35,026 bases of DNA, taken from Fidelibacterota bacterium. Lineage in GTDB: Bacteria > Fidelibacterota > UBA2242. The stretch lies in assembly GCA_043808945.1 (NCBI GenBank), contig JAZDEI010000292.1:1-35026 (forward strand), in the 5' to 3' direction. The translations under genes were made by a program, and so were the position numbers. Below the pieces are notes generated by a model that saw nothing but the letters and a program-made list of their open reading frames with translations, had not been told where the DNA came from and made no database searches. Below, piece after piece: positions 1 through 35,026 of this stretch (position 1 is its first letter; the number at the start of each line of letters is the position of its first letter).

Positions 1-2023
1 CGGCGGCTTTGAATTCCCGGTCACGATAGAGTGTCAGGGCTTTATTATGCAGTTCGAGCAGCTTTTCGGCTTCGGGCGTCAGGTCGGCGTTGGCACTAAT
101 GACATTGTAAATCGCGAGCGGTTTTTCACGTCCTTTTACCCGAATCAGATCCAGTTCACGGCAGATAAAGCTCGTCTTGATCAATTCGTAAGTCGATTCG
201 GAAATGATGTTCTGCGTGCCGTAGAGTTTATTGACGCCTTCCAGCCGGGCTGAGAGGTTGACCGTATCGCCAATAGCAGTGTAATCCATACGGTTCGACG
301 AACCGATATTGCCGACGACAAAATTACCGCTGTTGATACCGAGCCGTGTGATCAGCGGAATGGATTGATTCTTGGCTTCAATCGTCAGCGCGGACAGTTT
401 TTTAAAGCCCAGCGCGGCGTTGCAGGCCATTGCGGCATGTTCGGCGGTTTCCAGCGGCGCGCCGAAAATCGCCATGATGCCGTCGCCGGTATATTTATCG
501 AGCATGCCGTTATTCTCGAAGATTATCTGTTCGACTTTCGTGAAGTACTGATTCAGGAAACCGACGATTTCGGGCGGCGTAAAGAGTTCCGAGATGCCGG
601 TGAAGCCCTGCAGATCGGAAAACATCACAGTAGCGATGATCTCCTTGCCACCCATTTCGAGCCGTTCCGGATTCTTGGTCAGGTTTTCGACTACGGCCGG
701 ATGCAGATAGCGGTTGAAAACCTTTTTAATCATCTTCTTCTCGCGTCCTTCCGTCAGATAATTGATCAGTAGGACGACGAGGATGCTGAGAATGAATGCG
801 ATTTCCGTGATGACGACCGGTATGAACATTTTCACCTGCCGGAAGGCCATTACCGTCACGATCAGGGGAATGATTAATAAGATCAGCGAAATGACAGCGG
901 ACTGCCAGATGTTCCATTTTTGCCAGAGAAACGCCAACAACCACACGAGTATAAAAGCGATCCCCAGCCAGGCGATAAACGGGAAATCGGAGACAAAATC
1001 GCCGCGTACAATGTTTGAAAATATCGTGGCGTAGACCTCCACTCCCGGGTAAGGTTCGACCGGTGAATAGGGCGTAGTCTTCAAATCCAGTAAACCGGCC
1101 GCCGTCGCCCCGATAAAAACCGCCTTGTCACGAAATACTGCCGGATCGATGTCCGGTTTTTGCCCGTTCTGCGTCTGCATATACGAATTCAGCAACTGCG
1201 CGAAAGAAACGTAACGAAAAGTATGTTCCGGCCCGCCCGGTCCATACCAGTAAATATCGAAGAATCCGTCCGGTCTGACGGGAATCCGGCGTTCCCCTGC
1301 GATTATTTCGTGTTTAAGCGAGTCGAATCCGATCACCGCAACGCTGTCATAAATCAGTTCGGCGGTGAATGCCATATACGGCACGATTTGATCCTGCTTG
1401 GCGAACAGCAGGGGAATTTGACGGCAGATTCCGTCATTATCGGTGAAGAAATTGACAACACCGGGATAGGCCATCGCTTTTTGAAAGCGGGCAATCGGTA
1501 CGGTGATGTTCGGGTAATTCCGCACGATTTCCGTTGGAATATCGTAGACGAAATCCCGGCTGAAATGCGAGATCAACTCCTCACCGCCGAGGCGGGTCGA
1601 ATCCTCCATCTGGGTTGCCAGGACAACATTCCCGCTCATCCGCATTTCACGAGTAAAGGCCGAGTCGGCATATTCAGCCTGGACATTCACCCGGTCGATA
1701 TCCGGCGACGAGAAAATAATATCATAGAGGATGACTTTCGCGCCGCAGGTTTTCAGATATTGGGTCGCAATTCCATAAATATCGCGCGGCCAGGGCCAGA
1801 GCGTCTGAAAATTGTTCTGAAAATAGTCGAGACTGTTTTGATCGATCGCAATGATAACCGATTCCGGCGGATGTTGTTCCGGTTGGAAATCGCGGTACAA
1901 AATATCCTGTACCTGGTTTTCCCAGCGCCGGATCAGGTTATTATTATAGAGCACACCGGTAATCAGGATTATTCCGACGGCGATCCCGAGCGCAATCAGC
2001 AGTTTTTTTGTGTTAATACTCAC
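1..2023 (-). CDS. CHASE2 sensor domain-containing class III adenylate/guanylate cyclase; the C-terminus runs off the left edge
   Basis: Absent from the ORF track because it is open at the window edge. I translated the minus strand from the GTG at 2023-2021, which has AAGGAG 7 nt upstream. The N-terminus is VSINTKKLLIALGIAVGIILITG (a TM helix), followed by a roughly 340-aa extracytoplasmic region. Three TM helices follow (FIAWLGIAFILVWLLAFLW, AVISLILLIIPLIVTVMAF, IPVVITEIAFILSILVVLLINYL). The cyclase homology domain reads ATVMFSDLQGFTGISELF...MLDKYTGDGIMAIFGAP...LGINSGNFVVGNIGSSNRMDYTAIGDTVNLSARLEG...RVKGREKP. The frame stays open to nt 2. The plus-strand ORFs listed here (47-253, 365-772, 762-1034, 1160-2206) are antisense shadows. 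Confidence 0.85.
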   Translation of the reverse strand, partial: MSINTKKLLIALGIAVGIILITGVLYNNNLIRRWENQVQDILYRDFQPEQHPPESVIIAIDQNSLDYFQNNFQTLWPWPRDIYGIATQYLKTCGAKVILYDIIFSSPDIDRVNVQAEYADSAFTREMRMSGNVVLATQMEDSTRLGGEELISHFSRDFVYDIPTEIVRNYPNITVPIARFQKAMAYPGVVNFFTDNDGICRQIPLLFAKQDQIVPYMAFTAELIYDSVAVIGFDSLKHEIIAGERRIPVRPDGFFDIYWYGPGGPEHTFRYVSFAQLLNSYMQTQNGQKPDIDPAVFRDKAVFIGATAAGLLDLKTTPYSPVEPYPGVEVYATIFSNIVRGDFVSDFPFIAWLGIAFILVWLLAFLWQKWNIWQSAVISLILLIIPLIVTVMAFRQVKMFIPVVITEIAFILSILVVLLINYLTEGREKKMIKKVFNRYLHPAVVENLTKNPERLEMGGKEIIATVMFSDLQGFTGISELFTPPEIVGFLNQYFTKVEQIIFENNGMLDKYTGDGIMAIFGAPLETAEHAAMACNAALGFKKLSALTIEAKNQSIPLITRLGINSGNFVVGNIGSSNRMDYTAIGDTVNLSARLEGVNKLYGTQNIISESTYELIKTSFICRELDLIRVKGREKPLAIYNVISANADLTPEAEKLLELHNKALTLYRDREFKAA

Positions 2024-2048
2024 CGCTCATCTCCTTCATTAAACGGTT

Positions 2049-3506
2049 TCAATGCGCTGAAAGAACTTCCCACTCAAAGCCCCAATCCCATTTATCGTAA
2101 TAGAGATTGCCACCTTCCCATTCGACTTCGCCACGCTGGGAATCGACGGTTTCACTGCGCGGGTAAATCTTCGCAGGATAGAAATCGGCAGAAATACCGT
2201 CGTTGAATATCAGGCGGTAACTGTCCATCCCGTTCAGATAGAACCATTTCAGCGGTTCGTCGTCGGTTTTGCGCAAACCATAGGTCACGTCCATCGGAAC
2301 CCAACCGTAAGGTGCGAAGTAAATCTCGCCCCAATCGTGCATGCTGTTACTCGGCGGTTGAAATTCCCAACCCGATTGCCAGCGCGCCGGGATGCCGTTC
2401 ATGCGGCAGAGCGTGATAAAGGTCAGGGTCATCATCCCGCAATCGCCATGCAGGTTATTCACGACGTAATGCGGAATATTGTAAAAGGTCGAATACTCGC
2501 GGGCCGACGCCCAGGGAACATTCGTATCGATCCATTCGAAGAGTTTCTGCGCAATGCGGTAAGGATTGGCCTCACTTCCGACGATCTGGTGGGAGAGTTG
2601 ACGCATTTCATCGGTAAAAACAATGTGCGGCGGTTCTTCCTGCAGAAAAGGTTGCAATTCAGGTGTCGGGGCCACAGCCATGACATTTTCAGCGACGATC
2701 GCTGTATACGAGCCAAAGACTTCGTAGGTATACTCAACCGAAAAACGAATAGTTGAATCATTGACGGCCGGTTTTTCAAAATAAATCGTGCGCTGAAGGG
2801 TCTGATCCGTATTTGCCAGGATATAATTCGGTGGGTCGGTCTTTGAAATCTTTATATTAATCTGGCGATTGGTGATTTCGCGCGGAAACGGAATCCAGCA
2901 ACGGATGATTTTCCCGTCAGGCACGACGTTTGGATTGACTGCGACACTCTGGACGATTTTCATTCTGACCGGCAGAACAGTGTTTTTCCGCGTGTTAGCG
3001 ACGGCGTCTATCACTTTCCGGCAGTGCGCGTCCAGATCGAGGCCAACTTCTTCCTCAGTACCGGCGGATTTGAGCGAGTCGGCTTTCTGTTTAATAGCCT
3101 TCGCGGCTTTGTCGAGACGGAAAAGATTGGGTGCGGCCGCACCGAAATACATCTTTTGCCCGTCGATCAACATATATTCCAAAGAATTCTCGGATTCCCA
3201 ACGGTTCAGATCGGACTTAGTCACTTCCGGGATATATTTTTTTATATATTCAATAACCTCAGCTTCGCTCCTGTCAAAATCGAGCCGGATGCGATTCATT
3301 CGCTCCAGTTCAAATTCCAGTTGGCGTTTTTCGATAGCGCTGAGTGACTTGTTCCGGCAAAGTTTGCGCTTAACGATTTTTTCCGCTATGCTGAACTCAC
3401 CTTTTTCGATCAGTGTCCGGTATTCGTTTCCGGCACAATCCGACCAAATAATCAGGAAAAGGCCTGCGAGAAGCAACCCGCCCAGCCGGGTGATATTTCT
3501 CCTCAT
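2049..3506 (-). CDS. Transglutaminase-like (Cys-His-Asp core) domain protein, secreted or membrane-anchored
   Basis: 485-aa ORF with an N-terminal signal/anchor (MRRNITRLGGLLLAGLFLIIWSDC). It carries the transglutaminase-core signature HGDCGMMTLTFITLCRMNGIPARW ... SMHDWGEIYFAPYGWVPMDVT. Its stop lies 25 nt upstream of the cyclase start on the same strand. Confidence 0.8.
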   Translation of the reverse strand: MRRNITRLGGLLLAGLFLIIWSDCAGNEYRTLIEKGEFSIAEKIVKRKLCRNKSLSAIEKRQLEFELERMNRIRLDFDRSEAEVIEYIKKYIPEVTKSDLNRWESENSLEYMLIDGQKMYFGAAAPNLFRLDKAAKAIKQKADSLKSAGTEEEVGLDLDAHCRKVIDAVANTRKNTVLPVRMKIVQSVAVNPNVVPDGKIIRCWIPFPREITNRQINIKISKTDPPNYILANTDQTLQRTIYFEKPAVNDSTIRFSVEYTYEVFGSYTAIVAENVMAVAPTPELQPFLQEEPPHIVFTDEMRQLSHQIVGSEANPYRIAQKLFEWIDTNVPWASAREYSTFYNIPHYVVNNLHGDCGMMTLTFITLCRMNGIPARWQSGWEFQPPSNSMHDWGEIYFAPYGWVPMDVTYGLRKTDDEPLKWFYLNGMDSYRLIFNDGISADFYPAKIYPRSETVDSQRGEVEWEGGNLYYDKWDWGFEWEVLSAH

Positions 3507-3690
3507 AATCTTGACTCCCTATTAAATATTCGCATTTGGCTGAAAATTAGAACAAAGATAATTCCTTGTCCAGAACTATTTGCAAATCGGACAAAATAAT
3601 TTCATGCGAAATGTTTTTTAAATCGCCGCCGTACTCTAAATTTGAGCGCTTTCGTTATGATTTCAGACTCAGTAATAAACAGAGGCAGTC

Positions 3691-5760
3691 ATGCATAGGA
3701 TAGTTCAGCATCCGATTCTGACGATTCCAGCCGACCGGCAATTGGTAAAATTCACATTCAATGATACAATCTTAGAAGGATATGAAGGCGAAGCCGTCTC
3801 CTCGGCGCTGATCGCGCAAGGCTACCAGGAATTCGCCATTCATCGTAAGGGCGACACGCCGCAAGGTCTGTTCTGCGCCAATGGTCAGTGTTCGCACTGT
3901 ACATTAATTATCGACGGTTTACCGCAAAAGTCCTGCGTAACGCCGTTAAAATCGGGCATGCGGGTTAAAACCTTGCGCTACATTCCGGAAATTCCCGTTG
4001 ACACCCGGCCGCTTGGCCGTCATTCGAAAAATGAAATGACCTGCGACGTATTGGTAGTCGGCGGCGGCCCTTCCGGTTTGACAGCCGCGCTTGAACTCGC
4101 AAAATTGAATTTCAACGTCATACTGGTTGACGACAAGGAAAAGTTAGGCGGCAAGCTTCTGCTCCAGACCCATAAGTTTTTCGGCTCAATCGAAGATTGC
4201 TACGCCGGCACACGCGGGATTGACATCGCCACACAACTCGAACAGGAATTGCGGGTCTGTACCAATGTCCGGATTTTCACTAATACGACCGTTGCGGCAA
4301 TTTTCAAAGATCAGAAAGCCGGATTGTTCATTAATAACCGAAATTACGCCGTCATTGCTTTCGGCGGATTGATCGTTTCGCCGGGTGCCCGCGAAAAGTC
4401 GCTGATCTTCAGCGGCAACCATTTGCCGGGTGTTTTCGGGGCAGGCGCCTTCCAGACGCTCGTGAACCGGGATTTGGTGAAAGCCAGCCAGCGGGTATTC
4501 ATTATAGGAAGCGGCAATGTCGGCCTGATCGCGGCGTACCACGCCTTGCAGACCGGAATCGCGGCGGTCGGCATTTGCGATATTCTCGATAAAGTCTCCG
4601 GCTATAAAGTCCATGCCGATAAAATTCAGCGTATGGGCGTTCCGATCTATTTGAAACACACGGTGATCGCGGCGGAAGGCAATGGCAAAGTCGAAAGAGT
4701 GACAATTGCGGCGGTTGACGACAATTTTCAGCCATTGCTGATAACCGCAAAAACTTTCGATGTCGATACCTTGCTGATCGCAGTAGGATTGTCGCCGGTC
4801 GATGAATTCTACGAGATTGCCGCCAATTTTGGTTTCAAGGTCATCAAGGCCGGTGACGCGGATGAGATTGCCGAAGCCTCGTCGGCCATGTTCGGCGGCC
4901 GGATCGCGGCTCTAAATATGGCGAACCTGCTTGGTAAAAAAGTGACAATCGACGCAGCTTATACTCAAAAAGCGGAAATCCTGAAAAGCAAACCGGGACA
5001 CATTTTCCCGGCGGTGCCCGTTAAACTTGACGGAAAATTCCAGCCGATCATCCGTTGTACCGAAGAAATTCCCTGCAATCCGTGTGCCTCCGTCTGCCCG
5101 GTCGATGCCATTCGCCTGCAAGGTGAGCGCGACGACCTGATGGATCTTCCCTTTTATCAGGGTGGCTGTACCGGTTGCATGCAATGCGTCCTGATCTGCC
5201 CGGGGTTGGCGATCACCTTAGCCCGTAATATCGACGATAAATCGGCGGAAGTCGTCTTACCACATGAATATCTGCCGGCTTTTAAAGTCGGCGACCGGAT
5301 CGCATTGACCGGGATTTCCGGTGAATTTCTGGAAGAGGGCGAAGTGCTGAAGATTCGTTACGTGAAAAAATTCAAAACACATTTAGTCCATGTTAAGACA
5401 TCGGTGAAGAACGGCGCTTTCGTCGCCGGAATCCAGGTTCGACCGGGCAACGTCAGTCGAGCTATACAACCAGCCCAATTTGAATATTTACCGGATGACG
5501 GAATAGTGTGCCATTGCGAACTCGTAACGGTTAAAGAAATCCGGGATTTTATTCGTGAGCATGATATCCGCGACGTCAATCAGCTGAAATTAGCGCGGGT
5601 CGGCATGGGTGCCTGCGGCGGGAAAAATTGTTCGATGCTCCTTCCGCGATTATTCAAAGAAGCCGGAATCGATTGGCAAACAGTCGCGCCCGGTTCCAAA
5701 CGCCCGCTCAGTATCGAAGTACCAATGTTTGCAATCGCTAACGAAGAGGACAATGCTTAG
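3691..5760 (+). CDS. Multi-domain FAD/NAD(P)-binding oxidoreductase with 2Fe-2S, dicluster 4Fe-4S and BFD-like [2Fe-2S] modules. It resembles the sarcosine oxidase alpha / opine oxidase A / archaeal-type proline dehydrogenase alpha family.
   Basis: 689 aa. The N-terminal region has a 2Fe-2S-type Cys pattern (LFCANGQCSHCTLIIDGLPQKSC). There are two Rossmann dinucleotide motifs (DVLVVGGGPSGLTAALELA; RVFIIGSGNVGLIAAYHAL). Ferredoxin motifs are CTEEIPCNPCASVCP and CTGCMQCVLICP. The C-terminal BFD-like motif is CHCELVTVKEIRDFI...GMGACGGKNC. Confidence 0.75.
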   Translation: MHRIVQHPILTIPADRQLVKFTFNDTILEGYEGEAVSSALIAQGYQEFAIHRKGDTPQGLFCANGQCSHCTLIIDGLPQKSCVTPLKSGMRVKTLRYIPEIPVDTRPLGRHSKNEMTCDVLVVGGGPSGLTAALELAKLNFNVILVDDKEKLGGKLLLQTHKFFGSIEDCYAGTRGIDIATQLEQELRVCTNVRIFTNTTVAAIFKDQKAGLFINNRNYAVIAFGGLIVSPGAREKSLIFSGNHLPGVFGAGAFQTLVNRDLVKASQRVFIIGSGNVGLIAAYHALQTGIAAVGICDILDKVSGYKVHADKIQRMGVPIYLKHTVIAAEGNGKVERVTIAAVDDNFQPLLITAKTFDVDTLLIAVGLSPVDEFYEIAANFGFKVIKAGDADEIAEASSAMFGGRIAALNMANLLGKKVTIDAAYTQKAEILKSKPGHIFPAVPVKLDGKFQPIIRCTEEIPCNPCASVCPVDAIRLQGERDDLMDLPFYQGGCTGCMQCVLICPGLAITLARNIDDKSAEVVLPHEYLPAFKVGDRIALTGISGEFLEEGEVLKIRYVKKFKTHLVHVKTSVKNGAFVAGIQVRPGNVSRAIQPAQFEYLPDDGIVCHCELVTVKEIRDFIREHDIRDVNQLKLARVGMGACGGKNCSMLLPRLFKEAGIDWQTVAPGSKRPLSIEVPMFAIANEEDNA

Positions 5761-6909
5761 ATGAGAACGTACGACGTTGCCATAATTGGCGCTGGCAGTA
5801 TCGGGACTCCGCTCAGTTATTATCTGGCGAGGAGCGGATTGCGGATTTTGGTACTGGAAGAATTGGCCTCGGTCGGTCGTGGTCAAAACCGGGCTGCGAT
5901 CGGCGGTATCCGCGCCACTCATTCCGATCCGGCCAAGGCTAAAATCTGCCAGCGAACCATTGAAATCATCAGCCGCATGAAAGCCGAACACGGTATCGAA
6001 GTCGATTGGATCGCCGGCGGCTACCTCTACCCTGTTTACGATGAAAAAAATGAGATCGTCTTTAAAAAACTGATCGAATTCCAGAAGTCGGTGGGGCTTA
6101 GAATTAACTGGATCGATCCGGCGGAGATTGAAAAACTGGTTCCCGGTATTAATCCCACCGGTCTGCGCGGCGGATCATACTCGGCCGAAGACGGTTCGGC
6201 TTCCCCTCTGAAAGTGGTCGACGCCTATTACCAGCTGGCAAGACGTCTCGGCGTCGAATTCAAATTTCTGGAACCGGTGACCGGCTTTAAAATCGATAAC
6301 GGTAAAATCACGACAATCGTGACCAACCGAGATACTTACGCCTGCCGCTGGATTGTCAATGCGGCCGGAGGAAATGCACGCCAGATCGGAAGTCTGATAG
6401 GCCTGGAATTACCGGTCTTCCCGGATTGCCACGAAGGCGGTATCACCGAACCGGTGCGGCGTTTCTTCGAACCGATGGTGGTCGATGTCCGGCCGGACAG
6501 CGAATCGAGCAATTATTATTTTTACCAGAATATCGAAGGTCAGGTGGTTTTCTGCATCACTCCCGAGCCGCGAATTGTCGGCACCGATTGCGACAATACG
6601 TCGGTATTCCTGCCGTTGGTCACGAAACGGATGCTGGGATTGTATCCGCGCCTGAGACATTTGCGTGTGCGGCGTACCTGGCGCGGACTCTATCCAATGA
6701 CACCGGACGGTTTTCCGATCGTCGGTTTTACCCGTGAATTCAGAAATCTATTCCTGGCAATCGGCATGTGCGGGCAAGGCTTCATGATTGGTCCCGGGCT
6801 GGGTGAAATCATCGCCGAAATATTGACGAACGACCGCCATCCATATCATGAGATTCTCAGCCAGTTAAGTCTCTACCGCAACTTCGCCGGACAGGAACTG
6901 TTGAAATAA
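5761..6909 (+). CDS. FAD-dependent oxidoreductase, DAO family (similar to sarcosine oxidase beta / proline dehydrogenase beta subunits)
   Basis: 382 aa with the N-terminal FAD motif YDVAIIGAGSIGTPLSYYLARSG. Its ATG directly abuts the TAG of the upstream gene (TAGATG at 5758-5763), which implies translational coupling. Confidence 0.8.
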   Translation: MRTYDVAIIGAGSIGTPLSYYLARSGLRILVLEELASVGRGQNRAAIGGIRATHSDPAKAKICQRTIEIISRMKAEHGIEVDWIAGGYLYPVYDEKNEIVFKKLIEFQKSVGLRINWIDPAEIEKLVPGINPTGLRGGSYSAEDGSASPLKVVDAYYQLARRLGVEFKFLEPVTGFKIDNGKITTIVTNRDTYACRWIVNAAGGNARQIGSLIGLELPVFPDCHEGGITEPVRRFFEPMVVDVRPDSESSNYYFYQNIEGQVVFCITPEPRIVGTDCDNTSVFLPLVTKRMLGLYPRLRHLRVRRTWRGLYPMTPDGFPIVGFTREFRNLFLAIGMCGQGFMIGPGLGEIIAEILTNDRHPYHEILSQLSLYRNFAGQELLK

Positions 6910-6925
6910 TTTATTCGGAGCTTCT

Positions 6926-8125
6926 ATGACGATAGCTATTTCAAAACGGGCCCAGGCTATAAAACCTTCACCGACGATGTCGGTCTCGGCCATGGCCAAG
7001 AAAATGTCAGCCGAAGGTTTTTCGATCATCAATTTCGGCGTTGGTGAACCTGATTTCGACACGCCCGAATATATCAAACAGGCTGCCCGCCAGGCGATTG
7101 ACGATAATTTCACGCGCTATACGATTTCGGCGGGTATCCTGGAATTGCGGCAGGCGATCGCCGCCAAACTAAAACGTGATAATGAAATTGACTATTCACC
7201 CGAGGAAATTATGGTTTCGCCTGGCGGTAAAGCCGCCATAATCAGCGTCCTCACCGCTATCTGTAATCCGGGTGATGAAATCCTGATCCCGGTGCCATAT
7301 TGGGTCAGCTATCCTTCTCAGGTTGAAATGCTGGACGGTATCCCGGTGTTCATGCCAACCGATGAATCGACCAATTTCAAAATCACAGCCGATCAATTGG
7401 AATCTGTGCTGGCCGGGCTTTCCAAACCGAAGGCGTTGATCCTTAATTCGCCAAATAATCCGACCGGCGCAGTCTATTCCCGCGCTGAATTGGCTGCACT
7501 CGGAAAGATTTGCCTGAAATATAATCTGGCGATTATCTCGGATGAAATCTATGAGAAGTTAGTATACGGCGGTGTCCGGCATTATTCGATCGCGCAGATC
7601 TCTCCTGAACTCCGTGAAATCACAGTCGTCATCAACGGCGTTTCCAAAGCCTATGCCATGACTGGTTGGCGACTCGGTTATGCTGCCGGACCGCGCGAAG
7701 TCATTAAACGGGCTATTTCAATTCAAGAACACACCGTATCCTGTGTCAACTCGATTACTCAGAAAGCGGCCGTCGCCGCACTGAACGGTGACGATGGCAG
7801 TATTGAATCTATGCGCTGTGAATTCGAGAAACGCCGCGATTTTTTGGTTCGGGAATTAACGACGATTCCGTTGATCGATTGCCCCATGCCGGACGGTGCT
7901 TTTTATGCCTTTCCGAACGTTGCCCGCTACATTCACGAGAACAATGCCGGTATCTCCAATTCGGTAGAATTATGTGAGTATTTATTGAAAAATTTTCATG
8001 TCGCTTTAGTGCCCGGATCGGCTTTCGGTCGGGATGACTGTATCCGCTTTTCTTACGCCAGCAGTATGGCCAATATCATCGAAGGCGTCAGGCGGTTTAA
8101 TGCTGGCCTGAAAACTTTGCGTTAA
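6926..8125 (+). CDS. Class I/II PLP-dependent aminotransferase (aspartate aminotransferase-like)
   Basis: 399 aa. It carries the PLP-lysine region VVINGVSKAYAMTGWRLGYAAGP, plus NSPNNPTG and EPDFDTP motifs typical of the AspB/AspC family. A GGAG lies 7 nt upstream of the ATG. Confidence 0.85.
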   Translation: MTIAISKRAQAIKPSPTMSVSAMAKKMSAEGFSIINFGVGEPDFDTPEYIKQAARQAIDDNFTRYTISAGILELRQAIAAKLKRDNEIDYSPEEIMVSPGGKAAIISVLTAICNPGDEILIPVPYWVSYPSQVEMLDGIPVFMPTDESTNFKITADQLESVLAGLSKPKALILNSPNNPTGAVYSRAELAALGKICLKYNLAIISDEIYEKLVYGGVRHYSIAQISPELREITVVINGVSKAYAMTGWRLGYAAGPREVIKRAISIQEHTVSCVNSITQKAAVAALNGDDGSIESMRCEFEKRRDFLVRELTTIPLIDCPMPDGAFYAFPNVARYIHENNAGISNSVELCEYLLKNFHVALVPGSAFGRDDCIRFSYASSMANIIEGVRRFNAGLKTLR

Positions 8126-8133
8126 ATTGCGTT

Positions 8134-10497
8134 TCAGCGTCGAACGACGGCGATTTTACCGGTGATGGTGTCGCCGTCCAAAGTATACGCCACAAAAATA
8201 TAGACTCCGCTACTGACCAATTTTCCCTTTTCGTTACGCCCGTCCCAGAAAGCCTGTTGACCGACAACTTCGCCGTCACTGGCTTTTAAATGCCGGACGA
8301 GAGTACCGTCCAGTAACATGATCTTAACTTCCGAATTCTGCAAGAGGCCATCGATCGTGACAGGATTATCAGCCGGAATAATGAACGGCGACGGAAATGC
8401 CAGCGGCTCTTTGTATTTCTTGCCATAATAGGCGAAAGGCGATTTGTAGACTGAAATGCCTTTGGTAGTGGCGATATATACCAATCCTTCCGGCGTATCA
8501 AAGGCGATATCCAAAATGTTGTTACTTAATATTTCTGAATTGTCTGTCGTAAAGCCCTCGACATCATTCAGCCAGATGCCATTATAAGTAAACACTTTTA
8601 CTCCCGCATTGATCGTCGAAATCCATTTATTGTTCATCCCGTCAACTTTAATACGGCACTCTTTGGCGAAGGAAATGTTCGACAACTGTGATGAATTGAT
8701 TTCCGAGAAGATATTTGTCGGGAAATTGTCCGAAACCGTAGCGCGCTGGATGCCGCCGGCAGTCATTATCCAGAGTTCATTTTCCAGGTCGAACGCCAGG
8801 GCAAAAACCGAATTACTGGCTAAACCATGGCTGGTCGTAACCCAGTACCATTTGTCATCGGATTTATCGAAAAGTGTATTGTTGTAATCCAGCACTGCGA
8901 TGCCGCCATTGGAGACCGGAGAATCGGTGTGAGGTTCGGAGCTAAACCAGACGCGCCCGGCCGGATCGAAGACAATCGACGTTACCAGATAGTTCAGATA
9001 ATGCCCTGATTCGGTGCCGCTGAAATGAGCCCAGCGATTATCGGGAGTCAGGACAGCGATGCAGCTGTCGTTCTGCGAAAATTGATTGGCGATCCAGATA
9101 TTTTTGTTATTATCCAACGTCATGTAACCAACCGCGAGATAATTATCACCTCCGCCATAGCCGGCTGAAGCGGTCAATTTGCCATCCGTCGTATCATAAA
9201 CAGTATAATTGTTCAAATCATCCGGATTGAATCTCAGCAGGCCGCCGCCCCGCAAACCGGCCAGAAATGACCCGAAAAGCGAAGCATAATATTCGTCCTC
9301 TCGCTTAAGCAAAGTATATATCCGATTCAGATCTGGTAAAGTATACGCAATTGTATCACTGACTAAATAATTCCAGTCGGCCTGAGCGTGATCGCTGATA
9401 TTTATAGTGTAGTAATCTTTAACGATATTGTACCAGCCGTTTTCAGTCTGGAAACTGATCCCGCGCGCGGACGCCGCGACCAATTTACCATCATCGCCAA
9501 CATATAGCGACGTGTTGACATTGTCCAGAATCGTATTCGGAATAAATAATTTCTCGGTTCCCTGATCAATTTTAAGTAATCCCTTGTAATTAGTACCTCC
9601 CCAGACAATTCCGTCGCCATCAATTAAAATCCGGTTGACCGCAGTCTGACTTAAAGTTTGCCAGGTGTTATCTACATAGCGGAAAATACCACTGGTTGTA
9701 ACGGCCATCAAATTACCGGATTGGTCGAGTATAATTTGTGCGATTGAACTGCCCGGGCCGCTGCCCAATTTGCTGGCAGTGCTTCCGTTAATCTGAAAAA
9801 TGTCAGCTCCGTACGAACAAATTACAGCGTTATTGTATTCAATAACACCGGTAACGTTATCCTGCCCCGTCATGTTGATCCTGATCCAGTTGCTGGAATC
9901 CTTCAGATTGGCTGCCGATAAATTTGCACAAAACAATCCGACATCGGTTGCGACCCATAAGGTATCCCGGATTACTTTCAGGTTGTTGATCCGGGAAAAT
10001 GTCATCGGGAAGTGTTCGTAGCGATCGCGGTAAGTATACTTATCATGATCGATTTTTAAATACGAAATACCTTGTTTGACATTAAACTGGTAAGCGACAA
10101 AGGCCAGATCCGAATCGAAAGTGATCGCTTCGATGGAAGTAAATTCATCACCAAACTGCTGGTCATTGAAGATCATCTCAATAGTATTTTTACTGGGATT
10201 CCAGACATTAATCACACCATTCGGAGCATTCATGCCCAGCCAGATACAACCCAAACTGTCCGGTGCGAGGCGTTGAATATCAGTATTTGAAAGCCCGTCA
10301 CGCGGACCGAATACATTGAAATGTCCGGAAGTCTTATCGAATTCGACCAGGCCGCCGGGACTGGCGGCATAAATTGTATTTCCAATCTGAGACAATTCGA
10401 GTAAAGTCAGAGCCGAAGTATAGCTGTCCCATTCGCCAACAATGCTTTGCGGTCGGAGAATGACCGGAATCATAAACAGTAAAAGCAAGCTCCGCAT
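8134..10497 (-). CDS. Secreted beta-propeller repeat protein (two-component-regulator-propeller type repeats) with a T9SS C-terminal sorting domain
   Basis: 787 aa with a signal peptide (MRSLLLLFMIPVILRPQS). It has recurring W-x-[GA]-T-x-x-G-type blades (IWLGMNAPNG, LWVATDVGLF, VWGGTNYKGL, IWIANQF, VWFSSEP, LWIMTAGGIQ, KWISTINAGV, VYIATTKGIS). The C-terminal roughly 80 aa look like a FlgD-Ig/Por_Secre_tail domain (VKIMLLDGTLVRHLKA...WDGRNEKGKLVSSGVYIFVAYT...GKIAVVRR). Confidence 0.75.
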   Translation of the reverse strand: MRSLLLLFMIPVILRPQSIVGEWDSYTSALTLLELSQIGNTIYAASPGGLVEFDKTSGHFNVFGPRDGLSNTDIQRLAPDSLGCIWLGMNAPNGVINVWNPSKNTIEMIFNDQQFGDEFTSIEAITFDSDLAFVAYQFNVKQGISYLKIDHDKYTYRDRYEHFPMTFSRINNLKVIRDTLWVATDVGLFCANLSAANLKDSSNWIRINMTGQDNVTGVIEYNNAVICSYGADIFQINGSTASKLGSGPGSSIAQIILDQSGNLMAVTTSGIFRYVDNTWQTLSQTAVNRILIDGDGIVWGGTNYKGLLKIDQGTEKLFIPNTILDNVNTSLYVGDDGKLVAASARGISFQTENGWYNIVKDYYTINISDHAQADWNYLVSDTIAYTLPDLNRIYTLLKREDEYYASLFGSFLAGLRGGGLLRFNPDDLNNYTVYDTTDGKLTASAGYGGGDNYLAVGYMTLDNNKNIWIANQFSQNDSCIAVLTPDNRWAHFSGTESGHYLNYLVTSIVFDPAGRVWFSSEPHTDSPVSNGGIAVLDYNNTLFDKSDDKWYWVTTSHGLASNSVFALAFDLENELWIMTAGGIQRATVSDNFPTNIFSEINSSQLSNISFAKECRIKVDGMNNKWISTINAGVKVFTYNGIWLNDVEGFTTDNSEILSNNILDIAFDTPEGLVYIATTKGISVYKSPFAYYGKKYKEPLAFPSPFIIPADNPVTIDGLLQNSEVKIMLLDGTLVRHLKASDGEVVGQQAFWDGRNEKGKLVSSGVYIFVAYTLDGDTITGKIAVVRR

Positions 10498-10500
10498 GAG

Positions 10501-10983
10501 TTACTTAGTACCCTGTAAACGGATCGAGCGGATCAAATTCGTCATTTCGATCATGTTCAACGCGGCATCCCAACCCTTATTACCGGCTTTTGTGCCGGCT
10601 CGTTCCAAGGCCTGTTCGATATTTTCAGTCGTCAGCACACCAAAAATCACCGGCACATCCGAATCAATGGATAACCGGGCAATTCCTTTGGAAGCTTCAT
10701 TGGCGACCATATCAAAATGCGGCGTTGCGCCGCGAATGACGGCCCCGAGACAAATTACACCATCGAATTGTCCGGAATTGGCGAGTTCGCGGGCGATCCG
10801 GGGAATTTCGAATGCGCCCGGCACCCAGTAAAGATGGATGTCGTTTTCATCCGCGCCGTGTCTTTTCAGGCAATCCAGCGCCCCGGAAAGCAATTCTTTT
10901 GTAATCATATCGTTGAAGCGGCTGGCAACGATCGCTACTTTCATTTTCTCGGCGGAAAGTACGCCTTCATGCAATTTAGTCAT
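10501..10983 (-). CDS. ribH: 6,7-dimethyl-8-ribityllumazine synthase
   Basis: 160 aa: [30 protein letters not shown]...VPGAFEIP...[18 protein letters not shown]. It overlaps the ribBA stop by 8 nt. Confidence 0.95.
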
Positions 10984-12196
10984 TTGACACCTGTTTATTT
11001 TTTAAGATTAAATGTCCCATTTTATCGCGCTTGGTCTTGAGATATTTTTCATTTTTCGGATTGGGCGGAATCTCGATCGAAATCCGCTCGACAATCTCAA
11101 GATTGAATCCCTGAAGTCCAATGATCTTTTTCGGATTGTTGGTCAACAGGCGCATTTTACGCACTCCCAGATCGGATAGAATCTGGGCGCCCATGCCGTA
11201 ATCGCGCAGGTCAGCTAAAAAGCCCAGCTTGATGTTGGCTTCGACGGTATCCATACCTTCATCCTGCAATTTATAAGCGGAGATTTTATGCCGTAGTCCG
11301 ATCCCGCGTCCCTCCTGTCGCAAATATAATACGACCCCGCGACCGGCCTTGGCGACGATTTCGAGGGCTTTATGAAGCTGGTCGCCGCAATCGCATCGCA
11401 GGGAACCGAAAACATCGCCGGTCAGGCATTCCGAATGAACACGCACCATTACCGGATCGTGTGTGCGGACATCACCCATGACCATTGCGACATGCTCCTT
11501 TTCGGTCAATTTATCGATATAAACGACAATCCTGAAAACACCGAATTGCGTCGGCAGATCGGCTTCACTCACCCGTTCGATGTAACGCTCGGTCTTGCGG
11601 CGATACTCGATCAGATCCTGTACGGTAATTATCTTGACGCCGTGCGCTTGTGCAATTTGTTCCAGAGTCTCACCGCGCGCCATTTCCCCGTTTTCATCCA
11701 TAATTTCACACATGACGCTGACCGGAGTCAATCCCGCCATTCGGGCCAGATCGACCGAGGCTTCTGTATGACCGGCGCGCCGCAAAACGCCGCCCGATCG
11801 GGCAACGATGGGAAAAATATGTCCCGGCCGGCCGAAGTCTTCCGGTTTCGTGCGTGGATCGGCCAATGCGTTAATCGTTACTGCCCGGTCGTAAGCTGAA
11901 ATACCCGTCGTGGTACCTTGCTTCAAGTCCACGCTGACCGTAAAGCGGGTATTGTGCAGAGCAGTGTTTTCCTGCACCATCAATTTCAGATCGAGCTCTT
12001 TAGCCCGCTCCTCGTTAAGTCCGGCACACAGCAGACCGCGGGCATATTTCGCCATGAAATTGACGGAAACCGGCGTGACTTTCTCGGCCGCCATGATAAA
12101 ATCGCCCTCGTTTTCGCGATTCTCGTCATCGACGACGATCACGAAACGACCGTTTTTTATTTCGTCGATAGCGGCTTTTATCGAATCAAATCTCAT
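10976..12196 (-). CDS. ribBA: Bifunctional 3,4-dihydroxy-2-butanone-4-phosphate synthase / GTP cyclohydrolase II
   Basis: 406 aa. The DHBP synthase half reads [22 protein letters not shown]...[15 protein letters not shown]. The GCH-II half reads [23 protein letters not shown]...[11 protein letters not shown]. Confidence 0.95.
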
Positions 12197-12223
12197 TCAA
12201 TCATCTCACTTTCCGTAGAATTG

Positions 12224-12865
12224 CTATTGGCTGAATCCCCAGTGTTTTACTCTTTCGAAGGTTAAAGGTTCTTTGGGCGGCCGGCCGACCATATTTTCGA
12301 TGTATTTGGCAAGAATATCAACTTCAAGATTGACGTAATCACCGACTTTTTTCAGACCAAGATTAGTTCCGGACAGCGTCGCCGGGATCAATGCCACCTG
12401 CACTTCATTATTTTCGATTTCGGCGACTGTCAGACTAATGCCGTTAATGGTCAGCGAGCCTTTTACCACAATATAATTTTGAATCGAATCGGGAACCGCG
12501 ATACGCAGAGTTCCGGCGGAGCCTTCGTGTTTCAGCGCAACGATCGGCGCCATCGCGTCCACATGTCCCTGCACAAAATGGCCGCCGAAACGACCATCGG
12601 CCGCCATAGCCCGTTCGAGATTGACACGGTCGTCGCGTCGTAAAATAGCCAGGGTTGTGCGGGAAAGAGTTTCGCTAACCGCTTGCGCTTCGAAAAAGTC
12701 TGTTCCGAACGTTTCGGCCGTCAGACAAACGCCATCGACGGCGATACTGTCGCCTTCCTGCAAATCGCTTAAAATTCTTTTAGCGGCGATCCTGAAGCGG
12801 CGGCCTTCGGCGTTATCGGTAATACCGCGAATTTCACCGATCTCTTCGATAATTCCGGTAAACAT
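12224..12865 (-). CDS. ribE: Riboflavin synthase (alpha chain)
   Basis: The canonical N-terminus MFTGIIEEIGEI begins at the ATG 12865-12863. That ATG overlaps the ribD stop by one nt (TGATG). The track ORF (to 12922) adds 19 residues that lie inside ribD. Confidence 0.9.
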   Translation of the reverse strand: MFTGIIEEIGEIRGITDNAEGRRFRIAAKRILSDLQEGDSIAVDGVCLTAETFGTDFFEAQAVSETLSRTTLAILRRDDRVNLERAMAADGRFGGHFVQGHVDAMAPIVALKHEGSAGTLRIAVPDSIQNYIVVKGSLTINGISLTVAEIENNEVQVALIPATLSGTNLGLKKVGDYVNLEVDILAKYIENMVGRPPKEPLTFERVKHWGFSQ

Positions 12866-13950
12866 CAGGTCAATTTCCCCTGTAAGAGTACGTCGGCGCC
12901 CAATTGCTCGACCCGTTCCCATTCTACCGTGACGGCTTGGTCAAGCGATTTCATCAAACCGGACAGCGCCCGTAATCCTTCGCCCAGAATTTTTGGTGCG
13001 ACGAAAATCTGTAATTCATCGACCAATCGCTGAGCGATCAGCGAGCCGGCGAGTTGACTGCCGCCTTCGCAGTAAATTGAAGTAATTCCGAATTCAGCCA
13101 ATTTCCCGAGTGCGTCCGGTAATGCCAGCCAGCCGAATTCATCTTTTGGACTATTGATTATTTTTATATTGCCGGCCTGATACTGACGAATTTTTTCCGT
13201 CTTATCGTTACAATCCGTGACAATCACCGTCCGATGGCGGAATTCATCTGTCACTAACTGCATTCGCGGCGGCATATTCAGGGCTTCATCCAGCACGACC
13301 CGGTAGGGAATAAAACCGGAACGATCTTCCGGTAAAAGCGCCGGATCGTCTTTATAAATCGTGCCCATTCCAACCATCACGGCGTCATGCCTGAGGCGTT
13401 GATCCAAAACGAACCGGCGGGCTTCATTTCCCGTAATCCAGCGACTCTTTCCGGTGGCATCAGCGATAAATCCATCGATAGTCAGGGCTAATTTCAGTGT
13501 GATCCAGGGCCGCTTCTTTTCCATAAAAGTAAAGAATCCGCGATTGACCCGACGGGCTTCGTCTTCCAGAACTCCCACCTGAACTTTCAGCCCGGCGTCT
13601 TCCAGGATTTTAACGCCAGCCCCGCTAACACGCGGATTCGGATCGATTGTGCCGATGTAAACTTCGCGGATTCCAGCTTTGATGATGGCATCCACGCAAG
13701 GCGGCGTCTTGCCGTAGTAACAGCACGGTTCCAGGTTGACATAAAGAGCGGCGTTCCGGGCGGCTTCTCCGGCCTGCGCCAGCGCCATGACTTCGGCGTG
13801 AGGAGCACCGAAATGGACATGAAACCCCTCACCGACGACTATTCCGTCATCCACGATTAAAGCACCCACGACCGGATTAGGACTCGTAAAACCGCGCCCT
13901 TTTTCCGCCAGTTCCAGAGTTCGTTTCAGCCATTTTTCCGTTTGATTCAT
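12865..13950 (-). CDS. ribD: Bifunctional diaminohydroxyphosphoribosylaminopyrimidine deaminase / 5-amino-6-(5-phosphoribosylamino)uracil reductase
   Basis: The deaminase motif is HAEVMAL...PCCYYGKTPPC, and a reductase half follows. I place the start at ATG 13950 (MNQTEKWLKRTLELAEKGRGFTSPNPVVGALIV). The spacing to the PNP motif then matches E. coli and B. subtilis RibD N-termini. The track start at 13983 lies inside the riboswitch P1/terminator region. Confidence 0.9.
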   Translation of the reverse strand: MNQTEKWLKRTLELAEKGRGFTSPNPVVGALIVDDGIVVGEGFHVHFGAPHAEVMALAQAGEAARNAALYVNLEPCCYYGKTPPCVDAIIKAGIREVYIGTIDPNPRVSGAGVKILEDAGLKVQVGVLEDEARRVNRGFFTFMEKKRPWITLKLALTIDGFIADATGKSRWITGNEARRFVLDQRLRHDAVMVGMGTIYKDDPALLPEDRSGFIPYRVVLDEALNMPPRMQLVTDEFRHRTVIVTDCNDKTEKIRQYQAGNIKIINSPKDEFGWLALPDALGKLAEFGITSIYCEGGSQLAGSLIAQRLVDELQIFVAPKILGEGLRALSGLMKSLDQAVTVEWERVEQLGADVLLQGKLT

Positions 13951-13974
13951 AAAAAAAACCCGATTGCGCTCGGG
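13951..13974 (-). terminator. Intrinsic terminator acting as the expression platform of the FMN riboswitch
   Basis: The minus strand reads CCCGAGCGCAATCGGG followed by TTTTTTTT. This is a 5-bp GC-rich stem and a 6-nt loop, with a U8 tract that abuts the ribD ATG. Confidence 0.6.
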
Positions 13975-13979
13975 ATTAT

Positions 13980-14100
13980 TCATCTTCTTCCATCCGGACT
14001 TTTACCGTCGGTGTCTGGGTTTCACAGACTCGGCCCCGCTTTCAGCAGGACTCGCGGACTTTGACCGCCGGTCAGGATTTTCACCCTGCCCCGAAGACGC
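13980..14100 (-). promoter_or_regulatory. FMN riboswitch (RFN element) upstream of ribD
   Basis: The minus strand reads GCGTCTTCGGGGCAGGGTGAAAATCCTGACCGGCGGTCAAAGTCCGCGAGTCC...GTGAAACCCAGACACCGACGGTAAAAGTCCGGATGGAAGAAGA. This matches the conserved RFN core blocks (TCTTCGGGGCAGGGTGAAATTCC.GACCGGCGGT...AGCCCGCGAGC...CCGACAGT.AAAGTCTGGATGG.AGAAGA). It includes the P1 pairing TCTTC/GAAGA. Confidence 0.92.
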
Positions 14101-14106
14101 GAACGT

Positions 14107-14135
14107 AATTTATAATGCAATCAGCGTAGTTGCAA
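14107..14135 (-). promoter_or_regulatory. Putative sigma70-type promoter of the rib operon
   Basis: On the minus strand TTGCAA (14135-14130) is followed by a -10-like element. That element is either TATAAA (14114-14109, 15-nt spacer) or TAAATT (14112-14107, 17-nt spacer). It sits just upstream of the riboswitch. Sequence pattern only. Confidence 0.3.
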
Positions 14136-14158
14136 GACCCGGATATATGCCGGTCAAT

Positions 14159-15397
14159 TTATGCCAGCAAATCGACTGTCAACAGACAAGTCATAAGCGC
14201 AAAGTCGATCAGCTGTTTGATCTCGACATATTCGTTGGCAACATGAAAGGCGTTATCGTCACCCGGACCCCAGCCGACCGCCGCGATGCCGTTCAGGCAA
14301 AGCGTTTTCGCGTACGTGCCGCCGCCCTGCCCGATCGCATGCGGTTCGAGATTGAGGTATTCTTTCGCGTTGGCCTTGATCATCGCAACCAGTTCGACAT
14401 CCGGACTAATGGAATGCGGCTGATTTGTCGAAACCACATCAACCTTGAATTTTCCGTCCGGAACCCTGGCGATGCAATCCTGTAATTGTCCCAGCAGAAT
14501 TTTTTCCGTCTGGCCAGGAACAGAGCGAATATCGATATAAATATAGCAGGTACCCGGAACGATATTGGAAGCCACGCCGCCGTGAATTTCTCCCAGATTG
14601 AGCGTCGGATGACCAAGCACCGGATGCACCTGGTAATTGAACTTTAATTTTTCGAGTTCGTTGACGAGTTTCGCCATCATGAAAACAGCGTTGACACCCT
14701 TTTCCGGGGTGGAACCGTGCGCCTGTTTGCCGATCGCAGTGATTTTGATAACCGTCCGACCTTTCTCGGCGACATCGATTTCCAGCATGTTGCCGCCAAT
14801 GTCCGGCACGACTGCCATAGTCGGGTCGATCAGGTGCTCATCAACTAAATAGCCGATTCCATAATTGATACCGTCCGGATCTTCGGCTTCTTCGTCCGAC
14901 AATGCGGCCACCATCAATTCACCCTTTAATTGCTGATCGATGCCGAGTTTCTTGAGAACCTGCGCCGCGATCAGGATCGAAACCAGCGGGCCTTTATTAT
15001 CGAGAGTACCGCGACCAAACAGTTTACCGTCTTTCTCGATTACATTGAACGGATCGGTATCCCAGCCTTCACCGGCGGGGACGATGTCCATGTGAGCCGG
15101 CATCAGCAGACGTTGACCGCTCTTATTCTGGCCAAGTCGGGAGATGACATTCGGGCGTCCCTCCATCCGGGCAAAAATCTCGTAGGCGATGCTAGCCTGT
15201 TTCAGCTCGCGGGTAACAATTTCGGCGACACGATACTCTTCGCCGCGCATTTTTAAAAACGGAAATTCCGGTAATTTTTCCGAAACGACGTTTATAGTTT
15301 TCTGCCTTACCATTTCGCTGACTAAAGCAACGATCCTGGCGCGGATTTCAGACTGATTGAATTCAAAATAGTCCTGTAATTGCGCTTTAAGATTCAT
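14159..15397 (-). CDS. M20 family metallopeptidase (ArgE/DapE/acylase-type deacylase)
   Basis: Motifs are LLMPAHMDIVPAGEGWDTDPF...GRGTLDNKGPLVS and SDEEAED. I place the start at ATG 15397 (MNLKAQLQ...), which has AGGAGG 4 nt upstream. The track start at 15463 adds 22 residues and has no RBS. Confidence 0.85.
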   Translation of the reverse strand: MNLKAQLQDYFEFNQSEIRARIVALVSEMVRQKTINVVSEKLPEFPFLKMRGEEYRVAEIVTRELKQASIAYEIFARMEGRPNVISRLGQNKSGQRLLMPAHMDIVPAGEGWDTDPFNVIEKDGKLFGRGTLDNKGPLVSILIAAQVLKKLGIDQQLKGELMVAALSDEEAEDPDGINYGIGYLVDEHLIDPTMAVVPDIGGNMLEIDVAEKGRTVIKITAIGKQAHGSTPEKGVNAVFMMAKLVNELEKLKFNYQVHPVLGHPTLNLGEIHGGVASNIVPGTCYIYIDIRSVPGQTEKILLGQLQDCIARVPDGKFKVDVVSTNQPHSISPDVELVAMIKANAKEYLNLEPHAIGQGGGTYAKTLCLNGIAAVGWGPGDDNAFHVANEYVEIKQLIDFALMTCLLTVDLLA

Positions 15398-15510
15398 TTG
15401 ACCTCCTGATTTTAACATATTCAATTTGATGGAGAACTTAAAAGATTTACCGGTATAAATCAATGGTTCTTCACCTCGTTTACTGGCTGTCTCGATTAAA
15501 AAATAAATAC

Positions 15511-15540
15511 TTGAAACTGAAACCGAAGATTATTTATATT
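15511..15540 (+). promoter_or_regulatory. Putative sigma70-type promoter of the permease gene
   Basis: TTGAAA (15511-15516), then a 17-18 nt spacer, then TTATAT/TATATT (15534-15540). Sequence pattern only. Confidence 0.4.
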
Positions 15541-15575
15541 GCATTAGAATGAGAGTCGAAAAAGGAAGGCATTCG

Positions 15576-17408
15576 GTGAAATTGAAAAAAGAACTCAGAT
15601 TACTGGATGTATTTTGTATCGCCAGCGGCTCGATGATCAGTTCCGGCCTGTTCATTTTGCCTGGCCTGGCGCAAGCCCTGAGCGGCCCTTCGGTTTTCAT
15701 TGCATATTTAATTGCCGGACTCTTAGCCGCAACGGGAATGCTCAGTCAGGCCGAACTGGTTTCAGCCATGCCGAAAGCCGGCGGCACTTATTTTCACTCG
15801 ACGCGCAGTATGGGTCCATTGGTCGGAACCGTTGACGGTATTCTGACCTGGGTTTCATTATCGCTTAAAAGCGCCTTCGCACTGGTCGGGATGGCAGTCC
15901 TGGCCAGATTGTTTATCAATTTTAATATTCATTTTCTGTCGATAATGCTGTGTCTGGTCTTCATCGGATTGAATCTGGTTGGATTAAAAGAGGCCAGCCG
16001 ATTCCAGATATTTCTCGTGTTGACCCTGTTCGCTATCCTGGTTTTGTATATATTTAACGGTATCCCGGCGGTGGATGTGCGGCGCTTCCACCCTTTTACG
16101 CCACACGGAATTTCCAGTCTCTTCGGTACAGCCGGTTTCGTTTTCATTTCCTACGGTGGTTTGCTGAAAATTTCCAGTATCGCCGAAGAGGTTCAAGATT
16201 CGGGAAAGATACTCCCGCGGGCCATGATTCTTTCCCTGCTGACAGTGACCGCATTATATATGCTGGTAGTCATGGTCACGACCGGAATCTTACCAGCTGA
16301 ACGGGTGGAAGGCTCATTATTTCCGCTAATTGACGGAGCCGGAGAAATTCTCGGCCTGCCGGGAACAATTATCATGGGCATCGGAGCGACGCTGGCCTTC
16401 ATTGCCACGGCAAACGCCGGTATCATGTCGGCCTCCCGCTTCCCGCTGGCTTTGAGCCGGGACGGCCTGGTCCCGTCGGTGCTCGGTCACATCAATCAGC
16501 GGTTCGGCACGCCGCATATATCCGTCATCACTACCGGCCTGTTCATGATTCTGGCCTTATTTCTGAAAATCGATCTGCTGGTCAAGGTTACTTCTACAAT
16601 ATTAATTATTACCTACGTCCTGAGTTGCTTATCGATAATCCTGCTGCGCGAAAGCCGTTTACAGAATTACCAGCCAATTTTCAAGGCTCCCTTCTATCCA
16701 GTTATGCAAATCATCGGTTTGTTGGGATTTGGATATTTGATTTACAGCATGGGTCGGCCGGCACTGCTTTCCAGTCTGGCATTTATCCTTTTTGGAGTGG
16801 CTGTTTACTGGTTTTACGGACGAAACGCCGTAAAAGGCGAATATGCACTGCTCCACCTGATCGAACGTCTGACCAGCATGGATCTGACTAAAAACTTACT
16901 GGAGAGCGAACTCAAGGAAATAATCCGCGAACGGGATGATATTATCCAGGACCGTTTCGATAGTATAATCGAAGATTGCCAGGTTATTGATTATAACGCC
17001 AGCCTAACAACCATCGAACTATTTCAAAATGTCGCGGATAAGATCGCGGTCAGTTTGAACCTGGATGCTGACGAATTGACCCGACAATTGCTGGAACGTG
17101 AATCGGAAAGCAGTACGGCCATCACACCGCATCTTGCCATTCCGCACCTAATTATAGACGGTAAAGAAACATTTGACATTCTGCTTGTCCGCAATCGACA
17201 AGGCATTTATTTTTCTGAAAATTCACCGGCCGTGGAAGCCGTACTTTTCCTCTTCGGGTCCAAAGACGAGCGTAATTTTCACCTGAAAGCCCTGTCATCA
17301 ATTGCCCAGATTATACAGGAATCCGGATTTCTCGAAAAATGGCGGAACGCCAAAAACGCACAATCTTTACGTGATATCTTTCTGCTCGGTAAACGCATCC
17401 GGCAGTGA
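15576..17408 (+). CDS. APC-superfamily amino acid permease fused to a C-terminal PTS EIIA type-2 (PtsN/fructose-mannitol type) domain
   Basis: The N-terminal roughly 430 aa have 12-TM permease features (LLDVFCIASGSMISSGLFILPG, multiple hydrophobic helices). The C-terminal roughly 150 aa carry an EIIA-2 signature, with the phospho-acceptor-type His in ESSTAITPHLAIPHL (His codon 17145-17147). My preferred start is GTG 15576, which has AAGGAAGG 6 nt upstream. The track ATG at 15549 sits only 8-9 nt after the predicted -10 box. Confidence 0.8.
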   Translation: MKLKKELRLLDVFCIASGSMISSGLFILPGLAQALSGPSVFIAYLIAGLLAATGMLSQAELVSAMPKAGGTYFHSTRSMGPLVGTVDGILTWVSLSLKSAFALVGMAVLARLFINFNIHFLSIMLCLVFIGLNLVGLKEASRFQIFLVLTLFAILVLYIFNGIPAVDVRRFHPFTPHGISSLFGTAGFVFISYGGLLKISSIAEEVQDSGKILPRAMILSLLTVTALYMLVVMVTTGILPAERVEGSLFPLIDGAGEILGLPGTIIMGIGATLAFIATANAGIMSASRFPLALSRDGLVPSVLGHINQRFGTPHISVITTGLFMILALFLKIDLLVKVTSTILIITYVLSCLSIILLRESRLQNYQPIFKAPFYPVMQIIGLLGFGYLIYSMGRPALLSSLAFILFGVAVYWFYGRNAVKGEYALLHLIERLTSMDLTKNLLESELKEIIRERDDIIQDRFDSIIEDCQVIDYNASLTTIELFQNVADKIAVSLNLDADELTRQLLERESESSTAITPHLAIPHLIIDGKETFDILLVRNRQGIYFSENSPAVEAVLFLFGSKDERNFHLKALSSIAQIIQESGFLEKWRNAKNAQSLRDIFLLGKRIRQ

Positions 17409-17430
17409 TTGATCGACTAATTTATTATAA

Positions 17431-18330
17431 TCAAACGATGAAATATAATGCCACGCCGCCAACGGCGATGACTGCTCCGGTTATTTCCCGGAATGTCACT
17501 TTCTCCTTGAGAATCAGAATCGCCAGAGGGATGATTAACACCGGCACGATCGACATGATGGTCGAAGCAATCCCGGCCGCCGTGTGTTGAACGGCATACA
17601 ACGACAGCGAAACCCCCAGAAAAGGTCCGAAGAACGCGCCTATCGTCGTATATTTCAATGCATTCAGGTTACGGACAGACTGCATGAATTGCGGAACCCG
17701 CCGTAACACTAACAATACTATACCAAAGCCCAGTACACCGGTAATGACGCGAATCTGGGTTGCGGCAAAGGCGTTATAATTGCCCATGCCATATTTGCTG
17801 AGGATCAGACCGACGGCCTGCCCCACTGCTCCGCCAAACGCGCACAAAATGCCGGATATCGGATGCGAAAATTTCAACGCGCCGTTGGTTTCGTTGCGCT
17901 CAATAACTACGATAGCAACTCCGGATAGGGTCAGGATCATCGCCAGAATCTCCCTGTGATTCATCGTTTCGCCAAGGAACAGCCAACTGATAACGGCAGT
18001 AATCGGCGGCACTAATGACATTACCAGCATCGAAATGCGTGCTCCGACGATTATATAGGCCCGGAACAGAAAATAATCACCAATCACGAAACCGATCAGA
18101 CCGGATAACGAAAGCCAGATCCAGGCGTGTAATCCGGCCGCCAGTGGCACGAACTGATGCCGGAAAATGCCATTTAAAAGACTCAGAAAAATGAAGGCTA
18201 ACACAAGCCGGATGAAATTTACCTGCAAGGAACCGATCTTCTTGCTGGCCGCCTCGAATGAAAGCGAGGTAAACGACCAGCACATTGCCGTCAACAGCGC
18301 TGCTAATTCTCCCATATGCGTCGCTGACAT
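17431..18330 (-). CDS. EamA/DMT-family transporter (10 TM)
   Basis: 299 aa, wholly hydrophobic. The two halves look alike, as is typical of duplicated EamA domains (…LFLGETMNHREILAMILTLSGVAIVV… / …ILKEKVTFREITGAVIAVGGVALYF). Confidence 0.8.
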   Translation of the reverse strand: MSATHMGELAALLTAMCWSFTSLSFEAASKKIGSLQVNFIRLVLAFIFLSLLNGIFRHQFVPLAAGLHAWIWLSLSGLIGFVIGDYFLFRAYIIVGARISMLVMSLVPPITAVISWLFLGETMNHREILAMILTLSGVAIVVIERNETNGALKFSHPISGILCAFGGAVGQAVGLILSKYGMGNYNAFAATQIRVITGVLGFGIVLLVLRRVPQFMQSVRNLNALKYTTIGAFFGPFLGVSLSLYAVQHTAAGIASTIMSIVPVLIIPLAILILKEKVTFREITGAVIAVGGVALYFIV

Positions 18331-18379
18331 TTCGATTCTTACCTTATCCTATTTTTCCCAAATTTCCTGTTGATATCCG

Positions 18380-18417
18380 AAAATAAAATCGGCGCGACCG
18401 AAATCCGACCGCGCCGA
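18380..18417 (-). terminator. Rho-independent terminator downstream of hppA
   Basis: The minus strand reads TCGGCGCGGTCG-GATTT-CGGTCGCGCCGA. This is a 12-bp stem including 2 G-U pairs, followed by TTTTATTTT. Confidence 0.8.
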
Positions 18418-18435
18418 CTTATCTATAAAATTAAA

Positions 18436-20718
<2,283 letters not shown>

Positions 20719-20820
20719 ACAGCAATAACCTCCTTTGAGATTTTCCTGAAATCTTTAAACAATAATCCGATTTCAATTTTTCTTTTTACTAAAAATAATC
20801 ACTATAAAAATAACGGCGGA

Positions 20821-20849
20821 AATATAGAGCTAATCCGGCAAATTCTCAA
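20821..20849 (-). promoter_or_regulatory. Putative sigma70-type promoter of hppA
   Basis: Minus strand: TTGAGA (20849-20844), a 17-nt spacer, then TATATT (20826-20821). This implies a 5' UTR of roughly 95 nt. Pattern only. Confidence 0.3.
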
Positions 20850-21020
20850 AATATTCCGTGGAAATTTTCTATAATTGAATGTTGTTTAATACAGCTATTT
20901 TTACAACCTTGTGAAGGTTGTATTTTTACCATCTACGAGGTACTCCGGATAACAATTCAAAATAACAATTATAAAATATCTTGTTAATCTTGTCAGAAAT
21001 ATACTTCGCATTGTTGGAGA

Positions 21021-21059
21021 TAAAATCAAAAGGGCTGCCCTGAGACAGCCCTTTTGATT
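21021..21059 (-). terminator. Rho-independent terminator downstream of gdhA
   Basis: A perfect 14-bp stem (AATCAAAAGGGCTG / CAGCCCTTTTGATT, 21024-21059) with an 8-nt loop. On the minus strand it runs into a T-rich TTTTAT stretch. It lies 17 nt after the gdhA stop. Confidence 0.8.
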
Positions 21060-21076
21060 GGCACTGATATAAAAAC

Positions 21077-22420
21077 TCAGACGATGCCCTGGGCCAGCAT
21101 GGCTTCAGCGACTTTTTTAAAGCCGGCGATGTTAGCGCCTTTGGCATAATTGCCGGGATCGCCAACGGCTGCAGCCGCGTCGAGACACTGACTGTGAATG
21201 CTTTTCATGATCCACTTCAGACGGTGATCGACTTCTTCGGCCGGCCAGGCCAGCCGCTCGGAATTCTGCGACATTTCCAGACCTGAAACCGCGACGCCAC
21301 CGGCGTTGACGGCTTTTCCGGGGCCGTACATAATATTCTTATTCAACAGGTGAAAAGCTTCGGCTGTGCAGCCCATATTCGAACCTTCCGCTACGATTTT
21401 ACAGCCGTTCTTCAGCAGGTTTTGGGCATTCGCCAGGTCCAATTCATTCTGGAAGGCGCATGGAATGGCGATGTCCATTTTAGCCACGTCCCACGGCCGG
21501 GCATTCGGGTAGAATTTCACGCCGAATTTATCGGCATAATCTTTCACTACGTCGCGACCGCTGGTTCGCATTTCCAGCATGTAGTCCCATTTCTCCTGAG
21601 TTCCGATGCCATCCGGATCGATGATGCAACCGTCAGGCCCGGACAGCGAAATGACTTTCGCGCCAAGCGCAGTGGCTTTTTGGGCGACGCCCCAGGCCAC
21701 ATTACCAAAACCGGAAATGCCGATGACTTTGCCGGCGATGTCCTCACCTTTGGTTTTGAGCATTTCTTCCACAAAATAGACCGCGCCATAACCGGTAGCT
21801 TCCGGTCGCAGAATACTGCCGCCGAATGCCAAACCCTTGCCGGTCAGGGTCGCCGTGTCAGATTGATTCCGGATGCGTTTATATTGCCCGTAGAGATAGC
21901 CGATTTCACGGCCGCCTACGCCGACATCTCCGGCTGGAACATCCACGTGCCCGCCGATGTGCCGGTAAAGTTCGGTCATAAAACTCTGGCAGAAGCGCAT
22001 AACTTCGTTGTCGGACTTGCCGGTTGGGTTGAAATCCGAGCCGCCTTTTCCGCCGCCCATCGGTAGAGTCGTCAGTGCATTCTTGAAAATCTGTTCAAAG
22101 GCCAGAAACTTCAACATGCTGAGTGTGACCGACGGATGAAAGCGCAGACCGCCTTTGTAGGGGCCGATGGCGCTGTTAAACTGAACCCGGAATCCGCGAT
22201 TGACCTGGACTTCGCCCCGGTCGTCGATCCAACTGACCCGGAATGTAACAATTCTCTCCGGCTCGACAATCCGTTCCAGTATTTTGGCCTGTTTATACTT
22301 GGGATTACGTTCTACAAATTCCTCCAGCGATTCGAGTACTTCCGTAGCGGCTTGTAAAAATTCCTTTTCCCACGGGTACCGAGTCTGAAGACTTTCAACT
22401 ACTGAACTGACATAACTCAT
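21077..22420 (-). CDS. gdhA: NAD(P)-specific glutamate dehydrogenase
   Basis: Motif: LKFLAFEQIFKNALTTLPMGGGKGGSDFNPTGKS. I place the start at ATG 22420 (MSYVSSVVESL...), which has GGAGG 4 nt upstream. The track start at 22462 adds 14 residues and has no RBS. Confidence 0.95.
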   Translation of the reverse strand: MSYVSSVVESLQTRYPWEKEFLQAATEVLESLEEFVERNPKYKQAKILERIVEPERIVTFRVSWIDDRGEVQVNRGFRVQFNSAIGPYKGGLRFHPSVTLSMLKFLAFEQIFKNALTTLPMGGGKGGSDFNPTGKSDNEVMRFCQSFMTELYRHIGGHVDVPAGDVGVGGREIGYLYGQYKRIRNQSDTATLTGKGLAFGGSILRPEATGYGAVYFVEEMLKTKGEDIAGKVIGISGFGNVAWGVAQKATALGAKVISLSGPDGCIIDPDGIGTQEKWDYMLEMRTSGRDVVKDYADKFGVKFYPNARPWDVAKMDIAIPCAFQNELDLANAQNLLKNGCKIVAEGSNMGCTAEAFHLLNKNIMYGPGKAVNAGGVAVSGLEMSQNSERLAWPAEEVDHRLKWIMKSIHSQCLDAAAAVGDPGNYAKGANIAGFKKVAEAMLAQGIV

Positions 22421-22729
22421 TTGACCTCCATAGAGTTTCGATGATATATTTTGGTGATCCATCCGTTGGCATTTCTGCCATAGATATTCTTTTCTTTTGT
22501 TGTTGAGGCATTGGTTGCAATCCGAAGATCATAACTGGTGCCAAATTAATGAATATTTCTCAAAAAGGTGAGTAAAATATTTAAAGTCACTCCCAATAAA
22601 TCTATTGGAGCCACCAATCAATTACCTGATATATTTTATCTGTCATACGGAATAACTTAAGATTCCGCCACTAATCCAGCCGACAATTAAAATAAATGGC
22701 ATTATCAAACCGGTTTATAAATTAAATTA

Positions 22730-23179
22730 TTATTCCTTATTTGAACCGCTGTTTTTCTGCAAAATGACAAAAATGCCCAGCACAATCAATAAAGCCGGAA
22801 CGAAGAATTTGAAGATATTCCTCATCATCATCCGAAAAATATCTAACGGCCACCAGAATTGGTGGGCAATTATCAGTACGCCGACTAAGATCAGAACGAT
22901 TCCCCAGAATAAGCGCAGATTTTGCGGTTGAACAGGCGGATTGGTCTGCGCTTGGGTTGCGGGCATTGCGGCGGCTGACTCTGGTTCAGCACTATTTTCC
23001 GAAGTAAAGGGAATAATGATCCAGGCCAGAATATAAGCCAACACGCCTACTCCGCCGAAAACTATCAGAACGATCCAGATCAGGCGTACGATTACCGGAT
23101 CGACTTCGAAATATTCTGCCAGGCCTCCGCAGACCCCGGCAAGGATTCTCTGCTTTTTACTACGATAAAGTTTCTTCAT
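22730..23179 (-). CDS. PspC domain-containing membrane protein
   Basis: 149 aa. The PspC signature is KKQRILAGVCGGLAEYFEVDPVIVRLIWIVLIVFGGVGVLAYILAWIIIP, and additional TM helices follow. Confidence 0.8.
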   Translation of the reverse strand: MKKLYRSKKQRILAGVCGGLAEYFEVDPVIVRLIWIVLIVFGGVGVLAYILAWIIIPFTSENSAEPESAAAMPATQAQTNPPVQPQNLRLFWGIVLILVGVLIIAHQFWWPLDIFRMMMRNIFKFFVPALLIVLGIFVILQKNSGSNKE

Positions 23180-23193
23180 CGGAATGCCTCCTA

Positions 23194-23937
23194 TTATTTT
23201 AAATGATTTTGAATGAATGCCTGAGATTCACCGACCAGTTCCGGATGTTTACGCAAGGATTTGGAAACCAGATCGACAATCCTGAGCGGCTCCGGTATAC
23301 GATATTTACCCCTGAACTTCTGCATAATCGCCAATGCCGAGGCGACATCCATGCGGTGTCCGGGCGAAATAAAGATCGGTTTCGTGTTATTCTTAGTTCG
23401 CAATACGGCCCCGATAATTGTATTGTTGCTCGTTAATGCACTGGCCGCACCTGATCGATTGGCGGGTTCCGAATATTCACCGAACAATCTCGATTTGGCA
23501 CAACCAATCGCGGGTAGGTTGAAGATTACCCCGAGATGAGCGGCCAATCCGATACCGCGTGGATGAGCGATACCGGCACCATCAACCAGCAGCAAATCCG
23601 GTCTTTCCGGCAATTGCCGGAAAAGCGGCAACAAAATCGGAATTTCCCGAAAACTCAGGTAGCCGGGCATATAAGGAAAGTCAACTCTGGAGATTTCCGT
23701 ATAAATCCGCTCGATCCGGCAATCATACCTCGCCGACTGAGAATCAAATGCGACCGAAAAACATCCCAGAACGGCATAGCCGGAATGATCGAAACGCCCA
23801 TATGAGACATCCACTGCACAAACTGTGACAATCCTGGCTGTAAATTCCTCCAAAACGATGCGTTTGGCAAGTTTCATCTGAGTAGCCTTGGCCTGTTGAA
23901 ACGAGACCCGCCAGGGATGATCCGTTACCGTTTCCAT
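23194..23937 (-). CDS. nfi: Endonuclease V (deoxyinosine 3' endonuclease)
   Basis: 247 aa. Motifs are CAVDVSY, PYMPGYLSFREIP and LLVDGAGIAHPRGIGLAAHLGV. Confidence 0.9.
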   Translation of the reverse strand: METVTDHPWRVSFQQAKATQMKLAKRIVLEEFTARIVTVCAVDVSYGRFDHSGYAVLGCFSVAFDSQSARYDCRIERIYTEISRVDFPYMPGYLSFREIPILLPLFRQLPERPDLLLVDGAGIAHPRGIGLAAHLGVIFNLPAIGCAKSRLFGEYSEPANRSGAASALTSNNTIIGAVLRTKNNTKPIFISPGHRMDVASALAIMQKFRGKYRIPEPLRIVDLVSKSLRKHPELVGESQAFIQNHLK

Positions 23938-23938
23938 T

Positions 23939-24688
23939 TTATAAATTCTGATTGGCGATCAGGTTAATAAAATTGCGGACGATCCGGGCGTTTTTCGGTA
24001 AGGATTTATTATTTTGCAGAGCGATTTCAGGGGCAGGAATATGCAGAGGGTTGCGCAGATGTTGTTTGGCAAGCAACGGTATATTTTTCAATAAATAATG
24101 GCGCATGATCTTTTTATTATATTCCGGGTGAAATTGGGTCGTGTATATGAAATTATCGTAGCGGGTTGCCTGATATTCTACAAGATCGTTCCAGGCAAGC
24201 CGGATAAAATCCGGCGCAGGTTGCGAAACCACATCGGAATGCGAAGCATAAACCTGGATTTTACTACCGCCCAGATCGTGGAAAACCGGATCAACGAAGC
24301 CTTGCATGGTAAGATTAATGGTCACTACACCCATTTCCGTTCCCAGCGGATTCGTAATAATGACGCCACCCATTATCTTATGAATCAGCTGATGCCCAAA
24401 GCAAATCCCAAGAGTAAAGATTCTCTGTGCCAGTAATCGTTCCACCACTCGTTCCATTCCGCTGTAAAATGCGTAGAACTGGGTCAGCGAAGAGTGCGCA
24501 CCGGTGATAATGATGCCCTGATAATTGCCGATCTTTTCCGGTTCGACGTCGGCGACCGGTTTTATTTTCCAGGTTATATCGGCATCGCCGCCAGTCTTTT
24601 TAATCCAGACATCAAAGTCACCCGATTCGGCTTTCAGATCAGGATAAGTCGAACCGGTTTTGATGATCAGAATTACAGGCGGCTTCAT
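23939..24688 (-). CDS. Class I glutamine amidotransferase-like protein
   Basis: 249 aa. The nucleophile elbow is LGICFGHQLI, and the His/Glu region is TQFHPE. It is separated by 1 nt from the nfi start. Confidence 0.75.
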   Translation of the reverse strand: MKPPVILIIKTGSTYPDLKAESGDFDVWIKKTGGDADITWKIKPVADVEPEKIGNYQGIIITGAHSSLTQFYAFYSGMERVVERLLAQRIFTLGICFGHQLIHKIMGGVIITNPLGTEMGVVTINLTMQGFVDPVFHDLGGSKIQVYASHSDVVSQPAPDFIRLAWNDLVEYQATRYDNFIYTTQFHPEYNKKIMRHYLLKNIPLLAKQHLRNPLHIPAPEIALQNNKSLPKNARIVRNFINLIANQNL

Positions 24689-24693
24689 GCCAT

Positions 24694-26034
24694 TCAGTTG
24701 AAATACTTTTCTACTTTTTGAATTAGAGCAGGTTTTAAAAAGACGACGACTTTATCGTCCGGTAAAATCTGAGTATTGCCATTCGGGATGATGATATTGG
24801 ATTGCCGGATCACAGCCCCGATAATCATATCTTCCGGGAGATCGAGATCTTTGATCGGATGTCTAGTCACATCACTGTCAGTGCGTGGGATCAATTCGAT
24901 CGCTTCGGCTTTAATATTTTCGAATAATGAAACCGCTATGACATTACCACGGCGAATGTAACGCATGATGGCATTGACGGTCTCGACGTTTTTACTGACG
25001 ACGGCATCGATCCCGATCTTATCCATTACCGGAATATATTCGTTCGTTGTCACATGAATTATGACCCGCTTGACGCCGAGATGCTTGGCGAGTAATCCGG
25101 AGAGCAGATTGGTTTTTTCGCTGCCGGAAACCGCCACAAGACAATCTATATCTCCGATTCGCTCGGATGTCAAAAAGTCGACGTCCGTTCCATCGCCGTG
25201 CAAAACGAGCGTATCCAGCAAATCCACCGCAACCTCTTCGGCTGTTTCCCGGTTCTCTTCGATCAATTTGACGTTCATTTCACGCGACAAGACCGCGGCA
25301 ACCATACGACCGAGGCGGCCGGCGCCCAGAATCATGATTTGCTGTTGTTCATTTCTGGGATAACCGACGATCCGGGCTAAACTTGTAATATCTTCTTCCC
25401 GGGCAATAAAATAAGCGACATCGCCGCTTTGATAGATATTTTTGCCACGCGGAATGATGGTTTTCTCATCGCGATACAGTCCAAGGCACAGGAAGGGTAT
25501 ATTTTGATTACGGCTGGCAACTTCCTCCAGAGTCAGATTGGCGATGGGGCTATTCTCTTTGATTATCAGCGAAATGATCTGCAACCGGTCATCTTCAAAG
25601 GTCACCAACTTGGAAGCCGATGATTGTTCGACCAGGCGGATAATTGCATCCGCGGCGGTGCGTTCCGGGTGGATTAACAAGTCGATGCCGATATCTTTTC
25701 CGGTTATGATCGATTTGGAATGACTGAATTCCTCGCTATGAATACGAGCCAGGCATCGTTTCACGCCCATTTTTTTGGCTATTATGCAAGCCAGAATATT
25801 CGTGTCGTCACTGCCGGAAACTGCCAATAAGACATCAGCGGTCAAAACACCTGCATTTGACATTACCTGGGGACTGGAGCCGTTGTCGTGAATGACGATA
25901 GCGTCCAGGGTTTCGGTCGCGCGTCGGTAACGTTCCTGATTTTGCTCGATTATTGTGACGTTGTGATCCTCACTGATCAGACGTTTCGCCAGATAGTAAC
26001 CGACCTCTCCGGCTCCGATAATGATAATCCTCAT
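24694..26034 (-). CDS. trkA: Trk-system K+ uptake regulatory protein TrkA (two RCK units)
   Basis: 446 aa. There are two Rossmann motifs (MRIIIIGAGEVGYYLAKRL; IMILGAGRLGRMVAAVL), each followed by an RCK_C-like segment. Confidence 0.9.
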   Translation of the reverse strand: MRIIIIGAGEVGYYLAKRLISEDHNVTIIEQNQERYRRATETLDAIVIHDNGSSPQVMSNAGVLTADVLLAVSGSDDTNILACIIAKKMGVKRCLARIHSEEFSHSKSIITGKDIGIDLLIHPERTAADAIIRLVEQSSASKLVTFEDDRLQIISLIIKENSPIANLTLEEVASRNQNIPFLCLGLYRDEKTIIPRGKNIYQSGDVAYFIAREEDITSLARIVGYPRNEQQQIMILGAGRLGRMVAAVLSREMNVKLIEENRETAEEVAVDLLDTLVLHGDGTDVDFLTSERIGDIDCLVAVSGSEKTNLLSGLLAKHLGVKRVIIHVTTNEYIPVMDKIGIDAVVSKNVETVNAIMRYIRRGNVIAVSLFENIKAEAIELIPRTDSDVTRHPIKDLDLPEDMIIGAVIRQSNIIIPNGNTQILPDDKVVVFLKPALIQKVEKYFN

Positions 26035-27078
26035 TTAGTATGCTTCCAATATTTTTTTAAAAACCTCAACCGTTTCAACCATCTGGTCTCTATTAACATC
26101 CAGATGTGTCACGGCGCGCATTCTTTCATTATCGACGGCATTAAGTCCAATCCCGGTCGCCAGCAGTTTTTGCACCATCTCTCCGGTTGACAAATGCGGA
26201 TGGCGATTGTAAATCATAACCATATTGGTCTGCACCTGCTGCGGATCGATATACAGTCCATCGATTTTTGACAGTCCTTCCGCCAGCAAACGGGCATTGG
26301 CATGATCGTCTGCCAGGCGCTGAATATTATGATCAATGGCATACAGACCGGCGGCCGCCAGAATTCCGACTTGTCGCATCGCACCGCCCAGAATCTTTCT
26401 GATACGCAACGCTTTCTTAATAAACGAACTGCTGCCGCTAAGCACCGAACCGACCGGCGCTCCCAGACCTTTCGACAGACAAAGACTAACCGAATCAAAA
26501 TATTTAGCCCATTGAACAGGTGCAGTGCCCGTACTTACGACAGCATTCATAATACGAGCGCCGTCCAGATGCATCGGAATATGTCTTTCGTCGGCGACTT
26601 CGGCCAACCGCTGAATCTCTTCCAACGGATAAATTGTTCCGCCCGCACGGTTATGCGTGTTCTCTACTTCGATCAGGCGGGTCGGACCGGCGTGTATGTT
26701 ATCAGGCCGGATTGCTTTAATAACGTCCGTAAGCGCCATGACGCCGTAGCGCCCTTTAACCGGCCGGGGCATCACTAACGAATTGAAAGCCGCTCCACTG
26801 GCTTCATAAGTGTAAATGTGGCTTTCGTACTCACAGATTATTTCATCGCCGGGTTGGGTGTGACATTTGATCGCGATCTGGTTTGACATTGTCCCGCTTG
26901 GTACGAACAGCGCGGCCTCTTTACCAAGCAACTCCGCAACCCGTTCCTGGAGCAGATTGACGGTCGGATCTTCACCATAGACATCGTCGCCGACCTCGGC
27001 CCGCGCCATTGCTTCCCGCATTTCAGGAGAAGGTTTGGTAACCGTGTCACTACGAAGATCGATCCTGATTTGACTCAT
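26035..27078 (-). CDS. ltaE: Low-specificity L-threonine aldolase
   Basis: Motif: [40 protein letters not shown] place the start at ATG 27078 ([11 protein letters not shown]). The track start is a TTG at 27144, which is the TTG of the predicted -35 box. The stop abuts the trkA ATG. Confidence 0.88.
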
Positions 27079-27115
27079 ATATCCGACAATTCCTTTTTTA
27101 AAATAAAACCTGCTC

Positions 27116-27144
27116 AAATTACTTAATCCTATCCGGTTTGTCAA
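27116..27144 (-). promoter_or_regulatory. Putative sigma70-type promoter of the ltaE-trkA-...-pspC operon
   Basis: Minus strand: TTGACA (27144-27139), a 17-nt spacer, then TAATTT (27121-27116). It lies roughly 35 nt upstream of the ltaE ATG. Confidence 0.45.
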
Positions 27145-27221
27145 ATTCGGCTTGCATTTTTTAAACGATCAACACAGAATATTTCTTCCAAAATGCTTTC
27201 ATTCGTCCGAAATTACAGCCG

Positions 27222-28235
27222 ATGACGAATTCTATCAACACCGGAACATCTTATTTTGGTAGTCGCATCCTGCGTCACGTCAAAGCCGATATGCGCAAAC
27301 TTAAGTATCAGGGCTTTGATTTCGTCATACATACTTTCTCGGAATACGATTACACTTATCATCGCGGCAATATCGCGGACATTGTCGATGTCACCCATGA
27401 AAGCGGCTTAAAGGTTTATCTCGATCCATGGGGCGTCGGGAATGTCTTTGGCGGTGAGCCGTTCTCCGACTTCGTAACCGAGCATTTTCAGGACAGTTGC
27501 CAATTGCTCGACAATGGCCAGCGTGTTCACCTCGCTTGTCCGAATGCTCCGGAATTTCAGCGATTTATGCAAGACTGGTTAACGGTAGCAATTACAACCG
27601 GTGCGGATGGAATTCTATGGGATGAGCCGCATTTTCACAGCCCGAGTCATCTCAAAGGCCAATCCGGTCGCTGGGGATGCCGCTGTGAACATTGCCAGAA
27701 AATATTCATGACGAAAAACGCAAAACCACTGTCACAGATCGAAGATGATCAGGTCAGAGCCTTCAGGATCGAAAGTTTAGTCGCATTCTTAGAATCGCTG
27801 AGCGTCAGAAGCAGCGCGGCCGGTTTGCAAAATATCCTGTTCCTAACGGCCGACCAGCCGGCGGAAACCGTTTATCGGGACTGGCAGCACTATGCAAAAA
27901 TCCGATCGCTGGATGTCATATCGACCGGACCGTACTGGATGTGGGCCGGTCTGCCGCTTGAATCGGTGCGGGATTACGCTCTGATATTAAAGCGGATTGC
28001 CACCGAAAACTCTAAAGATCATTTATTCTGGATTCAATGCTGTAAAATTAAGGCTGAACGCAATGCCGAGATCAGGCAGGCGATCGAAATGGCTCACCAG
28101 TCCGGAATGTGCAATTTCGCCTTATGGGGTTTCGAGGGTTGCGCGGCCGAATCCTGGATTGCCTGCGATAATCCGGCACAGGCCTGGCGAACTGCAATCA
28201 GTGCGTTCAATTCATTAAAGCACAAATTAACTTGA
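27222..28235 (+). CDS. Hypothetical TIM-barrel glycoside-hydrolase-like protein (clan GH-A, GH42-like catalytic-domain-only, with a Cys4 motif)
   Basis: 337 aa. The segment ILWDEPHF (Glu135) resembles the NE[P/Y] acid/base strand of clan GH-A. Cys106 (HLACPNAP) together with C153-x-C155-x2-C158 (WGCRCEHCQ) resembles the Zn-binding Cys cluster described for GH42 beta-galactosidases. I cannot see a trimerisation or C-terminal domain, and no confident nucleophile Glu. Confidence 0.45.
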   Translation: MTNSINTGTSYFGSRILRHVKADMRKLKYQGFDFVIHTFSEYDYTYHRGNIADIVDVTHESGLKVYLDPWGVGNVFGGEPFSDFVTEHFQDSCQLLDNGQRVHLACPNAPEFQRFMQDWLTVAITTGADGILWDEPHFHSPSHLKGQSGRWGCRCEHCQKIFMTKNAKPLSQIEDDQVRAFRIESLVAFLESLSVRSSAAGLQNILFLTADQPAETVYRDWQHYAKIRSLDVISTGPYWMWAGLPLESVRDYALILKRIATENSKDHLFWIQCCKIKAERNAEIRQAIEMAHQSGMCNFALWGFEGCAAESWIACDNPAQAWRTAISAFNSLKHKLT

Positions 28236-28269
28236 AATTTTAATCAAACAATCCTAAAATGCCATCATT

Positions 28270-29700
28270 ATGGAACTGTACAAAGAAAATCATTTAATCC
28301 GATTGTTCGAAGGCTGGGCCGCTGAAAGCGCCCGGAGTATTTCCGCCCTCCCGCTCTCCGGATCGTATCGTGAGTATTACCGGATTACCGGAGAAAAAAG
28401 AACCGCGCTCGGCGTCTTTAATCCCGATCGTAAAGAGAACACGGCCTTTATCGAATTCGCCCGGCATTTCCGTGCGATCGGATTGAACGTCCCGGAAATT
28501 TATGCCGAGGAAGCCAAAAATAACGTTTACCTCATTGAAGATCTCGGCGACCTGACACTGTACGCCTACTTAACGCAGGTTTACCAAAACGGTATTTTTC
28601 CCAAAAATCTGATAGAAGTATATAAAAAGACCATCGTCCAACTGCCGCGTTTTCAGATTCTGGCCGGCAAAGACCTGAATTATAACCACTGTTATCCGCG
28701 TGCCAGTTTCGACAAACGCTCGATGATGTGGGACCTGAATTATTTCAAATATTACTTCCTGAAATTAGCGAAAGTCAATTATGACGAACAGGAACTGGAA
28801 GACGATTTCCAGAAATTCAGCGATTATCTCCTGCAAACCGATTGCAATTACTTTCTCTATCGCGATTTCCAATCGCGCAATATCATGCTGGTTCACGGAG
28901 AACCGTATTTCATCGATTTCCAGGGTGGCCGCAAAGGCGCTTTACAATACGACATCGCTTCTCTGCTCTATGACGCCAAAGCCGACATTCCCCAGCATAT
29001 CCGGAACGTACTCCTGCAGGAATATATCCGGCAGGTCGGCCAACTCGTCAACATCGACGAAAAGTCATTTACCGAATATTATTGGGGATACGTCCTGATC
29101 CGCATCATGCAGGCCATGGGTTCATACGGATTCCGGGGATTTTACGAGAAAAAAGAACATTTCCTGCGCAGTATTCCCTTCGCTATTGCCAATCTGAATT
29201 ATATCCTGAACACCGTAACCCTGCCGGTTGAAATTCCGACGCTATGGAAAATCCTGAACAGAATCGCTGACTCACCGCAATTGAAAACCTTTCAAAAAAC
29301 GCCCAGCTCATTGAAAGTCACGATCAACAGCTTCGCTTATAAAAAGAACATTCCGGCCGATACGAGTGGCAACGGCGGCGGTTTTGTGTTCGATTGCCGG
29401 GCGATCCTTAATCCGGGACGCTATGAAAAATACAAAACGTTGGACGGGCGCCATCCGGCTGTAATCCGGTTTCTGAAAGAAGAAACCGACATCGATGAAT
29501 TTATGAGCCACGTCTATGCTCTCGTGGAGCGCAGTGTCAACGATTATATCGAGCGAAAATTCACCAGTCTGGTGGTTAATTTCGGGTGCACCGGCGGACA
29601 ACACCGCTCGGTATTCTGCGCTGAAGAACTCAGCCGTTATCTTATGAGCAAATACGATATCAGGATCGAATTGCATCATACCGAACTCGAGAACATGTAA
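28270..29700 (+). CDS. AmgK-like (APH-fold) anomeric amino-sugar kinase fused to a RapZ C-terminal domain
   Basis: 476 aa. The N-terminal part has APH/AmgK motifs: LSGSYREYYRI, VYLIEDLGD, LYRDFQSRNIML and FIDFQGGRKGALQYDIASLLYDA. The C-terminal roughly 135 aa align by eye with E. coli RapZ residues after about 150: INSFAYKKNIP...FVFDCRAILNPG against FESFGFKHGIP...YVFDVRFLPNP; GCTGGQHRSVFCAEELSRYL against [20 protein letters not shown]; and HHTELE against HRTLE. No Walker A motif is present. Confidence 0.8.
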   Translation: MELYKENHLIRLFEGWAAESARSISALPLSGSYREYYRITGEKRTALGVFNPDRKENTAFIEFARHFRAIGLNVPEIYAEEAKNNVYLIEDLGDLTLYAYLTQVYQNGIFPKNLIEVYKKTIVQLPRFQILAGKDLNYNHCYPRASFDKRSMMWDLNYFKYYFLKLAKVNYDEQELEDDFQKFSDYLLQTDCNYFLYRDFQSRNIMLVHGEPYFIDFQGGRKGALQYDIASLLYDAKADIPQHIRNVLLQEYIRQVGQLVNIDEKSFTEYYWGYVLIRIMQAMGSYGFRGFYEKKEHFLRSIPFAIANLNYILNTVTLPVEIPTLWKILNRIADSPQLKTFQKTPSSLKVTINSFAYKKNIPADTSGNGGGFVFDCRAILNPGRYEKYKTLDGRHPAVIRFLKEETDIDEFMSHVYALVERSVNDYIERKFTSLVVNFGCTGGQHRSVFCAEELSRYLMSKYDIRIELHHTELENM

Positions 29701-29733
29701 AATCTTTCAATCATCACACGCATGCCGGGTAAT

Positions 29734-29775
29734 AGTTTACAGTTTACAGTTTACAGTTCAGAGTTTACAGTTTGT
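29734..29775. repeat. Tandem heptanucleotide repeat, (AGTTTAC)n, 6 units
   Basis: The units read AGTTTAC AGTTTAC AGTTTAC AGTTCAG AGTTTAC AGTTTGT, giving 4 perfect and 2 degenerate copies. The repeat is intergenic, 34 nt after the kinase stop and about 90 nt before the next ATG. Confidence 0.9.
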
Positions 29776-29864
29776 AATTTGAATTTTGCTTCGATGAGAC
29801 TCCATCGGAACAACCTCCCGCGAAGGGGCTCCTGCAGAGCAATCTCCAACCTCCAATTTTCAAT

Positions 29865-30590
29865 ATGAAAGCCATGCTTCTGGCCGCCGGGCTGGGTAAA
29901 CGGCTAAAACCATTGACCGATCACACTCCGAAAGCATTGATTCCGGTCAATGGCACTTCCCTGCTCGAAATCGCAATTGGCTATTTAGCTCGTTTCGGTT
30001 TTAACGAAATCATCATCAATGTTCATCACCATGCCGGACAGGTAAAAGATTTTCTTGAAAGTAAACGTTTCTTCGGCCTCCATATTGAAATCTCCGATGA
30101 AACCGACCGTCTGCTCGATACCGGCGGCGGATTGAAAAAAGCCGCCTGGTTTTTTGATCAGAATGAACCTTTTCTCGTTTACAATGTCGATATTCTAAGC
30201 GATTTGAATCTCCGCGATTTTTATCAGGCGCATATAAAATCCGACGCGTTGGCGACATTAGCTGTTCGCAACCGTCCGACCCAGAGGTTTCTGCTTTTCG
30301 ATGCGGATAATTTCCTCTGCGGCTGGCAGAACGTTAAAACCGGGAAAACGATCAGCGCCCGGCCGGCCACCTCTACATTGCGACAGTTAGCTTTCAGTGG
30401 CATCCACGTGCTCGGTCCGGCCATTCTGAAGCATTTCCCGCCGGAAGATGTTTTCTCATTAATTGACCTGTACCTTCGACTCGCCCCGGATTATCCAATT
30501 AAATGTTACCGGCACAATGCTTCCCGTTGGTTGGACGTTGGGAAACCGGAAAATCTCGCCGAAGCCGGAGAATTTCTGGCCGCTTACTGA
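29865..30590 (+). CDS. murU: Sugar-1-phosphate nucleotidyltransferase, MurU-like (N-acetylmuramate alpha-1-phosphate uridylyltransferase family)
   Basis: 241 aa. The N-terminal motif is MKAMLLAAGLGKRLKPLTDHTPKALIPVNG, and a short single-domain NTP_transferase fold follows. It sits next to an AmgK-like kinase, as in the Pseudomonas amgK-murU pair. The symbol is tentative. Confidence 0.7.
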   Translation: MKAMLLAAGLGKRLKPLTDHTPKALIPVNGTSLLEIAIGYLARFGFNEIIINVHHHAGQVKDFLESKRFFGLHIEISDETDRLLDTGGGLKKAAWFFDQNEPFLVYNVDILSDLNLRDFYQAHIKSDALATLAVRNRPTQRFLLFDADNFLCGWQNVKTGKTISARPATSTLRQLAFSGIHVLGPAILKHFPPEDVFSLIDLYLRLAPDYPIKCYRHNASRWLDVGKPENLAEAGEFLAAY

Positions 30591-30618
30591 GATCCAGGGT
30601 TGTATTGATTTCAACTGC

Positions 30619-30637
30619 TATACAGGAACGCTGTATA
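30619..30637. terminator. Weak hairpin between the convergent murU-like and rodZ-like genes
   Basis: TATACAG-gaacg-CTGTATA, a 7-bp AT-rich stem. There is no clean U tract on either strand. Confidence 0.25.
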
Positions 30638-30661
30638 ATATTCCGGCGTACGGAAACTGAT

Positions 30662-31450
30662 TCAGCGCGTCGTGAAACTCTGACGTCTGATTATACCGTT
30701 CTTAGTGATAATGACACGGGTCGGAATAGCCGGTGCACCGACCGGTCCAAGATCTTTACCGTTTAATATTAAATTGACGCTGGTTGGCCGGCCAACCCGT
30801 ACATCAAATTGTTCTTTTGCGATTGCTTCCTTTTTGAAGTGCGGTGGCAAATTCGCTTCAAATGAATCCCGGTTATCCACAATTATTCTGATCCAGCAAC
30901 TGTCCTTCGTCAGAATCATCAATTTCAGATCAGTCTGCGGAACGACAGTTTGAGAATCCGTACTTGAAGCAGTCACAGCCAGAACCGTGTCAGCTGCTGG
31001 CACATCGGGGAACGCGGTAGTGATGCTTTTTTGCTTTTGGTCCACCATGACCTGTTTCAGGATAGAAATCATGAAGATAATTATTACCAGAATAATAACG
31101 ACGGTGGCGAAATTGCGATTACGTTTTGTGGTGCTAATATGTTCGCCTTTATTTTCCGGAATATCATGAATTATTTCGGTTGGAGTTGTCTGTTGTGCCG
31201 TCGGAGTTTCAGGTTCTATATCTTCTATTAAATTTTCGAATGCTTTGAGGACCGGTTGCGGGTCTATATCTAATTCGTGAGCATAAGCTTTCAGAAAGAG
31301 TCGGGTATACGTTTTTGGTAAAATTTTAAAATCGCCTGCTTCGATCGCATTGATAATTTCCTTGCTGATCTTTGTCCGGCCGGAAATCTGCTCAACTGAA
31401 AGACCGAGTGTTTCTCTTTTCTGCTTTAATTCTTCGTAGAACAGCATCAT
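30662..31450 (-). CDS. rodZ: RodZ-like cytoskeleton-associated protein (HTH + TM + DUF4115)
   Basis: 262 aa. The XRE-type HTH is LKQKRETLGLSVEQISGRTKISKEIINAIEAGDF and the central TM is FATVVIILVIIIFMISIL. The C-terminal beta-rich domain reads CWIRIIVDNRDSFEANL...VRVGRPTSVNLILNGKDLG. Confidence 0.75.
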   Translation of the reverse strand: MMLFYEELKQKRETLGLSVEQISGRTKISKEIINAIEAGDFKILPKTYTRLFLKAYAHELDIDPQPVLKAFENLIEDIEPETPTAQQTTPTEIIHDIPENKGEHISTTKRNRNFATVVIILVIIIFMISILKQVMVDQKQKSITTAFPDVPAADTVLAVTASSTDSQTVVPQTDLKLMILTKDSCWIRIIVDNRDSFEANLPPHFKKEAIAKEQFDVRVGRPTSVNLILNGKDLGPVGAPAIPTRVIITKNGIIRRQSFTTR

Positions 31451-31520
31451 CTTACCTCTTGATATTCACCTGCCACCCAGCAAATATCAGGATATTTATA
31501 TTTAAATTCAATAAAAACTT

Positions 31521-32093
31521 TTACAGACAGGAATATAATTCGTTTCGTACCTGTTCATAAAAAGCCGGTAAGGGAAATCCGACCACATTATAAAAACAGC
31601 CATCGATTCTGTCAACAAACGTGGCGCTGAAATCCTGAATGGCATAGGCTCCGGCTTTGTCGTAAGGATGGAAATTCCGGACGTAATATCGGATGTCGTC
31701 ATCGTTAATATTTTTAAAAAATACCTTAGTCTCGACGACGTTTTTCAAATAACGGCCGTTAGCCGAATTTAATACACAATAGCCGGTGAAGACACTATGT
31801 TCCGCTCCTCTCAGGAACTGCAACATCCGGACGGCATCGCTCTCATCAATCGGTTTGCCCAGAATTTGTCCATTACGGACGACAATCGTGTCGGCACCGA
31901 TCAGCCAGGCTCGCGGATAGTGAACTGCACCCGCCCGGGCTTTATTCAAAGCATGGTGGATTACGATCTGGTCTGGCAATTCATCCCGCGAGTTGTCTTC
32001 CTGATAATCGGGAACATGCACCTGATATTGCAGACCGATCATGTCTAATATTTCTTTGCGGCGCGGAGATTGAGATGCCAGGATCACCGGCAT
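31521..32093 (-). CDS. maf: Maf-family nucleoside triphosphate pyrophosphatase (septum formation protein Maf)
   Basis: MPVILASQSPRRKEILDMIGL...GKP...AGAYAIQ. The ATG at 32093 gives the canonical Maf N-terminus. The track start is a GTG at 32120 that overlaps the upstream stop (GTGA), and it remains possible. Confidence 0.88.
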   Translation of the reverse strand: MPVILASQSPRRKEILDMIGLQYQVHVPDYQEDNSRDELPDQIVIHHALNKARAGAVHYPRAWLIGADTIVVRNGQILGKPIDESDAVRMLQFLRGAEHSVFTGYCVLNSANGRYLKNVVETKVFFKNINDDDIRYYVRNFHPYDKAGAYAIQDFSATFVDRIDGCFYNVVGFPLPAFYEQVRNELYSCL

Positions 32094-32116
32094 ATCATAC
32101 CAATTTATCTGCAAGG

Positions 32117-35026
32117 TCACGATTTTACCATTTTCCCAATATATGAGTCTTTTTGGTCCAATTCGGACGATTGGACCTGAATTTTATAGATGTAAATGCC
32201 GCGAGCGATCTCATCGCCGAAATCATCCCGTCCATCCCAGTTTATCTGGTGAAATCCCGCCGTCAGCATTTCGTCACCGTCGATGGTTTTGATTCGCAAG
32301 CCCCGGATTGTGTAGACCGTTATTTTCACCTGACCGGCCTGCGTGAGGAAAAATACGAAATCGGTCTCATCCCTAAACGGATTTGGATAATTTACCACTT
32401 TTTCAAGATGGAGCTTTTCCGAAGAAGTCAGCGTAAAATCGGCGGTTGCCGTCGTATAATTATTGGCATTGTCCCAGGCTTTTACACTGATCTGATGAAC
32501 ACCGGCTGAGAGGTCTGGCAAAGCGGATAAAATCGTTCCGGAGGAATCGCTATCCGTATCATAGACGAAATCGGTGGTCATTTTATAAAGCAAATCTTTA
32601 TCTTCATCAAACTGCACGGAAATATCATGCCCGAGTTGCCCGGCGATATTGATTCCATGCTCATCCTCGATCTTTATTTCCAGTTTTTTGGTGGACGTAA
32701 CGATATCACCGGTAACGAAATTCATATCCTCGAATCCGATTTTGATCTCGGGACCGATGGTATCAATTTCAACCGAGTTTCCGGTAAATTTCAATGAATC
32801 GTAACAACCGCTCAATTCGGAGCCGGAGGTGTTATCCCAACCATAGAGTTTGATACGTCCGAATAAGTTTTGATAGTTGAGGTCCTTCGGGATAAAAAAA
32901 CTGGAAGTAAACGCACCGCTCGCGATGTTCAGATTGCCCCGGAATAGTACTTCACCAGGCAGAGTATAACTAAGACTTGAAGAAACTCCTGCACCCGTCA
33001 GATAATAGCGGGTAACGTATTGATCGCTATCAAATACGTTGATAATACCGGCGCCGTTGAAGTCCGGATTTGCGTCTTTAGCCCGGCCGGTAATGGCAAC
33101 ATTTTTTAAAGCCGATAAAGTATCACTGGGCATTTTATCAAATTCGGCTTTTTGATATGGCAAAGCCAGGTAGAGAGCCGGATCGCCGAACAGGATATAT
33201 TTTTCATTATTTTCATCTTGTCCGTTCAAGGTCATTTGCAGGAGAGTTCCTAGCCGGACCCGTGCAATCCTGCCGCCCGGAAATAACTTTTGTAACATGC
33301 TGCTTATGAAACTCGCATTTGGGCTTCCATAGGTTGGACGGGTAGCGGCCAAAGCCGCGATTCCACCGTCATCCGTCCTGGCAATCAGCGCTTCCGGCAT
33401 ACAGGTTGAATTAATATCGTCAAACTGACCCCAGCTACAGGTTCCGGCGATCCAAAACGGCAACTGCCCATCGGTATCGATCAAACCGATATCCCGGTCC
33501 ATATAGAGGACATATTCCTGCGCCCAGACTGTCGGACTGCCATGCCCGAGATAATTGATAATTGTCGTTCCGCGTTTAAGTTGATCCATTAGCGCTTGGG
33601 TCGCGGCTGGTTTTTTAACTCCGTAACTGGTAGCATCCTGTACTTCGGGATATTCTAATAAATAGAGTTTGTTGGTTATCAGGGATTTTGGAATATATCG
33701 GGCGATATAACTTTCGCTATCGGTTGTATGGCCAGGTTCATTATTCCAGGGCCTTACCGGATCATCGGCCATTAGGGTAATCCGACTGCGCCATTCCCCG
33801 TATTTCGGTTCAAGGAGGTACTGCCGCAATTTCTCATAATAATCCTGGGCTTCACTAAGGGTGCGGACTGTGATCCGGCCGACCGCCATGTCCATTATTT
33901 TATCACTACCGCTTATATAAACAAATCGCGCATCGGTGGAGTAATCGGTATCGCTGATAGTCTCGACCTGATAAGTCATGACGAGATTACCCTGACTGGA
34001 CTCTATCCCGCGGTAGTCGAACGTACCGTCACCCAGGATCATAACATACGCCGGAGCGGTAACCCAGTTTTCGTAGGCATATTTCAGAAAATAGCGAATG
34101 GCGTGCGGATCGTTAATATCCGCATTGAATTCCCGCAATATTTGGTTCTGGGTTACGACAATAGTCTTCAAGCGGTCGTCAGCCGGAACTTCCTGCGAGT
34201 AAAGAGTCGCAATCTTTTCCGCCGCCGGTAACAAACTTTCATGCGTGATAATTATATAATCGTAGTCATTGGCAGGATCACGAAGCTTAGCCCACTCCGG
34301 ATTCTCAATTAATGTGATATTATCCGGCTTTTTATAATCTGCCGGTGAATAAAGAAAATATTGATTACGTTGAGTGGAACTGGCGATGGCTTGGAATTTG
34401 ACCGTCTGGGCAGTCATATTGAATTGCCGGAGTGCTACATTTTTCCAGTCGGAAATATCCATGATAATCGGATTGGCGATTCCCAGGTCGGTTATCTGAT
34501 ACTCGACCGTACCATCATATAAAGGCGACCAGAATATCTGGGGCATCGTGAAAGATTCCAGATCGGCCGTGTAAAGACATTTGACATAATCGAGGTAAGC
34601 GCTGGCAGTGTTCAGGCTTGACGTATAATTAATTCTTAAAATATTTATTCCGGGTTGCAAAGTGGTCGTGAAATACCTGGCAAGGCTGCTGAAATTAGTG
34701 CATGACCATCTGGTGACCGGTGAAGTCGCAGAATTCAGATATAATGAAAAATTATGAAAAAGTTGCCCTTCGCTGGTTGCGCCTCTGGTTTTAATTGTCA
34801 GCTTCGCCGGATAGGATGTTTTGGTAGCCGGGAGATTAAGCAGTACGGTCACATTCGAACCGGAACTGGGAAACTTCTCGCCGTACCAGCTTTTTCCACC
34901 GCGCAGAAAGTTAGCCGATTCGAATTCATGTACTTCAAGGCGATCGGTCTCAGTAACCGTTTTAACGGAGGTTTCAGAGAGAGAAGGAATCCTGCTCATA
35001 GCTTTAGGGGAACCGGGCGTATCGGC
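32117..35026 (-). CDS. Gingipain-family (C25) cysteine peptidase with a T9SS C-terminal domain; PorU-like candidate. The N-terminus probably lies beyond the right edge.
   Basis: C25-type motifs are DYIIITHESLLPAAEKIATLY, YVMILGDGTFDYRG, INYLGHGSPTVWAQE (catalytic His region) and WIAGTCSWGQFDD (catalytic Cys region). The C-terminal T9SS/FlgD-Ig-like domain reads VVNYPNPFRDETDFVFFLTQAGQVKITVYTIRGLRI...WDGRDDFGDEIARGIYIYKIQV...GKMVKS. The frame has no stop between the ATG at 34999 and nt 35026. The M-start peptide MSRIPSLSETSVK has no signal sequence. Confidence 0.8.
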   Translation of the reverse strand, partial: ADTPGSPKAMSRIPSLSETSVKTVTETDRLEVHEFESANFLRGGKSWYGEKFPSSGSNVTVLLNLPATKTSYPAKLTIKTRGATSEGQLFHNFSLYLNSATSPVTRWSCTNFSSLARYFTTTLQPGINILRINYTSSLNTASAYLDYVKCLYTADLESFTMPQIFWSPLYDGTVEYQITDLGIANPIIMDISDWKNVALRQFNMTAQTVKFQAIASSTQRNQYFLYSPADYKKPDNITLIENPEWAKLRDPANDYDYIIITHESLLPAAEKIATLYSQEVPADDRLKTIVVTQNQILREFNADINDPHAIRYFLKYAYENWVTAPAYVMILGDGTFDYRGIESSQGNLVMTYQVETISDTDYSTDARFVYISGSDKIMDMAVGRITVRTLSEAQDYYEKLRQYLLEPKYGEWRSRITLMADDPVRPWNNEPGHTTDSESYIARYIPKSLITNKLYLLEYPEVQDATSYGVKKPAATQALMDQLKRGTTIINYLGHGSPTVWAQEYVLYMDRDIGLIDTDGQLPFWIAGTCSWGQFDDINSTCMPEALIARTDDGGIAALAATRPTYGSPNASFISSMLQKLFPGGRIARVRLGTLLQMTLNGQDENNEKYILFGDPALYLALPYQKAEFDKMPSDTLSALKNVAITGRAKDANPDFNGAGIINVFDSDQYVTRYYLTGAGVSSSLSYTLPGEVLFRGNLNIASGAFTSSFFIPKDLNYQNLFGRIKLYGWDNTSGSELSGCYDSLKFTGNSVEIDTIGPEIKIGFEDMNFVTGDIVTSTKKLEIKIEDEHGINIAGQLGHDISVQFDEDKDLLYKMTTDFVYDTDSDSSGTILSALPDLSAGVHQISVKAWDNANNYTTATADFTLTSSEKLHLEKVVNYPNPFRDETDFVFFLTQAGQVKITVYTIRGLRIKTIDGDEMLTAGFHQINWDGRDDFGDEIARGIYIYKIQVQSSELDQKDSYIGKMVKS

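Follow-up and report, generated by a model that had tools for sequence, protein, structure and literature searches.

In the MurU salvage pathway, AmgK phosphorylates MurNAc and GlcNAc at the anomeric position. The kinase is known from P. putida and P. aeruginosa, as lpg0296 from L. pneumophila and as CCNA_03649 from C. crescentus, and in both Caulobacter and Legionella the amgK and murU genes lie side by side (PMC13046382, PMC11957156). The proteobacterial AmgK, an enzyme of ~38 kDa, works without a RapZ-type domain (PMC11957156). The AmgK/MurU pathway has also been reported in Bacteroides species and in T. forsythia (PMC8054146, PMC7670621). Published accounts of the T. forsythia AmgK that we found give neither a locus tag nor a length for the protein.

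RapZ/YvcJ proteins are conserved across bacteria, and to our knowledge their mechanism is understood only in the Enterobacteriaceae, where RapZ acts as an sRNA adaptor. Canonical rapZ/yvcJ genes are found in a rpoN/ptsN or a yvcK/whiA context. The C-terminal domain (CTD) of E. coli RapZ binds GlcN6P by itself, with a KD of about 10 nM (PMC7073468), and it self-dimerises in a manner that requires D182 (PMC5737377, PMC7073468). The roles of residues D182, R184 and H190 of the E. coli protein have been described (PMC5737377, PMC7073468, PMC9841335), and this work also hints at a chemical activity that is as yet unexplained (PMC9841335). The pocket of RapZ is conserved beyond the Enterobacteriaceae, unlike the RNA-binding tail (PMC7073468). 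A remote structural relative of the RapZ-CTD is the fructose-6-phosphate-binding subdomain of 6-phosphofructokinase, with which the pocket is not shared (Gonzalez et al. 2017; PMC5737377).

In this study we describe a gene from a Fidelibacterota bacterium that joins domains related to AmgK and to RapZ in a single polypeptide. The gene lies within a window of 35,026 nucleotides, which is the whole stretch of DNA that was analysed, and its features are collected in the table below. We compare the encoded protein with AmgK and with RapZ/YvcJ, and weigh several explanations for the presence of a RapZ-type domain on a probable amino-sugar kinase.

Domain architecture of the fusion protein

The fusion gene is an uninterrupted open reading frame with an ATG start and with the stop codon inside its coordinates. 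The original prediction held that an AmgK-like kinase of the aminoglycoside phosphotransferase (APH) fold here takes the place of the P-loop domain of RapZ, and Pfam, NCBIfam, PDB sequence searches and Foldseek agree on this point. The APH family scores 45 bits against a cut-off of 23.2, and the RapZ C-terminal family PF22740 scores 107 bits against a cut-off of 27 with profile positions 1-120 of 121 covered; the two matches lie essentially where they had been expected (residues ~20-300 and ~340-476). All of the motifs that had been quoted are present, both in the kinase (SGSYREYYRI, YLIEDLGD, YRDFQSRNIML, FIDFQGG and YDIASLLYD) and in the CTD (FVFDCR..NPG, GCTGGQHRSV and the terminal HHTELENM), and a motif scan of the 476-aa protein found no Walker A sequence ([AG]x4GK[ST]), as had also been claimed. 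The kinase fold extends over about residues 1-305. An AF2 model of the full-length protein (mean pLDDT 88.8, pTM 0.71) contains linker helices at residues 302-315, 323-333 and 336-339.

Features of the fusion gene and its immediate neighbours (positions in the 35,026-nucleotide window)
Feature	Position	Strand	Basis
Upstream gene, 337 aa, no Pfam family, lineage-specific	27222..28235	+	ORF list, relatives' loci
Whole fusion ORF, 476 aa: APH-fold kinase, helical linker, RapZ C-terminal domain	28270..29700	+	ORF list, Pfam, AF2
APH (PF01636) match, residues 32-252	28363..29025	+	Pfam, E 1.5e-11
Catalytic loop YRDFQSRN, residues 197-204 (D199, N204)	28858..28881	+	Conservation; translation checked
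IDFQGG, residues 215-220	28912..28929	+	Conservation; translation
Variable helical linker, residues 306-347	29185..29310	+	Pairwise identity; AF2 model
RapZ C-terminal domain (PF22740, PapZ_C), residues 348-473	29311..29688	+	Pfam, E 8.5e-31
Family-specific Gly-rich loop DTSGNGGG, residues 364-371	29359..29382	+	HMMER gap; conservation
DCRAILNPG, residues 375-383	29392..29418	+	Alignment to E. coli RapZ; conservation
Anion-pocket loop GCTGGQHRSV, residues 439-448	29584..29613	+	Conservation; AF2 model; motif scan
Heptamer tandem repeat AGTTTAC x 5.7	29734..29773	.	TRF score 66
MurU-like sugar-1-phosphate nucleotidyltransferase, partner gene	29865..30590	+	NCBIfam, PDB search, synteny

The kinase domain shares with AmgK the APH/eukaryotic-like kinase fold and retains the catalytic Asp, the Asn and the metal-binding Asp; D199, N204, D216 and Q218 are conserved in 100% of 132 diverse sequences, with D216 the counterpart of the metal-binding Asp in the DFG-like motif. 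Foldseek returned only APH-fold kinases as top matches, led by 3csv (TM 0.80 on the target, ~20% identity), and 3csv was also recovered when the PDB was searched with the protein sequence (E 2e-19). The best kinase matches in NCBIfam are two AmgK models, NF045759 and NF045698, with scores that are far under their equivalog cut-offs (63.0 versus 550 bits and 54.9 versus 500 bits, respectively), so MurNAc/GlcNAc is best described as a putative substrate. The fusion protein further differs from AmgK by its extra RapZ-type domain of ~130 aa and a linker of ~40 aa, giving 476 aa in total compared with proteobacterial enzymes of roughly 38-39 kDa (PMC11957156).

The CTD is homologous to that of RapZ/YvcJ, whose fold it shares. 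The match to the NCBIfam RapZ model NF003828 is confined to the C-terminal half of that model (positions 152-277, 95.6 bits versus a 244-bit cut-off), and a PDB sequence search recovered the E. coli RapZ-CTD structure 5o5s with an E value of 4e-12. When the CTD was modelled alone (pLDDT 90.9) it superposed on 5o5s with an rmsd of 1.9 A, TM scores of 0.79/0.90 and 31% identity. The fructose-6-phosphate-binding subdomain of 6-phosphofructokinase is not significant against the CTD (E about 0.5-1, TM about 0.35). A PTP-like fold (PTP, LMW-PTP or rhodanese-type) was also considered for the CTD and rejected, with Foldseek matching phosphatase chains at an E value of about 1 and a probability of 0.02-0.08.

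Spread of the architecture and its gene neighbourhood

Full-length relatives of the fusion protein are present in at least 588 species-level genomes from the Bacteroidota, Ignavibacteriota, Calditrichota, Marinimicrobia and KSB3, and at 50% identity there are ~830 matching clusters. The best 120 database homologues are 470-540 aa in length, with a RapZ C-terminal domain in each and an APH flag on nearly all of them, while 131 further representatives (440-530 aa, 36-50% identity) can be aligned end to end and thousands of metagenomic proteins show the same 470-500 aa architecture. The possibility that a frameshift or an assembly error joined two separate genes is thus negligible, as full-length homologues of matching size and architecture occur in many genomes and in independent assemblies from ENA, JGI, Logan and NCBI, the two parts meet at the natural border of RapZ's N-terminal domain with its C-terminal one, and nothing was found in favour of an artefact. 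Tannerella was not among the matches listed in a search for homologues that started from a Bacteroidales protein of the family or in a cluster look-up.

The original prediction also stated that its author knew of no characterised protein with this architecture. This holds for the literature, where our search found no paper that describes an APH-RapZ_C protein and no ligand-binding, kinetic or other biochemical evidence for any member of the family. It does not hold in the sense of an unrecorded protein, since the architecture is widespread and is already precomputed in Pfam annotations. NCBI names the members either "RapZ C-terminal domain-containing protein" or "RNase adapter RapZ". The latter label, which is attached to many fusion proteins, is almost certainly wrong, and this matters for annotation.

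The only broadly conserved neighbour among 80 listed loci is the MurU-like gene, which lies directly 3' on the same strand in 41 of them (42 of 80 by tblastn) in a pairing that spans several phyla; about half of the listed loci have no adjacent MurU-like gene. The MurU-like protein encoded here has P. putida MurU (4y7t, 9.7e-26) and P. aeruginosa MurU (8hhd) as its best PDB matches, and its best NCBIfam match, NF045761, scores 134.8 bits, under the 250-bit cut-off. As both the AmgK and the MurU scores fall under their cut-offs, the profiles do not establish the substrate. The pairing nevertheless resembles the amgK-murU arrangement of Legionella and Caulobacter, and at least six proteins (P0181, P0202, P0215, P0249, P0270 and P0155) are in-frame APH-RapZ_C-NTP_transferase fusions with the RapZ-type domain flanked by the kinase and the transferase. 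The adjacent genes and the triple fusions lend further support to the AmgK-like assignment. Judging from this adjacency and these in-frame fusions, UDP-MurNAc salvage is most likely supplied with an amino-sugar 1-phosphate by the fusion kinase, as it is by AmgK. In KSB3 a MurA-like gene is found directly upstream of the fusion gene. The murU-like context differs from that of RapZ/YvcJ, and neither rpoN/ptsN nor yvcK/whiA was called beside the fusion gene in the inspected loci of about 13 kb, including those designated L084 and L085.

Immediately upstream of the fusion gene, across a gap of 34 bp, is a gene from a small orphan family (63 matches) that is missing from the 80 other listed loci. 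In L085 it shares a 14-nt overlap with the kinase gene, and in L084 it lies 33 nt upstream; it probably opens an operon of three genes in Marinimicrobia relatives. The 337-aa product gave no Pfam, NCBIfam or PDB match, either singly or as a profile; sub-threshold hints of a TIM barrel, GHL6 and MupG_N were the only signals observed. Downstream, the spacer between the kinase and MurU-like genes is 164 bp in length and contains the heptamer repeat, the pattern of which is unique within the window, while the same spacer is just 2-6 nt in L084 and L085. Consensus scans of the spacer for a terminator or promoter gave nothing above chance. The sole Rfam match in the window is an unrelated FMN riboswitch 14 kb away, with no GlmY or GlmZ, and the window contains no tRNAs.

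Conservation and apparent remodelling of the RapZ-type pocket

Conservation was assessed in a full-length alignment of 132 diverse sequences. Mean pairwise identity is 47% for the CTD, 39% for the kinase and 19% for the linker, and 20 of the 39 positions that are conserved at 97% or above are in the CTD, where they are concentrated in the pocket. By this measure of sequence divergence, constraint acts more strongly on the CTD than on the kinase to which it is attached. The loop GCTGGQHRSV corresponds to G246-V255 of E. coli RapZ (including C247, T248, G249, H252 and R253), and is conserved at 95-99%. Of the residues at the sulphate/malonate (putative GlcN6P) pocket of E. coli RapZ, which are H190, T248, G249, H252 and R253 with C247 nearby, the fusion family retains T441, G442, H445, R446 and C440 at 95-99%. 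Individually, C440 (98%), H445 (98%), R446 (99%), S447 (99%), H470 (98%) and C376 (99%) are near-invariant, although C440 is replaced by Gly in 2 of 30 close homologues. The residues of DCRAILNPG are conserved at 94-99%; among these D375 (99%) is the equivalent of D182, the CTD dimer contact of E. coli, and R377 is the equivalent of R184. In the AF2 model CTGGQHRS is bounded by a strand at residues 433-440 and a helix at residues 446-461, with a loop between them.

Other features depart from RapZ/YvcJ. Besides the exchange of the P-loop domain for an unrelated APH-fold kinase without a Walker A motif, the position of pocket residue H190 is occupied by G383 (94% Gly), C376 is an additional invariant Cys that is specific to this family, and the Gly-rich loop includes five residues that E. 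coli RapZ lacks (HMMER alignment, 5o5s/5o5o); G369, G370 and G371 of the loop are 96-99% conserved, with GGG present in 125 of the 132 sequences. The anion pocket therefore appears to be kept but remodelled, with Gly383 in place of H190 and the insertion nearby in sequence. Because of the His to Gly replacement, the new Gly-rich loop and the second invariant Cys, the ligand or chemistry of this domain may differ from that of RapZ. The basic RNA-binding tail is also missing, with the last 20 residues having a net charge of -2 versus +6 for the E. coli tail, and the domain as a whole is neutral rather than basic (pI 6.6, with a family median of 7.3, versus 9.3 for E. coli).

Possible roles of the RapZ-type domain

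The explanation that we favour, and hold with moderate confidence, is that the fusion gene encodes an AmgK-type kinase of the FCB group with a MurU-like partner, and that the RapZ-type CTD binds a phosphosugar or nucleotide sugar and tunes the kinase. The domain identities, their conservation, the gene linkage and the gene fusions were observed in the sequences; the substrate, the ligand and the regulatory mechanism are inferred as follows. The protein would be an anomeric amino-sugar kinase of the FCB group (Bacteroidota, Ignavibacteriota, Calditrichota and Marinimicrobia) in which the APH-fold domain at the N terminus transfers phosphate from ATP to C1 of salvaged MurNAc and perhaps also of GlcNAc. 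The MurU-like neighbour would then convert the sugar-1-phosphate to a UDP-sugar that enters peptidoglycan synthesis, bypassing MurA and MurB. The CTD, a genuine RapZ-type domain of ~130 residues that appears to have kept the C-T-G-G-x-H-R-S phosphate pocket and that retains the dimer-contact Asp but not the features linked to sRNA binding in E. coli, most likely binds a phosphosugar or nucleotide sugar and regulates or oligomerises the kinase. Candidate ligands are GlcN6P, MurNAc-6P/1P, UDP-GlcNAc and UDP-MurNAc. Ligand binding, probably together with dimerisation, would match kinase output to the pool of cell wall precursors. Such a role would preserve the tie of RapZ/YvcJ to amino-sugar and cell-envelope precursor metabolism.

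An unlikely, though still credible, alternative is that the CTD is an oligomerisation module alone, which forms a dimer or tetramer of the kinase as in RapZ and has no ligand role. Self-dimerisation of the RapZ-CTD through D182 (PMC5737377, PMC7073468) and the 99% conservation of the equivalent D375 are in line with this idea. However, it leaves unexplained a near-invariant pocket loop, H470 and the Gly-rich loop among sequences that are 36-50% identical, and proteobacterial AmgK functions without such a domain (PMC11957156).

It is also doubtful that the kinase and transferase act on another substrate altogether, such as another hexosamine or a sugar used in making LPS, capsule or glycan, with AmgK and MurU merely the nearest named relatives. 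The scores of both proteins well under the NCBIfam equivalog cut-offs, the ~20% identity of the kinase to 3csv and the many loci that lack the partner gene would be expected if this were so. Against it, AmgK and MurU are the top NCBIfam families and MurU is the top PDB match for the transferase, the two genes are paired as amgK and murU are in Caulobacter and Legionella (PMC13046382, PMC11957156), the AmgK/MurU pathway is reported in Bacteroides species and T. forsythia (PMC8054146, PMC7670621), and a MurA-like gene adjoins the fusion in KSB3.

We consider quite improbable an enzymatic role of the RapZ-type domain on a sugar phosphate, for example in dephosphorylating MurNAc-6P (the MupP step). 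Under this reading one polypeptide would perform two successive steps of salvage, the first of them feeding the fused 1-kinase. Cys-dependent phosphatases and arsenate reductases bind phosphate with a C-x5-R-(S/T) loop. The sequence CTGGQHRS at residues 440-447 fits the pattern C-x5-R-[ST] in a motif scan, lies similarly between a beta-strand and an alpha-helix, and has near-invariant Cys, Arg and Ser residues. Moreover, the conservation of C440, H445, R446, S447, H470 and C376 exceeds that of the kinase and is typical of active sites, and in the triple fusions the domain stands between kinase and transferase. The CTD, in contrast to the Cys-dependent phosphatases, has no recognised general-acid loop and no significant Cys-phosphatase fold match (MKP5 and PRL-3 at an E value of about 1 and a probability <0.1), and the two close homologues with Gly at position 440 lack the Cys. 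We also know of no RapZ_C domain for which an enzymatic activity has ever been demonstrated. The likeness to Cys-dependent phosphatases is consequently treated as a resemblance only. A broader version of this idea, which we regard as a long shot, is that the RapZ C-terminal domain was ancestrally an amino-sugar-phosphate-processing domain, not an RNA-binding one, and forms a second catalytic site in the fusion with Cys440, His445, Arg446, Ser447, His470 and Cys376 as candidate catalytic residues. Such a site would act on a 6-phosphorylated sugar of the muramic or glucosamine type, for instance by removing the phosphate of MurNAc-6P instead of MupP, and pass the product to the fused 1-kinase and then to MurU. 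If true, two or three steps of UDP-MurNAc salvage would constitute an "assembly line" on one polypeptide, and the long-sought activity of RapZ/YvcJ outside of the Enterobacteriaceae would be revealed.

The original prediction had left open whether the fusion is a ligand-sensing or allosteric system or an RNA-binding regulator. The former fits better because the pocket is kept while the RNA tail and His190 are missing and the CTD is not basic. An RNA-binding regulator that works like enterobacterial RapZ, handing an sRNA over to a ribonuclease and taking its metabolic input from the kinase domain, is very unlikely: the E. coli pocket does touch the phosphate backbone of GlmZ (PMC9841335), the counterpart of R184 is invariant and basic residues mostly persist at the positions of K170 and R196, but H190, which is essential for GlmZ processing (PMC9841335), is replaced by Gly, the RNA-binding region is reported to be confined to the Enterobacteriaceae (PMC7073468), the tail charge and pI of the domain are those of a non-basic protein, and Rfam gave the FMN riboswitch alone in the window.

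This family amounts to a natural experiment in which a RapZ domain that has the pocket and is without RNA-binding features is carried by a probable amino-sugar kinase. These fusions, some of which also include the next enzyme of UDP-MurNAc salvage, tie the RapZ domain to cell wall sugar phosphates. The fusion family also bears on peptidoglycan salvage in bacteria of the Bacteroidota group, among them Tannerella and other MurNAc auxotrophs, in which this step is a proposed drug target. The fusion protein is, furthermore, tractable for finding the ligand or reaction of the RapZ domain, and could help to show what role this domain has outside of E. coli.

Architecture and distribution of the kinase-RapZ fusion

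The original prediction of an APH-fold kinase joined to a RapZ C-terminal domain (CTD) is borne out by Pfam, NCBIfam and PDB matches that agree with one another and are far beyond chance. Pfam assigns residues 32-252 to the APH phosphotransferase domain (E 1.5e-11) and residues 348-473 to the RapZ C-terminal domain PF22740 ('PapZ_C'; E 8.5e-31), with the latter match spanning profile positions 1-120 of 121 at 107 bits against a 27-bit cut-off. The NCBIfam RapZ model aligned by its C-terminal half only (profile positions 152-277; 95.6 bits against a cut-off of 244), while the top NCBIfam kinase matches were two AmgK equivalog models at 63 bits (cut-off 550) and 55 bits (cut-off 500). Sequence searching of the PDB paired residues 28-309 with 3csv, an APH-fold structural-genomics protein (E 2e-19), and residues 347-474 with the E. 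coli RapZ CTD, 5o5s (E 4e-12). The full-length AF2 model is confident (mean pLDDT 88.8, pTM 0.71), and all of its Foldseek matches were APH-fold small-molecule kinases, headed again by 3csv (TM 0.80, target). The predicted absence of a P-loop also holds, as a motif scan of the fusion protein found no Walker A motif.

The top 120 matches in a collection of 5.8 billion proteins are 470-540 aa long and all contain the RapZ CTD, with nearly all also flagged as APH. When 1.84 billion representatives clustered at 50% identity were searched exhaustively with HMMER, 830 clusters reached E <= 1e-30; nearly all of the best 150 are 470-500 aa long, and they align over their whole length at identities as low as 36%. 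Scanning one genome per GTDB species confirmed at least 588 relatives; the best 80 of these derive from Bacteroidota (Marinilabiliales/Prolixibacteraceae, Saprospiraceae, Cyclobacteriaceae and others), Ignavibacteriota, Calditrichota, Marinimicrobia and KSB3, and include cultured strains of Labilibaculum, Mariniphaga, Maribellus, Alkalitalea and Carboxylicivirga. Caldithrix abyssi also encodes a homologue. Among the matches listed, the nearest relatives of the window protein are Marinimicrobia proteins, with 74% identity to a named one, and contigs obtained independently from ENA, JGI and Logan carry a 99%-identical copy with identical neighbours. A frameshift or assembly error joining two genes, which the prediction had allowed for, is excluded given that the same architecture recurs across species and independent assemblies. 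One 718-aa homologue, P0259, has a 3'-5' exonuclease domain (PF01612) N-terminal to APH-RapZ_C; this fusion may be genuine, or it may reflect faulty gene calling.

Coordinates of the features discussed in the text
Feature	Location	Strand	Remarks
Fusion gene	window 28270-29700	+	single ORF, ATG start, 476 codons plus stop
Orphan gene	window 27222-28235	+	directly 5' of kinase gene; 334-337 aa across relatives
Orphan homologue, Marinimicrobia	L084 3963-4967		
Orphan homologue, Marinimicrobia	L085 4001-5014		
AGTTTAC tandem repeat	window 29734-29773		heptamer, 5.7 copies; TRF score 66
MurU-like gene	window 29865-30590	+	small sugar-1-phosphate nucleotidyltransferase; NCBIfam and PDB matches
MurA-like gene, KSB3 'UASB14'	L023 4664-5971	same as fusion gene	immediately 5' of fusion gene; assigned by eye from N-terminal sequence
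FMN riboswitch RF00050	window 13978-14102	-	103.8 bits
ribD-like gene	window 12865-13983		riboflavin operon
ribBA-like gene	window 10976-12196		riboflavin operon
Permease with EIIA-2 domain	window 15549-17408	+	PF13520, PF00359

Linkage to a MurU-like nucleotidyltransferase

Among the best 80 of the at least 588 loci, the sole broadly conserved neighbour is a MurU-like gene, located directly downstream on the same strand at 41 of the 80 by ORF clustering and at 42 by tblastn. For the copy in the window, MurU is the best NCBIfam match (134.8 bits, below the 250-bit cut-off), and the best PDB matches, over the full length, are P. putida MurU 4y7t (9.7e-26) and P. aeruginosa MurU 8hhd. Additionally, at least six representatives of 714-816 aa (homologues P0181, P0202, P0215, P0249, P0270 and P0155) are in-frame APH-RapZ_C-NTP_transferase fusions, which would place two presumed consecutive salvage enzymes on one chain with the RapZ domain between them. 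Adjacent amgK and murU genes are found in Legionella (lpg0296/lpg0295; PMC11957156) and Caulobacter (CCNA_03649/03650; PMC13046382), and T. forsythia and Bacteroides species have been reported to convert MurNAc via MurNAc-alpha-1-P to UDP-MurNAc (PMC7670621, PMC13046382, PMC8054146). It is mainly because of this gene linkage and gene fusion that we call the kinase AmgK-like, and we count such support as indirect because kinase and transferase both fall below curated equivalog thresholds.

Other neighbours are specific to particular lineages. For example, the MurA-like gene of a KSB3 genome would, within KSB3, connect the fusion with the de novo step of UDP-MurNAc formation. Thirteen Prolixibacteraceae-type loci (L018, L024, L050, L051 and related) have no adjacent MurU-like gene and carry at position -1 a divergent conserved membrane protein of ~240 aa with a GGGG motif. 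By eye this membrane protein resembles DUF218/YdcF-ElyC, and a ~236-aa protein downstream in such loci appears YebC-like.

In the window the kinase gene is preceded, after a gap of 34 bp, by an orphan gene without a Pfam, NCBIfam or PDB match. In the Marinimicrobia relatives the orphan and kinase genes overlap by 14 nt or are 33 nt apart, and only ~1-6 nt separate kinase and MurU-like genes; because of this tight packing, gene order suggests a three-gene operon in the Marinimicrobia lineage. The orphan family is small (63 matches, no Pfam model, one member named DUF4015), has a 282-aa variant in loci L081 and L082, and contains invariant D134-E135-P136 and C153-x-C155-x-x-C158. Hints of GHL6, TIM-barrel glycosidase-like and MupG_N similarity are all weak or sub-threshold, and it is conceivable that the product is a glycosidase of the cytoplasm that provides the kinase with its substrate. 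The kinase-MurU-like spacer is expanded to 164 bp in the window and contains a heptamer repeat that is unique within the window. Elsewhere in the window, an FMN riboswitch lies upstream of a riboflavin operon, and an amino-acid permease has a C-terminal PTS EIIA-2 domain, an unusual transporter-regulator combination.

The RapZ-type domain and a proposed mechanism

Conservation was assessed by aligning the window protein with 131 representatives (440-530 aa, 36-50% identity). Conservation is highest in the CTD, where mean pairwise identity is 47% (kinase 39%, linker 19%) and where 20 of the protein's 39 positions with >= 97% conservation lie. Alignment to E. coli RapZ, with residue roles taken from PMC5737377, PMC7073468 and PMC9841335, indicates that the sulphate/malonate (putative GlcN6P) pocket described there is kept in remodelled form: C440 (C247 in E. 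coli; 98%), T441 (T248; 95%), G442 (G249; 98%), H445 (H252; 98%) and R446 (R253; 99%). Also kept are R377 (R184) and D375, the equivalent of D182, which E. coli RapZ requires for CTD self-association (PMC5737377, PMC7073468). Where E. coli has His190, which it needs to process GlmZ (PMC9841335), the fusion family has an invariant glycine (G383). Five inserted residues give rise to a Gly-rich loop, S-G-N-G-G-G (residues 366-371), which is invariant, and a second cysteine is 99% conserved at C376, where E. coli has Val. The fusion CTD lacks the basic C-terminal tail that is the RNA-binding region of enterobacterial RapZ (PMC7073468) and is neutral (pI 6.6, family median 7.3), against a pI of 9.3 for the E. 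coli CTD. A largely kept pocket with the RNA-binding region absent fits, at the level of sequence, the pattern of Khan et al., in which the pocket is widely conserved among RapZ homologues and the RNA-binding region is confined to Enterobacteriaceae (PMC7073468).

Kinase residues D199, N204 and D216 are invariant in the same 132 sequences, and we consider it likely that an active APH-fold kinase phosphorylates an amino sugar, in all likelihood MurNAc, to the 1-phosphate that the MurU-like enzyme would use. The CTD pocket would bind a phosphorylated amino sugar or nucleotide sugar and the CTD, probably as a dimer, would adjust kinase output, in effect acting as a built-in sensor of precursor supply; this role parallels the nanomolar binding of GlcN6P by the isolated E. 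coli CTD (PMC7073468). Kinase and sensor parts taken jointly are the best-supported reading, to which we give an even chance, and within which we infer what the CTD binds and which way it regulates.

A CTD serving purely for oligomerisation is rather unlikely, as it leaves the invariance of the pocket unexplained. The sub-threshold HMM scores leave room for a kinase that acts on another sugar, which we regard as unlikely. It is doubtful that the CTD is itself catalytic: its pocket loop reads C-x5-R-S and is flanked by a strand and a helix (motif scan, AF2 model), its Cys, His, Arg, Ser, His and second Cys are nearly invariant, and for E. coli RapZ the C247S variant is reported to be inactive and GlcN6P bound in the pocket to look 'chemically transformed' (PMC9841335), but the domain has no significant fold similarity to Cys-phosphatases and Gly replaces the pocket Cys in two close homologues. 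With tail and His190 missing and a neutral charge, an RNA adaptor is highly improbable.

Naming and significance of the family

The fusion protein would work like AmgK with an added module, yet it falls below the curated AmgK equivalog threshold, and for this reason we name it AmgK-like and do not treat it as an established AmgK. Nor is it a RapZ, with which it shares the CTD only. Databases list family members as 'phosphotransferase' or 'RapZ C-terminal domain-containing protein', and also as 'RNase adaptor protein for sRNA GlmZ degradation' or 'RNase adapter RapZ'. Because RapZ's P-loop domain and RNA-binding tail are absent, the two RNase names are probably a systematic misannotation or over-annotation of fusion members. 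The APH-RapZ_C architecture is already in domain databases with an NCBI domain-level name, and is thus known to curators. In the searchable literature AmgK and RapZ never co-occur in a paper, and RapZ and Bacteroides co-occur in only two, whose titles and abstracts concern unrelated topics. If T. forsythia AmgK has the fusion architecture, then kinase activity in this family has already been demonstrated and the question narrows to the CTD. Rather than a new type of system, the fusion is a useful handle on the biochemical role of RapZ_C.
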